The notes beneath the pieces are model-generated. The model had not been told where the DNA came from and made no database searches. It was given only the letters and a program-made list of their open reading frames with translations. Of a DNA stretch of 64,000 nucleotides, positions 1 to 64,000 are shown piece by piece. The translations under genes were made by a program, and so were the position numbers. The DNA lies in NCBI GenBank assembly GCA_965267575.1, contig OZ254086.1, positions 608,001 to 672,000 of the forward strand. The letters are read 5' to 3'. The stretch is from Calditrichales bacterium. GTDB lineage: Bacteria > Calditrichota > Calditrichia > Calditrichales > J004. Within the stretch, counting starts at the first letter, position 1; each line of letters starts with the position of its first letter.

Positions 1-377
1 AAATCATAAGATTCACCAATGACATTTTCTTCTTTATTGGTAACGATTTTTTCGGTCAGATTGCCTTTTCGTCTGAGTACCTGAATTTCAAGATCATCAC
101 GATCCAGCACTTCGCTCACAGCGTCAATCTGGCTTTTTACTTTATTGTACCACACAGATTGATAATCTTCCGCACCTTTGATCAGCGCCAGCGCTTCAGC
201 GTCAACCAGCTTGGCGGTGGTCTGAGCCGTTTGTTCCAGGCCGTGCAGCTGCGTGTGCGTATCCCTGTTCTGCAAGGTTTCCCTTTCCAGGTACGCCCAG
301 ATCGCGATGAGTATCAGCGATGCCGGCAGCATATATTTCAGATAGGTCGTGAAGATTTTTATGCTTGTCTTGCCCAT
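1..377 (-). CDS. Membrane sensor protein, 5' part (probable methyl-accepting chemotaxis protein); runs off the window edge
   Basis: My translation from ATG at 377 (MGKTSIKIFTTYLKYMLPASLILIAIWAYLERE...) is open to position 1, with an N-terminal TM helix then a soluble domain. It lies directly downstream of cheW. No MCP signalling domain is visible. Confidence 0.5.
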   Translation of the reverse strand, partial: MGKTSIKIFTTYLKYMLPASLILIAIWAYLERETLQNRDTHTQLHGLEQTAQTTAKLVDAEALALIKGAEDYQSVWYNKVKSQIDAVSEVLDRDDLEIQVLRRKGNLTEKIVTNKEENVIGESYD

Positions 378-389
378 TATATCCCCGTT

Positions 390-857
390 CTAGCTGTATG
401 CGCCAATTTCACGGTTATCCAAAAGCGTCTCCAAATCCAGAAGGTAAACCTCACCCAGCGTTTTATGCTCAAAATAGCCGTTGCTGTAATTAACCAGCTC
501 CTTTTTCATATCGCGTGTGGGTACCTGAATTTTCGAGGCATCTACAGAAATAACGTCCAATACTTTCTCTACCAGCAGACCAAATGACTTCTTGTTATAC
601 TCGATAACAACAACAAAACTGTCATGCTTTACGCCGCGGCTTTCCGACAAATGCAAAATGCCGCGCACATCGATTACAGAATGGATCTGTCCGCGCAGAT
701 TAAAAACGCCCAGTATCGAGCCGGATACATTTGGTACACGCGTGATGCTTGGCAGCAATAAAACTTCCTGTACAAAATCCACTTCAATACCGAAATAGGT
801 CCCGGCTATATTAACAACGGAATAGCGATATTCCTTTAATGTCGTCCGTTCTTGCAC
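390..857 (-). CDS. cheW: CheW-family chemotaxis coupling protein
   Basis: Motifs FGIEVDFVQEV, ITRVPN..ILGVFNLRGQIHSVID, FGLLVEKV; GTG start. Confidence 0.9.
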   Translation of the reverse strand: MQERTTLKEYRYSVVNIAGTYFGIEVDFVQEVLLLPSITRVPNVSGSILGVFNLRGQIHSVIDVRGILHLSESRGVKHDSFVVVIEYNKKSFGLLVEKVLDVISVDASKIQVPTRDMKKELVNYSNGYFEHKTLGEVYLLDLETLLDNREIGAYS

Positions 858-871
858 CGTACAGATAACCG

Positions 872-1942
872 CTAACTTATAAGTTTCTTGACTTTGTCAA
901 CCAGGTCGTCGTCTTTAAATGGTTTGGGCAGAAACTCTTCGGCGCCCTCGGCCTTGGCATTTTCGATCATCTGCGGCGAGTCCTTGCCGGAAAGCATGAT
1001 AACCGGGATACCTTTGGAAGCTTTTATCGTCTTCAGGATTTCAATGCCGTTGATATCCGGCAGCATCATATCCAGGATAACAAGGTCCGGATTGAGGCGG
1101 TCTATGATATCCAGTCCCTCTTTACCGCTTACAGCCGTTTCTATCTTAAGCTCTTCTTCCTCCAGGGCGATCTCCACCATCTTGCGGATCACAAGGCTGT
1201 CATCAATAACAAGGATCTTTTTGTAGTCGCTGGTGTCAATTTCGGGCTCTTCTTCTGCAGGCGGCTCTTCTTCAGCCACCTCCGCTTCACCCGCATCCGC
1301 TTCTTCTTCGTCACCAAGGTTAAAGTTAAATTCCATTTCCTGGGAAATATCATCCTGAGCGTCGTCCTCAGGAATATTTATCTCGATTTTTTCCTCATCT
1401 TCGCCGGCAACTTCCTCTTCCACCGGTTCTTCTTCCGCCGTTTCTACCGCTTCTTCCTGTGGTTCTTCTTCGGCGGGTTCTTCCTCGCCCAGACCTTCCT
1501 CTTCCGCTTCGGCAATCAATTCGTCCAAAGCCTCTTCACCTTCATCTTCAGCGCTTTCTTCCTCCACTTCAGCGGCTGCGGTTTCCGTGGCTTCCTCTTC
1601 TTCAACTACCTCCGGCTCTTCCTCGCTCTCCGCGGCTTCTTCAGCTTCTTCTTCCACTGCTTCTTCCTGTGGCTCTTCCGCGATGGTTTCGCCTTCGTCT
1701 TCCGCCGGCGCCGTTTCCGCTTCTTCTTTGTCTTCCTCATCCGCCGGAAGAATAAGACCCTTTTCCACCAGTTTGGATACGGCCGCATTTACAGCGTCAT
1801 CATCGGCTTCGAGAACTTTACCAACCTCTTCGATCCGCGTATTTTTATTGACCATAAAAAGGACTTTCCAGGCCAGATAGGGCAACTTTACGGAACGGAT
1901 GAGTTCGTCCAGATTGTCTACTCGGTTATACTGCTTATCCAC
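872..1942 (-). CDS. Response regulator: N-terminal winged-helix-like domain, long Glu-rich linker, C-terminal REC domain
   Basis: C-terminal KILVIDD...LVILDMMLPDING...LSG...FLPKPF; central acidic low-complexity region. Confidence 0.85.
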   Translation of the reverse strand: MDKQYNRVDNLDELIRSVKLPYLAWKVLFMVNKNTRIEEVGKVLEADDDAVNAAVSKLVEKGLILPADEEDKEEAETAPAEDEGETIAEEPQEEAVEEEAEEAAESEEEPEVVEEEEATETAAAEVEEESAEDEGEEALDELIAEAEEEGLGEEEPAEEEPQEEAVETAEEEPVEEEVAGEDEEKIEINIPEDDAQDDISQEMEFNFNLGDEEEADAGEAEVAEEEPPAEEEPEIDTSDYKKILVIDDSLVIRKMVEIALEEEELKIETAVSGKEGLDIIDRLNPDLVILDMMLPDINGIEILKTIKASKGIPVIMLSGKDSPQMIENAKAEGAEEFLPKPFKDDDLVDKVKKLIS

Positions 1943-1954
1943 GCCAGAACCCTT

Positions 1955-2734
1955 TCACGCTAAATTTTTACTTTTCTCTTTTTGTAAAAGCTCTTCCGCC
2001 AGGTTTAAATAACTCACGGCACCGGGCGAATTTACGTCAAACAGAAGAGCCGGCTTTCCAACAGCCGGTGCCTCGCTTAATTTTGAATTTCTCGGTATCT
2101 GTGTTTCGAAAACCAATCCCTTGAAGCTTTTGCGCAGCTCCGTTGCGATTTCGTCGCTCTTCTTGATACGGCGATCAAACATTGTAATTAAAATACCTTC
2201 AATTTCAAGATCATTATTATACTGCTTGCCCAGGTTGCGTATCGCCTGTAAAAATTTGCCCAAGGAACGCAGCGAATAATATTCGCATTGGACCGGAATA
2301 ATCACGCTGTCGGCGCAGGCCAGTGCATTTCCGGTCAGTGTGCCCAGGTTCGGAGGACAATCAATTAATATATAATCGTACAATTCCGCGTAAGGCTTCA
2401 AAATATTGCTTAATAATCCCATGTCAAAGGCATTAGCAAACAATTCGATCTCTTCTTCGAAGCCTTTAACGTTAGAAGGCACTATTTCAAAATTTTCAAG
2501 CCCGATATCGGTTATTGCGCGGGCCAGCGGCACCTTTTTATGAAAAACATCAAAAATACCATACTTTACTTCATAAGCGTTCAAAAGAAAGGATTCCGCG
2601 ATGCTGCCCTGCGGGTCCAGGTCCACCACCAGCGTTTTTTGCTGGAATATCGTAAGACTGGCGCCCAGGTTTATTGATGTGGTTGTCTTTCCAACCCCTC
2701 CTTTTTGACTGGCTATGGCAATAATCTTACCCAT
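1955..2734 (-). CDS. ParA/Soj family ATPase
   Basis: Deviant Walker [33 protein letters not shown]. Confidence 0.92.
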
Positions 2735-4397
2735 TTACGCCAGACTGATTTGAGCCTATTGGTATTTTAAGTGCGTTGCGCCGGGCACAATCAACGGCAA
2801 TCTCATAACCGGCATCTGCGTGACGAAATACGCCAAGGGCCGGATCATTCGTTAAAACCGCGCGGATGCGTTCGTGCATCATATCACTGCCGTCGGCCAC
2901 TACAACCTGGCCGGCATGTTGCGAAAGACCCATACCAACGCCGCCGCCATGGTGAAAAGAGACCCACGATGCGCCGGATGCCACGTTGGTCATTGCGTTA
3001 AGCAACGCCCAATCACTGATTGCATCACTGCCATCTTTCATGCTTTCTGTTTCACGGTTCGGCGAGGCAACGGAACCCGTATCCAAATGATCGCGCCCGA
3101 TGGCGACCGGTGCCTTTATTTCGCCTTTCCTGACCAGCTCGTTAATGGCCAGTCCCATCTTTTCGCGTTCGCCGTAACCAAGCCAGCATATGCGCGAAGG
3201 CAGACCCTGAAAATGCACTCTTTCCCGCGCCATGGAAATCCAGCGTTTCAAAGCTCTGTTTTCAGGAAACAAATCCAGGATTAAATCATCGGTGACGGCG
3301 ATATCATTCTTGTCCCCGGATAACGCCGCCCAGCGGAAAGGACCTTTACCTTCACAAAAAAGCGGCCGGATGTAAGCCGGAACAAATCCCGGATAGGAAA
3401 AGGCATTCTGCAAACCGGCTTTCTCTGCCTGCCCGCGCAGGTTATTACCGTAGTCAAAAGCGATCACACCACGCTCTTTCATATCAACCATTGCCCGGCA
3501 ATGCACGGTCATCGCGCGGTAGGCTTCTTTTATATACTTATCAGGGTCAGATCGCCGCAGTTCCAAAGCAGCGGAAAGGGGCATTCCATTGGGTACGTAG
3601 CCGTTGAGCTCATCATGTGCGGAAGTCTGGTCGGTAACGATGTCGGGCATCAGGTTGCGCTTAACCATCTCCGGCAAAATATCGGCCGCATTACCCAGCA
3701 AACCAACGGATAAACCTTTTTTGTTTTGGACAGCTTTTCGGCAAGCGGCCATGGCCTCGTCCAGGTCAAACGCGATTTCATCCAGATACCCAAATTCCTT
3801 GCGCTTATGGATGCGTTTTTCGTCCACCTCTATGCACAATGCCACACCGTTGTTCATGGTAACAGCCAGCGGCTGGGCGCCGCCCATTCCGCCAAGCCCG
3901 GCGGTTAATACCAATTTTCCGGACAGATCGTCCCAGCCATTTTGAGCAGCAATGGCGGCAAAAGTCTCATATGTTCCCTGCAGAATACCCTGCGTGCCGA
4001 TATATATCCAGCTGCCTGCTGTCATCTGTCCATACATGATGAGGCCTTTACGTTCAAGCTCACGGAATTTTTCCCAGGTGGCCCATTGCGGCACAAGGTT
4101 GGAGTTTGCAATCAGAACGGTGGGCGAATAGGCGTGCGTTTTTATAATACCTACAGGTTTGCCGCTCTGCACCAGCAGCGTCTGGTCGTCTTCAAGTTTT
4201 TTCAGAGAGGCCACAATTGCATCAAAAGCCTGCCAGTTGCGCGCCGCCTTGCCATTGCCACCGTATACAATAAGCTCGTCCGGATTTTCAGCAACATCGG
4301 GATCAAGGTTGTTCATTAGCATACGCATGGCGGCTTCCTGCTGCCATCCTTTACAGCTCAGCTGCGCGCCTCTTGGAGACCTGATTTCTCTTACCAT
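2727..4397 (-). CDS. hutU: Urocanate hydratase
   Basis: [49 protein letters not shown]. Confidence 0.97.
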
Positions 4398-4406
4398 TAT
4401 TAACCT

Positions 4407-5453
4407 TTATGGCAATTTTCCAAGTAAATGAGAGTTTTTTCTTAACAAAGTAAATGAAAATACAGAATATCCGCCAAACTTGCTATTTTCAATAAATGCT
4501 ATTCTTTTTTGAAATTCGCTGCTGGAAATGTTGTGCAATGAAGCACCCACCCAAATGCGGTCTTCCATATTCGTCGACCCGGCAAGCGTTAAACTTTGAT
4601 AAAATTGTTCATTATCCGGTGCGTAGTTCATCAGCACAACAAAGTCACACAAATCTTCGCTCAGCCAGCGAACCCAGTGCTGGTAAAAGCGGATCTTTGA
4701 CAGAACCGGATGGGCTTTAACGGCAATCGACAGTTTGTAATCTGGGTTCAGCGATTTTACTGACTTCCTGATCTCTGACAGGGACGCGGCTATTTCATCA
4801 TGCAAAAAACCGCGATAAAAATCTATATTAGATTGCCCCGCGATTATTTGCGGATCGTATCCATAGCGAAGCATAAACCGACTGCGCAAAGTGCCCGAGA
4901 GTGGTAATTGGAATTCCGGGTAGCGGAAGTAGTCCAAATGGAAACCGTCCACTTTGTACTTGTCGCTTATCTCTTTCATAACATTTTGTATTTCAGCAAG
5001 ATTAGCTTCATCATTAGGTTCAAGAAAAAGCCCTTCGGCCGCCCGGGCATTTAAATTCGCACGGTCCCGGACGTTGGCATACTCTGCTCTGTAAACAATA
5101 TGATTATTTTCTGAGGGATTGCCTTTGCGCCCCCACACAAAGCATACGTTAAGCCAGGCATAGACTTTAATACCGCGTTCTCTGGCTTTTTCAATAACGG
5201 CTTTAATTACCCGTTCATCATCATTTTGTGAAAGATGGTTGCTATGCGGATAGAAAACATACCCGAGTGCGCGCATTTGCAAAAAAAGCGTATTACAACC
5301 GGATCGTTCGATTATGTCTACCAATTCATCCGGGTTTTTCTCGAACACAAAATCGCGCACAACCCAGATGGCTTTGCCTTTCTGATTGTCGGCGGGAAGG
5401 AGCCCGGGTAGGAATAACAGAGAAAAAAGAATTGCCCATAATTTTGTCTTCAT
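4407..5453 (-). CDS. Secreted glycoside hydrolase-like protein (GHL10/DUF187 family)
   Basis: Signal peptide from MKTKLWAIL (start moved to 5453); GIKVYAW and DGFHLDYFRYP motifs. Confidence 0.75.
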   Translation of the reverse strand: MKTKLWAILFSLLFLPGLLPADNQKGKAIWVVRDFVFEKNPDELVDIIERSGCNTLFLQMRALGYVFYPHSNHLSQNDDERVIKAVIEKARERGIKVYAWLNVCFVWGRKGNPSENNHIVYRAEYANVRDRANLNARAAEGLFLEPNDEANLAEIQNVMKEISDKYKVDGFHLDYFRYPEFQLPLSGTLRSRFMLRYGYDPQIIAGQSNIDFYRGFLHDEIAASLSEIRKSVKSLNPDYKLSIAVKAHPVLSKIRFYQHWVRWLSEDLCDFVVLMNYAPDNEQFYQSLTLAGSTNMEDRIWVGASLHNISSSEFQKRIAFIENSKFGGYSVFSFTLLRKNSHLLGKLP

Positions 5454-5527
5454 AGGCTTGCCGGTTTTAATTAAGAGCAATAAAAATATAGGTTTAGCAC
5501 AAACTGTATGCAAGGAGCAGCATAAAC

Positions 5528-5560
5528 AAAAAAAGGGTTACCTCTAACGAGACAACCCTT
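5528..5560 (-). terminator. Rho-independent terminator ending the ribosomal superoperon
   Basis: Minus strand AAGGGTTGTCTC-GTTA-GAGGTAACCC-TTTTTTT just after rplQ. Confidence 0.85.
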
Positions 5561-5583
5561 AAATTATCAATTCAGAAAGAAGA

Positions 5584-6054
5584 TTATTCTTCTTTTTTGC
5601 TTTCTGCTTTTTCAGCTTCAGCCGGAGCCGGCTCCTGCTCTTTGGCCTTACGGCTCTTCTTAGAAGACTGTGCCGGTTTTTCCTTAGTGGTCACACCGCT
5701 AAAATCCACAAGCTCAAGCCTGCTGATCGATGCAGCGTCGCCAGCGCGCAAGCCCAGTTTGGTGATGCGCGTATAACCGCCGTTGCGCTCGGCAATGGCC
5801 GGGGCAATTTCATCAAATAGGATTTTTACTGCTTCTTTGTTCTGGAGCAGCTTAAAAGCCAGGCGGCGATGATGAACGGAACCTTTCTTTGCGTAAGTCA
5901 AAACGCGCTCGGCAAAACGCCGCGACTCCATCGCTTTGGCATGCGTCGTCTTGATCGCCTTATGTTCGATAAGGCTTATAACCAGATTGCGCAGTAAAGC
6001 CTTTCTGTGACTCGTTGTGCGTCCTAAATGACTGCCTTTTTTATTGTGCCTCAT
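5584..6054 (-). CDS. rplQ: 50S ribosomal protein L17 (with C-terminal extension)
   Basis: MRH..LGRTTSHRKALLRNL, RNGGYTRI. Confidence 0.97.
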   Translation of the reverse strand: MRHNKKGSHLGRTTSHRKALLRNLVISLIEHKAIKTTHAKAMESRRFAERVLTYAKKGSVHHRRLAFKLLQNKEAVKILFDEIAPAIAERNGGYTRITKLGLRAGDAASISRLELVDFSGVTTKEKPAQSSKKSRKAKEQEPAPAEAEKAESKKEE

Positions 6055-6079
6055 TTTTTATCTATCCTTTGAATTGGGC

Positions 6080-7066
6080 CTATTTCTCTTCGGTCTTTAC
6101 GTATTTATCAACGTTCATACCAAAGTGAAGACCTCTCTCTTCCAATATTTTGCCTAATTCCATTAAAGACTTGCGGCCAAAGTTTTTAAACTTCAACATT
6201 TCGGACTCTTCACGGCGTACAAGGTCACCGATGGTCTTGATATTTGCAGCTTTAAGACAGTTGTGCGAACGAACAGAAAGCTCAAGTTCGTCAACGCTCA
6301 TCTTAAGCAGCTTCTTAATACGCAGCGTTTCCTCATCAATTTCCTGCTGTTCCTCATCTTCAGTATCAATATCAAAATTGATAAACAGCTGGATATGATC
6401 TTTAAGGATCTTACCACTATAGGTAAGTGCTTCGTCGGGCGTAATGCTTCCGTCGGTTTCGATCTCGAGAATAAGCTTTTCGAAATCCGTACGCTGACCC
6501 ACACGTGTATTATCCACTTCATATCGCACATTCAGGATCGGCGAGAAAATCGCGTCTATCGGGATTACACCGATAGGCTGATCAGTCTCCTTGTTTTCCT
6601 CGGCAGTAGCATACCCGCGGCCTTTACCAATGCGCAGCTCGATGTCGAGATGGGCATCTTCATTCAGGCTGGCTATGTGCTGATCGGGATTAAGCACTTC
6701 AAAATCGTTGGTGTTATCCTGGATGACCTTGGCATTAAAATCCAGCGGGCCCTTCAAAGTCAGATTCACTTTGTCCGGTCGCTTATTTAAAAGCCGGATA
6801 CGCACCTGTTTCAGGTTGAGGATAAATTCGGTCATATCCTCATAAACGCCATCGATTTGCGTAAATTCGTGCTGTATATCGTTTATTTTAACCGCAGTTA
6901 TGGCAGAGCCATGCAGAGACGACAGCAAAACGCGTCTGAACATGTTACCAATCGTAACGCCATAACCCTTTTCGAGTGGTTGTATAATAAAACGCCCGAA
7001 TGTATTGCTGTAACTGGCTTCATCCAGCTCAATTCTTTCAGGCATTGTCAAATTGGACCAGCTCAT
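6080..7066 (-). CDS. rpoA: RNA polymerase alpha subunit
   Basis: PLEKGYGVTIGN, alpha-CTD LELSVRSHNCLK..NFGRKSL. Confidence 0.98.
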   Translation of the reverse strand: MSWSNLTMPERIELDEASYSNTFGRFIIQPLEKGYGVTIGNMFRRVLLSSLHGSAITAVKINDIQHEFTQIDGVYEDMTEFILNLKQVRIRLLNKRPDKVNLTLKGPLDFNAKVIQDNTNDFEVLNPDQHIASLNEDAHLDIELRIGKGRGYATAEENKETDQPIGVIPIDAIFSPILNVRYEVDNTRVGQRTDFEKLILEIETDGSITPDEALTYSGKILKDHIQLFINFDIDTEDEEQQEIDEETLRIKKLLKMSVDELELSVRSHNCLKAANIKTIGDLVRREESEMLKFKNFGRKSLMELGKILEERGLHFGMNVDKYVKTEEK

Positions 7067-7092
7067 TATTCACCTTTTTTAATTATTCAAAT

Positions 7093-7707
7093 TTACTTGG
7101 AGTACAACTCCACTATCATGCTTTCCTGAATGTTAACCGGAATTTCATCGCGGTTCGGAGCATACAGGTATTCTCCGGAAAGCTTGGCTTTATCAAGTTT
7201 AAGCCAGGGATACATATTGTCCGCCCTTACCTTTTTCAAAGATTCGTGAAATACCGAAAGACGACGGCTTTTTTCACGCACCTGAATACTGTCACCGGCG
7301 CTCAAAACGAAAGACGGTATGTTCACAACCTGGTTGTTAACCGTGATATGCTTATGTAAAACAAGCTGACGGGCCTGAGACCTTGATGTCGCCAAACCTA
7401 GCCTGAACACGGTATTATCAAGACGGCTTTCCAGAAGCAACAGAAGGTTTTCGCCGGTTACGCCCTTCATGCGTTCGGCTCTTTTGAAGTACCTGCGGAA
7501 CTGCTTTTCCAAAAGGCCATACATGATTTTCAGTTTTTGCTTTTCCTTAAGCTGAATCCCGTAGTCAGATACTTTCTTCCGCGCCATGCCGTGTTGTCCC
7601 GGCGGATATGGCTTATTGTTCAGAAGCTTGTCAAACTTGGGATTACCAAAAATGTTTTCACCAAATTTACGGACTAATTTACCGCGTGGTCCTGTATATC
7701 GTGCCAT
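7093..7707 (-). CDS. rpsD: 30S ribosomal protein S4
   Basis: MARYTGP, PPGQHG, LESRLDN, IVELYSK. Confidence 0.98.
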   Translation of the reverse strand: MARYTGPRGKLVRKFGENIFGNPKFDKLLNNKPYPPGQHGMARKKVSDYGIQLKEKQKLKIMYGLLEKQFRRYFKRAERMKGVTGENLLLLLESRLDNTVFRLGLATSRSQARQLVLHKHITVNNQVVNIPSFVLSAGDSIQVREKSRRLSVFHESLKKVRADNMYPWLKLDKAKLSGEYLYAPNRDEIPVNIQESMIVELYSK

Positions 7708-7727
7708 TCAATTAAACTCCGATTCGT

Positions 7728-8123
7728 TTAAACACGTCTCTTTTTCGGCGGACGGCAGCCATTGTGAGGGATAGGAGTCACATCCTTAATGGAAATAACT
7801 TCGAGGCCGGCTGCCTGCAGCGAGCGAATAGCCGCTTCACGGCCGGAACCGGGTCCCTTCACCTCAATATCAATCGTCTTTAAACCCATGTCGATTGCTG
7901 TTTTGGCAGCATTCTCCGCAGCAACCTGCGCAGCGTAAGGCGTGTTTTTCCGGGATCCTTTAAAACCCACCTTACCGGCGGTCGCCCAGGAAACAACATT
8001 GCCATAGCTGTCGGACAGACTGACGGTCGTATTGTTAAAGGTCGATTTGATGTGCGCTTTGCCGTGTGGCTCAACGGTTTTCTTTTTAACTTTTTTTCTG
8101 GTTTGTTTTTTAGGTGCAGCCAA
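7728..8123 (-). CDS. rpsK: 30S ribosomal protein S11
   Basis: [34 protein letters not shown] start. Confidence 0.98.
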
Positions 8124-8141
8124 GGCTAACCTCCACTAAAC

Positions 8142-8510
8142 TTATTTCTTTTTTCCACCGACTGCACGACGGCGTCCCTTGCGCGTACGTGCATTTGTTT
8201 TTGTGCGCTGACCGCGTACGGGAAGACCACGGTGATGGCGATATCCGCGGGTCGAGTTGATGTCCATCAGGCGCTTAATGTTCATCTGAACTTCGCTTTT
8301 GAGGGCACCCTCCACCTTAAACTCATCCTGGATCACTTTGCGAATTTTACTTACTTCTTCTTCGCTAAGATCGTTGACCCGGGTATTTACATCCACGGAA
8401 CACTTATCACAGATAGCTTGCGCCGTCGCTTTCCCGATACCGTAAATGTAGGTTAAACCGATCAACACGCGCTTATTTTTTGGTAAATCTACACCTGCTA
8501 TACGTGCCAA
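8142..8510 (-). CDS. rpsM: 30S ribosomal protein S13
   Basis: [31 protein letters not shown] start. Confidence 0.98.
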
Positions 8511-8535
8511 CTTTTACTCCTAAACTTTAAAACTT

Positions 8536-8652
8536 TTAACCCTGGCGCTGCTTATGGCGCGGATTTTTTTTGCAAATTACCCGCACAACACCACGCCTGC
8601 GGATTATTTTACATCCGTCGCAGATACGCTTTACTGAAGGTTGTACTTTCAT
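8536..8652 (-). CDS. rpmJ: 50S ribosomal protein L36 (Zn-binding form; absent from ORF track)
   Basis: My translation: [38 protein letters not shown]. Confidence 0.96.
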
Positions 8653-8664
8653 CATTTACCCTTG

Positions 8665-8886
8665 CTATTTATATCGGTAAACGATACGACCACGTGTCAA
8701 ATCATAAGGAGAAAGCTCCATACTTACTTTGTCACCCGGAAGTATCTTGATAAAATGCATCCTCATTTTACCGGAAATATAGGCCAGGACTTCGTGGCCG
8801 TTTTCCAGTGTTACAATGAAAGACGCATTTGGTAACGTCTCTTTTATAATTCCGTCAACGCGAATTGCTTCTTGCTTTTTAGCCAA
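8665..8886 (-). CDS. infA: Translation initiation factor IF-1
   Basis: [35 protein letters not shown]. Confidence 0.98.
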
Positions 8887-8908
8887 GAAAACCTCTTGTT
8901 TTATACTA

Positions 8909-10234
8909 CTATCTTCTGCCCTTTATAGCACCGGATTTCATAAAGCCTTCATAGTGTCGCTCAAACAGCTGAGATTCGATCTGCTGCAGAAAGTCGAGCG
9001 CGACACCAACAATGATAAGCAGTCCGGTACCGCCGAAAAACTGTGCCAAACTAAAAGGCACGTTAGCCCATTTGTTTAGCATTGCCGGGATAATCGCAAC
9101 AATCGCCAAAAATATGGAGGCAGGTAATGTAATACGTGTAAGAATATTATCCAAAAATTCTGCGGTCTTTTTACCTGGCCTCACACCCGGAATAAAACCA
9201 CCCTGTTTTTTTAGATTGTCAGCCACATCCGTTGGGTTTAATGCAATCGCCGTGTAAAAATAGGTAAAGAAGACAATCATTAAACCGTATACGATCCAAT
9301 AGACCCAGGAGTCCATGGAGAACCAGCCCTGAACCATGAGCATAAAATCATTCTCGGGCGCAAACGTTAGCACGGTGGTTGGCACAAACATCAATGCCTG
9401 TGCAAAAATAATGGGCATTACACCGGCTGTATTCACTTTCATCGGGAAGTGTGTCTGTACGCCACCGTAAACTTTACGGCCTACTACGCGCTTGGCGTAC
9501 TGCACAGGAATTTTTCGCGTTCCTTGCGTGAGAAGAACAACCACGTAGATAATGCCAAATGCAACAGCCGCCAAAATCACCTCAAAAAGAAGCGTTCTTT
9601 GTCCGGAAGAGAATTGTACCCACTCCTCTGTAAGCGCCTGTGGCAGTGCCGCGATGATTCCGATAAAAATAATCAGTGAAATACCATTTCCTATACCGCG
9701 ATCATCAATCTGTTCTCCAAGCCACATAATGAGCATCGTCCCGGATGCCATTGATATCATCGTTAACAGAATAAAGGGCACACCCGGGTCAGGAACAGCC
9801 AGTCTACCGTCGGGCAACTGTATACTCTGCAAAAAGATTGCGACCCCGGCCGCCTGCGCGAGAGAAATACCCAAAGTCCCATAACGCGTATACTGAATAA
9901 TCTTTTTACGGCCTTCATCACCTTCTCTTTGCAGCTTTTGAAAATAAGGAAATACGGCACCCAGAAGCTGAATGATAATCGAAGCGCTGATGTAAGGCAT
10001 TATGCCCAGTCCGAAAAGCGCCGCCTTGCTGAACGCGCCGCCTGCAAACAAGTCGTATAATCCAAAAAGCGTTCCCTGCAGGTTACGAAATCCTTCCGTA
10101 AGTGCTGCTGTGTCAATTCCAGGCGTTACAATGTGCGTACCAATACGCTCAATGCCCAAAATCATCAGGGTAAAAAGAATTCTTTTGCGCAGTTCCGCTA
10201 TTTTGAAAACGTTTCGAAAGGTCTGGAAGATCAT
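8909..10234 (-). CDS. secY: Preprotein translocase subunit SecY
   Basis: [35 protein letters not shown]. Confidence 0.98.
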
Positions 10235-10668
10235 ATCAGCGTTACCGAGCCTCCTGCTTTTTCAATCTTTTCCCTGGCAGATTTGCTGATGGCATTTACG
10301 GTTACATCAACTTTTTTGCTTATCTCACCTGTGCCAAGGACCTTAACCGGCCCGCGCTGGCGACGTATAAGCTTTTTTCCGTAAAGCACTTCAGGCGTAA
10401 TTTCATTGACGTCGAGTTCGGCAAGCTCACTCACGTTAACAACCTGATAGACCACCTTGTTGATATTTGTAAATCCGAATTTGGGCAAGCGCCTTTGCAG
10501 AGGCATCTGTCCGCCTTCGAACCATGCGCGTTTTTTGGAACCGGCGCGCGAGCCATAACCTTTATGTCCGCGTCCTGCGGTTACTCCAAGACCGGAACCT
10601 TCACCGCGTCCGCGTCTTTTCCGGTTTTTTGTTGATCCCGGATTTGGCTTTAGTGTTTTTAAATCCAT
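10231..10668 (-). CDS. rplO: 50S ribosomal protein L15
   Basis: FEGGQMPLQRRLPKFGF. Confidence 0.98.
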   Translation of the reverse strand: MDLKTLKPNPGSTKNRKRRGRGEGSGLGVTAGRGHKGYGSRAGSKKRAWFEGGQMPLQRRLPKFGFTNINKVVYQVVNVSELAELDVNEITPEVLYGKKLIRRQRGPVKVLGTGEISKKVDVTVNAISKSAREKIEKAGGSVTLI

Positions 10669-10688
10669 AATTCTGAAGCTTCCTGGTT

Positions 10689-10883
10689 CTAGTTAACCTC
10701 TTCAACGGATACCAAATGCTCCACCTTGCGGATCATGCCTTCGATCTGCGGTGTCGCATCATGTACTACCGTTTGATGCATTTTTTTTAATCCCAGGGCG
10801 ACAAGCGTCTGTTTTTGGCTCTTGTGAAAACCAATGCCGCTCTTAACCTGGGTAATTTTCAATTGACCTTTTTTCTTTGCCAT
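10689..10883 (-). CDS. rpmD: 50S ribosomal protein L30
   Basis: [21 protein letters not shown]; spc operon position. Confidence 0.95.
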
Positions 10884-10900
10884 CTTCTTTTCCTTCGCCG

Positions 10901-11407
10901 TTAGCCGTGAAACAATTGACCGAGCGACAGCCCGCGATTTTTCGCTACGGTTTCAGCGCTCATCATGTCACGAAGCGCTTTAAAAGTAGCTTTGCTCAGG
11001 TTGTGCGGATTAGAAGACCCGTTCGACTTGGTCAGGATATTCTGCACACCGGCCATCTCGACGATAGCTCTTACAGCCCCGCCTGCGATAACACCTGTAC
11101 CGGGCGCCGCGGGCTTTAGAACAACCTTTGCCGCTCCGAAACGTGCAATAACCGGGTAAGGTATTGTACCTTCCAGCAAAGCAATACGAACCAGGTTTTT
11201 CTTGGCCTGCTCCGTCGCCTTGGAAATGGCGTTGATCACCTCATTGGCTTTGCCCAGGCCCAATCCGACAATACCGTTCCCGTCTCCCACAACCACAATG
11301 GCGTTAAACGAGAAACGGCGGCCGCCTTTAAGCACCTTGGCAACACGGTTGATGTAAACGACTTTTTCCTTTAAATCCAATTCGCTTGGATTGATTCGTT
11401 CCAGCAC
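10901..11407 (-). CDS. rpsE: 30S ribosomal protein S5
   Basis: [27 protein letters not shown]. Confidence 0.98.
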
Positions 11408-11422
11408 GCTAAATACTCCTTC

Positions 11423-11755
11423 TTAGAACTTCAGTCCACCTTCGCGGGCACCATCGGCAAGTGCTTTAACCCGCCCATGGTATATATAGCCGTTACGATC
11501 AAAAACGACGGTGGAGATTTTTTTCTCTTTAGCTTTTTCAGCCAGCGCTTTACCAATCAAGGCTGCAGCTTCTGTTTTATTGGCTGCTTTCTTCAGCTTG
11601 GCTTTTACATCTTTGCTCACGTTGGACACACCAAACAAAACCTTGCCTTGGCTGTCGTCAACAATCTGCGCCTGGATATGGCGCAGGCTGCGGTAAATTA
11701 CCAGCCGTGGTTTTTCCGCTGTGCCAAATACAGCTCTTTTTCTTTTCGATTTCAT
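11423..11755 (-). CDS. rplR: 50S ribosomal protein L18
   Basis: KPRLVIYRS, FDRNGYIYHGRVKALADGAREGGLKF. Confidence 0.96.
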   Translation of the reverse strand: MKSKRKRAVFGTAEKPRLVIYRSLRHIQAQIVDDSQGKVLFGVSNVSKDVKAKLKKAANKTEAAALIGKALAEKAKEKKISTVVFDRNGYIYHGRVKALADGAREGGLKF

Positions 11756-11778
11756 TTCTGCTAACCTTGCGCTTTTAC

Positions 11779-12318
11779 TTATTTACCTGCTGTTTTGCCT
11801 GCTTTGCGGCGTACGTACTCATCCGCGTACTTTATACCCTTTCCTTTGTAGGGTTCGGGTGTGCGGTAGCTGCGTATCTTCGCGGCAATTTTACCCACTT
11901 TTTCCTTGTCGATGCCGCTAATGATAATCTCGTTGGGCGTAGGCGTCGTAACTGAAATATCATCGGTAAATGCCATCATGATGGCGTGCGAGTAGCCCAC
12001 GTTCAGAATCAGTGTTTTGCCTTTTGTTTCCGCTTTGTAGCCGATGCCCACAATTTCCAGTTTTATGGAAAAGCCTTCGGAAACACCCTGAACCATGTTG
12101 GAAATCAGGGCACGGCTCAGCCCGTGCAAACTGCGATCGACTTTGCTGTCACTCTTACGCTGAACGATGACCTCACCGTTTTCCATGCTCAGCGTCATCC
12201 TGTCGCTGAACTTCCGGGTTAACTCACCCTTGGGTCCCTTTACCGTCAAAACGTTCTTATCGATGTTGGCGGTAACTGCACCCGGGATTTTTATTGGTAA
12301 TTTTCCAATGCGTGACAC
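11779..12318 (-). CDS. rplF: 50S ribosomal protein L6
   Basis: Start set to GTG at 12318 (MSRIGKLPI); PEPYKGKGIKY. Confidence 0.97.
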   Translation of the reverse strand: MSRIGKLPIKIPGAVTANIDKNVLTVKGPKGELTRKFSDRMTLSMENGEVIVQRKSDSKVDRSLHGLSRALISNMVQGVSEGFSIKLEIVGIGYKAETKGKTLILNVGYSHAIMMAFTDDISVTTPTPNEIIISGIDKEKVGKIAAKIRSYRTPEPYKGKGIKYADEYVRRKAGKTAGK

Positions 12319-12337
12319 GTTTAATTCCCCTATAATT

Positions 12338-12736
12338 TTACCAAATGTGACAGAGTACTTCTCCGCCCACATTCTGCCTTTCGGCTTCGCGCGCGGTTAC
12401 CAAGCCGTTCGGCGTGGTTAAAATTGCAATACCCAGGTTATTTTTCACACGCGGTAAATTGTCAACATTAACATATCTTCTTCTGCCCGGCTTACTGATC
12501 CGCTTCATCTCATGAATAACGGATTCGCCTGTTTGCGTGTACTTTAACCAGATACGCACCAAGCCCTGTTTGCCGTCATCTATAACGATATATTTTTTGA
12601 TATATCCCTGCTGAAGCAGGATTTTTGAAAGCTGTCTTTTAATATTGGAAGCCGGAATATCCACGTGTTTATGTTTGGCATGCAGTGCGTTGCGTACACG
12701 TGTTAGATAATCGGCTATAGGATCTGACATAGACAT
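12338..12736 (-). CDS. rpsH: 30S ribosomal protein S8
   Basis: DPIADYLTRVRNA, ISKPGRRRY, GGEVLC. Confidence 0.98.
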   Translation of the reverse strand: MSMSDPIADYLTRVRNALHAKHKHVDIPASNIKRQLSKILLQQGYIKKYIVIDDGKQGLVRIWLKYTQTGESVIHEMKRISKPGRRRYVNVDNLPRVKNNLGIAILTTPNGLVTAREAERQNVGGEVLCHIW

Positions 12737-12755
12737 GAACTTTTTTACCTCCGAA

Positions 12756-12941
12756 CTACCAGCTTGCTTTGGTTACACCCGGAATCTCTCCCTGCAGGGA
12801 AAGGTCCCGGAAACAAATGCGGCAAATTCCAAACTTGCGCATATACGCACGCGGACGACCACAGCGATTGCAGCGGTTGTATTCACGCACTTTAAATTTT
12901 TGTTTTCTTTTCGCTTTAACGACCAGGCATTTCTTAGCCAA
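12756..12941 (-). CDS. rpsZ: 30S ribosomal protein S14, type Z (Zn-binding)
   Basis: 61 aa, CNRCGR...CRICFR, GVTKASW. Confidence 0.97.
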
Positions 12942-12955
12942 TTTTACCTCCCGTC

Positions 12956-13516
12956 CTAATTGACGCTTTTGCGAAACGGAAAGCCAAGCGCTTTCAACAA
13001 TTCGTATGCTTCTTCATCAGTTTGCGCGGAGGTCACAATCGTGATATCGAATCCGCGGATTTTGTCAATCTTATCCATGTTGATTTCCGGAAAGATAATC
13101 TGCTCTTTAACGCCGATTGAATAGTTTCCGCGTCCGTCAAAAGATTTGTCGGAATAGCCGCGGAAGTCACGCACACGCGGTGTGGCAACGGCAATAAACC
13201 GATCCAGAAATTCATACATACGCTGACGCCGCATTGTAACCATGCAACCGACTTTCATGCCTTCGCGCAATTTGAAGTTAGATATGGATTTTCTGGCGGA
13301 GCGAACCGCAGGTTTCTGACCGGTAATCGTGGTCAGATCGTTTATCGATGCTTCCAGAAACTTGGCATCCTGTATGGCTTCTCCAACCCCCATATTTACG
13401 GAGATCTTTAACAGCCTTGGAACTTCGTGCTTATTGGTATAGCCAAACTTTTTTTCAAGATAGGGGATCACTTCTTCCCTGTATTTTTTGGCTAATCGTG
13501 GAATATATTCGGACAT
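12956..13516 (-). CDS. rplE: 50S ribosomal protein L5
   Basis: Start set to MSEYIPRL (GAGGT RBS); [21 protein letters not shown]. Confidence 0.97.
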
Positions 13517-13536
13517 TTTTACCTCATCCACATCCA

Positions 13537-13857
13537 TTAGTTTATGATTTCACCCTGGCAATCCGGATTCTTGCAATAACGTACTTTGCTTCCGTCTTCC
13601 AGTTTTTTATAACCAACACGCGTCGTGGTATTAAACTTTGTCGAATAATACATCACGTTGGATACGTGTATGGGTGCTTCTTTTTCTATGATTCCGCCTT
13701 GCGGATTTTTCTGGCTAGGACGTGTGTGTCTCTTGATCACATTTACGCCCTCTACAATAACCCGGCTTTCTTCAGGAAATACTTTCAGCACTTTGCTGAT
13801 CTTTCCCTTATACTTCCCGGATATAATCATTACATTGTCATTTTTCTTAATATGCAT
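13537..13857 (-). CDS. rplX: 50S ribosomal protein L24
   Basis: KOW motif [16 protein letters not shown]. Confidence 0.97.
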
Positions 13858-13874
13858 CCTGACTCTCCCGACCT

Positions 13875-14243
13875 TTAAAGCACTTCAGGTGCCAGCGAAA
13901 CAATCTTCATAAACCGCTTTTCGCGCAACTCCCGCGCAACCGGTCCGAAAATACGTGTTCCCCGTGGCTCGTTCTGGTTATCAAGAATCACGGCTGCGTT
14001 TTCGTCAAACCGGATATATGAACCGTCTTTACGGCGGATTTCTTTTTTGGTGCGTACCACAACGGCTTTGTGCACGCTGCCTTTCTTAACGTTGCCACCG
14101 GGTATAGCGCTTTTTACGGATATAACGATGATGTCACCGATAGTGGCATACTTTTTCCCGGACCCGCCGAGCACCCGGATACACATCATTTTTTGAGCGC
14201 CGGAGTTGTCTGCGGCAACAAGTCTTGTTTGCTCTTGAATCAT
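13875..14243 (-). CDS. rplN: 50S ribosomal protein L14
   Basis: [26 protein letters not shown]. Confidence 0.98.
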
Positions 14244-14267
14244 TTTATCAACCCGTTACAAAAATCG

Positions 14268-14528
14268 TTATTTTACCTTTTCCACGACTTCAAGCAAACG
14301 CCATTTTTTGGATTTACTGAGAGGGCGTGTTTCCATTATTCTTACAAGATCGCCTTCCTGACAGGTATTCTCAGGGTCATGGGCATAAAGCTTCATGGTC
14401 TTCTTTACAAATTTTCCATAAACCGGATGCTGCAGGCGTCGAACAACGGCCACGGTGATGGTCTTGTCCATCTTGTTGCTGACAACCCGCCCGATACGGG
14501 TCTTTCTTACTTTACGTGTTGTCTCCAT
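14268..14528 (-). CDS. rpsQ: 30S ribosomal protein S17
   Basis: [18 protein letters not shown]. Confidence 0.98.
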
Positions 14529-14535
14529 CTATCTG

Positions 14536-14742
14536 TCAACTTTCCGCTTTATTGCTCTGTTTTTGATGTAAGAATGTTTTGATACGCGCGATATCGCGGC
14601 GTACAAAGCGAATCCTTAAAGGATTTGTTATCTGGTGAGTGGCCTGCTGCAAGCGCAGATTTTCCATTTCTTCCAGGCGCTCCTGCAGCTTTTCGTTTAA
14701 CTCTTCCAGCGTTTTTTCTTTATAATCTTCAACCGATTTCAT
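14536..14742 (-). CDS. rpmC: 50S ribosomal protein L29
   Basis: RFVRRDIARIKT; S10 operon position. Confidence 0.94.
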   Translation of the reverse strand: MKSVEDYKEKTLEELNEKLQERLEEMENLRLQQATHQITNPLRIRFVRRDIARIKTFLHQKQSNKAES

Positions 14743-14753
14743 TGCTGTGCCTT

Positions 14754-15164
14754 TTAGCTTTCAGTATGTACAAATTTTGTTTTAATCGGCAATTTATGAG
14801 ATGCCAGGCGCATGGCCTCTTTGGCGATATCCATAGGTACGCCCTCAAGCTCAAACAGTACGCGTCCGGGGCGCACAACCGCTACCCAATATTCGGGTGA
14901 ACCTTTTCCTTTACCCATACGCGTTTCAGCAGGCTTCTTCGTCACCGGCTTGTCCGGAAATATGCGGATCCAGACTTTACCGCCACGCTTGATATGTCGG
15001 GTGATGGCGATACGCGTCGCTTCAATCTGGCGGCTTGTAATCCAGCCCGACTCCAAAGCTTTAAGCCCGTAGGTTCCAAACGCGATGTAGTTTCCGCGCT
15101 GGGCATTGCCCTTCATTTTTCCGCGTTGCTTCTTACGGTATTTAACCCTTTTTGGCATCAACAT
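14754..15164 (-). CDS. rplP: 50S ribosomal protein L16
   Basis: [20 protein letters not shown]. Confidence 0.98.
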
Positions 15165-15196
15165 GATTTTATTCTCCTAAACCTTTGCGAACCGTC

Positions 15197-15829
15197 TTAT
15201 CTCTTGCCAATCACTTCGCCGTTGAATATCCACACTTTTACGCCGATACAGCCATAGGTGGTGTGAGACGTGAATGTGGCATAATCAATATCAGCCCGCA
15301 GTGTATGCAAAGGAATGCGTCCTTCCTTGTATTGTTCTGTGCGCGCCATCTCCGCACCGCCCAGACGCCCCGAACACATGATCTTGATACCTTCTGCCCC
15401 AAGACGCATAGTGGAGGTCATCGCTTTTTTCATTGCGCGGCGGAAACTAACCTTTCCGGCAAGCTGGCGACCGATGTTTTCTGCGACAAGATAGGCGTCC
15501 AGTTCCGGCTTCTTGATTTCATTAATATTGATCTGAACTTCCTTGCCGGTAAGCCTTTTCAGCTCTTCCTTAAGCTTGTCTACCTCGGAACCTTTTTTGC
15601 CGATCACAATGCCCGGACGGGCGGTGTGAATGGTCAATATTACGCGCTTGCTTGTGCGCTCAATTTCGATCTTGGAAACGGCTGCCTTACGCAAACGGTT
15701 GTTTATGTATTTGCGAAGCGTTAAATCTTCTTCCAGCTTTTCGGCAAAGTTTTTTTCGTCGAACCAACTGCTGTTCCAGGAACGAATAATTCCAAGACGT
15801 AATCCAACCGGATTAACCTTCTGACCCAA
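15197..15829 (-). CDS. rpsC: 30S ribosomal protein S3
   Basis: [31 protein letters not shown]. Confidence 0.98.
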
Positions 15830-15850
15830 AACGTTTCTCCTTACCTTGGC

Positions 15851-16189
15851 TTATAACTCTACAACGATCGTAACATGCGACGTGCGCTTGCGAATCTTTC
15901 CCGCACGGCCCATAGACATGGGGCGAAAACGCTTGACGATGGGACCACCGTCAACGTAAGCGGTCTTGATCCGCACATCACTCATATCAAAACGTTCGTC
16001 TTCGTTTTGATTGGAGAGATTGGCGAACGCTGTCTGAATCGTTTTGTAAACAGGAAGTGCGGCATTTTTTCTGGTAAAATGCAATATATCCAGCGCTTCC
16101 TGAACTGATTTCCCCTTTATCATGCCGACAACGCGGCGCAACTTCCAGGGAGACATCCGCAGATATTTTGCATGCGCAACTGCTTCCAT
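15851..16189 (-). CDS. rplV: 50S ribosomal protein L22
   Basis: VDGGP..KRFRP.SMGRA..IRKRTSHVT. Confidence 0.97.
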   Translation of the reverse strand: MEAVAHAKYLRMSPWKLRRVVGMIKGKSVQEALDILHFTRKNAALPVYKTIQTAFANLSNQNEDERFDMSDVRIKTAYVDGGPIVKRFRPMSMGRAGKIRKRTSHVTIVVEL

Positions 16190-16199
16190 CGTATCCTCT

Positions 16200-16487
16200 T
16201 TATTTCACTCGTGACATTCTTTCGGCCAGCTTACCGCCGTGGCCGCGAAACGTATGCGTGGGTGCGAATTCACCGAGTTTATGCCCCACCATATTTTCCG
16301 ATATATATACAGGAATAAATTTTATGCCATTATGCACAGCAATGGTATGTCCCACAAACTCCGGCGGTATCGTGCTGCGCCGGGCCCAGGTTTTTACCAC
16401 TACTTTTTTATTTTCCTCATTAAGCTTATTGACCTTTGCTTCAAGGCTCTGGTCAATATAAGGTCCCTTCTTTACAGACCGTGCCAT
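16200..16487 (-). CDS. rpsS: 30S ribosomal protein S19
   Basis: [20 protein letters not shown]. Confidence 0.98.
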
Positions 16488-16504
16488 CCATTACTCCTTA
16501 AAAC

Positions 16505-17329
16505 TTATTTGCGCCGCTTAACAATAAGATTGCTAGATACTTTTTTCTTCTTGCGGGTTTTAAGCCCTTTTGCCAGCTGTCCCCACGGTGAACACGGATG
16601 ACGTCCGCCGGAAGTTTTACCTTCACCACCACCCATCGGGTGATCCACGGGGTTCATCGCTACGCCTCGTACATTCGGCCTGCGGCCAAGCCAGCGCGAA
16701 CGACCGGCTTTACCAAGCGAAATATTGAAATGCTCGATATTAGAAACAGTACCGATTGTAGCGTAGCACACCGAAGGCACCTTGCGCACTTCGCCGGAAG
16801 GCAGCTTTAACAAAGCGTATTTCCCTTCCCGCGCCAGCACCTGTGCCGACGTACCTGCTCCCCGCGCCATTTGCGCGCCCTTCTTAGGACGAAGCTCTAT
16901 GGCGTGAACGGTTAAACCGACCGGTATCTTCTCAAGCGGCAGGGTGTTCCCGGTACGGATCTCCACATCAGGCCCGCTCATCAGGCGATCACCCTGTTTC
17001 AACCCATCCGGTGCAAGAATGTAGCGCTTTTCTCCATCTTCGTAAGCCAAAAGCGCGATGCGTGCCGTCCTGTTCGGATCGTACTCGATGGACATAACCC
17101 TGGCTGCAATGCCATGTTTGTCACGCTTAAAATCAATTTTGCGATAGCGTCGCTTATGGCCACCACCTCTGTGCCAGATCGTAACACGACCCTGGCTGTT
17201 GCGGCCGCCGGATTTTTTCAGCGGCAGAAGAAGTGACTTTTCCGGTGTATCAGTCGTAACCTGTATAAAGTCACTAACCGTCTTAAACCTTTGTCCCGGC
17301 GTCATCGCCTTAAAACTTTTAATACCCAT
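16505..17329 (-). CDS. rplB: 50S ribosomal protein L2
   Basis: [29 protein letters not shown]. Confidence 0.98.
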
Positions 17330-17348
17330 TTCTCATTCTCCGCAGGCT

Positions 17349-17648
17349 TTATGCGTTATCGAACAATTCGATGCTTTGATCCGGCTGCAGTGTCACGATT
17401 GCCTTTTTCCAATCGGGACGCCTTCCTTCAAAGCGTCCGGCACGTGTCAACTGAAAACGCTTTTTGCCGCGCACATTGAATGTTCTTACAGATTTTACCT
17501 TAACATCAAACTTCTGCTCAACGGCCTTCTTTATCTCAATCTTATTGGCGTGTGCTTCCACCTGAAAGGCATACTTATTGAGCGCTTCCTGCTGCATCGT
17601 CATTTTTTCCGTAAACAACGGCCTGATTAAAATCATACGCGGTTTCAT
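17349..17648 (-). CDS. rplW: 50S ribosomal protein L23
   Basis: ANKIEIKKAVE, WKKAIVTL. Confidence 0.97.
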   Translation of the reverse strand: MKPRMILIRPLFTEKMTMQQEALNKYAFQVEAHANKIEIKKAVEQKFDVKVKSVRTFNVRGKKRFQLTRAGRFEGRRPDWKKAIVTLQPDQSIELFDNA

Positions 17649-18274
17649 TAGCTCAACACCTCTTTGATTTTCGCGAGAGCACCTTCCTGGATAACCAGCA
17701 TTTGAGCGCTTATCACATCATAGCTGGAAAACGCTATGTTTTCTTTTACATTAACCCGATACATATTATGGGCCGCTTTAAATACATTGGGCGCATAATC
17801 TGCCGTAATCAGGAGCACCTTTTGTCCATCAAGCTTCAATCCGCCGATAAAATCTTTCATCAGACGGGTTTTTGGTTCATCGTAATTAAAATCTTCAACA
17901 ACGATCAGCTGCTGGTTTTTAGCCTTATCCGCCAAAACAGAACGGCGGGCTACTTTTTTCAATTTACGATTCACTTTTTGCGTATAGTCGCGTGGCTCCG
18001 GCCCGAATACGCGTCCGCCGCCAACATGATGAGGCGCGCGAATGGTTCCCTGACGGGCACGGCCGGTTCCTTTCTGACGAAAAGGCTTGCGCCCGCCGCC
18101 CGAAACATAAGAGCGTCCTTTGGTGGCATGTGTACCCTGGCGACGATTGGCCATCAAGGCTTTCACGTCCAGCCAAACGGCGTGTTCGTTTATTTCAGAC
18201 TCAAATATGCCCTTGTCCAAAGTGACGGATTTGCTAGTCTTCTTTCCGTCTTTGGAAAAAACTGGTAAGTTCAT
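17648..18274 (-). CDS. rplD: 50S ribosomal protein L4
   Basis: KPFRQKGTGRARQG, GGGRVFGP. Confidence 0.98.
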   Translation of the reverse strand: MNLPVFSKDGKKTSKSVTLDKGIFESEINEHAVWLDVKALMANRRQGTHATKGRSYVSGGGRKPFRQKGTGRARQGTIRAPHHVGGGRVFGPEPRDYTQKVNRKLKKVARRSVLADKAKNQQLIVVEDFNYDEPKTRLMKDFIGGLKLDGQKVLLITADYAPNVFKAAHNMYRVNVKENIAFSSYDVISAQMLVIQEGALAKIKEVLS

Positions 18275-18298
18275 TGTACCGATTCCAAGTCAAACAGA

Positions 18299-18916
18299 TT
18301 AGTTCTTGATTTCCAATAAAGAATTCTTGGCGCCCGGAACAGAGCCTTTGAGGAAAAGCAGGTTGTTCTCTGGGTCTACCTTCACTACTAAAACTTTTTT
18401 AAGTGTAACACGGCTGTTTCCCATCCGGCCGGCCATCTTGATGCCCTTGAAAACCCTGGACGGGTAGGAGCTTTGGCCCAATGAGCCGGGTGCACGCAAG
18501 CGGTCTGACTGACCATGCGTTTTGGGACCGCCTCTGAAAGAGTGCCTTTTTACAACACCCTGAAAGCCTTTACCTTTGCTCGTTCCGGATACCGTTACTT
18601 CTTCACCAACCCTGAAGCGATCAACTTTGATTTCCGCTCCCGGCTTTAACTCATTCTGGTCTGAAAAAGTGAACTCCCGGATAAAACGTTTCACATCAAC
18701 GCCTGCTTTGGCAAAGTGTCCTTTGGCAGGTTTGTTCTGCCGGGATTCTTTCACATCCTGAAAAGCAATCTGTACGCTGTTGTAACCCTCTTTTTCACTG
18801 GTCTTAACCTGGGTTACAAAGCAAGGTCCCGCTTCAACAACCGTTACCGGAATGACTTCACCCGTTTCGGTAAAGTATTGCGTCATCCCTTTTTTTATTC
18901 CTAAAATGCCTTGCAT
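18299..18916 (-). CDS. rplC: 50S ribosomal protein L3
   Basis: [25 protein letters not shown]. Confidence 0.98.
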
Positions 18917-18941
18917 TATACCAACTCCGGAAACTGTTTAA

Positions 18942-19250
18942 TCAGGTTTTAATTTCTATGTCAACGCCAGCCGGTAATTCCAGCTTCATCAGCGCGTCTA
19001 CAGTTTTACCGGTGGCATTCAGAATATCAATAAGTCTCTTGTGGATACGCGTCTCAAACTGCTCGCGTGATTTTTTGTCCACATGCGGGGAACGCAGCAC
19101 CGTATATACACTACGATCGGTCGGCAGCGGTATGGGGCCCGAAATTACAGCGCCCGTAGAGCGTGCCGTGCGAATGATTTTGTCAGTCGATTTATCAATC
19201 AGACTGTGGTCGTATGCCTTCAGCCGAATACGAATATTCTGATTGGCCAC
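18942..19250 (-). CDS. rpsJ: 30S ribosomal protein S10
   Basis: [24 protein letters not shown]. Confidence 0.98.
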
Positions 19251-19270
19251 TTTAATATTCCCCTGTTCTG

Positions 19271-20461
19271 TTATTCAATAATTTCCGCAACAACACCGGC
19301 GCCAACGGTACGGCCGCCTTCACGGATGGCGAAGCGCAGCTCTTTCTCCATGGCGATCTCTTTGATCAGCTCTACTTCTACCGAGATATTGTCGCCCGGC
19401 ATAACCATCTCTACCCCGTCAGGCAGCTTGATGGAACCCGTCACGTCCGTCGTACGGAAGTAGAACTGCGGACGGTAACCGTCAAAGAACGGTGTGTGAC
19501 GTCCACCTTCATCCTTGGTCAATACGTATACTTCACCCTTAAATTTGGTGTGCGGCGTAATTGAACCCGGCTTGGCCAATACCTGACCGCGCTCCAGGTC
19601 TTCCTTGTTTACACCACGCAGAAGAAGACCTACGTTGTCGCCTGCTTCACCGCGGTCCAGGAGCTTGCGGAACATCTCAACACCGGTAACAACCGTCTTG
19701 CGCTTGGCGCCAAGACCAACCAGCTCAACTTCTTCTCCAACCGCTACAACACCACGCTCGATACGGCCCGTGGCTACTGTACCACGACCGGTGATCGAAA
19801 AGACGTCTTCAACAGGCATCAGAAACGGCTTGTCTACGTCACGCTCGGGTGTCGGAATGTAATCATCAACGGCATCCATCAGCTCCAGGATCGGCTTGAT
19901 CGCCGTCTCGTCGTTGGGATCGTTCAACGCGTTAAGCGCGCTGCCCTTGACGATCGGAATGTCATCACCCGGAAATTCGTAGCTGCTCAGAAGCTCGCGG
20001 ATCTCAAGCTCTACAAGCTCCAGCAGTTCCGGGTCATCAACCTGGTCTACTTTGTTCAGAAATACCACGATGTAAGGTACGTTTACCTGGCGCGCCAGAA
20101 GAATGTGCTCGCGCGTCTGCGGCATCGGGCCGTCGGCGGCGCTTACAACCAGTATCGCGCCGTCCATTTGCGCCGCACCGGTGATCATGTTCTTTACATA
20201 GTCGGCGTGCCCCGGACAGTCCACGTGCGCATAGTGACGCTTCTGCGTCGTGTATTCCACGTGCGCCGTGGCGATGGTTATACCGCGCTCGCGCTCTTCA
20301 GGAGCGTTATCGATACTGTCAAAATCACGCTTCTCACTCAAACCCTGGTTGGCAAGCACCTGTGTGATCGCTGCCGTAAGGGTCGTCTTGCCATGGTCTA
20401 CGTGACCAATTGTGCCTACGTTTACGTGGGGCTTACTTCTGTCAAATTTCTGTTTAGCCAT
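19271..20461 (-). CDS. tuf: Elongation factor Tu (str-operon copy)
   Basis: [39 protein letters not shown]. Confidence 0.99.
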
Positions 20462-20484
20462 TGTCCAACTCCTTTAGAATCGAG

Positions 20485-22569
20485 TTATTTATCTCCGCTT
20501 TGCGACTTTTCAATAATTTCCTTGGCGACACTTTCAGGTACTTTCTCGTAGTGTGAGAATTGCATGGAGTATATCGCCCTTCCCTGACTGACCGAACGAA
20601 GCGTTGTCGCATAACCAAACATTTCACTTAACGGCACATGCCCGCTTATAACCTGGGCATCCTTCCGTGGCAGGATACCGGAAATTTTTCCACGACGACT
20701 ATTTAAATCGCCTATTACGTCGCCCATATATTCTTCCGGAACCACAACTTCAATCGAAAAAATGGGTTCCAGAATCACTGCACCTGCTTTTTTCGCGGCA
20801 TTTTGCAAAGCCATCGAACCGGCAACTTTAAAAGCCATTTCCGATGAATCCACATCATGATAAGAGCCGTCGAACAGGCGCACTTTAATGTCTTCCAGAG
20901 GATAGCCGGCAATAACACCATTCTTCATTGCCTGAACCATACCCTCTTTTACCGGATTTATAAATTCTTTGGGTATAGTACCACCCACAATGTTATCTAC
21001 AAATTCAAAGCCTTTGCCGGGTTCGTTAGGCTCAACTTCAACCACAACATGACCATATTGGCCGCGGCCACCGGACTGACGAACAAATTTGCCTTCTGCT
21101 TCAACTTTTTTGGTCAATGTTTCCTTGTAAGCAACCTGCGGTTTACCCACGTTGGCATCGACTTTAAATTCGCGTTTTAAGCGATCAACGATAATCTCCA
21201 GGTGCAACTCACCCATACCGGAAATGATTGTCTGCCCGGTCTCTTCATCGGTACGTACACGGAAAGTAGGATCTTCATCACCCAGCTTCATCAGCGACTG
21301 GCTCAGTTTATCCTGATCCGCCTTCGTTTTTGGCTCAACCGCCACGTGTATAACCGGCTCGGGAAATTTCATCGACTCCAGAACAACCTGGTTCGACTCA
21401 TCGCACAATGTATCGCCGGTGCGTGTATCCTTTAAGCCAACTATCGCCGCAATGTCGCCCGTGGAAATAAAATCCAGGTCCTCGCGGTGGTTGGCGTGCA
21501 TTTGCAGCAGCCGGCCAACGCGTTCCTTTTTACCGGAGATTGTATTATATGTGTATGATCCTTTGTTCAATTTTCCGGAATAAACACGGGCAAAGGTTAA
21601 ACGACCAACATACGGGTCCACCATCACTTTAAATGCCAGTGCCGAGAAAGGCTCCTCATCGGTGGGACGGCGTATAATTTCTTTTTCATTATGCGGATGA
21701 ATACCTTTTACGACACCCACATCGGACGGGGCCGGCAGATATTCTACAACCGCGTCAAGCAATCTTTGAACGCCCTTGTTTTTAAAGGCAGAACCGCACA
21801 ACACGGGAGTGATTTTAAGGTCTAATGTCGCTTTTCTTACAGCGGCTCGAACCTGTGCTTCATCAATGTCTTCGCCTTCAAGATATTTAACCATCAGGTC
21901 TTCATCATAGTCAGCGATCGCTTCCAGCATGTGCGTACGATACTCTTCGGCTTTCGGCATCAAATCAGTGGGGATTTCGCCTTCTTCGAAAAGAGCACCC
22001 AGAGTGCTGTCGTTATACATCACAGCCTTCATGGAAATCAAGTCAATCAAGCCTGTAAACAACTCACCATCACCAATCGGAATTTGCAGCGGCACGGGCG
22101 TCGCACCAAGACGCTCTTTGATCATATTAAGAACGTTGTAAAAATCAGCTCCAACACGATCCATTTTATTAACAAACGCGATACGCGGAACTTTGTATTT
22201 GTCTGCCTGGCGCCAAACGGTTTCAGACTGCGGCTCTACACCGCCAACCGCGCAGAAAAGAGCAACGGCACCGTCAAGAACGCGCAGAGATCTTTCAACC
22301 TCAACTGTAAAGTCCACGTGGCCGGGTGTATCGATTATATTGATCGTATGCTTCCGCCACTCACAGGTGGTGGCCGCCGATGTAATCGTAATACCCCGTT
22401 CCTTCTCCTGTTCCATCCAGTCCATCGTGGCAGCACCCTCATGAACTTCGCCCATGCGGTGCAGACGACCGGTGTAAAAGAGTATCCTTTCCGTCGTTGT
22501 TGTTTTTCCGGCATCAATATGCGCCATGATGCCTATGTTTCTAATTTTTTCTAGAACTTTCTTAGCCAT
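20485..22569 (-). CDS. fusA: Elongation factor G
   Basis: [28 protein letters not shown]. Confidence 0.99.
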
Positions 22570-22587
22570 TTATAAAAATCAACCTTT

Positions 22588-23058
22588 TTACCACCTAAAA
22601 TGCGCGAAAGCTTTGTTGGCTTCAGCCATCTTATGCGTGTCTTCTTTTTTCCTCACGGCAGAGCCTTCACTTTTGAAAGCCTGCATTAATTCTCCGGCCA
22701 GCTTCTCCGCCATGGTTTTTTCGGAACGCAGCCGCGAATAACGTACCAGCCAGCGAATCGCCAATGCCTGGCGGCGACTGTCACGCACCTCAACAGGCAC
22801 CTGATATGTAGCACCACCAACCCGGCGCGACTTTACTTCCAGAAGCGGCGCCACGTTATCCATCGCCTTTTTAAAAACATCAAGCGGATTCTGCTTCAAA
22901 CGGCTTTCAATAATGTCCATCGCATCATAAAAGCTCGTTTCTGCGGTGCTTTTTTTTCCGCTGTACATCATACCGTTGATGAATTTGGCGACAACCTTGT
23001 TTTTATATTTAGGGTCAGGCAAAATATCGCGTTTTTGCGGCCTTCTTCTTCTTGGCAT
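22588..23058 (-). CDS. rpsG: 30S ribosomal protein S7
   Basis: [26 protein letters not shown]. Confidence 0.98.
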
Positions 23059-23085
23059 TTTAACCTATCTCCAATTCAATATTGC

Positions 23086-23460
23086 TTAAGCTTTAGGCTT
23101 TTTTGTTCCGTACTTTGAACGGCCCTGCTTACGATCTTCAACACCGGTTGTGTCCAGCGTACCACGAACAATATGGTAACGTACACCCGGCAAATCTTTA
23201 ACACGGCCACCGCGGATCAGAACGATCGAGTGTTCCTGCAGATTATGTCCCTCTCCGGGAATGTAAGCAGTTACTTCAATCGCGTTAGTAAGACGAACAC
23301 GAGCCACTTTACGCAGCGCCGAGTTCGGCTTTTTTGGTGTAGTTGTATAAACCCGCGTACATACTCCGCGCTTCTGGGGGCAACTGCCCAACGCCGGAGC
23401 TTTGTTCTTTTTCAGTACTTCTTTTCTGCCTTTGCGGATCAACTGATTAATCGTCGGCAA
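23086..23460 (-). CDS. rpsL: 30S ribosomal protein S12
   Basis: Start set to TTG at 23460 (GGAGG 6 nt upstream); [21 protein letters not shown]. Confidence 0.98.
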
Positions 23461-23523
23461 TGTCAACCTCCAAAAAGTTGCAGACTGATAATTTAAGGAA
23501 TAAAACCTGGCAACACAACCGAT

Positions 23524-26500
23524 TTATTCGCTTTTTTCGGCTTCTTCTTTTTCCGTAAGCGCTTCGTCTGTTTCGTTGTCAAGTACTTCTGTTTCGCTCT
23601 CGTCAACCTCTACCTCCATCCGCATGTAGTCATAGCGGGTTAAGCCGGTTCCGGCAGGTATCAGGTGACCCATGATTACGTTTTCTTTCAAGCCAACCAG
23701 CTCGTCTTCTTTTCCGGCTGCAGCGGCGTCGGTAAGTACTTGTGTTGTCTCCTGGAACGATGCCGCAGAGATAAAGCTCTTGGTCGTAAGAGCAGCCTGC
23801 GTGATACCCAGCAGCAACGGTACAAAACTCGCCGGCTTGGCCGGACGATATTTGGCCGCTTCTTTCTTGTTTTTCTTGAGATCGCGGTTAATCGCGTCTA
23901 CGGATTTCTTATCCGAAATCTGTCCTTCACGGAACAACGAATCGCCCGGATCCTCAATAACGATCTTGTTGGCGATACGGTTATTCTCTTCAAAGAAATC
24001 ACCGCGGTAAACCTGATCGCCATCCAGGAAGCGCGTGTCTCCGGATTCACGGACGCGGACTTTCTGCAGCATCTGGCGTACAATGATTCCAATGTGCTTA
24101 TCATTGATCTTCACACCCTGCAGACGGTAGACTTCCTGTATTTCGTTCACCAGGTACTCCTGAACTTTACCCGGTCCTTTGATGGACAGGATATCATCCG
24201 GGGAGATGGCGCCGTCGGTCAAACGCTCGCCCGCTTCAACGAAATCGTTTTCGTGAACCAGAATATGCGTACCGTGCGGAACGGAATAGCTCTTCTTTTC
24301 CAGCTCGGATTCGACGATCAGCTCGCGGACACCTCGCTTGATTGAACCGAATTTCACGTAGCCGTCTATTTCGCTAACGATGGCACGCTGCTTGGGCTGA
24401 CGCGCTTCAAAAAGCTCCGCCACCCGCGGCAAACCACCGGTGATGTCACGTGTTTTACCGATCTCACGCGGAATCTTGACGAGGATTTCACCGCCAAAAA
24501 CTTCCTGGTTATGTGCAACCTGCAGAAACGCTTTTACCGGTATAATGAATTGGGCAATTTTTTCGCCCTTGTCATTAATAATGTGGATCTGCGGGTTGAG
24601 GTTTTTATTCTTGGACTCGATGACAACGCGTTGCTTCCGCCCGGTCTGCTCATCCAGCTCCTCGCGGTAGGTATGGTTTTCAATAAGATCTTTAAATTCA
24701 ACCACACCGGCCTTGTCGGCCACAATAACCGAAGAGTAGGGGTCCCAGTCGAAAAGCACGTCGGCTTTTTCCACATCCTGGCCATCTTCCGTGCGCATAA
24801 TGGCGCCGTAAGGCACATTGTAGGTGGCAATAGCGCGATTGTCTTCATCAAGAATCTCAATTTTGCCGTTTCTTCCAACAGCGATAACCTCACCGGCCTT
24901 GTTGGCTACGGTTTTCATATTCTGAAAACGCACCTTACCACTGGCCTTGGTTATCACGTTCGATTCCGCGGCCACACGGGCTGCCGTACCACCAATGTGG
25001 AACGTACGCAAAGTAAGCTGAGTACCGGGCTCGCCGATACTTTGGGCGGCCATTACGCCAACCGCTTCACCCACTTCGACCACCTGGCCCGAAGCAAGAT
25101 TGCGTCCATAGCACATGGCGCAAATACCCTGCTTGGTTTCACAGGTAAGCTCCGTACGTACACGCACGGTGTTAAGCAGAGAGCCGTGTATAATCTGGGC
25201 GATACGCTCATCAATCACTTCGTTACGCTTGCAGATCACTTCATCCGTTTCCGGATCGATAATATCTACAGCGGCCACGCGGCCCAGAACACGCTCGGCC
25301 AAAGGTTCGATCACCTCTTCGCCTTCTTTCAGGTCAAAGATATCTTGCCCAAGAATCGTACCGCAGTCATGTTCCGTTACGATCACATCCTGGGCAACAT
25401 CAACCAGGCGGCGGGTAAGGTAACCGGCGTCGGCTGTTTTAAGCGCCGTATCCGCAAGACCCTTACGGGCGCCGTGCGTGGAAATAAAGTATTCGATCAC
25501 CGACAGACCTTCGATAAAGTTGGCCGTAATCGGGTTCTCGATGATTTCCCCGGTTTGTCCGGTAAGTGATTTTTGCGGCTTGGCCATAAGACCCCGCATA
25601 CCAGCCAGCTGACGAATCTGCTCCTTGCTGCCCCGCGCGCCGGAATCAGACATCATGTAGAGAGGATTGAATCCGTGACGCTCCGTGCGCAGTTTCTGGA
25701 ACATGGTCTCGGCAACGATCGATGTGGTACGCGTCCAGACGTCGATGATTTTGTTGTAGCGCTCGCCGTCCGTAATAAAGCCCATTTCGTATTGTTGGAT
25801 AATCTCTTCCACTTCTTCCTGGGCCTCACGCACAAATTCATGTTTTTCATCGGGAATGATAACATCCACCAGACCGATGGACGAACCGGAACGCATGGCG
25901 TATTCGAAGCCAAGGTTTTTAAGGTCATCCAGGAAAATGGCCGTAGCTTTGTTACCGCAAACCCGGTATGTCTCGGAGATGATATTAGTCAGACTGCGCT
26001 TGGAGAGCAGCTCGTTGATAAAGCCCAATTCATCCGGAACAATTTTGTTAAAAACAACCCGTCCGGTGGTCGTTTCCAGCATTTTGCCTTCAATGCGCAC
26101 TTTTATTTTGGAGTGAAGGCCAACTTTACCGGCGTCAAATGCAACGATCACCTCTTTGGTGTCGGAGAAGGTCATGCCTTCGCCAATACCACCGGGTCTC
26201 ATTTTTGTCAGATAGTAGCATCCCAGCACGATGTCCTGGCTCGGAACGGTAATTGGTTTACCATTGGCCGGAGACAGAATGTTGTGGCTGGAAAGCATAA
26301 GCATCTTGGTTTCAACCTGCGCTTCGTAGGAGAGCGGAATATGCACAGCCATCTGGTCACCGTCGAAGTCGGCGTTAAAAGCCGCGCAAACGAGCGGATG
26401 GATGCGAATAGCTTTTCCTTCAATCAGCACGGGCTGAAAGGCCTGAATACCAAGCCTGTGCAGCGTAGGTGCGCGGTTCAGCAATACCGGATGATCTTCG

Positions 26501-27777
26501 ATGATCTCTTCCAGGATATCCCAAACCTCCGGTCCGCGTCTTTCAACCAGTTTCTTGGCGCTTTTTACTGTTTTGACGTAACGGCGCTCCACCAATTTTC
26601 GGATGATGAACGGTTTGAACAGTTCAATCGCCATATCTTTTGGCAGACCGCATTCGTGCAGGTTAAGCTCCGGTCCAACAACAATAACCGAACGGCCGGA
26701 GTAGTCAACACGCTTCCCAAGCAGGTTTTGGCGGAAACGCCCCTGCTTGCCTTTCAGCATATCGGACAGGGATTTCAACGGCCTGTCACCATCGGAACGC
26801 ATGGCCGCGGCGCGCTTGGAGTTATCAAACAGCGAGTCAACCGATTCCTGCAGCATACGCTTTTCGTTACGCAGAATCACTTCCGGAGCTTTGATTTCCA
26901 GAAGCTTTTTCAGACGATTGTTACGAATAATAACACGGCGGTACAGGTCGTTAAGGTCGCTTGTGGCGAAACGCCCGCCTTCCAGAGGCACCAACGGACG
27001 CAACTCCGGCGGAATAACCGGGATAACATCCAGGATCATCCATTCGGGACGGTTGCGGTATTCCGTATTCTTTTCCTTCACACGGAAAGCTTCTACCACC
27101 TTAAGCCGCTTGAGGGCTTCCATACGTTTCTGCTCGGACGTTTCCGTCTTCACCGCTTTGCGCAGCTGGATAGCCATGTCTTCAATATCAAGCATACGCA
27201 ACAGGTGATGAATACCTTCACCACCAATTTTTGCGATGAATTTTTCCGGATTGTCGTCAGCCAGCTCGTCGTTGGCTTCACCGTGGGCATCAAGCTGATT
27301 GAAGTATTCCTCTTCGTTGATCAGCTCCTTGAACTTAAGGTCGCTTTTGCCCGGGTTAACAACCACATAGCTTTCATAATAGATGATGCGTTCCAGATCC
27401 TTTGGCGAAATATCCAGAAGATAGCCGATCTTGGAAGGCAGCGATCTGAAAAACCAGATGTGTACGACAGGAACTGCCAGGGAAATATGCCCCATACGTT
27501 CACGGCGGACGGCCTTTTGCGTTACCTCCACACCGCAGCGGTCACAAATAATTCCCTTGTAGCGAATACGCTTGTATTTGCCACAATGGCATTCCCAGTC
27601 CTTAACGGGACCAAATATTTTTTCACAGAAAAGACCATCTTTTTCCGGCTTGAACGACCGGTAATTGATCGTTTCCGGCTTGGTCACTTCGCCAAAGGAT
27701 TGCTCCAGAATATCGTTAGGCGAAGAAAGACCAATGATAATCTTACTGAATTTGTTGGGGCTTCTTTTTATTTGCAA
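23524..27777 (-). CDS. rpoC: RNA polymerase beta' subunit
   Basis: Catalytic [12 protein letters not shown]; Zn-finger CHCGK..CDRCG. Confidence 0.99.
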
Positions 27778-27829
27778 AGCTCACGCTCCTTTATTGCAAT
27801 CGTTTAAGTGAGAAACCATCCGGATACAA

Positions 27830-30800
27830 CTATTCAAGGCGTACCTTCAGGCCCAGACCCTGAAGTTCGCGCACCAGAACGTTAAACGATTCCGGCGTGC
27901 CCGGGTCAGGCAGGTTTTCGCCTTTTACGATGGCTTCGTAGGTCTTGGACCGGCCCGTCACATCGTCGCTTTTCACCGTGAGGATTTCCTGCAACGTGTA
28001 GGCGGCGCCGTAGGCTTCCAATGCCCATACTTCCATCTCACCAAAACGCTGGCCACCAAACTGTGCTTTACCGCCCAGTGGCTGCTGAGTAATCAGTGAG
28101 TAAGGCCCGATGGACCTTGCGTGGATCTTATCATCCACAAGGTGGGACAACTTTAACATATATATAATGCCCACCGTTACTTCCTGGTCAAAGCGGTCTC
28201 CGGTGCGTCCGTCAAACAGGTGCACTTTGCCGCTTTCCGGAAGCTTGGCATCCTTAAGCTCATTGAGGAGATCATCCATCCGGGCGCCGTCGAAAACCGG
28301 CGTCGAGTATTTCTTGCCCAGCCTGAAACCGGCCCAGCCAAGGGTCGTCTCAAAAATCTGGCCAAGGTTCATACGCGAGGGCACACCGAGCGGGTTAAGC
28401 ACGATGTCTACCGGCGTTCCGTCGTCCAGAAAGGGCATATCTTCCATCGGAACAACTTTGGATACCACACCTTTGTTGCCGTGACGTCCGGCCATTTTAT
28501 CACCAACAGCCAGTTTACGTTTTTCGGCGATGTATACTTTAGCCAGCTGCACGATGCCCGGAGGCAGTTCGTCACCAACCAGTATCTTATGCTTTTCTCG
28601 CTTCAGATCATTTTCGATATCGAGCATAACCTGGCGATAATCGGCATAAAGCTGCCGTACAAAGGTGTTTTTTGGATCGTCTTTAAACCACGTGGAATTG
28701 ATATCCAGATTCTGGACATCCACCGCGGCAAACGTATCCTCTTTTATTTTCGTTCCCGCTTTGATGGCTGCTTTGCCATCTACGGTTTTAATCGCTTCGG
28801 AACTCATACCTTTGAAATGCTCGGAGAGATTGACAGCCAGGTTTTTCACAACCGACTTGCGCTTCTTCTCTGCTTCCATATCCAGCTTTTCAACGAGTTC
28901 CTTGTCTTCTTTTTTCGTGGTCGGATCTTTTTTCTTACGCGAGAACAACCGCGTCGCCACAACCACACCCTTCATTCCGGGAGGGGCTTTCAGCGAGGCG
29001 TCTTTTACATCACCCGCCTTGGATCCGAAAATAGCCTTGAGAAGTTTCTCTTCCGGCGTCGGATCGGTTTCGCCCTTTGGCGTCACTTTACCGATAATAA
29101 TATCGCCGGCATTAACTTCCGCACCTACACGAATAATTCCGTTTTCATCAAGGTTCTTTGTTGCTTCTTCGCTGACGTTGGGGATTTCCCGGGTCAGCTC
29201 TTCTTCACCGCGCTTGGTATCGCGAACCTGCAGCTCAAATTCTTCGATGTGTATCGACGTATAAACGTCATCACGCACAACGCGCTCACTTACAATGATC
29301 GCGTCTTCGAAGTTGTACCCGTGCCAGGGCATAAAAGCTACAAGCACGTTATTGCCCAGCGCCAGCTCGCCATTGTCCGTGGCGCAGCCGTCTGCAAGGA
29401 TAGCGCCTTTTTTAACCTTCTGACCCTTGGTTACCAGGGGACGCTGGTTAATACAGGTATCCTGATTGGTGCGCTGGAATTTCTGCAGCTCATAGACGAT
29501 TTGCGTGTTTTCATCCAGCAGACGCTCTTTTCCGGCGCTGGCTTTGATGGGATTATCCAGCGTCAGGATGATTTTGTTGGCATCCACATAGGAGATGGTG
29601 CCGTCAAATTCGGCAAGGATCAGTGTTCCGGAGTCCAGGGCAACGCGCTCTTCCATGCCGGTTCCCACAATCGGGGAATCCGGAATCAACAGCGGCACAG
29701 CCTGGCGCTGCATGTTAGATCCCATCAACGCGCGGTTTGCATCATCGTGCTCCAGGAAGGGAATCAGCGAAGCGGCCGGAGAAACGATCTGGTTCGTGGC
29801 CACATCCATATAATCCACTTCTTCAGGCCCGACAACCGGGAAATCTCCCTTAAAGCGCGCCTTAACGCGGTCATTAACGAATTTACCTTTTTTGTCCAGC
29901 GGTGCGTTAACCTGGGCGATCGTGTAATCGTCTTCTTCCGTAGCGGAAAGGTAGACGATCTCATCCGAGGCCACGCCATCTTTTACTTTGCGGTAAGGCG
30001 TTTCAATAAAACCGAAACGGTTGATCGTTCCATGCACACACATGGAGGAAATCAGACCGATGTTCGGACCTTCCGGTGTTTCAATCGGACAAAGACGGCC
30101 ATAATGTGTGTAATGCACGTCGCGCACCTCAAAGCCGGCACGTTCACGCGTTAAACCGCCCGGACCAAGGGCCGAGAGACGGCGTTTGTGCGTTAGCTCC
30201 GCAAGCGGATTTGTTTGATCCATAAACTGCGAAAGCTGGGACGTACCGAAAAAGGTGTTAATCACGGAGGAAATGGTACGCGCATTTACGAGGTCCTGTG
30301 GCGTCAGCTTGTCGGAATCACCGATATTCATGCGCTCTTTGATCGTACGCGCCATCCGCGAAAGACCGAGACTGAATTGCGCCGCAAGCTGTTCGCCCAC
30401 TGTCCGCACGCGGCGGTTACCAAGGTGGTCAATATCATCCGTCGTCTTGGTGCCGTTGCGCAGTTCCAGCAGGTAATTAATGATCGCCGTAATGTCATCG
30501 CGCGTAAGCACCGTGGTATCGTAGGGGATGTCCAGGTGCAGTTTTTTATTGATCCTGTAACGGCCAACAGCGCCCATGTCATAGCGCTTTTCATTAAAAA
30601 ACATCCGTTCGATCAATGCCCGTGCCGTATCAATATCTGGTGGCTCGCCCGAGCGCAACTGCCTGTAAATGGCCTCTATCGATTCAACATCGTTATTGGT
30701 CGGATCCTTACGCAGCGTATTCAGAACAACATTCGGTGCGTTGGCGTCACCCGGCGGAACGATGCGGATTTTCTTGATGCCCAGCTCGATACACTGGTTG

Positions 30801-31606
30801 AACAATTCTTCCGTTACATCTTTGCCCTGCTCGGCGATCACCTCACCGGTCTGCGTATCTACAATATCCGAAGCAAGCATCTGGCCGATAAGGGACGGCA
30901 TGTTTTTCGGCTTGATCTCAACGTCTTTGCCAATGCCGAACAGATCGATAATCTCTTCATTGGAGGAAAAACCGATAGCCCTTAACAACATGGTTACCGG
31001 AAATTTCTTCTTGCGGTCTATGTACACGAACATCACGTCGTTCACATCGGTGGTAAACTCCACCCAGGAACCGCGGAAAGGTATAATCCGCGCCGAGAAA
31101 AGCTGCGTGCCGTTGGGGTGCAGCGATTCGGAGAAAAATACCCCCGGCGAACGATGCAGCTGCGATACGATAACGCGTTCGGCACCATTGATAATAAATG
31201 TACCCCGGCTGGTCATATAGGGCATATTGCCGAGGTAAACATCCTGTTCGATAAACTCCGTAAAGTTATCTGTTTCGCCCGTAGAGTCTTTGATAGCCAG
31301 ACGCATCTTAGCCTTAATTGGCACGGCATAACTTACACCGCGCTCCTGGCACTCGCGTACGCTGTATTTTGGCTTATCAATAAAATACTCTACAAACTGT
31401 AACTCAAAATTCCCGGCACTGTCCGTGATGGGAAAAATGGTATTGAAAACAGCTTGTAAACCCTCACTCTTTCTTTTGTCGCCTTCCTCACGCGCCTGGA
31501 TGAAGCTCTCAAAAGAGCGCGTCTGCATCTCAAGCAGGCTTGGATACTCCTTGGCCGGGGGAATGCGCATAAAAGAGTGTCTTTGGGTAAGTGCTTTGCT
31601 TTTCAA
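27830..31606 (-). CDS. rpoB: RNA polymerase beta subunit
   Basis: [36 protein letters not shown]. Confidence 0.99.
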
Positions 31607-31668
31607 AAAAATACCCCGTTTTTTGGTTAAACGTGTTGACTTGCGCTAAAAAGCGCAGAAGCGCCGAA

Positions 31669-32058
31669 CTACTTGAGTTCTACGCTTCCGCCAACTTCTT
31701 CGAGCTGCTTCTTTATATCTTCAGCTTCTGCTTTGGCAACACCTTCTTTAACAGGTTTCGGTGCACCGTCAACCAGGTCTTTGGCTTCTTTCAGACCAAG
31801 GCCGGTAAGGGCGCGAACAACTTTGATAACCTGAATTTTCTTGTCGCCGGCAGCGGTAAGAACAACATCGAATTCATCTTTTTCTTCTGCTGCAGCAGCG
31901 GCGTCACCACCACCGGCAACAGGTCCGGCAGCCATCGCTACAGGAGCAGCAGCCGTAACACCAAATTTGTCTTCGATTTCCTTAATCAGCTCGGATATCT
32001 CCAGCATCGAGGCCCCTTCAAGGTAAGCCATAACGTCGCTTCTTTTTATCTCTGCCAT
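31669..32058 (-). CDS. rplL: 50S ribosomal protein L7/L12
   Basis: [20 protein letters not shown]. Confidence 0.98.
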
Positions 32059-32095
32059 TTTTATATTCCTCCAGTGTGAAATATGAGTTTTGGTT

Positions 32096-32611
32096 TTATG
32101 CTTTTGTTTCTTTCAGTGCGTTCAGAACGCCAATCATTTTTTGCATCGGTGCCTGCAGGGTTCCGGCAAGCTTGGTCATCGGGGATTGTAACATTCCCAC
32201 AAACTGACTAAGCAGCGCCTCCCGTGTAGGCAGCTTAGCTATCTTTTTGGCGTCTTCCGATTCAAACACTCTGCCCTCAAACAACACCGCTTTAAGCCTG
32301 AGGATTTCATCTTTTTTATTAAAATCTTCGAGAATTTTTGCAGGAGCCACCGGATCGTCATAACCTATAATAAAGGTATTAACACCCTTCAGATAGGGAT
32401 CCAGCTCCTCAACGCCGGCACCGTTCAGCGACCTGCGCGCCAGTCTGTTTTTGAGAACTTTGTATTCAACATTCTGCTCTCTGAACTTGCGGCGCACCTC
32501 ATTGACCGTCTCTACGTCAATTCCGCTGTAGTCGGCAATGAATACACTCTTGGCTTGTTTAAACTTTTCGGTGTATTCCTCAACAACCGCGATTTTTTCT
32601 GGAGTTGCCAT
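32096..32611 (-). CDS. rplJ: 50S ribosomal protein L10
   Basis: [21 protein letters not shown]; operon position. Confidence 0.95.
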
Positions 32612-32631
32612 TGTTACTTCCTGTCCTTTTT

Positions 32632-33330
32632 CTAGTTGCTGTAAACCGAGCTGTTTGTATCAAGATAGATGCCCGGTCCCATGGTGCTGGAAAGTGAAAT
32701 AGACTTCAGATAAGTCCCTTTGGCAGCAACCGGTTTAAGCTTAATAACCGTATTTACAAACGCTTTTATATTGTCAACGATTTTGCCCTCTTCAAAGGAC
32801 ACCTTGCCGATTCCCGTGTGGATAATACCCGTTTTGTCAACCCGGAAATCAATTTTACCGGCTTTGATTTCGCTGACGGCGGTTTCCACATCCGGGGTTA
32901 CCGTGCCGCTTTTCGGGTTGGGCATCAACCCGCGTGTACCGAGAATACGTCCCAGACGGCCCACCTGGCTCATTACGTCAGGCGTAGCCACGGCCACGTC
33001 AAATTCCAGCCAGCCGCCGTTTATCTTTTCAACGTACTCTTCCAGCCCGGCATGATCAGCACCGGCATCAAGCGCCTTTTGCACATTTTCACCCTTGGCG
33101 AAAACAAGTACTCTTATGGTCTTCCCTGTACCATGCGGCAGGGTGACCGTTCCTCTAACCATCTGGTCGGCGTGCCGCGGGTCTACGCCAAGGCGCATGG
33201 CGATTTCCACGGTTTCATCAAATTTCGCCGAAGCCGCTTCTTTAAGCAGCTTTACCGCATCTTCCGGCGCGTACCGTGTCGCCCGGTCAATTTTTGCGGC
33301 TCCATTTTGATATCTTTTACTGCGCTTCAT
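32632..33330 (-). CDS. rplA: 50S ribosomal protein L1
   Basis: Start set to [33 protein letters not shown]. Confidence 0.98.
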
Positions 33331-33346
33331 TTTCACCTCTACCATA

Positions 33347-33769
33347 TTATTCAACCACTATGCCCATGCTGCGAGCGGTACCCGCCACCATGCGCATGGC
33401 TGCTTCCACATCTGCTGCATTCAGGTCAGGCATCTTCATTTCAGCAATCTTGCGCACCTGGTCCTGCGTTACCCGGCCTACTTTTTCCGTATTAGGCGTA
33501 GATGAGCCTTTTTCCAGTCCCGATTCCTTTAATAACAACACCGCCGCCGGTGGCGTTTTGGTGATAAAAGAAAAAGACCGGTCCGCGTAAACGGTGATCT
33601 CAACGGGAATAACCAACCCCGCCTGATCCTGGGTTTTAGCGTTATAAGCTTTGCAAAACTCCATGATGTTTACACCGTGCTGACCCAAAGCCGGGCCAAC
33701 GGGCGGAGCAGGCTTGGCCTGTCCGGCAGGCAGCTGCAACTTGATTTTACCTATCTCTTTTTTTGCCAT
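33347..33769 (-). CDS. rplK: 50S ribosomal protein L11
   Basis: [28 protein letters not shown]. Confidence 0.98.
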
Positions 33770-33794
33770 TTTGATTAAACCTCAGACACTGATT

Positions 33795-34340
33795 TTATTT
33801 TTCAAGCTCTATTTGCAAAAAGTCCAGTTCAACCGGTGTTGGCCGGCCAAAAATACTGATATTTACCTTTACCTTATTTTTCTCTTCGTTGATCTCTTCA
33901 ACGAATCCGGTAAAGTCATTGAACGGCCCGTCAACAACGCGTATAGCATCACCAACACTGAAAGGCACATCAACCTTACCGCGAATCTCTTTTTCGTGGC
34001 TTTTTTCAATTTTGCCCAGCACATCACGGATTTCGCTCTGACGCAACGGTACAGGCTCGTTTTTCGGCCCCACAAAACTAATCACCCCGGGCGAATTGGA
34101 AATCACATGCTGCGTCTGGTTGTCCAGCACCATCTCGATGAGCATATAGCCCGGGAAGAAAACCTTGTTTTTAACCCGCTTTTTCCCGTCCTTCATCTCA
34201 ATGATGTTTTCGGAAGGGATAATAATATTGCCCACTTTATCTTCAATTTGCTGAAGCTCTATTTCATGCTCGATATGCGCCTTTACCTTTTGTTCCTTGC
34301 CGGAATAAATGCGCAGAGCATACCACTTTTTGTCAGCCAC
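33795..34340 (-). CDS. nusG: Transcription termination/antitermination factor NusG
   Basis: FFPGYML, DGPFNDF, SIFGRPTPVELDF. Confidence 0.98.
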   Translation of the reverse strand: MADKKWYALRIYSGKEQKVKAHIEHEIELQQIEDKVGNIIIPSENIIEMKDGKKRVKNKVFFPGYMLIEMVLDNQTQHVISNSPGVISFVGPKNEPVPLRQSEIRDVLGKIEKSHEKEIRGKVDVPFSVGDAIRVVDGPFNDFTGFVEEINEEKNKVKVNISIFGRPTPVELDFLQIELEK

Positions 34341-34359
34341 TTTAAATAGCCTCTTTGTT

Positions 34360-34542
34360 TTAATAGAAGAGTTCTACCACTCGGGAGATGATTACATCAG
34401 ACAAGAAGATATAGATGGTGAAAATCAGACTCACTACCACAACTATTATCGATGAGTTCAACAACTCTTCCCGTGTCGGCCAGCTTACCTTGGCCATTTC
34501 CTTACGGACATTCTCTATGAACTCTTGCAGCTTTTTAATCAT
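34360..34542 (-). CDS. secE: Preprotein translocase subunit SecE
   Basis: Start set to MIKKLQ; EMAKVSWP motif plus one TM helix. Confidence 0.95.
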   Translation of the reverse strand: MIKKLQEFIENVRKEMAKVSWPTREELLNSSIIVVVVSLIFTIYIFLSDVIISRVVELFY

Positions 34543-34572
34543 CGCTTTGAATTCCTCAGCTTTAAAAGAAAG

Positions 34573-34646
34573 CAGGCCTGGAGGGACTCGAACCCCCAAC
34601 CCCCGGTTTTGGAGACCGGTGCTCTAGCCAATTGAGCTACAGGCCT
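34573..34646 (-). tRNA. tRNA-Trp (CCA)
   Basis: AGGCCTG acceptor stem, anticodon loop CTCCAAA, GGTTCGAGTCC T-arm; 3' CCA not encoded. Confidence 0.96.
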
Positions 34647-34649
34647 AGC

Positions 34650-34799
34650 TTATTTCGATTCCCTGTGAATGACATGCTCGTTACAACGCGGACAGAATTT
34701 TTTAATCTCAAAACGCCCCGATTGGGTCTTTTTGTTTTTGTACGTTTTGTAATTTCTGTTTTTGCACTTGCTGCATTCCAGGTAAATAATTACACGCAT
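34650..34799 (-). CDS. rpmG: 50S ribosomal protein L33 (Zn-binding form; absent from ORF track)
   Basis: My translation: [49 protein letters not shown]. Confidence 0.95.
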
Positions 34800-34814
34800 G
34801 AGCGTGAGCTTTAC

Positions 34815-36005
34815 TTATTCAATAATTTCCGCAACAACACCGGCGCCAACGGTACGGCCGCCTTCACGGATGGCGAAGCGCAGCTCTTTCTCCATGGCGA
34901 TCTCTTTGATCAGCTCTACTTCTACCGAGATATTGTCGCCCGGCATAACCATCTCTACCCCGTCAGGCAGCTTGATGGAACCCGTCACGTCCGTCGTACG
35001 GAAGTAGAACTGCGGACGGTAACCGTCAAAGAACGGTGTGTGACGTCCACCTTCATCCTTGGTCAATACGTATACTTCACCCTTAAATTTGGTGTGCGGC
35101 GTAATTGAACCCGGCTTGGCCAATACCTGACCGCGCTCCAGGTCTTCCTTGTTTACACCACGCAGAAGAAGACCTACGTTGTCGCCTGCTTCACCGCGGT
35201 CCAGGAGCTTGCGGAACATCTCAACACCGGTAACAACCGTCTTGCGCTTGGCGCCAAGACCAACCAGCTCAACTTCTTCTCCAACCGCTACAACACCACG
35301 CTCGATACGGCCCGTGGCTACTGTACCACGACCGGTGATCGAAAAGACGTCTTCAACAGGCATCAGAAACGGCTTGTCTACGTCACGCTCGGGTGTCGGA
35401 ATGTAATCATCAACGGCATCCATCAGCTCCAGGATCGGCTTGATCGCCGTCTCGTCGTTGGGATCGTTCAACGCGTTAAGCGCGCTGCCCTTGACGATCG
35501 GAATGTCATCACCCGGAAATTCGTAGCTGCTCAAAAGCTCGCGGATCTCAAGCTCTACAAGCTCCAGCAGTTCCGGGTCATCAACCTGGTCTACTTTGTT
35601 CAGAAATACCACGATGTAAGGTACGTTTACCTGGCGCGCCAGAAGAATGTGCTCGCGCGTCTGCGGCATCGGGCCGTCGGCGGCGCTTACAACCAGTATC
35701 GCGCCGTCCATCTGCGCCGCACCGGTGATCATGTTCTTTACATAGTCGGCGTGCCCCGGACAGTCCACGTGCGCATAGTGACGCTTCTGCGTCGTGTATT
35801 CCACGTGCGCCGTGGCGATGGTTATACCGCGCTCGCGCTCTTCAGGAGCGTTGTCGATACTGTCAAAATCACGCTTTTCACTCAAACCCTGGTTGGCAAG
35901 CACCTGTGTGATCGCTGCCGTAAGGGTCGTCTTGCCATGGTCTACGTGACCAATTGTGCCTACGTTTACGTGGGGCTTACTTCTGTCAAATTTCTGTTTA
36001 GCCAT
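34815..36005 (-). CDS. tuf: Elongation factor Tu (tRNA-operon copy)
   Basis: Protein identical to the copy at 19271-20461. Confidence 0.99.
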
Positions 36006-36066
36006 TGTCCAACACCCTCCAAATTGTGTGGCTACGTGGTTTATGAATTTGTATCACTTTACTGAG

Positions 36067-36139
36067 AGCCCACGACCAGGATTGAACTGGTGACCTCGTC
36101 CTTACCAAGGACGTGCTCTACCGACTGAGCTACGTGGGC
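36067..36139 (-). tRNA. tRNA-Thr (GGT)
   Basis: GCCCACG stem, anticodon loop TTGGTAA, T-arm AGTTCAATCCT. Confidence 0.96.
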
Positions 36140-36185
36140 CAACTTCAATGAAATAAAAGTGATTTTTAAAGATGAGGTTATGCAG

Positions 36186-36259
36186 AGCGGGAGACGGGAC
36201 TCGAACCCGCGACCAACAGCTTGGAAGGCTGTGACTCTAGCCAACTGAGTTACTCCCGC
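36186..36259 (-). tRNA. tRNA-Gly (TCC)
   Basis: GCGGGAG stem, anticodon loop CTTCCAA, T-arm GGTTCGAGTCC. Confidence 0.96.
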
Positions 36260-36326
36260 TGGTAAATTATTGCGGTGCAAGCATAACCGTATCTGACTTG
36301 TCACTTTTATTTTACAAGTTCACCAG

Positions 36327-36399
36327 AGCTGGTGAAGGGACTCGAACCCCCAACCGGCTGATTACAAATCAGCTGCTCTACCAATTGAGCTACACCAGC
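36327..36399 (-). tRNA. tRNA-Thr (TGT)
   Basis: GCTGGTG stem, anticodon loop TTTGTAA, T-arm GGTTCGAGTCC. Confidence 0.96.
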
Positions 36400-36422
36400 A
36401 CTCATAAAATGAAAAGTCGTAT

Positions 36423-36450
36423 AATTTACAAACTTTTTTCGATCTGTCAA
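36423..36450 (-). promoter_or_regulatory. Putative sigma70 promoter of the tRNA-tuf superoperon
   Basis: Minus strand TTGACA-16 nt-TAAATT, upstream of tRNA-Thr. Confidence 0.7.
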
Positions 36451-36492
36451 ATAAAAAGGCGAGAAAATTACATATATTTATCGAGTCCTTCA

Positions 36493-36521
36493 TTGACAGT
36501 GGTTTTTAATCTACTTATATT
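36493..36521 (+). promoter_or_regulatory. Putative sigma70 promoter of rpsT
   Basis: TTGACA-17 nt-TATATT, followed by AGGAG RBS before the ATG at 36559. Confidence 0.75.
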
Positions 36522-36558
36522 AAAAATCTTTGATAAAAAATTACCAGGAGTTTTTTGA

Positions 36559-36813
36559 ATGGCACATCATAAGTCTGCTATTAAGCGCATTCGGAAATCG
36601 GCATCAGAGCGGGCCTATAACCGTGAATATAAAAGCCAGTTAAAAACCGCAACGCGTCAAATCATGGAAGAAAGCGATAAGAGCAAAGCACAGGAACTGT
36701 TAAACCAGATTTATAAATTGCTGGATAAGCTGGTTCACAAAAACATTATGCATAAAAACAGGGCCGCGCACAGAAAGGCACATCTCGCGCAGCATGTGAA
36801 TAACCTGCCTTAA
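36559..36813 (+). CDS. rpsT: 30S ribosomal protein S20
   Basis: MAHHKSAIKR, IMHKNRAAHRK. Confidence 0.95.
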   Translation: MAHHKSAIKRIRKSASERAYNREYKSQLKTATRQIMEESDKSKAQELLNQIYKLLDKLVHKNIMHKNRAAHRKAHLAQHVNNLP

Positions 36814-36824
36814 GTTTAAATCCG

Positions 36825-39170
<2,346 letters not shown>

Positions 39171-39194
39171 CTGGTATAGCTTGGTCTTGATAAT

Positions 39195-39219
39195 AAAAAA
39201 AGCGAGGCAGAAGCCTCGC
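39195..39219 (-). terminator. Rho-independent terminator between clpX and lon
   Basis: Minus strand GCGAGGC-TTCT-GCCTCGC-TTTTTTT. Confidence 0.8.
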
Positions 39220-39227
39220 CCTGAATT

Positions 39228-40475
39228 TTAAGCGCTTTGCTTGGATGAGCCGAACTTCAAGTCGGCTTCTGCTTGCTCTTCCACTACGGATTCGGTTATC
39301 TCCACAGCCTTCAGATTGGGCAGCGATGGGATGCGGAACAGAATGTCCAGCATAACGCTTTCCATAATCGAGCGCAACGATCGCGCGCCGGTGCCCGTCT
39401 TTTTGGCTTTTCGCACAATGGCCATCAGTGCATCATCGGTAAAGGAGAGTTCAACATCTTCCATGCCCACCAGCTTTTGATACTGTTTGATCAAAGCGTT
39501 TTTGGGCTCGGTAAGCACTTTATACAAAGCCGATTCATCCAGCTCTTCCAGCGCGCCGATAACCGGCAACCGGCCAATCAGCTCAGGGATCAATCCAAAC
39601 TGGATCAGGTCTTCCGGCTGTACTTTGGCATAAAGCTCGCTCTTGGTGAACTTGTGCCCTTTTACGACATCTTTTTCGAAGCCAATATTTTTTTCACCTA
39701 CGCGACGACGGATAATATCTTCCAGTCCTTCAAAAGCTCCGCCACAAATAAACAAAATATTGCGCGTATCGATGTTTATCAGGTTTTGCTCAGGATGCTT
39801 ACGCCCGCCTTTGGGTGGTATGCTGGAGGTCGTGCCTTCCAGTATTTTAAGGATGGCCTGCTGCACGCCTTCGCCGCTTACATCCCTCGTGATGGATGGG
39901 TTGCCGCTTTTTCGGGCAATCTTGTCAATCTCATCCACGTAGATGATACCGCGCTGCGTTTGCTCCAAATTAAAATTGGCCGCCTGGTAAAGGCGCACAA
40001 GGATGTTCTCAACATCTTCACCAACATAACCGGCTTCGGTAAGAACGGTGGCGTCGGCGATGGAGAAGGGTACGTTCAGGATGCGGGCCAGTGTTTGCGC
40101 CAAAAGCGTTTTGCCCGTACCGGTCGGACCTATCAGAAGAATATTGCTTTTTTCGATTTCAACATCATCGACAGCCGCGCCCTGACTGATACGCTTATAG
40201 TGATTGTATACAGCCACCGACAATATGCGCTTGGAATGCTCCTGACCAATGACATATTTATCCAGCTGCGACTTGATCTCCGCGGGAGGAACAAGACGCT
40301 GGCCAAGATCGGGCCGGCTTTCCTTTTTGTGACGGTCAATAATATCGGAAGCACTGCGGACGCAATCATTACAAATATGTACGTCCGGACCCGATATAAG
40401 GCTTTCCACTTCTTCAGCCGAACGGCCGCAAAAGGAACATCGATAAGTTGGCATACGCTGATTCTTTCTGCTCAT
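39228..40475 (-). CDS. clpX: ATP-dependent Clp protease ATP-binding subunit ClpX
   Basis: CSFCG Zn finger, [20 protein letters not shown] loop. Confidence 0.98.
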
Positions 40476-41075
40476 TTATTTCTTTGGTGCACCGGAACGC
40501 GGTTCCAGTATTTTATCGATCAAACCATAGTCCAAAGCCTCCTTGGCGGACATAAAGCGGTTACGATCGGTGTCCTTGTTAATCTGTTCGATATCTTTGC
40601 CTGTGCTTTCGGACAGGATCTCATTCAATATCTTGCGGATACGCAAAATCTCATTTGCCGCAATCTCGATATCGGAAGCCTGGCCTTCTGCGCCACCCAG
40701 CGGCTGGTGGATCATAATCCGCGCGTTGGGCAGGGCGTAACGCTTACCCTTGGTGCCTGCCGCCAAAAGAACCGCGCCCATACTGGCCGCCTGGCCCATC
40801 ACTGTCGTGACCACATCCGGCTTGATAAAGTTCATCGTATCAAAAATCCCCAAGCCTGAAGAAACAACGCCACCCGGCGAGTTGATGTACACGTAGATAT
40901 CTTTGTCCGGATCTTCAGCTTCCAAAAATAAAAGCTGCGCGATCACCAGGCTGGCTATGTTATCATCAATGGGACTTCCAAGGAAAATAATTCTTTCTTT
41001 CAGCAGCCGCGAATAAATATCATAGGCGCGCTCGCCTCTTCCCGTCTGCTCAACCACCATCGGAACTAATGCCAT
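40476..41075 (-). CDS. clpP: ATP-dependent Clp protease proteolytic subunit
   Basis: [28 protein letters not shown]. Confidence 0.98.
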
Positions 41076-41091
41076 TTCCGGACCTTTCGTC

Positions 41092-42351
41092 TTAATCTAA
41101 TTTGATTTCGTTTTGTTTGACTTTGTTTTTCTTTTCCAGAAACTCAAGGATCTTTTTGTCTTTTAAAGATTCCTTGACGTTACCCATCATACCTTCGTTT
41201 TTCTCGTACAACTGCCGTACTTCATCATTCTCTATCTCGTCCAGGAATTTTTTAACGTCTTCCTCTTCAACCTTAATCCCTTCTGCGTCGGCAATCTTTT
41301 CCTTCAGGTAATACCATTTGATGTTAAACTCGGCATCGGTTCTGTAATGCTGCCGGATCTGCTCTTCCTTGGCATTGGGATCACGCTGGCGCACATCGCG
41401 CACAACATGGTTCAGGTAATTGTCGATCAACGCCTCGGGCACATCGAAATTATTTTCCTCAATCAGCTTTTGTGTCAGCTCGGTGCCAAAGCGGTTTTGA
41501 GCCTCGCGCTCATATTCTGCTTGCAGGTTGCGCCGCATCTGATCCCGAAATTCGTCTGCGGAGTTCACATTGGGGTTGATTTCCTTCACAAATTCATCGG
41601 TTAATTCCGGCAATTCCTCTTCTTCGATTTTCTTAACGGTGATGTTGTAGCTTTCTTTCTTGCCGGCATACTCTTTTTGCGGGAAATCCTTGGGATATTC
41701 TTTAGTAATTTTGGTTTCTTTACCTTTTTTCAGGCCAATCAGCTGTTTCTCCAGGTCGGGATCGAAGCGGCCATCACCCACGGTTACTGAAATGTCCTTA
41801 TATTTTTTGCCGACCAGCGGCGCGCCGGATTCATCCAGCTCCTGCATATCCATCTGGATAATGTGTCCTTCGGCAACTGGACCATCCACTTCCTTGCGGC
41901 TGGCGCGCGACTTCAACAAGCGCTTGATCTGTTCTTCAACAAAAGAATCTTCAATGGTGTATTTGTCTTTAATGAAATCAAAACCCTGGTATTTTTTCAG
42001 TTCGACCTCAGGATAGGTATCCACTTCGATCGTCATAGCCAGGTTGCCGTCCTCGTTGAAATCAACTTTCTTGGGCTCCGGCATGCCCACCACTTCCAGG
42101 TTATTGTCGGCAACAGCTTTTTCAACGGCCTGCTGCACGGCGCTTTCCATGGTGTAGGCCTCAATCGCCTGACCGTAGCTGCGCTTTACCATGTGCAGGG
42201 GGGCTTTGCCTTTGCGAAATCCCGGGAATTGAACCTCTTTGCGCACGCGCTGCGTTTCCTGCTCGCGGATAGGATTCAGGTCGTCCTTTTCCATAACAAT
42301 ATGCAGCTCTTTGCGGCAATTTGAGATTGTTTTTATTTCACTCGTTATCAT
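41092..42351 (-). CDS. tig: Trigger factor
   Basis: PGFRKGKAP ribosome-binding motif; tig-clpP-clpX synteny. Confidence 0.95.
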
Positions 42352-42442
42352 TCATCCTCCGAAAAATCCAAATAAAATGAGCCTTTAATTTAGGCCTGCC
42401 CCACTCTAAAAGCAACCAGCGAGCCTGCTCTTTTAGCGCCCT

Positions 42443-45274
42443 TTAATTCTCTTGTTCGATTAGTTCCGTGCCTAATGTTTTTCCCTTCTTGAGGGCCGGA
42501 ACACCTTCGATGATCCAACGGGCGGGCGGCGCGTCTTTCAGGTAGTAATCAAAATACTGCTGTAAACGAATCGCCCAGTCTTTTTTATTAACAAACGTTA
42601 TCGGCCAGTGCGGCTGATTGTTGTAATTGATCAGCCACGAGGGTTTACCCAGGCGGCGCAGTGCCGTAAACAGCTCTATGCCCTGGTACCAGGGTACATG
42701 CCCGTCCTGATCGTTGTGCATGATCAGCAGCGGCGTTTCAATCTGGTCCGCAAAAAAAAGCGGCGAGTTTTCGATATAAAGCAAGGGCTTTTCCCACAAC
42801 GTGCCACCGATGCGGCTCTGGGTCATCTCGTACTGGAACATGCGGCTTTTGCCCGTGCCCCAGCGTATGCCGCCATAAGCGGATGTCATGTTGGCCACCG
42901 GGGCCCCTGCCTCCGCGACGCGGAAAAGATTAGTGCGCGTTATCATGTAGGCAATCTGATAACCACCCCAGCTATGACCCTGCACGCCGATGCGTTCGCG
43001 GTCAACGTAGCCTTTTTCAATCATATGGTTTACCCCGGCCATAACAGCATCGTATGCGCTTTCACCGGGAAAACCGGTTTTATAGGGGATGTCCGGAATA
43101 AAAATGACATAGCCGCGGCTGGCGTAAAAGCTGAAATTGATGATGGAACGGTGCGGCTCGGGCTCCCAGTGCCGGTAAAGATTGTGTGAGCTCTTTTCGT
43201 AAAAGTAAACCATCATCGGGTACTTTTGGGCCAGGTCAAAATTGGCCGGCTTATAAATAATGCCCTGCAGCTTTTGACCATCCAGCGAAACCCACTCAGC
43301 CTGTTCAGCCGTGCCCCATAAATATTCATCCTGCTGCGGATTGATATTGCTGATTTTGCGCGGGTCTTCAAATGAAGGATCGCTTACCCAGAAATCAGAA
43401 AACTCACGGAAATCTTCACGGGTATAGATCAGCACATCGGCGTTTTCGGCTTTTGTGGTCCTGGCAAAACGCTTTTCCGCCTTTACCAAAACTTTGAACG
43501 ACTGCTCTTTTTGCGGATGGACCTGCGCGTACCCCGCACGCTTGTCGTCGTAGTCGAAAAGCTCGAGCAGCCACGGCTCATCTTCCGGCAGGGCCCTTTG
43601 ATCCTTGTCCAGCTTAATATAGCGCAATTGTTCGCCACGCTCACGGCCCTTGCCGCCGGTAAGGTTTACAGGCTCCAGCGGTTTGGACGGATCAACCGCC
43701 CAGATATCGTATTGATCGTAAAGCACAAAACGCGCGTCATCTTCTGTCCAGCCGGCACTGCCTTCGGACCCTGCCGGAAAAGGCCAGTCATGAAGATGGT
43801 AAACCAGCGAAACGGCAATACCGCCCGAAAGACTGATTTCTTTGCCGCGCTCATTATCGTAAGCTCTCCATTCGCCAAGCTGGCGATCCCACCAGTAGAT
43901 GTAGCGGCCCTGCGGCGAAATATCGGCGGCGGACTGCACCCGTTCGGCAACCATGCGCGAACGGCCGTTCTTCAAATCGATCAGGTAAAAATCATGGTAT
44001 TCCGGGTAATCCCATGAAATCTCCATCCGGTATGGCAAATTGGAAAGCCCCAGCGCAAAACGGCCATCGCCCTGATCGCTTAATTTTATTTCGGGAATAT
44101 CTTCACGGCCCAGCTGCAGGATTGTTTTTTTGCCGAGATCATAAACCGCCAGGTAGCTGCGCTTTTGTTCCTGCTTCAGCTGCTTAAGCTGCATCGGCTG
44201 TAGCAGAGGATCTTTCCAATGCCAGATGTCCAGAACCGCCTGTTCTTCTTTTTGCTCTTCTTCCGGCTCCGGCTCGGGACGCGGCGCGCTGCCAAACAGA
44301 ATGCGCTTCCCGGCTTCGGAAAACTCCACTTTCGCGTGCGGACTTATCCACCAGCCTTCCGGCAAACCACGACTGCCCTGGCGCGCGATGGCCGTCGCTT
44401 TCATCGATTTTGTATCCGCCAGATAGAGCGCAAATGCTTTCTGCTTGGTATCAATGGAATCGCTGTTGGCAATAAAAGCCAGGTGGCTGCCGGGTGTGCT
44501 CCAGGCCAGCTTGCGGTAATCGCCCGGCGTTTGCATCAGTGTGCTGACCTTGCCGTTTTCCAGGCTTACAACCTGAACACCGTCGGCGCTACTGTCTTCG
44601 GAGGCCAGTGTCAGGGCAAGGAAACGCCCGTCCTCAGAAAAGCGGTAATCGCTTACATTGTTAAAAATTCGGCTGCTGTCACTTTCAAAATGATGCAGGG
44701 TAAGCTTCCTGCCGCGCGGCTTTTTGCCGTTGTCTTTTTTGGTTTCGCTTTCACTTTCCTGAAGTGTGTCGGCTATGGCAGCAGAGGTATCAGCTGTGGC
44801 TTTTTCCTCGGCGGGAAACTTGGTTAGCCAGGCCACCCAGCCGCCGGCCTTCTCCGGCATACGATAAGAGGCGGCTACGTCAACGACCTCTACATCCCCA
44901 TTCTCCAGATCAATCATTCCCAGCGAATCTTGCGGAGCTTCCGTGCCTTTTTTCTTCGCCTGTTTTGCCTTCTTCACGCTGTCCAGCGGCGCCCTTTTCA
45001 AAAAAACCGCATACGGCGTTCCATAGCTAAAAGCGGCGGAATCACCCCTCGCAATCACATACTCTTTTTCTTCAACCAGCTTTTTAAACGTCAAGGAACC
45101 ATCGCCGTTTTCGGGTCGCACCACGTATAAAAACAAGGAGCCGTCTTCCGAGATGGCGTGTTGTTTAGTCTTGTTCCAGAAGTCGTAAACATTGTGGTCC
45201 AGCGGTTTTTTGTCCTGCGCCGCAAGACTATTCGCCAAAAACAAAACCGTACTTAACAAAACGAGATAACGCAT
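42443..45274 (-). CDS. Secreted S9 (prolyl oligopeptidase family) peptidase
   Basis: Signal peptide; GHSWGGY nucleophile, DGHVP and QPH triad region. Confidence 0.9.
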   Translation of the reverse strand: MRYLVLLSTVLFLANSLAAQDKKPLDHNVYDFWNKTKQHAISEDGSLFLYVVRPENGDGSLTFKKLVEEKEYVIARGDSAAFSYGTPYAVFLKRAPLDSVKKAKQAKKKGTEAPQDSLGMIDLENGDVEVVDVAASYRMPEKAGGWVAWLTKFPAEEKATADTSAAIADTLQESESETKKDNGKKPRGRKLTLHHFESDSSRIFNNVSDYRFSEDGRFLALTLASEDSSADGVQVVSLENGKVSTLMQTPGDYRKLAWSTPGSHLAFIANSDSIDTKQKAFALYLADTKSMKATAIARQGSRGLPEGWWISPHAKVEFSEAGKRILFGSAPRPEPEPEEEQKEEQAVLDIWHWKDPLLQPMQLKQLKQEQKRSYLAVYDLGKKTILQLGREDIPEIKLSDQGDGRFALGLSNLPYRMEISWDYPEYHDFYLIDLKNGRSRMVAERVQSAADISPQGRYIYWWDRQLGEWRAYDNERGKEISLSGGIAVSLVYHLHDWPFPAGSEGSAGWTEDDARFVLYDQYDIWAVDPSKPLEPVNLTGGKGRERGEQLRYIKLDKDQRALPEDEPWLLELFDYDDKRAGYAQVHPQKEQSFKVLVKAEKRFARTTKAENADVLIYTREDFREFSDFWVSDPSFEDPRKISNINPQQDEYLWGTAEQAEWVSLDGQKLQGIIYKPANFDLAQKYPMMVYFYEKSSHNLYRHWEPEPHRSIINFSFYASRGYVIFIPDIPYKTGFPGESAYDAVMAGVNHMIEKGYVDRERIGVQGHSWGGYQIAYMITRTNLFRVAEAGAPVANMTSAYGGIRWGTGKSRMFQYEMTQSRIGGTLWEKPLLYIENSPLFFADQIETPLLIMHNDQDGHVPWYQGIELFTALRRLGKPSWLINYNNQPHWPITFVNKKDWAIRLQQYFDYYLKDAPPARWIIEGVPALKKGKTLGTELIEQEN

Positions 45275-45346
45275 AATCGCTCCGAAATGATTTGTGAAAA
45301 CAGAATCTCTGAAGTTAGCATAAAAAGAATATCAGGCAAGACCGGA

Positions 45347-46198
45347 TCAGTGTGTTTTAGGAAAGCGTCGCAGTCCGCTCCAGGGCATGGTTTTAGAGAT
45401 GGGCAGCGCGGGTGCGTCCACGTTTTTTTCCAACCGGAACCAGGCGGAACCGTTGGCGGCACGCAAAAGGTAGGGCTGGCAAGCAGGTGTGTCTCCCTGG
45501 GCAAATAACAGCACGGTCTCCCCGGAACCGCTCCTGGCCATATCAACAATCATAACGGCGTGGCCGCGGCTGCCTTTTTTAACTATAAAATCACCGGGCT
45601 GCAGATCGGCACGTTTTTGCGGCGGGTAGTGATGATAAAAAGTTTGTGTGCCGCTATACTCAAAGATCGTGCGGATATAATCTTCAAAAACGCTTTGCTT
45701 ATGATCGCCTTTTTCCAGGATGAAGCGCAATCCTTTAAACCGCGGCCGCCAACCATCGCGCCAGGCTTTCCAGCTCAGGATTGTGCCCTCGGGCAAGGGG
45801 TATTGTATGCTGTCACTTAAGCCTTTGCTCCACAGCCAGTCGCTGTGCAGGCGGATGAGAATATCCATGCATTGTTCAAGCCTACAGCCTTTGATATCAA
45901 CGGCAAAAACAGCCGCAAGGCTTGTGTCATCCGCCGCTTTGGCAACGGAACCGTCAAATTCCAGAACAGCTCTTTTTTCAAGGTAGAGGGGAAGTTTGCG
46001 CAGGTATTGGGCAAAGCTGCCTGGCGCGACATCGACACGGGTGAAGCCATCGGGAGCCTTAATCGCCTCTTGCAAGGCCGGATGTTCGCCGGGCTCAAAA
46101 AGAACGCGTTGTCCGCTTACAGCATTCGGAAGCAGCGCGAAAAAGAGGGTCAAAGCACAAATTAAAGGAAAAGAAAAAACAGGAGATCGTCTGATCAC
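45347..46198 (-). CDS. DUF4846-like secreted protein (Cys/His hydrolase-like)
   Basis: Signal peptide; PDGFTRV..GSFAQYLRKLPL, EQCMD, GHAVMIVD, LFAQGDTPA. Confidence 0.7.
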   Translation of the reverse strand: MIRRSPVFSFPLICALTLFFALLPNAVSGQRVLFEPGEHPALQEAIKAPDGFTRVDVAPGSFAQYLRKLPLYLEKRAVLEFDGSVAKAADDTSLAAVFAVDIKGCRLEQCMDILIRLHSDWLWSKGLSDSIQYPLPEGTILSWKAWRDGWRPRFKGLRFILEKGDHKQSVFEDYIRTIFEYSGTQTFYHHYPPQKRADLQPGDFIVKKGSRGHAVMIVDMARSGSGETVLLFAQGDTPACQPYLLRAANGSAWFRLEKNVDAPALPISKTMPWSGLRRFPKTH

Positions 46199-47130
46199 AA
46201 CTCGAAAGCTTTTTGGATATTGGGCAGCAGCACATGCAGCGATGACCTGGCCATATCACCATCCAGCGGCAGGCAGATTACAACCGTCTGGCCGATTTTG
46301 CCTGCGGCCAGCCGTTGCGTGAACAGCCCCTTATGGTGCTCCCTTGCCACGCTGTAGAGAGACTGCTCAATACCCTCGATGCGAAAATCGAAGAACGGCT
46401 CCACCACGCCCAGCGTAATATCGCGGCGTCCAAGACCGTTTCCGCCGCAGGTCATGATCAATTCGACGCCCTCTTCCAGCCATTCCTGGAATTTCTCCAC
46501 CAGCTTGTCCGAATCGTTGGAGATGATGCTGTAGTGGCGGGTATCAAAACCGGCTTCCTTAAACCCATCGCGCAGAACGGCGCCGGCTTCATCTTCTGCC
46601 AGGCCGGCCACCACGCGGTCAGAAACAACCACAATCCCAACTTTGATGGGCATCTTTGCCGTATTGATAATCTCTTTGGATTCCTTTTCGGGAATTATCT
46701 GCAGATCGCGCACAGAAACATTGGGGTCATACTTGCGGAAAGCGTTGAGCAGGGTTACGGCAGTGGCCGATGCGGCACTTAAGGCATGAGCATCTAGCGA
46801 GGCCCGGCTTACGGCACGCACGCGGGCGGTAATGGCAATCGTATTTTCCTCTACGCTGAGATCGACACTTACAAAATCAAGCGACTGGCTAAAGGGCAGC
46901 GGGATAAATTCATGGGCGCGTTTGGCCGCCTGCACACCGGCAACCCGCGCCTCGCTCAGGATATCGCCCTGCAGCAAACCGGCATTGGCCAGAAGTGAAG
47001 CGCCGTCATCTTCAAAAACGACGGTAGCTACGGCTCGGGCACAGACGATGCCGGCAGGCTTTATGGTTTCTTTTTCGCTTTCAGAATAGTAACCGTTATG
47101 TGGCTTAATCAAAGCTTTGTCCTCAGTCAT
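46195..47130 (-). CDS. MoaC-MogA/MoaB-like fusion protein with degenerate motifs
   Basis: N-terminal GDILSEARVAGVQAAKR (MoaC-like); C-terminal VVSDRV..D.AG and GGNGLGRRDIT (MogA-like). Confidence 0.75.
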   Translation of the reverse strand: MTEDKALIKPHNGYYSESEKETIKPAGIVCARAVATVVFEDDGASLLANAGLLQGDILSEARVAGVQAAKRAHEFIPLPFSQSLDFVSVDLSVEENTIAITARVRAVSRASLDAHALSAASATAVTLLNAFRKYDPNVSVRDLQIIPEKESKEIINTAKMPIKVGIVVVSDRVVAGLAEDEAGAVLRDGFKEAGFDTRHYSIISNDSDKLVEKFQEWLEEGVELIMTCGGNGLGRRDITLGVVEPFFDFRIEGIEQSLYSVAREHHKGLFTQRLAAGKIGQTVVICLPLDGDMARSSLHVLLPNIQKAFEL

Positions 47131-47912
47131 GACAGACCATCCATGTTAAATGTGTCTCCGTCTTTCCAGACGGGAAATTTTTGGCGATACTCCTTCAGGC
47201 GTTGCGCCGAAAGAGTTACCGTTTTGACTTTCTCCGTATGGGCGTGCTCAAAAAGCGGCTCGCCCAGCGGGTCCAGCACCGCCGAATCACCGCGGTAGTA
47301 AATATCGTTACCATCGGTGCCGATGCGGTTTACGCCCACCACGTAGGCCTGGTTTTCTGCTGCCCGCGCCCGCAACAAAAGGCGCCAGTGGCTGGAACGT
47401 CTTTCCGGCCAGTTGGCTACAAAAATGGCCAGATCATACTTGTTGCCGTAATTGCGCAGCCAAACCGGAAAGCGCAGATCGTAGCAGACAAACGGGGCGA
47501 TTTTCCAGCCCTTGCAGTTAACCACCAAATGCGTTTTACCGGCACTGTATACTTTATGCTCTCCGGCCATCCGAAATAAATGACGCTTGTCATAAAAATC
47601 GAAATGGCCGTCCGGCCTTACCCAGAACATCCGGTTGAAATAACGCCCGTCGTCTTTAATGACAACACTACCAGTAATGTCGACGGAATATGCCGCCGCT
47701 TTATCCCGCATCCATTGCACGGTCCGCCCATTCGGAGAATCGGCCACGCGCTGAGGGTTCATAGTAAAGCCCGTGCTGAACATTTCCGGTAAAACAAGGA
47801 CATCGCCCCAATGGGTTACGCTGGCTAAAATCTGGTCAAAATGCGCCAGGTTGGCTTCCCTGTCTTCCCATCGCAACGCGGTTTGCACAACGGTTACTTT
47901 CAAATCCTGCAT
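47127..47912 (-). CDS. Nitrilase-family omega-amidase (YafV-like)
   Basis: LPEMF, YDKRHLF, VCYDLRFP, ARAAEN. Confidence 0.9.
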   Translation of the reverse strand: MQDLKVTVVQTALRWEDREANLAHFDQILASVTHWGDVLVLPEMFSTGFTMNPQRVADSPNGRTVQWMRDKAAAYSVDITGSVVIKDDGRYFNRMFWVRPDGHFDFYDKRHLFRMAGEHKVYSAGKTHLVVNCKGWKIAPFVCYDLRFPVWLRNYGNKYDLAIFVANWPERRSSHWRLLLRARAAENQAYVVGVNRIGTDGNDIYYRGDSAVLDPLGEPLFEHAHTEKVKTVTLSAQRLKEYRQKFPVWKDGDTFNMDGLS

Positions 47913-49039
47913 AAAACCTCCGCCGCCCTGTCAAGCGTCTCATCCTTTTTGGCAAAACAGAGGCGTATCACCTTATGGTCATCCCTGTTGCGGTAAAAGA
48001 CCGATGTGGGAATGGTGGCAATCTTGTGTTCCCGCGTAAGTCTTTCACAAAATGCACGATCGTTTTCGTCGCTGATGCCGGCATAGCTGAGCAATTGGAA
48101 ATAAGTTCCGGCACAGGGTAAAACCTTAAAGCGCGATTGCTGCAGCTGCCCGGCGATACGGTCGCGCTTTTGCTGGTAAAAGTGCGCCAGTTCGAGGTAG
48201 TGGTTTTCGTCTTTCAGCATTTCCGCGTAAGCGTGCTGGCTTGGCGCGTGTACGGAAAAAACTATGAACTGGTGAATTTTGCGCAGTTCTTTGGTCAATT
48301 CAACAGGGGCCAAGCAGTAGCCTACTTTCCAGCCGGTGGCATGGAACGTTTTGCCGAACGAGCTGATCACGAAACTGCGCTCAGCCAGCTCCGGGTAACG
48401 TGCCAGGCTGAGGTGTTTCTGCCCGTCAAAGACGATGTGTTCATAAACCTCGTCGGCGATCAGCACAATATTTGTATTGCGGGTGATCGCAATCAGTTGC
48501 CGGATGTCGCTATCGCCCAGCACGGCGCCTGCCGGATTGTGCGGATTGTTTAGAATAATGGCCCGTGTTTTTGGTGAGATTGCCTTTTTCAGGGCATCCC
48601 AATCAATGCCGTAGCGCGGCGGCATAAGCGGCACGGTTACCACTTTGCCAGCGCTGTATTCAACCGTAGGAATATAGATGTCATACCACGGCTCAAAAAC
48701 AATCACTTCATCTCCCGGATGCACGGTTGCCGTTATGGCGGCATACAGTGCTTCGGTTGCGCCCGATGTTACGGTGACTTCAGTTTCCATGTCGTAACGC
48801 GCGCCGTACAGCTTTTCCGTTTTAATGGCAATTTGCTCGCGCAGTTGAGGAATGCCCGGCATGGGCGCGTATTGATTGTGCCCTTCCCTGATGGCCGCCG
48901 AAATCAACTCGCTCATCCGCCGATTTATGTCAAAATCGGGGAAGCCCTGGGAGAGATTCAAAGCATCGTGCTTGTGGGACAGCGCCGTCATAACGGCAAA
49001 AATGCTGGTTTGCAGGTTCGGCTGTTTGGATGTGATCAT
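47900..49039 (-). CDS. PLP-dependent methionine/aromatic aminotransferase (YbdL-like)
   Basis: NLSQGFPDF, NPHNP, DEVYEH, SSFGKTFHATGWK. Confidence 0.92.
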   Translation of the reverse strand: MITSKQPNLQTSIFAVMTALSHKHDALNLSQGFPDFDINRRMSELISAAIREGHNQYAPMPGIPQLREQIAIKTEKLYGARYDMETEVTVTSGATEALYAAITATVHPGDEVIVFEPWYDIYIPTVEYSAGKVVTVPLMPPRYGIDWDALKKAISPKTRAIILNNPHNPAGAVLGDSDIRQLIAITRNTNIVLIADEVYEHIVFDGQKHLSLARYPELAERSFVISSFGKTFHATGWKVGYCLAPVELTKELRKIHQFIVFSVHAPSQHAYAEMLKDENHYLELAHFYQQKRDRIAGQLQQSRFKVLPCAGTYFQLLSYAGISDENDRAFCERLTREHKIATIPTSVFYRNRDDHKVIRLCFAKKDETLDRAAEVLCRI

Positions 49040-49045
49040 AAGGAT

Positions 49046-49077
49046 GTGCTATGGTGTTTAGGTGTTAGTGTGTTAAA
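49046..49077. repeat. Orphan octamer tandem array, GTGTTA family (4 units)
   Basis: gtgctatg gtgtttag gtgttagt gtgttaaa. Confidence 0.75.
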
Positions 49078-49099
49078 GTTGTGCCCGGCAAATATAACA

Positions 49100-49135
49100 A
49101 TTCTTGATCATGATCATGCTCGTGATCATGCTCTT
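49100..49135. repeat. Hexamer tandem array (GMTCNT)
   Basis: attctt gatcat gatcat gctcgt gatcat gctctt. Confidence 0.75.
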
Positions 49136-49152
49136 ATTATTCTCTGTCAGAA

Positions 49153-49181
49153 GATCCCGGCGCGGTTGCCGGGATGACAGG
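49153..49181. repeat. REP-like palindrome, copy 1
   Basis: GATCCCGGCGC-ggtt-GCCGGGATGACAGG; 25/29 nt identical to 53129-53157. Confidence 0.85.
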
Positions 49182-49234
49182 AATCTGGAGCGAAATAAAT
49201 TGCGCCTTAGTGGCAAAATGCTCCGGCTTGGCTT

Positions 49235-49666
49235 TTAATCCGCCGGTTCCTTTGCCAGCAGAAAAGTGCCTGCCTCAAATATATAAAACATCAGCCAAAA
49301 AGCGGAAACACCGCGCAGTTTTTTGTAGCCGGGGGTCAAATCAACCCAGCCGGAGCCTTCCGCGGATGTGGCAAGCACGTAGCCAAAATTGAGCACAGCA
49401 TATACCGCGATAAAGACAATCAAATATTTAAACCATTGCGGCCAGAGACGCCAGGCGATTTTCCAGGGGTTAACGGCAGGTTCACTTTCGGCAAGTTCTT
49501 TAATGCGTTTGCTGCCATCCATCCAGGCCAGCAGCATGGCGATGGTGAGGGGGAAGGAAAGTGCCAAAGGCGGATGATAAAGATCCAAAGCAATCGACAT
49601 ATGAAAAAAAAGGCTGACTGCAGCTAAAACTACAGCCAGCCCCAAAAGCGGGTGTATCGACTTCAT
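49235..49666 (-). CDS. Hypothetical integral membrane protein
   Basis: About 4 hydrophobic segments; start overlaps the stop of the rhodanese gene. Confidence 0.7.
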   Translation of the reverse strand: MKSIHPLLGLAVVLAAVSLFFHMSIALDLYHPPLALSFPLTIAMLLAWMDGSKRIKELAESEPAVNPWKIAWRLWPQWFKYLIVFIAVYAVLNFGYVLATSAEGSGWVDLTPGYKKLRGVSAFWLMFYIFEAGTFLLAKEPAD

Positions 49667-49977
49667 TACCCCTCTTCCACGGGATTTTGGGCTTCATGCC
49701 AATCGATGATCCCTCCGTGCAGGTTCATCAGGTTGCCGTAGCCGTGTGCCGACAATTGCGCCAGCAAATAGGCGCTGCGGCTGCCGCTGCGACAATAAAC
49801 AACGGCATCGGTTTCCTTTGGCAACTCCTGCAGACGGCTGTTCATCTGGCTCATCGGGATAAGCCGCGCGCCGGGGATGCGTACCTGGTCAAACTCCTCC
49901 GGCTCGCGGATGTCGATGAACTCGATACCTTTGTCGAAGGCCTCACGGGCCTGCTCGACACTTATATTTTTAAACAT
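49666..49977 (-). CDS. Rhodanese-like sulfurtransferase
   Basis: IDIREPEEF..RIPGA, active loop YCRSGSRS, NLHGGI. Confidence 0.92.
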   Translation of the reverse strand: MFKNISVEQAREAFDKGIEFIDIREPEEFDQVRIPGARLIPMSQMNSRLQELPKETDAVVYCRSGSRSAYLLAQLSAHGYGNLMNLHGGIIDWHEAQNPVEEG

Positions 49978-50033
49978 ATTTTGCGCTCCACATTTTCTTT
50001 AAACGCTTATTAAATGATAAAGCGCAAAAGAGG

Positions 50034-51410
50034 TTACAAATCTTTAACCTGTTTAACGAGATCGGTAACCATACCCTTGGCGTCGCCAAACAGCATCATC
50101 GTCTTTTCATCATAGAACAGCTCGTTGTCCTCTCCGGCAAAACCGGCAGAAAGGCTACGTTTGATGATCATGACGCGGCGCGCTTTATCCACGTTGAGGA
50201 TCGGCATGCCGTAAAGGGCGCTGCCTTTTTTGTAACGCGCGGCCGGGTTGATAACATCGTTGGCACCGATAACCAGGGCCACGTCGGTCTCCTGGAATTC
50301 ATCATTGATCTCGTCCATCTCTTTCAGCATTTCGTAAGGCACGTTGGCCTCTGCCAGAAGCACGTTCATGTGTCCCGGCATGCGTCCCGCCACCGGGTGG
50401 ATGGCGTAACTGACTTTAACGCCCTGTTTCATCAGCAAGGTGGCCAGTTCCTGCAGCACGTGCTGGGCCTGGGCAACCGCCAGACCGTAACCCGGAACGA
50501 TGATTACCGATTCACTGCCGTCAAATATCATGGCCGCGTCTTCGGCGGTGTAGCGCGTAACGCTGGCTTTATCACGGCCACCGGTGCCTGTGCTGTCATC
50601 GGAGCCAACCGCGCCGAACAGCACGTTGGCCAGCGAGCGGTTCATGGCCACACACATGATGTTGGTCAGGATCAATCCCGACGCACCTACCAGCGCACCG
50701 GCAATAATCAGAATGTTGTTGGACAGCACAAAACCGGTCGCGGCGGCAGCCAAACCGGAGTAGCTGTTAAGCAGTGAAATAACCACCGGCATATCTGCGC
50801 CGCCAATCGGAATAACCGAGGTAACACCCAGGATAGCGGCCAGGACAACGATGGCAATCAACAATTCCTGCTGTGTGGTATCCATGGCAAACAGACCAAT
50901 TAAGGCGGCCATGACAATAACCACCAGCGCGTTAAACACGGTTTGACCCTTAAAGGTAATCGGCGCGCCGCGCATAATGCCCTGCAATTTTGCGAACGCA
51001 ATAATGGAGCCGGTAAAGGTAAGTACACCGATCATCAAACTGAGGCCGGTGGAAACCGATACGTCTGTGCCAAAAATCTGGAAGCCGCCGTTAACATATT
51101 CGGCGTAAGCCACAAAGGCCGAAGCGATACCGCCGAAGCCATTAAATAAAGCAACCATCTGCGGCATATCGGTCATGGCTACTTTTTTGGCAGCAATAGC
51201 ACCTACGCCGGCACCGACAATCAAACCGACAATGATATATGTAAAATCGAGGATCCCCTGGTCGAGCAGGGTAATTACGATGGCCAGCAGCATGGCGATC
51301 ATGGCCAGCAGGTTACCGCGGCGGGCTGTTTTGGGCGAACCCAGGTTTTTAAGCCCAAGGATAAAAAGAATCGCCGCAACGAGATATACGATATTTGTAA
51401 TAGCAGCCAT
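50034..51410 (-). CDS. pntB: NAD(P)+ transhydrogenase beta subunit
   Basis: IGGADMPVVISLLNSYSG, IHPVAGRMPGHMNVLLAEA. Confidence 0.97.
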   Translation of the reverse strand: MAAITNIVYLVAAILFILGLKNLGSPKTARRGNLLAMIAMLLAIVITLLDQGILDFTYIIVGLIVGAGVGAIAAKKVAMTDMPQMVALFNGFGGIASAFVAYAEYVNGGFQIFGTDVSVSTGLSLMIGVLTFTGSIIAFAKLQGIMRGAPITFKGQTVFNALVVIVMAALIGLFAMDTTQQELLIAIVVLAAILGVTSVIPIGGADMPVVISLLNSYSGLAAAATGFVLSNNILIIAGALVGASGLILTNIMCVAMNRSLANVLFGAVGSDDSTGTGGRDKASVTRYTAEDAAMIFDGSESVIIVPGYGLAVAQAQHVLQELATLLMKQGVKVSYAIHPVAGRMPGHMNVLLAEANVPYEMLKEMDEINDEFQETDVALVIGANDVINPAARYKKGSALYGMPILNVDKARRVMIIKRSLSAGFAGEDNELFYDEKTMMLFGDAKGMVTDLVKQVKDL

Positions 51411-51712
51411 TATTTAGCCTCCTTGCCTTTTTCTTTACCCTTAAACATGCCCAGCATGCGGTCCGTAACCATAAAGCCGCCCACCACGTTTATGGTAGCG
51501 GTAATAATGGCCAGCATACCAAGTATTATACCAAGATTTGTTTCACCCATGCCCGTACTCAGCAGCGCACCCACGATTGTAATACCGGAGATGGCGTTGG
51601 AGCCGGACATCAGCGGTGTGTGCAGCAAGGGAGGTACTTTTGTTATCACCTCAAAGCCGACAAAAATGGCCAGAACAAAAATATAAACCGAAACCAGAAT
51701 CATATCATTCAT
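51410..51712 (-). CDS. pntAB: NAD(P)+ transhydrogenase alpha subunit part 2 (membrane)
   Basis: LHTPLMSGSNAISG, GGFMVTDRML. Confidence 0.95.
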   Translation of the reverse strand: MNDMILVSVYIFVLAIFVGFEVITKVPPLLHTPLMSGSNAISGITIVGALLSTGMGETNLGIILGMLAIITATINVVGGFMVTDRMLGMFKGKEKGKEAK

Positions 51713-51768
51713 GACATTTTTCCTTTTGTTTAATCCCGGAATCCATTGGACATATCAGGAATCAGGAG

Positions 51769-52914
51769 TTATTTGACAATATCCGCAACCACTTTATTTA
51801 CGATTTCGCCGTCCTTTACAACACAGGCGCCTTTAGTCACTTCATCATCCCAGGTGACGCCTTCGTTGCCAAAGATATTCTGGAACAGATTGGTAATATT
51901 TTTGGAATACATCTGGCTGGAGTGAACGGGAAGCTTTGTGGCCAGGTTTACCGCGCCAATGACGGTTACACCGTGCTTCTCAACCGTCTTATCTTTTTCC
52001 GTGATAGCGGTGTTGCCGCCCTGTTCCGAGGCGATGTCCACGATGACCGATCCCGGTTTCATCTGTTGCAGCATTTCTTCCGTGATCAGGATGGGCGCTG
52101 CCTTGCCAAATACCTGTGCCGTGGTAATCACCACATCAATTTTGGGCAGGCGCCCGCCGATGGCCTCCTGCTCTTTATTCAGAAATTCATCGCTCATTTC
52201 CTTGGCATAACCGCCTTCGGTTTCGGCGTCTTCGGGCATTTCCATTTCAACAAATCGCGCGCCCAGCGACTCCACCTGTTCTTTAACAGCTGCGCGCGGG
52301 TCGAATGCCTCTACTTTGGCGCCCAGCCTTTTGGAGGTAGCGATGGCCTGCAATCCCGCAACACCGGCGCCCAGCACAAGCACGTTGGCCGGTGAAACGG
52401 TTCCCGCGGCCGTCATCAGCATCGGGAACATCTTTGGCAGGTGGTCCGCTGCGATGAGCACCGCCTTATACCCGGCAATGGTTGCCATGGAGCTTAACGC
52501 ATCCATGCTTTGGGCGCGGGTAATACGCGGCACAAAACCCATATCGAAAGCGGTTACCTTCCGGCCGGTAAGCTTTTTGACATTGTCCGCATTTTGCGTG
52601 GGATGCAAAAATGTAATCAGGATAGCGCCCTCTTTCAGCGCTTCCGCTTCGTGCTTGCCCAGCGTGCTGTTCTCCTGCGGCGGCGCTACTTTCAGCACAA
52701 CGTCACATTCGGCAAAAAGCTTTTTGGCATCGGAGACAATTTCCGCGCCGGCCTTTTTGTACTGGTCGTCGCCGAATCCGGAAGCGACGCCGGCACCGCT
52801 TTCCAGCAGCACCTGGTTGTTGTTCTCTTTGCCTGTTAAAACCTTGATCATGGATGGGACGACGGCAACCCGTGTCTCATTCGGAGCAATCTCGCGAGGT
52901 ATGCCAATCTTCAT
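51769..52914 (-). CDS. pntAA: NAD(P)+ transhydrogenase alpha subunit part 1 (soluble dI)
   Basis: PRITRAQSMDALSS, GAGVAGLQAI, GGYAKE. Confidence 0.96.
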   Translation of the reverse strand: MKIGIPREIAPNETRVAVVPSMIKVLTGKENNNQVLLESGAGVASGFGDDQYKKAGAEIVSDAKKLFAECDVVLKVAPPQENSTLGKHEAEALKEGAILITFLHPTQNADNVKKLTGRKVTAFDMGFVPRITRAQSMDALSSMATIAGYKAVLIAADHLPKMFPMLMTAAGTVSPANVLVLGAGVAGLQAIATSKRLGAKVEAFDPRAAVKEQVESLGARFVEMEMPEDAETEGGYAKEMSDEFLNKEQEAIGGRLPKIDVVITTAQVFGKAAPILITEEMLQQMKPGSVIVDIASEQGGNTAITEKDKTVEKHGVTVIGAVNLATKLPVHSSQMYSKNITNLFQNIFGNEGVTWDDEVTKGACVVKDGEIVNKVVADIVK

Positions 52915-53020
52915 GTGGCCTCCCTTAATACGTCCGTGGTTAAATTAGAGTACACTACAATGCGTAGTTTACGAAACATAAACCGTCATTTTCAAGGAAG
53001 ATTTGATTTCTTTTTAAGAG

Positions 53021-53091
53021 GCAGAATGGAATTGGGCAGAATAGGTATTAAGAATAGTTGAATTATGGAATTATTGAAGCGGTGAGTTTCG
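53021..53091. repeat. Degenerate GAAT-core tandem array
   Basis: gcagaat at 53021 and 53036, then period-8 units gaatagtt gaattatg gaattatt gaagcggt gagtttcg. Confidence 0.55.
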
Positions 53092-53128
53092 TGGGGCGTC
53101 CGAGCTGTCTTGATGGTTTTAGTCGGTG

Positions 53129-53157
53129 GATCCCGGCGCACAGGCCGGGATGACAGG
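53129..53157. repeat. REP-like palindrome, copy 2
   Basis: GATCCCGGCGC-acag-GCCGGGATGACAGG. Confidence 0.85.
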
Positions 53158-53165
53158 TAAGTGCC

Positions 53166-53205
53166 TAAGACGTCCAGACTCCAGGACACCATGACTTCAA
53201 GACCT
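53166..53205. repeat. Octamer array, GAC family (5 units)
   Basis: taagacgt ccagactc caggacac catgactt caagacct. Confidence 0.85.
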
Positions 53206-53210
53206 TATTC

Positions 53211-55169
53211 TTAAACACTGTTCCTGATCGCCTCCACCGTCGCCGGGTTTTCAAGGCTGCTGACATCGCCGGTGGGCTGGCCGAGGTAGGCGGCGCGGAT
53301 AAGGCGGCGCATCACCTTGGCGTTGCGGGTTTTGGGCAGGGCGGTAGTAAAACGTATCTCTTTGGGCTTCAGCGCTTTGCCCAGGCCGTCCGTAACGCGA
53401 TCCATTAATGCCTTGCGCAGGTCTTCCGTAATTTCCACGCCTTCCTTCAGCACGCAAAAGCCCACAACGGCGTTGTCCTTTTTAGGGTCGGGGACGGCTA
53501 TGGCAGCGGATTCCACCACGGAGGGATGGGCGTTCAGCAGCGCTTCCACTTCCGCCGGGCCCAGCCTTTTGCCGGCCACTTTGATCGTGTCATCGCTGCG
53601 GCCCAGGATGTACCACAAGCCGTCCTTGTCGATGGCGGCAAAGTCGCCGTGCAGCCATACGTTGTCAAAACGGCTCCAGTAAGTATCGATGTAGCGCTGC
53701 TCGTCTTTCCAGAAACCGCGGGTCATACCAATCCACGGTTGGCGGATCACCAGCTCGCCGACGGCGCCGCGCAAGGGTTTGCCATTCTCATCCACCACAT
53801 CGGCGGCCATACCCGGCACCGGCCCGGAAAAGGCGCAGGGTTTCAGCGGTTTGAAAAAATTGCCGCAAACAATACCGCCGCTGATCTCCGTACCACCGGA
53901 GTAATTCAAAATAGGCTTGCGCTTTTCCAGCACATTCTCAAACAGCCACATCCACGATTCCGGATCCCAGGGGCTGCCGGTGCTGCCCACCATACGCAGG
54001 CTGCCCAGGTCGTGTTTGCGCAAAATGTCGCTGCCCTTGTCCTTCAACGCGCGTATCAGCGTGGGCGAAACACCGAGATGCGTCACCTTGTGTTTTTCGA
54101 TAAGCTGCCACAGGCGGCTGTGGTGCGGGTGATCCGGAGCGCCGTCATAAAACAGCATCGATGCGCCAATCGACAGCGAGCCGAACACTTCCCACGGCCC
54201 CATCATCCAGCCCATATCGGTCATCCAGTACATCACCTCGCCGCGTTTCAGGTCCATGCAGTGGTACATGTCCTGTGCGCCTTTAATCGGAAATCCGCAG
54301 TGGGTGTGGACGGCGCCCTTGGGCTTGCCGGTGGTGCCGCTGGTATAAATAATCATGCAGACATCTTCGGCGGAGGTTTTCTCCGTTTCGGCCCGGTCGC
54401 TTTGTCCGGGCACCAGCTTATTCCAAAAATGGTCACGGTTATTTGTCATCGGGCAATCTTCACGTCCGGCGCGACGCACAACAACCTGGTGTTTCACTGT
54501 GGGACAATCGGCGAGCGCTTCATCTGCAGTTTCCTTCATCGGCACCAGCTTGCCGCGACGAAAGGCACCGTCGGCGGAGAACAACGCTTTGGCCCCGGCA
54601 TCATTCAGCCGCGTGGCAATCGCCGAGGCGCCATAGCCACTGAAAAGGGGCAAAATGATTCCGCCAATTTTAATAATAGCCAAAAAGGCAATGGCGAGCT
54701 CGGGAATCATCGGCATGTACAAGCCCACCGCGTCGCCTTTTTTCAGGCCCAGTTCACGCAGGGCGTTGGCGCAGCGGCATACATCGCGATGCAATTCACG
54801 GTAAGTCCATGTTTTGCTGTTGCCCTCTTCACTTTCGTAGCGCAGGGCCACGGTATCAGCTACCTCGGTTTGCTGCCATTTGTCCAGAAGGTTGTGCACG
54901 ATGTTCATGCGGCCGCCGACACACCACTCAGGCCGCTGAATGCCAATTTTCAGATCGACGATTTTTTTATAGGGCGTGTAAAATTCGATGTCCAGGTCTT
55001 TCAATGCCGCATCCCAGAACCAGGCGATATCATCGGTGCTGCGGCGCATCAGTTCGTCATAATCCTTTACGCCATTATTTTCCATAAAGCGCTGCAGATT
55101 GCTTTCCACTATCCACCGTTTATTGGGTTGCCACACGATTTTTTGTCCAAATGGAAAATTTTGGGGCAT
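53211..55169 (-). CDS. Acyl-CoA synthetase (acetate/acetoacetate-CoA ligase family)
   Basis: Start set to MPQNFPF (AAGGA RBS); YTSGTTGKPKG, SGGTE, GRSDD, LPKTRNAK. Confidence 0.9.
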   Translation of the reverse strand: MPQNFPFGQKIVWQPNKRWIVESNLQRFMENNGVKDYDELMRRSTDDIAWFWDAALKDLDIEFYTPYKKIVDLKIGIQRPEWCVGGRMNIVHNLLDKWQQTEVADTVALRYESEEGNSKTWTYRELHRDVCRCANALRELGLKKGDAVGLYMPMIPELAIAFLAIIKIGGIILPLFSGYGASAIATRLNDAGAKALFSADGAFRRGKLVPMKETADEALADCPTVKHQVVVRRAGREDCPMTNNRDHFWNKLVPGQSDRAETEKTSAEDVCMIIYTSGTTGKPKGAVHTHCGFPIKGAQDMYHCMDLKRGEVMYWMTDMGWMMGPWEVFGSLSIGASMLFYDGAPDHPHHSRLWQLIEKHKVTHLGVSPTLIRALKDKGSDILRKHDLGSLRMVGSTGSPWDPESWMWLFENVLEKRKPILNYSGGTEISGGIVCGNFFKPLKPCAFSGPVPGMAADVVDENGKPLRGAVGELVIRQPWIGMTRGFWKDEQRYIDTYWSRFDNVWLHGDFAAIDKDGLWYILGRSDDTIKVAGKRLGPAEVEALLNAHPSVVESAAIAVPDPKKDNAVVGFCVLKEGVEITEDLRKALMDRVTDGLGKALKPKEIRFTTALPKTRNAKVMRRLIRAAYLGQPTGDVSSLENPATVEAIRNSV

Positions 55170-55187
55170 GAGTGATCCTTTGTTTTC

Positions 55188-55259
55188 GGTCTGGAAGTCT
55201 CGAGGTCGGGGAGTCCTGAGGTCGAGTAGTACTGAAGTCTTTTTGTCCGCCAGTCGCCA
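55188..55259. repeat. Octamer array, GAC family in inverted (GTC) orientation (9 units)
   Basis: ggtctgga agtctcga ggtcgggg agtcctga ggtcgagt agtactga agtctttt tgtccgcc agtcgcca. Confidence 0.85.
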
Positions 55260-55260
55260 T

Positions 55261-55300
55261 CTCGGCTTCAAAACCACAAGACTTCATGACCTCATGACTT
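55261..55300. repeat. Octamer array, GAC family (5 units, first two degenerate)
   Basis: ctcggctt caaaacca caagactt catgacct catgactt. Confidence 0.75.
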
Positions 55301-55716
55301 TAAACTATTCTTCCGAAATTTTCATAGCTATAATTAGTATCGCTTACAAAATCATTATTTTTTAAATAATTGATCAATCCCAGTATTTTCGTGCTGCATA
55401 ATTCAGCTTTTTCCTTTAGCCGCACAAATTCGTCTTGGCTGATATATTCACAATCCAAAACGATATAAAGAAGACTTCTAAACTCCATAAGGGAACCATC
55501 AGCAATAGTTAAAAACCGTTTAAACTCTTTATCGGAATAACGCCCAAAGCCTTCTCCAATATTGGCCATGACAGATATCGCCGCTCTGCGAACCTGATCG
55601 GATAAAGCAAAATCTGTTTTCAACTTTGTGCTATTGTTAATCGAATAAATATCTTGGACCAACTCTCTTGCGAGTTGCCAGCATTTCAGCTCTTCAAAGT
55701 TTTTAACTGTCGCCAT
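55300..55716 (-). CDS. Four helix bundle protein (23S rRNA IVP / TIGR02436-like family)
   Basis: FEELKCWQ, LSDQVRRAAISVMANIGEGFGR, EFKRFL.IA.GSL.E signature; AT-rich. Confidence 0.92.
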   Translation of the reverse strand: MATVKNFEELKCWQLARELVQDIYSINNSTKLKTDFALSDQVRRAAISVMANIGEGFGRYSDKEFKRFLTIADGSLMEFRSLLYIVLDCEYISQDEFVRLKEKAELCSTKILGLINYLKNNDFVSDTNYSYENFGRIV

Positions 55717-55736
55717 TTAAGACCCCCAAATGTAAT

Positions 55737-55784
55737 CCTGACTGCAAGACTCCAAGACCTCCGGACTTCAAGACTTCTCGACAG
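55737..55784. repeat. Octamer array, GAC family (6 units)
   Basis: cctgactg caagactc caagacct ccggactt caagactt ctcgacag. Confidence 0.88.
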
Positions 55785-55786
55785 TT

Positions 55787-56407
55787 TCACGGCCTATACG
55801 GCTTACGAATCAGCTTAAATCTCTCACCTAATTTCGTGTACTCAGCACCGGCCAGGCGACCGATGGGACGCAGCTTACCAGTATCGATGCGGCCGTTTTC
55901 CAGCAGCTCATCGGCCACATGGAACATGACAATCTCACCGATTACCAGGAAGCCGCCACCGGCCTGGGGCTTACCTATTTCAACGATTTGATACAGCTTG
56001 CACTCAAAATGTATCGGCGACTCTTTGACCAACGGCGCTTTGACGACCTCAGCCTTTACCGGCGTTAAGCCGGATTGCTCAAACTCGTCAATCTCCGGGG
56101 GAAACTCCGTGGCGCAATCGTTCATTGGCTCGGCAATCTCTTCCGTTACGATGTTGACGACGAACTCACCGGTGGCTTCAATATTGCTCAGTGTGTCCTT
56201 ACGTTCACCGTCCGTGCCGCGCCGCGTGGGGCAAAAACAAATCGTCGGCGGATCGGAGGTGATGCCGGTAAAAAAGGAGAAGGGCGCCAGGTTGTATTGC
56301 CCATTTTTGGAAACAGTAGAAACGAAGGCGATCGGTCGCGGCAAAATGCTGCCGATCATCAGTTTATAATTTTCTTTATAGGTTTGTTTTTTGGGATCTA
56401 TTATCAT
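55787..56407 (-). CDS. Flavin reductase-like FMN-binding protein
   Basis: Start set to MIIDPKK; PRPIAFVST, NLAPFSFF, KDTLSNIEATGEFVVN, GRLAG. Confidence 0.88.
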   Translation of the reverse strand: MIIDPKKQTYKENYKLMIGSILPRPIAFVSTVSKNGQYNLAPFSFFTGITSDPPTICFCPTRRGTDGERKDTLSNIEATGEFVVNIVTEEIAEPMNDCATEFPPEIDEFEQSGLTPVKAEVVKAPLVKESPIHFECKLYQIVEIGKPQAGGGFLVIGEIVMFHVADELLENGRIDTGKLRPIGRLAGAEYTKLGERFKLIRKPYRP

Positions 56408-56435
56408 TTTGTGCTTACCATTCAGTTCCACAGAA

Positions 56436-57593
56436 TTAGTCTTCGAGCCAGCTGTAGGGGTAATTTCCATCCTCCACTTCTTCGGCGTCTTTGGCAATAT
56501 TTAAGGGCCGGAATGTATCCAGCATCACCGCGTATTCATCGGTTTCCTTCGCGCCGATGGAGCCTTCATATTTTCCTGGATGCGGCCCGTGCGGCAACCC
56601 CGCGGGGTGTATGGTAATCGAGCCTTCGGAAACGCCTTTGCGGCTCATGAAATCGCCTTCCCAGTAGTAGAGCACCTCTTCGCTGTCCACGTTGCTGTGG
56701 GCGTAGGGCGCGGGGATCGATTTCTCGTGGTAGTCAAACAATCGCGGTACAAAGGAGCAAATGACAAAGCCGGGACCGGCAAAGGTTTGATGCACGGGTG
56801 GCGGCTGGTGAATCTTGCCCGTTATGGGCATAAAATCCCGGATGTTAAAAATCCAGGGATAGTAGAAGCCATCCCAGCCAACGACGTCGCAGGGGTTGTG
56901 GGCCAGCACATATTCCTGGATGCCCCGTTGCACACGCACCATGATGCGGAAGTCGCCTTTTTCATCTTTGGCAGCAGCAAAATCCGGCGTGCGGATATCG
57001 CGCTCGCAAAACGGGGCGTGCTCCATCAACTGGCCGAACTTGTTGAAATAACGCTTGGGCGGCGCCACCGGTCCAAAGGATTCGATGATCAGAAAGCGCG
57101 TGTCGCCGGTCTGGTAATGCAGCTTGTACAACGCCCCGCCGGGGATCATGATGTAGTCGCCTTCATGAAATGGCAACTGCCCGAACTGGCTTTCCAGCAT
57201 ACCCTTGCCTTTGTCCACAAAAATCACCTCGTCGGCGTGGGCGTTGCGGTAATAAAAGTCGGCTTCGTCCGCGGGCCGGCAGGTGGACATAATGACATCC
57301 TTGTTGTAGGCCAGAATGCGGCGCCCGCTGACCCAGTTGCCCTTGGGGTCAAATTTGTGCGTCTCCAAATGACGGTGGCGGTGGGTTTCATCGCTGCCGG
57401 GTAATATATGCACCGGGTGCAGCGGTCCCACTTTTTTCACCCGCGTTGGCGGATAAATATGGTACATATTGGAATAGGTGTCGGAAAAGCCCTCACGGCT
57501 CACCAGCTCTTCATAACGCAGATTATTTTTTTCATCGCGATGCTGCGTATGCCGTTTCTGCGGCACATCGCCCAGTTTTTTGTAGTAAGGCAT
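56436..57593 (-). CDS. hmgA: Homogentisate 1,2-dioxygenase
   Basis: DVVGWDG, HQPPPVHQTF, PYAHSNVDSEEVLYY, PHGPHPG, AVMLDTF. Confidence 0.93.
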   Translation of the reverse strand: MPYYKKLGDVPQKRHTQHRDEKNNLRYEELVSREGFSDTYSNMYHIYPPTRVKKVGPLHPVHILPGSDETHRHRHLETHKFDPKGNWVSGRRILAYNKDVIMSTCRPADEADFYYRNAHADEVIFVDKGKGMLESQFGQLPFHEGDYIMIPGGALYKLHYQTGDTRFLIIESFGPVAPPKRYFNKFGQLMEHAPFCERDIRTPDFAAAKDEKGDFRIMVRVQRGIQEYVLAHNPCDVVGWDGFYYPWIFNIRDFMPITGKIHQPPPVHQTFAGPGFVICSFVPRLFDYHEKSIPAPYAHSNVDSEEVLYYWEGDFMSRKGVSEGSITIHPAGLPHGPHPGKYEGSIGAKETDEYAVMLDTFRPLNIAKDAEEVEDGNYPYSWLED

Positions 57594-57604
57594 GTCCTCT
57601 CCTC

Positions 57605-57640
57605 GTGTTAGGGTACTAGTGTGCTAAAGTGTTAATGTGC
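57605..57640. repeat. Octamer array, GTGTTA family (left arm)
   Basis: gtgttagg gtactagt gtgctaaa gtgttaat gtgc. Confidence 0.85.
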
Positions 57641-57647
57641 GCGGAGA

Positions 57648-58076
57648 TTATTGCAACTCGTTTGCTTCGCTTGCATCATAAAACACTTCAACGTCACTTA
57701 CACCGTCACTTTTACGATTTTTTAAATATTTTAATAGTCCGAGAATACGATTTCGGCAAAGGTCAATTTCATCAGAGAGCGATTCAAAATCGGCATCCGT
57801 TAATATTTTTAAATCTAAAACGATATAGGCCTGGCTTTTTAATTCTGATAATGAACTCTGCGCCATATTGAGGAAGTGAATAAATTCCTTGACGTTGTAG
57901 CGTGCAAAACCCTCCGCGATATTGCTCATAGCGGAAACAGCGGCTCGCCGCATTTGATCCGCCAGTGAATACTTCCTGTCAGTCATTAGTGGTTCAGTGA
58001 TCATGTATATTCGTTTTGTTAAAAACCTACAGCCTTGCCAGGCCTTTAAATCTTCGAAACGCTTAACTATTGCCAA
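57648..58076 (-). CDS. Four helix bundle protein (23S rRNA IVP / TIGR02436-like family)
   Basis: FEDLKAWQ, LADQMRRAAVSAMSNIAEGFAR, EFIHFL. AGGAGG spacing favours the TTG start at 58076 (alternative ATG 58079). AT-rich. Confidence 0.92.
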   Translation of the reverse strand: MAIVKRFEDLKAWQGCRFLTKRIYMITEPLMTDRKYSLADQMRRAAVSAMSNIAEGFARYNVKEFIHFLNMAQSSLSELKSQAYIVLDLKILTDADFESLSDEIDLCRNRILGLLKYLKNRKSDGVSDVEVFYDASEANELQ

Positions 58077-58091
58077 CATAGCCTCCTATAT

Positions 58092-58135
58092 GCACACTAA
58101 CACATTAACACTCTAACACTATAACACAATAGCAC
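58092..58135. repeat. Octamer array, TAACAC family (right arm, inverted relative to 57605-57640)
   Basis: gcac actaacac attaacac tctaacac tataacac aatagcac. Confidence 0.9.
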
Positions 58136-58139
58136 TTTC

Positions 58140-59066
58140 TCACCTGCTCACCTTCTGCTCCAGTAGGCCCAGGCCTTCGATTTCAAGTGTGATGGTGTCG
58201 CCGGGTTCAAGCCAGCCGTTAGTGTTTTCGGGGCGCAGCTCCAAAATGCAGCCGCTGCCCACGGTGCCGGAACCGAGAAGGTCTCCGGGGTAAAGGTCCG
58301 CGTCCTGTGAGGCACGGGCAATCATTTCACCAAAAGAATAGTGTATTTCCGACCAGTTGCCGTCGGAGATCAGCTGACCGTTTTTACGGGCGGTCATGCG
58401 TAAATCGTAGCCTTTGTTTTTTTCCTTTCCTTTTAATTCATCGGCAGTCACAAGAAATGGCCCCAGACCCGTGGCAAAATCCTTGCCCTTAGCCGGACCC
58501 AAACCCACGCGCATTTCGCGGCGTTGCAGATCGCGTGCGGACCAGTCATTCAAAACGCAGTAGCCCGCAATATAATTGGCAGATTCTCCAGCTTTAATGT
58601 TGCGACCTCGCTTTCCAATGATACAGCCAATCTCAAGCTCAAAATCCAACTCCGCGGTTGCCTGCGGCTTTTTGATAGTCGCCTTGTGGCCATAAAGCGC
58701 ATGGGGATTTGAAAAATAGAAAACCGGTATCTCGTACCATTCGGGCACTACGTCAAGGTCACGCAAAGCCCGGGCCGTTTTTACATGGCGCTCGAAAGCA
58801 TAGAAGTCGCGAAAATTGGCCGGACGCAGGAGCGGTGGCAGGAAATGAATCTCGCTTTCATTGAGAAGCGCGTCTGCCACAGGCTGCGTTTGCAATTCTT
58901 CAAGTTCCTGAAAACCGGCCGGCCAGTCACGCAAAGCGTCGTCCACACTAAAAGGAACGGCCTGCCGGCCGGCAGCCAGTTTCATCGCATCGTATAGCTG
59001 CCCGCCGATCGCCAATCCAAGACGTACTTCCGCGTAATCGGGCAGCGCATAGTTAAATAACTTCAT
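58140..59066 (-). CDS. Fumarylacetoacetate hydrolase family protein
   Basis: FRDFYAFERH, LDFELE, NDWSARDLQ, KGKDF, GSGTVG. Confidence 0.92.
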   Translation of the reverse strand: MKLFNYALPDYAEVRLGLAIGGQLYDAMKLAAGRQAVPFSVDDALRDWPAGFQELEELQTQPVADALLNESEIHFLPPLLRPANFRDFYAFERHVKTARALRDLDVVPEWYEIPVFYFSNPHALYGHKATIKKPQATAELDFELEIGCIIGKRGRNIKAGESANYIAGYCVLNDWSARDLQRREMRVGLGPAKGKDFATGLGPFLVTADELKGKEKNKGYDLRMTARKNGQLISDGNWSEIHYSFGEMIARASQDADLYPGDLLGSGTVGSGCILELRPENTNGWLEPGDTITLEIEGLGLLEQKVSR

Positions 59067-59099
59067 CTGCTGTCCTCATTTATCGGGTAATGGAATTGT

Positions 59100-60191
59100 C
59101 TAGAGGTTCCCGCGGCGTTCCTGCTCGCGCTCGATCGACTCAAACAGGGCCTTGAAATTGCCCTTGCCAAATCCGGACGCGCCTTTGCGCTGGATGATCT
59201 CATAAAACAGAGTCGGGCGATCCTGGATGGGTTTAGTGAATATCTGCAGCAGGTAGCCGAATTGATCCTTGTCCACCAAAATGCCCAGCTTGGCGAGATC
59301 TTCTATGTTCTCGTCGATTTCGGGCACCCGTTCCGGCAGTTCGTCATAGTAGGTCCTGGGAACTTCCAGAAACTCGACGCCATTTTCGGCCAGGCGGCCA
59401 ACGGTGTGAACAATATTGTTGGTGTCAAAAGCGATATGCTGAATACCCGGTCCGCCGTAAAACTCTACAAATTCCTCGATTTGCGATTTGCGAAGACCGG
59501 CGGCAGGACGGTTTATCGGCATCTTCAAACGCTCGTTTTCGTTGGCCACAACAATGGAACGCAGGGCCGAATATTTTGTGGAAATGTCCTTGTCATCGGC
59601 GCTCCAGAAGCGGTGCCAGCCAAACACGTGCTCGTACCACTCTGCCGTTTTCTGCATTTGGTTTTCCGGTTGGTTGCCAACAAAGTGATCCACAAAATTT
59701 AGGCCGACAGGATTAATATTCAGAGGGCTGGTGCGTGGCTCATAGCCGGGCATGAAAGCGCCTTTGTAATTATCACGCTGTACAAAGCTGTGCACCGTAT
59801 CTCCGTACGTTTTGATCGTCGCGATGATCACTTCGCCGTTTTCGTCTTTCAAGCGCTTTGGCTCCTGTACGGACTCAGCACCGCGTTCGGTAACATATTT
59901 CCAGGCGCCTTCCGCGTTATTGGTCCAGAAAGCCACATCGCGTACGCCGTCGCCGTGCTTTACCAGATGCTCGTTCAGCGGGGAATCGTCTTTATAGGGG
60001 GTACTTAAAACAATCCGTACTTTATTTTGCTGAAGCATGTAAGACGCATGATCACGGTTGCCCGTCTCAAGACCGGAATAAGCTTTCAGTTCAAATCCGA
60101 ACTGCTGCATATAGTAAAAAGCGGACTGACGGGCATTGCCCACAATGAGGTGGATATGATCCGTCCCCATAAATTCAAAATCTGCCTTCAT
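59100..60191 (-). CDS. hppD: 4-hydroxyphenylpyruvate dioxygenase
   Basis: HGDGV, DHFVGN, GIQHIAF, LLQIFT, GFGKGNFKALFESIEREQ. Confidence 0.96.
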   Translation of the reverse strand: MKADFEFMGTDHIHLIVGNARQSAFYYMQQFGFELKAYSGLETGNRDHASYMLQQNKVRIVLSTPYKDDSPLNEHLVKHGDGVRDVAFWTNNAEGAWKYVTERGAESVQEPKRLKDENGEVIIATIKTYGDTVHSFVQRDNYKGAFMPGYEPRTSPLNINPVGLNFVDHFVGNQPENQMQKTAEWYEHVFGWHRFWSADDKDISTKYSALRSIVVANENERLKMPINRPAAGLRKSQIEEFVEFYGGPGIQHIAFDTNNIVHTVGRLAENGVEFLEVPRTYYDELPERVPEIDENIEDLAKLGILVDKDQFGYLLQIFTKPIQDRPTLFYEIIQRKGASGFGKGNFKALFESIEREQERRGNL

Positions 60192-60482
60192 AGGTCATTC
60201 TCCTTCATTTTTCTTTCGCGCCTAATATACAAAAATGGCCGTTTCAGTCTAATTGCCCCACAGAACGTCCATTGCGGTAATTGCACGGACAGGTTGGGAA
60301 TGCGCAAAACGACACCGAAAGTTTTTGTACCGGCCGGGCTTATTGGCAGAAAAAAATTTCATCCGCCTTGCAGCTTTGCGTTTTGTGCCTCGTGCATTAC
60401 TCTCATCATCCGAAAAACCCGTTGGTAGGGCGGTTTTTCTTTTGTAAATTTCATGCTTGCTATTTAAACGGGTGTTTTAAAT

Positions 60483-61886
60483 ATGAAACGACTAAAACTG
60501 CTTATTTCAATCCTGCTGCCCCTTTTGCTTTTGGCGATACCAACCACCAGTATCCCTATTGACGGGCTTTCCGTGGTGGAACACCGTGTACTTGCCCTGT
60601 TTTTACTGGCTACGCTTTTCTGGGTGCTGGAACCGATCCCGATTTTCGCGACATCTATTCTGATCATTATGCTGGAATTATTGCTGATATCCGACAACAG
60701 TCTGGCTTTTTTGCAAACGGGCGAAAACCTGGGAACCCTGTTGAGCTACAAAGCAATCATGGGTACGCTGGCCTCACCGATCATTCTGCTATTCCTGGGT
60801 GGCTTTAGCCTGGCCATGGCAGCCACAAAATACAATCTTGATATAAACCTGGCGCGCGTTCTGTTAAGGCCCTTTGGCCGGAAACCGCGTTACCTGCTGC
60901 TGGGCCTGATGGCCATTACCGCGCTCTTTTCCATGTTTATGAGCAACACTGCCACCACGGCGATGATGCTGGCCATTCTGGCACCGGTACTGGGCGTCAT
61001 TCAACGCGATGACCCGGGCAGGATTGCCTTCCTTCTTGGGATTCCATTTGCCGCTAACATCGGCGGTATCGGCACACCGATAGGCACGCCGCCCAACGCC
61101 GTGGCCATGAAATACCTGATCGGCGACAGCACCGTTTCTTTTTCGCAATGGATGGCCTTTGCCCTGCCCTACGCGCTGATCATGCTGGCCATTGTCTGGT
61201 TCTTGCTGCTCACCCTCTTTAAGCCAAAAACAGATAAGCTGGAGCTGGTAATCAAAAACCGTTTTATGTGCAGTCCGAAAGCGATCACCGTATACATTAC
61301 TTTTGCCGCCACCGTTTTAATGTGGATTTTAACCGACCTGCACGGCATAAATTCCTACGTGGTGGCCATGGCGCCGTTAACGGTGTTTCTGGTCAGCGGT
61401 GTCATTAACGCAGAGGATATCAAAAAATTTAACTGGGATGTTTTATGGCTTATTGCCGGCGGTATCGCCCTCGGCATGGCGATGGAACAAAGCGGGCTCT
61501 CGGCCAACCTAATAGCCAGCATCCCCTTTGAAACATTCAGCCCTTATGTGATTGTTTTTACGGCCACGCTGCTGGCTGTGCTGATGGCCACGTTCATGTC
61601 CAACACGGCCACGGCCAACCTGCTGCTTCCGCTTATGGCCGCGCTGGGCGCCAACCTGGGTACGCTGAGCACATTGGGCGGCAGCAAAATGCTGATTATC
61701 GCGGTTACAATTTCATGTTCGATTGCCATGAGCCTGCCGGTAAGCACGCCGCCAAACGCTATGGCCTATGCCAGCGGCGGCATTAAAACAAGCCAGATGA
61801 TGAAGGGCGGTGCAATCATTGGCGTGATTGCCCTTATTTTTGTGTATCTTTTAATGTGGATACTGAGAACGGTTAATTTTCTATGA
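60483..61886 (+). CDS. SLC13/DASS family Na+:anion (dicarboxylate/sulfate) symporter
   Basis: Two MSNTAT and two (G/S)TPPNA motifs; many TM segments. Confidence 0.92.
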   Translation: MKRLKLLISILLPLLLLAIPTTSIPIDGLSVVEHRVLALFLLATLFWVLEPIPIFATSILIIMLELLLISDNSLAFLQTGENLGTLLSYKAIMGTLASPIILLFLGGFSLAMAATKYNLDINLARVLLRPFGRKPRYLLLGLMAITALFSMFMSNTATTAMMLAILAPVLGVIQRDDPGRIAFLLGIPFAANIGGIGTPIGTPPNAVAMKYLIGDSTVSFSQWMAFALPYALIMLAIVWFLLLTLFKPKTDKLELVIKNRFMCSPKAITVYITFAATVLMWILTDLHGINSYVVAMAPLTVFLVSGVINAEDIKKFNWDVLWLIAGGIALGMAMEQSGLSANLIASIPFETFSPYVIVFTATLLAVLMATFMSNTATANLLLPLMAALGANLGTLSTLGGSKMLIIAVTISCSIAMSLPVSTPPNAMAYASGGIKTSQMMKGGAIIGVIALIFVYLLMWILRTVNFL

Positions 61887-63238
61887 TCAATTACACGGAA
61901 GATCCCGATTACCGCTGGCTGATAGAAACCTATTTCTCCAGGCCGGACCGCATTATCGGCCTTAACAAAGGCGACATTTTGCTTGAGGAAGGCCAGCCAA
62001 ATACGCGGCTCTACCTGATACGGGAAGGTCATTTTACCGGCTATGTTACGCTGGCTTCAGGTGAGCAGCAGGAGAAATTCCGCACTTCGGAAAACGTTTT
62101 CCTGGGGCTGCACTCCTTCTTTTCCGGCACTTACAAAAGCCTGACCACCGTGCGCGCTCTTACGGCAGCCGAGGTAGTCTACGTGGAAAAAGACGATCCC
62201 GTCATTCCTTATAAGAACAAGCACACGCTGGCCGAGCAGTTTATGCCGTTCGTGGTCAAAGAGATGGTTAACCGCCAGGAAAACGAACTTTCATTTTTTA
62301 AGGAAAAACAAAAGGCGCTGAAGCAACTGCTGGAGCGTGAAAAGCTGGCCTCGCTCGGGCACATGGCCGCCGGCATCGCCCACGAGCTGAACAACGCCGT
62401 CGCCGTCATCTACAGCAACGCCAACTGGCTGATCGAGAAAATGGCCGCCTACTGGCGCGAGGCCCGTGAAACGGCGCTGTTTGAAGCCGGCCTGCTGAAA
62501 GGACGCGATCTGAACAGCCGCCAAAAACGCGAACTGCAAAAAGTGTGGCAAAACAAGCATAAACTGGACGCTTCCGCAGCGCGGGCGCTGGCCCAAACCG
62601 GCCTGCCCGAGGAGCACATTATGCAGCTGGGCCGCAACCTGCAGCAAGATGCCCATTGGATCGGCAATCTGTGGGAGATAGGCGCCACACTGAATGATAT
62701 GCGTCGCGCAGCCAAGCAGGCTTCGCATGTCGTAAAGTCAGTTAAACTGCTGGGCGCGCCACACAGCGAACGCATGCCGGGCCTCAATATCAACGAGAGC
62801 ATTGAAAACGCCCTTAATCTGCTGCGCCAAAAGCTAACCGGCATCACGCTGGAACTGGATCTGAAAGAGGCTTTGCCGCCATTTAACGGCAATATGGGTG
62901 AGTTTGTGCAGGTCTGGACCAACCTGGTTAAAAATGCTATCGAGGCCATGAAAGCGGCACGCACGGAGAATCCGCACATTAAAATCAGCAGCAAATCCAA
63001 TCGCAGCAGCATTCATATCAGCATCAGTGATAACGGTCCGGGCATACCGCCCGACATCCGCAAGGAGATATTTGAGCCCAATGTTACTACCAAAGTCAGC
63101 GGCATGTCTTTCGGGCTGGGCCTGGGACTTACCATAGTAAAGCGCATCGTGACGGCATATAAAGGCCGCATTAGTGTGAAAAGCAGCAAAGAAGGAACAA
63201 CGTTTACCGTGACTATACCCATGGAGAAAGCGTCATGA
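61883..63238 (+). CDS. Cytoplasmic histidine kinase with N-terminal cNMP-binding-like domain
   Basis: H-box AGIAHELNN, QVWTNLVKNA, DNGPGI, GLGLGL; no TM helices. Confidence 0.9.
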   Translation: MINYTEDPDYRWLIETYFSRPDRIIGLNKGDILLEEGQPNTRLYLIREGHFTGYVTLASGEQQEKFRTSENVFLGLHSFFSGTYKSLTTVRALTAAEVVYVEKDDPVIPYKNKHTLAEQFMPFVVKEMVNRQENELSFFKEKQKALKQLLEREKLASLGHMAAGIAHELNNAVAVIYSNANWLIEKMAAYWREARETALFEAGLLKGRDLNSRQKRELQKVWQNKHKLDASAARALAQTGLPEEHIMQLGRNLQQDAHWIGNLWEIGATLNDMRRAAKQASHVVKSVKLLGAPHSERMPGLNINESIENALNLLRQKLTGITLELDLKEALPPFNGNMGEFVQVWTNLVKNAIEAMKAARTENPHIKISSKSNRSSIHISISDNGPGIPPDIRKEIFEPNVTTKVSGMSFGLGLGLTIVKRIVTAYKGRISVKSSKEGTTFTVTIPMEKAS

Positions 63239-63717
63239 AGAAACTGAATATCATCTGTGTGGATGATCAGCGTGATGTTCTGGCCGCCGTCCAGAAGGAC
63301 CTGGCCATTTTTGATGAGATCGCCGATCTGACAGAGTGTGAATCGGCGCCGGAAGCGGAAGAGATCGTCGAGGAAATGTACGGCGAAGAGAAGCCGCTCG
63401 CCTTACTCATTTGCGATCATATCATGCCCGGGGAAAACGGCATCGATTTCCTGGCGCGGCTCAAAAGCGATCAACGTTTTGAAACGCTGCACACAATTTT
63501 GCTTACGGGACTGGCCACGCACACCGACACAATCGAAGCGATCAACCGTGCGCACATTGACCATTATATCGAAAAACCATGGAAAGCAGAAAACCTGCAA
63601 CAAAAAGTACGTGTGCTTCTAACGCGCTATGTTCTTGAAAACGGCATGGATTACATGGATTACCAGCAGCATCTGGACCAGCCCACGCTACTGCGCGAGA
63701 TGCACAAGAGAGGGTAA
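63235..63717 (+). CDS. Single-domain response regulator with short C-terminal tail
   Basis: ICVDD, ICDHIMPGENG, LLTG, YIEKPW. Confidence 0.9.
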   Translation: MKKLNIICVDDQRDVLAAVQKDLAIFDEIADLTECESAPEAEEIVEEMYGEEKPLALLICDHIMPGENGIDFLARLKSDQRFETLHTILLTGLATHTDTIEAINRAHIDHYIEKPWKAENLQQKVRVLLTRYVLENGMDYMDYQQHLDQPTLLREMHKRG

Positions 63718-63758
63718 AAAAATAAAAGAGCGCAGAATGCCTTATATAATCTTGTACA

Positions 63759-64000
63759 TCATGTTGATCCTGTCAAATGATAAAAATTACGCTGCCAACG
63801 ATGTTTTTTTAGCCTTTCAACAAGGGCTTTAGAGAGTGGGCCCTTAAGAATACTCTTAACATTTTCTTGAACATGTTTCTCTCTTCGCATGCCCGGGATC
63901 ACCGTGGTTACGGCATCAAAGCTGATCACAAAACGCAATGCGGCTTCAGCCAAAGAACCACATTCTTCGCCAATCTCTTCACGGATGCGATTAACCCGTT
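63759..64000 (-). CDS. Aldo/keto reductase, 3' part (starts beyond the window)
   Basis: LAEAALRFV...VTTVIPGMRR..HVQEN...W.RNFY C-terminus typical of AKRs. Confidence 0.75.
   Translation of the reverse strand, partial: RVNRIREEIGEECGSLAEAALRFVISFDAVTTVIPGMRREKHVQENVKSILKGPLSKALVERLKKHRWQRNFYHLTGST

Follow-up and report, generated by a model that had tools for sequence, protein, structure and literature searches.

The STRR heptamers of cyanobacteria are dispersed short tandem repeats. TAACTGA repeats in Beggiatoaceae (PMC4679880) and the paired tandem octamer and heptamer repeats of Geobacter metallireducens (PMC2700814) resemble the arrays reported here in being intergenic runs of 7-8 nt units that often stand just before start codons or form inverted pairs, and these reports present them as lineage-specific and ascribe them to an unidentified binding protein. 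The terms 'S23' and 'four helix' do not occur in the text of either report. Open reading frames (ORFs) of the S23p/PF05635 family are known from intervening sequences (IVSs) within 23S rRNA in Leptospira and Coxiella; as summarized in PMC4990558, experiments in another species have shown RNase III to excise a 23S IVS by acting on its stem, and tandem heptamers whose number varies between strains lie upstream of the IVS ORF in one species. The S23p structure from Xanthomonas campestris is described in the same source as a homopentamer. The DGR protein Avd (4DWL, 8UB7) shares the four-helix-bundle fold of this family and is described as a pentamer contacted by an Avd-binding element within the DGR RNA (bioRxiv 10.1101/2023.10.23.563531).

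Here we describe two cassettes in a 64,000-nucleotide stretch of a Calditrichales bacterium genome (contig OZ254086.1, positions 608,001 to 672,000; hereafter the window, to which positions refer unless stated otherwise), in each of which a PF05635 gene, designated IVP, lies between a G/T-rich octamer array and that array's reverse complement. Like the 23S IVS of the cited account, the cassettes place the same protein family between complementary stem-forming ends and are AT-rich relative to their host, but both reside in an mRNA operon rather than in rRNA, each arm is built from short tandem units instead of a single inverted repeat, and a large population of gene-less arrays accompanies them; RNase III excision has been shown for the rRNA IVS only. 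With REPIN-RAYT systems, as outlined by Bertels and Rainey (2011, PMC3116915), they share a single-copy gene flanked by its own repeat family, inverted gene-less doublets dispersed in extragenic space, several families per genome each with its own gene, and the lack of repeats where the gene is missing (here, in the two IVP-free genomes sampled). Unlike RAYT, IVP is a four-helix bundle without the REP-associated tyrosine (HUH/Y1) transposase domain, PF05635 being the only Pfam match of IVP1 and of IVP2 at E <= 0.001, and the repeat consists of tandem 6-9 nt units rather than a palindrome of about 20 nt. To our knowledge, no transposition intermediate has been described for IVP cassettes. What is added here to the dispersed-repeat reports is a PF05635 gene with matching arms, those genomes being compared by their published description. 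A first, sequence-only reading of this DNA had put the module forward as a candidate undescribed one, and the literature searched likewise contained no paper tying the PF05635 family to such arrays; an insertable cassette in which a gene is set within mirror-image runs of 8-base repeats appears to be little described.

Two PF05635 genes within a tyrosine-breakdown operon

Both cassettes are situated in a tyrosine-breakdown operon comprising hppD, fah, hmgA, a flavin reductase gene and an AMP-binding acyl-CoA synthetase gene, all Pfam-confirmed. The two resident genes are as follows.

55300-55716, minus strand: IVP1, PF05635/TIGR02436 four-helix-bundle gene, 138 aa, 35.7% GC
57648-58079, minus strand: IVP2, PF05635/TIGR02436 four-helix-bundle gene, 143 aa, 39.4% GC

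Both proteins exceed the cut-offs of PF05635 (33.8; IVP1 117.1 bits, E 5.4e-34; IVP2 107.1 bits, E 6.8e-31) and TIGR02436 (24; 109.1 and 100.9 bits, respectively) and are 46% identical to each other, so that profiles and neighbours agree with the initial view of two paralogous four-helix-bundle genes interrupting the operon. That view had placed the second gene at 57648-58076; the gene stands, but its ATG lies at 58079, preceded by an AGGAGG Shine-Dalgarno sequence. Hand counts of about 36% and 39% GC are borne out by the computed values, compared with 50.8-56.5% for the five operon neighbours. The acyl-CoA synthetase most likely begins at ATG 55170 and not at GTG 55277, as given in the ORF list, and the cassette 1 array therefore sits in a spacer. 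As the sequence-only reading had noted, no transposase, integrase or reverse transcriptase domain was detected by Pfam in the nine ORFs of the region scanned, which include no transposase or integrase gene of the kind that marks an insertion sequence or transposon, and RVT_1 has no match anywhere in the closed, 98% complete genome. The IVP protein carries no known nuclease or recombinase motif, no DNA-mobility enzyme was identified, and promoter and terminator signals inside the cassettes do not rise above chance.

The structure model of IVP1 (pLDDT 87.4) shows the four long helices of a four-helix bundle. Its best Foldseek matches are the PF05635 crystal structures 2GSC (TM 0.89-0.92 normalised to target, rmsd 1.5-1.6) and 2RLD, followed by Avd 4DWL (TM 0.84 normalised to target), in line with the known structural relationship to Avd. 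Values of dN/dS between 0.07 and 0.17, obtained in five of the eight pairs where they were computable, indicate that IVP proteins are under purifying selection.

Repeat arms and their predicted pairing

The arrays adjoining the two genes are listed below.

58093-58160, minus strand: cassette 2 5' arm, sense (GTGTTAnn)-type octamers, about six clear units plus two or three degenerate ones
57603-57647, minus strand: cassette 2 3' arm, sense (nnTAACAC) x5
55740-55786, minus strand: cassette 1 5' arm, sense (nnnnAGTC) x6
55178-55257, minus strand: cassette 1 3' arm, sense (GACnnnnn), about nine units
55272-55299, minus strand: short G-type array directly after the IVP1 stop, sense AGTCATGA GGTCATGA AGTCTTGT

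The arms extend closely to the neighbouring genes. In cassette 2, the 5' arm begins at the fah stop codon (58140-58142), with its outer units overlapping the last fah codons, and the 3' arm stops at the Shine-Dalgarno sequence of hmgA (ATG 57593); in cassette 1, the 5' arm directly follows the flavin reductase stop codon (55787-55789), and the 3' arm ends about 15 nt ahead of the likely synthetase start. The short G-type array is predicted to pair locally with inner units of the next C-type array. TRF reports arrays at 55188-55239, 55280-55298, 55740-55777 and 58093-58136, and a lag-8 scan flags 53168-53207, 55736-55784 and 58084-58160, the first and last of which are the genome loci 661168-661207 (a gene-less array at 53166-53210) and 666084-666160 (the cassette 2 5' arm). 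The families proposed from the letters, GAC-type at the first gene and TAACAC at the second, each with an inverted array, are recovered in the arms, and the 8-nt-period filling of the spacers is readable in the sequence, although the downstream arms of both genes (about 55187-55257 and 57603-57647) score 20/32 at lag 8, equal to and not above the 95th percentile of controls, and make the least secure element of the observation when considered alone.

At the four resident IVP genes, cognate arms have duplex energies of -60.3, -47.1, -31.7 and -29.0 kcal/mol, against -8.7 to -28.1 for swapped arms; relative to shuffled sequences, the first two values, those of cassettes 1 and 2, correspond to z -4.8 and z -5.6. 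Minimum-energy and centroid folds likewise pair the two arms around the ORF. By these predictions, both cassettes have the complementary ends and ORF-enclosing stem of an IVS; their location between protein-coding operon genes differs from the insertion in helix 25 or 45 of 23S rRNA that also characterizes such elements. Mismatches between the arms in sense RNA comprise 75 of the G.U type and 81 of the A.C type, and because the former are not in excess, selection for RNA pairing is not apparent outside the shared cores. The genome encodes RNase III, and looping-out of the cassette from the mRNA by arm pairing is plausible from the folding models.

Gene-less arrays across the genome

A genome-wide scan yielded 164 loci at lag 8, compared with 3-9 at lags 4, 5, 10, 11, 13 and 14, and 141 of the 164 are mostly intergenic. 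Two examples lie in the window.

53166-53210, minus strand: gene-less G-type array of the GAC/GTC family, sense GGTCTTGA AGTCATGG TGTCCTGG AGTCTGGA CGTCTTAG
49040-49135, minus strand: gene-less arrays, TAACAC-type octamers abutting the start codon of the gene at 47900-49039, preceded by GATCAT hexamers

The former immediately follows the acyl-CoA synthetase stop and is not a cassette arm, and the latter are of the IVP2 and IVP4 families but have no accompanying IVP gene. With four resident IVP genes set against 164 period-8 arrays, the arrays are not confined to these genes. The earlier suggestion that 4-6 units provide one octamer per subunit of a pentamer is not supported, given that arrays contain 5 to 18 units, 34 of 164 have at least eight, and periods of 6, 7, 8 and 9 are observed.

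Both arms of each resident gene belong to one family, which differs between the four genes. In an unbiased 5-mer catalogue the leading entries, AACAC and AATTC/ATTCA (period 8), AATTC/AATTA (period 7) and GATCA (period 6), correspond to the arms of IVP2, IVP3 and IVP4; the GAC/GTC family of IVP1, which is looser, comprises 28 arrays, its best 5-mer, ACTTC, ranking sixth at period 8 with seven loci. Matches to resident cassette arms account for 77 of 136 gene-less arrays in this genome (G000), 12 of 13 in G011 and 14 of 18 in G041, as compared with 0-37 for arms taken from other genomes. Two IVP-free genomes were sampled at depth and contain no arrays (0 in 255 kb of G002 and 0 in 240 kb of G045). 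Across 55 genomes, related ones included and each represented by only about 13 kb, 26 IVP-positive loci carry 43 arrays and 29 IVP-negative loci six doubtful ones.

The arrays follow a placement rule: C/A-rich arrays border start codons and G/T-rich arrays border stop codons, with 47/71 and 55/71, respectively, no more than 25 nt from the gene boundary. Since this rule is symmetric between strands, it does not distinguish RNA from DNA as the level at which it acts. Spacers combine repeats of several kinds in mosaic fashion, roughly one in two of this genome's gene-less array pairs joins different families and cannot pair, and one octamer family, GTGAY, occurs without a resident gene.

Empty sites, 23S rRNA and other genomes

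The two cassette-bearing spacers measure 546 and 616 nt. In a comparison of hmg operons for empty sites, as first suggested, orthologous operons in relatives have short spacers devoid of both the IVP gene and the arrays: the fah-hmgA spacer is 48 nt in L029, where the flavin reductase and synthetase matches lie about 30 nt apart, and 8-11 nt in L011 and L016. These empty sites are too diverged for alignment at the junction. In two related genomes (G011 and G019), helix 45 of 23S rRNA holds (CAAGGnn)n-IVP-(CCTTGnn)n, the same build as the operon cassettes, and both 23S genes of the present genome retain a short native helix 45, representing the empty site.

Of the 79 Calditrichia IVP genes whose flanks are complete, 56 carry an array upstream and 56 one downstream, and 65 are flanked on at least one side. 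Flank complementarity exceeds the 95th control percentile at 60 of the 79 and the 99th at 43, and complementary flanks are also seen at 22 of 24 IVP genes from four genomes of other phyla. IVP genes share the direction of their upstream neighbour at a ratio of 60:6 and that of their downstream neighbour at 60:7. Protein identity and repeat unit are correlated (Mantel r 0.26, 0/999 permutations as high), yet the signal comes largely from syntenic, vertically inherited pairs. Moreover, the heptamer GAATTGG serves IVP proteins of only 17-21% identity, which argues against a simple one-protein-one-unit code.

Interpretation and competing explanations

These loci probably represent IVS-type cassettes together with gene-less derivatives, organized in the manner of REPIN-RAYT systems. 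A cassette would consist, in order, of a G/T-rich tandem array, a ribosome-binding site, a PF05635 ORF and the reverse-complement C/A-rich tandem array, and would have entered the operon in one piece, sense-oriented and fitted precisely into the gap separating a stop codon from the next gene's start. Such a cassette would belong to the same class as the IVS with its ORF in helix 45 of the 23S rRNA of related genomes. A second layer consists of roughly 200 gene-less arrays, drawn from the same small set of unit families, in other intergenic spacers. As in REPIN-RAYT systems, the protein gene is single-copy, evolves under purifying selection and is for the most part inherited at a fixed site, with its repeats on either side and gene-less copies of them dispersed elsewhere. 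We infer that the protein, pentameric and Avd-like, recognizes the unit characteristic of its family and binds it, and that in the operon transcript the arms may pair into a long interrupted stem, which RNase III could cut as in rRNA IVS, releasing the IVP message while the host cistrons stay functional; on DNA, the protein would be required to copy or keep the arrays. The sequence-only reading is sustained as an observation, and its proposal that gene and cognate arrays form a unit agrees with the single family per gene's arms, the empty sites and the recurrence at relatives and in helix 45; that the arrays are private to their genes, or that each pentamer subunit takes one octamer, is not supported.

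Alternatively, the arrays might serve the host as regulatory sites within 5' and 3' untranslated regions, with each IVP acting in trans as a post-transcriptional regulator of one family, using its own flanks for autoregulation, without any mobility. Array placement at start and stop codons, the match between array families and resident genes and the purifying selection on IVP proteins all suit this account, and similar proposals have been advanced for TAACTGA repeats upstream of start codons (PMC4679880) and for the Geobacter octamers and heptamers, there termed sites of an 'unidentified global regulator' (PMC2700814). We nevertheless regard it as unlikely, since it explains neither the origin of more than 100 arrays of one unit at unrelated spacers nor the joint absence of gene and arms from orthologous operons, the same gene-plus-arms unit occurs inside 23S rRNA, where mRNA regulation is inapplicable, and the array rule is strand-symmetric. 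Still less credible is a generic, slippage-born origin of the arrays, with IVP genes inserting or persisting there without any tie between protein and repeat. The excess of arrays over genes, the mosaic spacers and the mixed-family pairs would fit such a target preference, but one family supplies both arms in all four resident genes while the four families differ, the two deeply sampled IVP-free genomes lack arrays, which are rare in 29 others, each genome has array families of its own that match its resident arms, and gene and arms arrive together in helix 45.

A DGR remnant, in which Avd accessory genes persist after loss of the reverse transcriptase and the repeats derive from decayed template/variable repeats, is extremely improbable. 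In its favour are the Avd-like fold and a weak IVP2 match to the Avd model NF033474 (E 4.6e-4); it is contradicted by the score of that match (20.5 bits against a cut-off of 80) and by the lack of RVT_1, and thus of a reverse transcriptase partner, in the genome, and the repeats are tandem 6-9 nt units with no template/variable pair, amid metabolic enzymes as operon neighbours.

Within the favoured reading of IVS-type cassettes with gene-less derivatives, we tentatively suggest that PF05635 proteins may be sequence-specific repeat-binding factors, each keeping and somehow spreading its own family of short tandem arrays, as a transposase-free counterpart of REPIN-RAYT. If so, this would explain the origin of ORF-bearing rRNA intervening sequences, supply a function for a very large family of proteins without a known role, and account for the long-puzzling heptamer and octamer intergenic arrays of cyanobacteria, Beggiatoaceae, Geobacter and others.

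A separate dispersed repeat

One further repeat lies beside the gene-less array that follows the acyl-CoA synthetase gene.

53128-53158, no strand assigned: REP-like hairpin, GATCCCGGCGC...GCCGGGATGACAGG

This hairpin is a separate dispersed repeat, frequently found beside arrays, and a second copy occurs in the window at 49153-49180.

An operon interrupted by two PF05635 genes

A single operon on the minus strand (window 53211-60191) is interrupted by two additional genes, IVP1 and IVP2, whose products share 46% protein identity. Its components are as follows.

Features of the operon (window coordinates)
59100-60191, minus strand, hppD
58140-59066, minus strand, fah
57648-58079, minus strand, IVP2 (PF05635 and TIGR02436, well over cut-offs)
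56436-57593, minus strand, hmgA
55787-56497, minus strand, flavin reductase
55300-55716, minus strand, IVP1 (PF05635 and TIGR02436, well over cut-offs)
53211 to the ATG at 55170 (most likely start), minus strand, AMP-binding acyl-CoA synthetase

The sequence-only reading had described both genes as AT-rich relative to their neighbours and free of transposase, integrase and reverse transcriptase. This observation is confirmed as real: GC content is 35.7% in IVP1 and 39.4% in IVP2 versus 50.8-56.5% in the operon neighbours, and no domain of these three kinds was found in the region. The predicted structure of IVP1 (pLDDT 87.4) superposes on the PF05635 structures 2GSC and 2RLD, and next on Avd, the accessory protein of diversity-generating retroelements (DGRs). 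A DGR remnant was nevertheless rejected, because the closed 4.73-Mb source genome (G000) contains zero RVT_1 matches and the match to the Avd model NF033474 is under cut-off. Within the two insertions, no promoter or terminator signals exceeded those of shuffled sequences, and a search for known RNA families across 52900-58300 returned one sub-threshold chance match only. A 66-aa ORF at 52992-53192 (minus strand), which lacks a Pfam match and overlaps the array and hairpin downstream of the synthetase gene, is most likely not a gene.

Architecture of the cassettes

Each IVP ORF lies between a G/T-rich tandem array and its reverse-complementary C/A-rich counterpart, the two arms of what is here termed a cassette.

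Order of elements on the sense strand
Cassette 2: fah stop, (GTGTTAnn) about 6 units, AGGAGG and IVP2 ORF, (nnTAACAC) x5
After cassette 2: Shine-Dalgarno sequence and hmgA, flavin reductase and its stop
Cassette 1: (nnnnAGTC) x6, IVP1 ORF, (AGTCnnnn) x3, 20-nt gap, (GACnnnnn) about 9 units
After cassette 1: synthetase ORF and its stop, (nGTCnnnn) x5, REP-like hairpin

Octamer arrays on both sides of each gene, one of them inverted, had been noted in the sequence-only reading; they are directly readable and their arms are complementary. The accompanying idea of one octamer per subunit of a pentamer was rejected, with arrays comprising 5-18 units at periods of 6-9. Most arrays at the locus were detected by TRF and by autocorrelation at lag 8. 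The downstream arms of both IVP genes reach a lag-8 score of 20/32, which equals and does not exceed the 95th percentile of random controls. Two arrays, 53166-53210 and 57603-57647, escaped TRF at score 30 and were recognized by direct reading together with a lag-8 score at, not over, this percentile.

In both minimum-energy and centroid folds, the upstream and downstream arrays of each cassette are predicted to pair around the ORF. All four PF05635 genes of G000 (IVP1-IVP4) lie between inverted arrays of one family, namely GAC/GTC octamers, AACAC/GTGTT octamers, GAATTGG heptamers and GATCAT hexamers, respectively. Calculated arm-arm duplex energies in these cassettes are -60.3, -47.1, -31.7 and -29.0 kcal/mol versus -8.7 to -28.1 kcal/mol for swapped arms, and cognate pairing is stronger than in shuffles by 4.8-5.6 sd.

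The cassette-2 array extends with its outer units into the final seven codons of fah (window 58140-58160); since the fah protein keeps the length of its orthologues, the array either adjoins a poorly conserved C-terminal tail or has overwritten it. A GC-rich hairpin repeat ending in GGGATGAC(A) (GATCCCGGCGC...GCCGGGATGACAGG) occurs at window 53128-53158 and 49153-49180 and is dispersed over many other spacers of the genome, often between G-type and C-type arrays.

Insertion of the cassette as a unit

The cassette is inserted as a unit at stop/start junctions. The window is from a member of Calditrichota. Its best hmgA relatives belong to Calditrichaceae MAGs (70% identity), and orthologous operons of the same order, which the sequence-only reading had proposed to align in search of empty sites, have short spacers with neither IVP gene nor arrays. 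The fah-hmgA gap is 48 nt in one compared locus (L029), where the flavin reductase and synthetase matches are about 30 nt apart, and 8-11 nt in two others (L011 and L016); the two cassette-bearing spacers of the window operon measure 546 and 616 nt.

A PF05635 gene is present in 40 of the 41 Calditrichia genomes searched, G000 included. Flanks were scored for 79 of 83 IVP ORFs, the other four being cut by contig ends; one locus at the same place as another (L086, as L111), one partial domain in a larger ORF (L118) and one broken, unrecovered gene (L091) had been removed before the 83 were counted. An upstream tandem array above the 95th percentile of controls accompanies 56/79 genes and a downstream array likewise 56/79, with arrays on both sides in 47/79 and on either side in 65/79. 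Flank complementarity exceeds the control 95th percentile in 60/79 and the 99th in 43/79. Period 7 is the commonest around these genes and period 8 the next. Complementary flanks also surround 22/24 genes from other phyla (one genome each of Acidobacteriota, Desulfosediminicola, Balneola and Planctomycetales). IVP genes are co-directional with the upstream neighbour in a ratio of 60:6 and with the downstream neighbour in a ratio of 60:7. The cassette is a real and general element.

In draft genomes of relatives, about a dozen PF05635 matches are no more than some 600 nt away from the start of their contig. Assembly breakage seems to happen in or close to cassettes, and cassettes and arrays may go unseen in draft genomes for this reason.

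Identity with rRNA intervening sequences

We know of no account of the origin of rRNA intervening sequences (IVSs) or of their way of moving. Two compared genomes (G011 and G019) each carry one IVP gene in helix 45 of the 23S rRNA gene, flanked by (CAAGGnn) of about 4.5 units and (CCTTGnn) x5, and both 23S genes of G000 have a short native helix, an empty site, at this point. Because the helix-45 IVS has the same array-IVP-array build, operon cassettes and classical ORF-bearing IVSs are one type of element. IVSs of rRNA have been known for decades, with work from 1990 cited in PMC4990558; for an ORF-bearing IVS of the species described there, RNase III excision within a 28-bp terminal stem is established by experiment, and three tandem heptamers, variable in number among strains, lie upstream of the ORF. 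RNase III is encoded in G000.

Arrays across the genome and their relation to resident genes

Arrays are not private to IVP genes. The interpretation given in the sequence-only reading is supported in part: gene and cognate arms do form a unit, whereas neither the octamer-per-subunit scheme nor the exclusive attachment of arrays to the genes holds. Autocorrelation at lag 8 identified 164 loci in G000, versus 31 at lag 7 and 3-9 at lags 4, 5, 10, 11, 13 and 14, and fourfold repetition of an identical 4-mer at a spacing of 8 nt is seen at 64 loci, versus 1-20 at other periods. As many as 141/164 lag-8 arrays are mostly intergenic, though a crude ORF map spans 93% of the genome. An unbiased 5-mer catalogue is led at period 8 by AACAC (47 loci) and AATTC/ATTCA (16-23), at period 7 by AATTA/AATTC (10-11) and at period 6 by GATCA (16), and these top 5-mers correspond to the families found in the arms of IVP2, IVP3 and IVP4. 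The GAC/GTC family of IVP1 is looser, comprising 28 arrays; ACTTC, the best-placed of its 5-mers, is sixth in the period-8 ranking with 7 loci. One octamer family, GTGAY, has no resident PF05635 gene.

Array placement follows a handedness rule that is identical on both strands. G/T-rich arrays adjoin the left-hand gene (61:10) and C/A-rich arrays the right-hand gene (54:17), so that the start of a host gene is preceded by a C/A-rich array and its stop followed by a G/T-rich one. Neighbouring arrays are ordered G-then-C in 19 pairs and C-then-G in one, and among relatives IVP genes are enclosed by a G-to-C pair (44:9). Gene-less pairs frequently have a REP-like hairpin and a GATCAT array between their members.

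The families and presence of gene-less arrays, those without an adjoining IVP gene, track the resident genes. Judged by a repeated 6-mer common to a gene-less array and resident cassette arms, matches were found for 77/136 arrays in G000, 12/13 in G011 (240-kb sample), 14/18 in the Acidobacteriota MAG G041 (160-kb sample) and 2/3 in G003. Matches to cassettes of other genomes numbered 0-37, the highest value being G000 versus G011, which also bears an AACAC-type arm. Among relatives, only G002 (96% complete) lacks the gene; it yielded 0 arrays at lags 5, 7, 8, 10 and 11 in 255 kb, and a complete chromosome likewise without the gene (G045) yielded 0 in 240 kb; lag-8 array density is 3.5 per 100 kb in G000 and 6.7 in G011. 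In a comparison of 55 genomes, some of them related and therefore not independent, covering about 13 kb around hmgA in each, 26 gene-bearing genomes hold 43 arrays (in 14 loci) and 29 gene-free genomes hold 6 (Fisher p 0.013), the latter having the appearance of chance or low-complexity sequence.

Selection on the protein and possible mechanism

The IVP protein is under selection, with dN/dS of 0.07-0.17 in five of eight close pairs (dS unsaturated), a pair borne in rRNA among them. Comparing protein relatedness with repeat consensus, as the sequence-only reading had proposed, gave a correlation (Mantel r 0.26, 0/999 permutations as high) that comes mostly from syntenic pairs. Related proteins with related units make up 24 pairs: 16 have flanking genes in common on at least one side, seven share no context on either side and the remaining one was assessable on a single side. 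The flanks compared often spanned only about 300 nt. Most cassettes were thus inherited in place, and a minority moved with their own unit. A strict protein-to-unit code is weakened both by this mostly syntenic co-variation and by one heptamer common to proteins just 17-21% identical.

By analogy with Avd, whose pentamer is contacted by an Avd-binding RNA element (bioRxiv 10.1101/2023.10.23.563531), a pentameric Avd-like IVP protein may bind its own repeat unit. The arms would pair in the operon transcript and be cleaved by RNase III in the way known for rRNA IVSs. The protein may also be required for copying or keeping the arrays, much as RAYTs are thought to be needed for REPINs (PMC3116915). 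Three observations speak against an RNA-only reading of the arrays. Arm mismatches in sense RNA of 60 cassettes show no pairing-selection signal, G.U-type and A.C-type numbering 75 versus 81 (p 0.69), about half of gene-less pairs combine arms from different families, which are unable to pair, and the handedness rule is assignable to neither RNA nor DNA. The analysis identified no DNA-mobility enzyme.

Relation to described repeats and significance

The PF05635/TIGR02436 family is widespread and includes members of solved structure; to our knowledge, it has no established function outside DGRs. Likewise, we know of no protein assigned to the short tandem intergenic repeats of several phyla, for which the cyanobacterial STRR repeats offer a comparison case. 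The general PF05635 cassette element is not in the literature searched, where full-text searches found nothing linking these genes to flanking tandem arrays in general; PMC4990558, PMC4679880 and PMC2700814 come close. TAACTGA repeats upstream of start codons, with a mobile binding protein suggested, are described in PMC4679880, and in PMC2700814 tandem octamers and heptamers in pairs are listed as target sites of an unidentified regulator. The terms 'S23' and 'four helix' are absent from the searched text of both.

The locus and its genome join the PF05635 family, rRNA IVSs and short intergenic repeats in a testable manner, through four proteins with four repeat families, clean empty sites and gene-less arrays that track gene presence. 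If the link between protein and repeat is true, binding could be assayed directly for the family, a new class of insertable element that enters operons and leaves them unbroken would be recognized, and sequence-programmable nucleic-acid-binding modules might be drawn from it.

Further array arrangements

Dense mosaics of GTGAY/GTGACGG-type octamers, interleaved with other hairpin repeats, occupy genome positions 4,290,100-4,292,300 and 4,251,500-4,259,200 of G000. In G011, an IVP gene (L116, C1:2540000-2541500) is flanked by two direct copies of an AT-rich stretch; after each copy comes a repeat recurring with spacers of about 36 nt (CRISPR-like). The gene seems to sit in the duplicated leader of a repeat-spacer array. 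In G041, a 120-nt period-8 array (L025 5883-6004) fills the hppD-hmgA spacer; a like spacer of the same operon has therefore been occupied independently in another phylum. Long gene-less doublets also occur in this genome (L256 15215-15474; L257 7144-7425 and 9638-9772), in which up to 17 G-type octamers run directly into their reverse complement, the units being those of the G041 IVP arms.

Follow-up and report, generated by a model that had tools for sequence, protein, structure and literature searches.

A candidate intervening-sequence-type hairpin cassette with a four-helix-bundle gene between fah and hmgA of a Calditrichales bacterium

Introduction

The family PF05635, "23S rRNA intervening-sequence protein", is to our knowledge a very large family of unknown role; TIGR02436 is the model named "four helix bundle protein". 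The Correia repeat-enclosed elements (CREE) are gene-less MITEs of ~100-150 bp with one conserved terminal repeat, and in REP/REPIN + RAYT systems a Y1 transposase recognises the REPs, each of which is a single conserved palindrome.

The closest described systems are the intervening sequences (IVS) of rRNA. In Coxiella, it was shown experimentally that RNase III excises an S23p-bearing IVS with a 28-bp stem, and its authors considered that S23p is not produced in vivo (PMC4990558). Since about 1990 there has been no accepted origin or function for rRNA IVS and their S23p/four-helix-bundle ORF (PMC4990558). Genes annotated as 23S_rRNA_IVP have also been described inside cas operons, e.g. between cmr3 and cmr2 (PMC3936711), and in rRNA insertions of CPR bacteria (bioRxiv 10.1101/2024.02.27.582315). 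The CREE hairpins of Neisseria in mRNAs have been reported to bind RNase III, which cleaves or protects them (PMC2649163). The repeat passages of the C. abyssi genome paper describe only an 18-nt palindrome (PMC5317091). In the literature on PF05635, S23p and IVS, mostly outside subscription journals, we found repeat-array arms described for no member outside rRNA. A four-helix-bundle (4HB) gene in an rRNA IVS is known, and stem-gene-stem packaging in operon spacers is what we did not find described.

The window analysed here is a stretch of 64,000 nucleotides from a Calditrichales bacterium (GCA_965267575.1, contig OZ254086.1, positions 608,001 to 672,000). The host genome of the window is a single contig of 4.73 Mb with 49.6% G+C and is 98% complete, and the relatives of the hmgA gene in the window were found in Calditrichaceae, Caldithrix and Calditrichia assemblies. 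We propose that positions 57605-58135 are probably an IVS-type hairpin cassette, a selfish element that lives in mRNA and was inserted between fah and hmgA.

Results

Two four-helix-bundle genes enclosed by repeat arms in one operon

The gene order on the minus strand is hppD-fah-(4HB)-hmgA-flr-(4HB)-acs, with two 4HB cassettes in one operon of the homogentisate pathway (Table 1), where fah and hmgA serve in tyrosine breakdown. The 5' arm of the HB2 cassette starts 4 nt past the fah stop, and its 3' arm directly abuts the hmgA Shine-Dalgarno sequence. The initial annotation had placed the fah stop and the hmgA ribosome binding site (RBS) just outside the stem, and this is how they were read from the sequence. 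Promoter-like and terminator-like sites in 55000-60400 were at shuffle level (7 vs 6.4 and 8 vs 6.9, respectively), which gives no sign for or against a separate transcription unit. Positions 57300-58500 occurred in four sequence runs, as 50-kb contigs identical to the window that may be its source and that have no variants, joints or ends, and in no RNA run listed.

Table 1. Coordinates of the features of the operon, all on the minus strand and given in positions of the window.
Feature	Position	Strand	Description	Source
hppD	59100-60191	(-)		
fah	58140-59066	(-)		PF01557
fah stop codon	58140-58142	(-)	TGA, just outside the stem	ORF list, PF01557
HB2 5' arm (sense strand)	58092-58135	(-)	~5 octamers GTGTTANN / GTGCTANN	inverted-repeat search, TRF
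HB2 Shine-Dalgarno	58082-58087	(-)	AGGAGG, inside the loop, 2 nt before ATG 58077-58079	sequence
HB2 (four-helix-bundle gene 2)	57648-58079	(-)	143 aa	PF05635, TIGR02436
HB2 3' arm (sense strand)	57605-57640	(-)	~4 octamers NNTAACAC / NNTAGCAC	inverted-repeat search, motif scan
hmgA RBS	57596-57604	(-)	GAGGAGAGG, just outside the stem	
hmgA start codon	57591-57593	(-)	just outside the stem	
hmgA	56436-57593	(-)		
Flavin reductase (flr)	55787-about 56410	(-)		
HB1 cassette 5' arm (sense)	55740-55782	(-)	GAAGTC / GGAGTC octamers, after the flavin-reductase stop	TRF 55740-55777
HB1 (four-helix-bundle gene 1)	55300-55716	(-)	138 aa	PF05635, E 5.4e-34
HB1 cassette 3' arm (sense)	55189-55241	(-)	GACTTC / GACCTC octamers, upstream of the probable acs start	
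acs, acetoacetyl-CoA-synthetase-like	probable start 55169	(-)		

HB2 matched PF05635 with an E value of 6.8e-31 and 107.1 bits (cut-off 33.8) over profile positions 1-103 of 106, and TIGR02436 with 4.3e-29 and 100.9 bits (cut-off 24). HB1, which is 47% identical to HB2, reached 117.1 bits against PF05635. The conserved motif of the PF05635 family has been given as GxxRxxxSxxxNxxE (PMC3936711). Its RxxxSxxxNxxE part was present in HB2 (RAAVSAMSNIAE) and in HB1 (RAAISVMANIGE), the leading G being conserved in neither. A four-helix-bundle fold is predicted for HB2 by its sequence match to the solved relative PDB 2GSC (E 9.3e-18, residues 8-122). Among 86 Calditrichota genomes, the protein closest to HB2 was HB1 with 47% identity, followed by one with 46%, and the maximum in metagenome contigs was 51%, over part of the protein only. 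HB2 has no close orthologue.

The 36-nt HB2 arms at 57605-57640 and 58092-58127 lie 451 nt apart and are complementary at 28 of 36 positions (78%), which reproduces both the coordinates and the count given for the inverted octamer arms in the initial annotation. Besides these 28 Watson-Crick pairs, the aligned positions comprised 4 G-U pairs on the minus (sense) strand, 1 A-C and 3 other mismatches. TRF on 58093-58128 gave a period of 8 nt with 4.5 copies. As 8-nt units make up both arms, they paired almost equally well, at 74%, when the register was moved along by one octamer (57605-57639 with 58101-58135).

A long stem looping out the whole gene, as had been suggested, was predicted for the minus-strand RNA of 57590-58145 (556 nt), where it was closed in both the MFE and the centroid structure. 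The sense duplex of the two arms had an energy of -41.7 kcal/mol (z -5.2), and none of 500 dinucleotide shuffles was as stable; the antisense duplex had -31.6 kcal/mol (z -3.0), with 2 of 500 shuffles as stable. The fold of the whole RNA was unremarkable, with a z of only -1.38, and 10 of 100 shuffles folded as well. Thirty-two of the 44 bases of the 5' arm were paired with the 3' arm at P>0.5 in contexts of 556, 941 and 1541 nt, and the stem pair probability of ~0.7 was kept when 1541 nt were folded.

The HB1 cassette has arms of 35-37 nt that are 70-77% complementary in the inverted-repeat search. Its units (GAAGTC/GACTTC) are unrelated to those of HB2, and the predicted fold is the same: the RNA of 55160-55795(-) formed a long stem in MFE and centroid (z -2.73, 0/20 shuffles). 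A short extra run at 55273-55300 is able to pair locally with the HB1 3' arm.

The arm-gene-arm unit is absent from the fah-hmgA spacer of relatives

Eight same-family genomes carry hmgA at 70-71% identity. None of the eight has a 4HB gene at fah-hmgA or any 4HB match in the region surrounding hmgA, and therefore the arm-gene-arm unit is an insertion. Four of these genomes (L228-L231) and the MAG locus L033 have a fah-hmgA spacer of ~45-50 nt and a flr-acs gap of ~25-50 nt, both without octamers. The ACGAGG core of the hmgA RBS is common to the window, where it directly follows the 3' arm, and to the insert-free spacer of L033. In other relatives the fah-hmgA spacer held a 1.3-kb ORF (L005) or short repeat-like stretches (L224).

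Most sampled four-helix-bundle genes have inverted arms

The host genome has four PF05635 genes, and all four have inverted short-tandem-repeat arms, each with a different unit, namely TAACAC octamers, GACTTC octamers, GAATTGG heptamers and GATCAY hexamers. The 3' arm of the GATCAY-armed gene lies within the gene's own C-terminal codons.

Further 4HB loci were taken from 30 relatives, from the phylum searched with HB2 as query, and from metagenome contigs. They gave 146 HMM-positive ORFs, of which 112 were usable; the 34 dropped were those without 150 nt on both sides, with a duplicate protein or containing N. Since the background of RNAduplex on long flanks was noisy, it was replaced by the score of a local alignment between the upstream flank and the reverse complement of the downstream flank, with the 95th percentile of 1344 swapped pairs as the threshold. 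Arms were above this threshold in 78 of the 112 loci (host genome 4/4, phylum 32/44, metagenomes 42/64) vs 12/112 in the same-strand control. The arms of homologous loci are thus not randomly oriented, which agrees with the stem reading of the initial annotation. The remaining 34 of the 112 genes had no arms above threshold, so this packaging is frequent without being a requirement. Because the sample is biased toward HB2 relatives and Calditrichota, the statement applies to most sampled genes and is no family rule.

One locus (L104), in a genome of the same order, is a 23S rRNA (RF02541, 2473.6 bits) with such a gene. At model position 1218/1219 a hairpin loop has taken up an insert of ~440 nt, in which octamer arms of the CAAGG and CCTTG types flank a 4HB ORF. 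By the numbering of the E. coli sequence, this hairpin is probably helix 45, where the Coxiella IVS is located (PMC4990558). The likeness to rRNA IVS that had been drawn for the HB2 locus is made concrete by this octamer-armed gene, and the analogy with IVS holds in structure and in phylogeny. The HB2 locus itself is not an rRNA element, as it lies between fah and hmgA, 48500-60500 contained no match to an Rfam family at E values up to 0.1, and the two 23S genes of the host genome (2997 nt vs a 2925-position model) are without a large insert.

Octamer arrays and enclosed genes in the host genome

An array was defined as at least 3 cores at 8-nt spacing. The host genome contains 61 TAACAC, 12 GAACAC, 16 GACTTC and 35 AATTCA arrays, compared with 0-5 for shuffled hexamers. 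Elsewhere in the genome the arm octamers are found at ~120 sites, most of which enclose no gene, so that a general repeat population may be the source of the arms, or what they decay into. The polarity of the arrays was counted within 25 nt of the ends of crude ORF calls (3831, at least 80 aa, greedy by length, with approximate starts), and arrays beside 4HB genes were left out. On the sense strand, the reverse-complement core was found 55 times after stops vs 4 for the core, and the core 29 times before starts vs 8 for the reverse complement. Intergenic regions are therefore bracketed 5'-GTGTTA...TAACAC-3' on either strand. Some brackets hold a short loop only, or a REP-like GATCCCGG...CCGGGATGACAG unit, and many arrays are solo. 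The window has one more TAACAC array, its third, at 49046-49075 in front of an unrelated gene. Inverted array pairs without a gene are present in the host genome, e.g. at 1562709/1562855, 1482796/1483025 and 3581894/3582104. A strict ungapped search returned 13 array pairs and missed HB2, so its pairs serve as examples and are no census.

Enclosure of a gene is rare, with 31 of the 3830 crude ORFs above the same flank-complementarity threshold. Among the 31 are three of the four 4HB genes (all four with HMM-defined ends), 4 of the 6 PF13366 (PDDEXK_3) / TIGR04256 GxxExxY PD-(D/E)XK genes, and GIY-YIG, DUF559 and IS200-like Y1 transposase genes whose flanks are palindromic units and not tandem octamers. 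At least two of the other 21 (285477-286457 and 3223491-3224684) are ordinary-looking genes, bracketed with opposite polarity by the arrays of the two spacers beside them.

Pairing at the RNA or the DNA level

If pairing of the sense transcript were selected, G-U would be expected to exceed A-C among the mismatches. The 78 armed loci had 93 G-U vs 79 A-C (p 0.32), and the sense duplex was more stable in 43 loci, the antisense duplex in 35 (p 0.15). Hence, the proposal that mismatches become G-U pairs on the minus strand stood for HB2, with its 4 such pairs, but could not be extended to the family. The sense strand was favoured in the Calditrichota subset (25 vs 11, uncorrected p 0.014), and the metagenome subset had 18 loci favouring sense vs 24 favouring antisense. 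In the four cassettes of the host genome, sense was more stable by 7-21 kcal/mol, with 10 G-U vs 2 A-C. The sense-strand signal is thus a local hint in the host genome and no general proof. As there is no significant strand asymmetry across the family, a DNA-level palindrome explains the complementarity equally well, and it could be at the level of DNA that pairing is selected or no more than homogenised. The rule that 5' arms are always G/T-rich was discarded, being true in only 42 of the 78 loci.

The lack of significant strand asymmetry would be expected of a mobile element acting at the DNA level, in which the arms are terminal inverted repeats or form a hairpin in ssDNA, the enzyme is provided in trans and the RNA stem is incidental. 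Gene and arms occur together in unrelated contexts, and both the gene-less array pairs and the other small enclosed genes, which encode nucleases or transposases (4 PDDEXK_3, one GIY-YIG, one DUF559 and one IS200-like Y1 transposase), point in the same direction. However, the cassette itself is without a transposase, and no single sequence-specific transposase fits arm units that vary among cassettes and are unlike even for HB1 and HB2 with their 47% identity. Of the features of a MITE or a transposon with terminal inverted repeats, the HB2 cassette has inverted ends, and no direct target-site duplication was evident by eye beside either cassette. The four cassettes of the host genome favour the sense strand. 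Such an element would be compatible with RNA-level pairing as well, and we consider it a rather unlikely explanation of the HB2 cassette.

The arms tend to stay with the gene

Pairs of loci with unrelated outer flanks (500 nt beyond the arm windows) were compared, and arms were called alike above the 99th percentile of pairs under 40% protein identity. Arms were alike in 12/15 pairs at a protein identity of 75% or more, in 76/101 at 60-75%, in 21/101 at 50-60%, in 10/499 at 40-50% and in 24/3512 below 40%, where the pairs are non-independent and the windows also take in non-repeat sequence beside the gene. The arms tend to stay with the 4HB gene on a change of genomic context. Orthologous loci kept the unit family, and the unit number ranged from ~3 to >12, differing also between the two arms of one locus. 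Unit variants changed complementarily on both arms, with ATAGTC/GACTAT in L153/L157 vs CTAGTC/GACTAG in L158/L164.

These observations bear on the possibility that the arms are ordinary boundary octamers, GTGTTANN after stops and NNTAACAC before starts, and not parts of a 4HB element. The inverted geometry at HB2 would then arise because fah ends and hmgA begins there, and the HB2 arms do obey the bracket polarity relative to these two genes. The abundance and polarity of the arrays and the third array of the window agree with this possibility, as does the finding that the arm units of all four cassettes occur elsewhere in the genome. However, boundary octamers alone would not account for the 4HB and PDDEXK_3 genes among so few enclosed ORFs. 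Cassette-free relatives have no octamers at the fah-hmgA spacer, arms are also found on 4HB genes of other phyla-level samples and on the one inserted in rRNA, and they track protein relatedness across contexts. We regard boundary octamers as a very improbable account of the HB2 arms.

Another possibility is that the arrays are binding sites of a ring-shaped 4HB protein, either an autoregulatory operator or an RNA/DNA packaging signal, with one unit per subunit and arm pairing as a secondary matter. The closest solved relatives, 2GSC and 2RLD, were each deposited with 5 chains, the HB2 arms hold 4-5 units, and arm sequence tracks protein sequence. In addition, the family is related to Avd, a nucleic-acid-handling protein of diversity-generating retroelements (DGR) (PMC10053308), and HB2 matched the Avd family NF033474 weakly (E 4.6e-4, 20.5 bits vs a cut-off of 80). 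The variable unit number is, however, a poor fit to a fixed five-site reading, and the co-variation of arm and protein is equally explained by common descent; we strongly doubt that binding sites are the primary nature of the arms. A DGR was rejected, as HB2 is far below the Avd equivalog cut-off, the reverse transcriptase PF00078 had no match anywhere in the 98%-complete genome and no template/variable repeat pair was seen; since no RVT_1 was found, Avd-like retro-mobility is unlikely here.

Discussion

On the reading of the HB2 cassette as an IVS-type hairpin element, the inserted unit consists of a 4HB gene with its own Shine-Dalgarno sequence inside inverted arrays of 8-nt repeats, placed in the ~50 nt that separate fah from hmgA. 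Once the operon is transcribed, the arms would pair into a stem of ~34 bp made of helices of 8, 7, 7 and 12 bp with small internal loops. Such a stem would loop the gene out and bring the fah stop next to the hmgA RBS again, and the insertion would thus do the host operon little harm. The element would then be most readily understood as selfish cargo, packaged for tolerance in any transcript, rRNA or mRNA.

The host genome encodes an RNase III gene. By analogy with rRNA intervening sequences, we tentatively suggest that the stem may be a substrate of this enzyme, a possibility that falls somewhat short of likely. Cleavage by RNase III would divide the operon message and free the 4HB RNA as a monocistronic one.

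A wider proposal, decidedly speculative and in our judgement very unlikely, is that of a class of mobile genes in which hairpin cassettes would remove themselves by RNase III from any transcript. The enclosed ring-forming 4HB protein, or the GxxExxY PD-(D/E)XK nuclease of sister cassettes, would recognise its own fast-evolving arms and promote copying into gene boundaries, and the hundred or so polar octamer arrays beside stops and starts in the host genome would be the footprints of this process.

If the rRNA IVS is just one of the landing sites of a stem-gene-stem cassette that is found in operon spacers too, the stem is the element's own device and no feature of rRNA. Post-transcriptional splitting or re-coupling may in that case affect operons that bear cassettes, with consequences in many phyla for annotation and for the prediction of operons and expression. 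The cassettes would also be simple test objects for the role of the protein, having one gene, two arms and a measurable downstream gene. The fixed polarity of octamers at the gene ends of the host genome is a further unexplained regularity and may be linked to the cassettes.

Comparison with known systems

HB2 is distantly related to the four-helix-bundle family of Avd, the DGR accessory protein (PMC10053308), but its locus differs from a DGR in that the genome has no PF00078 and no template/variable repeats were seen. The octamer arrays resemble REP/REPIN + RAYT systems as short, hairpin-forming intergenic repeats at gene boundaries, some of them around a presumed mover gene. Unlike REPs, the arms are arrays of short tandem units in many sequence families, and the enclosed protein is no known transposase. 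The CREE of Neisseria are a precedent for hairpin elements that act in mRNAs (PMC2649163); the HB2 cassette differs from them in carrying a gene and in having arms of tandem octamers of many sequence types.

The closest likeness is to the 23S rRNA IVS with an ORF, as in Coxiella burnetii (helix 45, S23p) and Leptospira, which carry a PF05635 ORF like the HB2 cassette (PMC4990558). RNase III excision is known for the Coxiella IVS, whereas the HB2 cassette is known here from its sequence. The HB2 cassette lies between two protein-coding genes, in a predicted mRNA, and its arms consist of 8-nt units in tandem, which vary among cassettes, unlike the arms of the 23S rRNA IVS. Both are ~430-530 nt long and have terminal inverted repeats with a stem of ~28-36 bp around the ORF, and the rRNA IVS is regarded as selfish (PMC4990558), as we propose for the HB2 cassette.

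Octamer arrays at gene boundaries

The whole-genome count for the window's own genome (G000) was 124 octamer arrays, with the cores TAACAC, GAACAC, GACTTC and AATTCA, and perfect arrays exist (e.g., 12 copies at 2110569-2110666). The arrays are located at gene boundaries, and their polarity is fixed. Within 25 nt of the ends of crudely called ORFs, leaving out arrays adjacent to the four-helix-bundle (4HB) genes, the reverse-complement core followed stops 55 times versus 4 for the core, and the core preceded starts 29 times versus 8 for its reverse complement.

A REP-like unit, GATCCCGGCGCGG...CCGGGATGACAG, which was observed at 49153-49181 of the window and at about 100 further places in G000, is often located in the loop between inverted octamer arrays. 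The patterns GATCCCGG[CT]G and CGGGATGACA had 100 and 52 matches in G000, respectively. TGATCA-type hexamer arrays occur alongside the octamer arrays (window 49105-49133; G000:C1:1528447-1528900). At the latter site, the fourth 4HB gene of G000, the hexamer 3' arm encodes the C-terminal tail DHDQEHDHDQD.

In related genomes, the operon spacers around hmgA carry different inserts. The fah-hmgA spacer of locus L005 (2700-3890) contains an ORF of 1.3 kb that includes hydrophobic stretches, and the spacers of L224 contain short stretches resembling gene-less repeat hairpins. At another locus, L100 (G009:C18), what appears to be a tRNA gene directly follows the 3' arm, downstream of the 4HB gene.

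Genes within inverted arrays

No in-frame ATG, GTG or TTG was found near the 5' end of the third 4HB gene of G000, which may be frameshifted. An ATG in another frame immediately after its GAATTGG arm starts a short peptide similar to the N-termini of relatives.

Coordinates of array-associated features
Feature	Coordinates	Strand	Remark
Octamer array	window 49046-49075
Third 4HB gene (L003)	G000:C1:4661356-4661733	-
GIY-YIG gene in array cluster	G000:C1:4255995-4256288		74-nt arms, 85% complementary, enclose gene
GxxExxY PD-(D/E)XK gene (PF13366/TIGR04256)	G000:C1:2261037-2261414	+
GxxExxY PD-(D/E)XK gene (PF13366/TIGR04256)	G000:C1:4493963-4494346	+
GxxExxY PD-(D/E)XK gene (PF13366/TIGR04256)	G000:C1:804352-804780	-
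GxxExxY PD-(D/E)XK gene (PF13366/TIGR04256)	G000:C1:1404490-1405026	-

A region of about 43 kb (G000:C1:4252938-4295610) contains a cluster of about 20 octamer arrays of the GTGACGGG / GTAACGGG type, several of which form inverted pairs spaced 240-540 nt apart. The four GxxExxY genes in the table are enclosed, or flanked on both sides, by hairpins whose arms repeat a short unit in tandem (CATGAAG/CTTCATG, CGCAAAGA/TCTTTGCG, CACAGAG/CTCTGTG and TGTGATT/AATCACA). The GxxExxY PD-(D/E)XK genes are a second cargo family, packaged like the 4HB genes.
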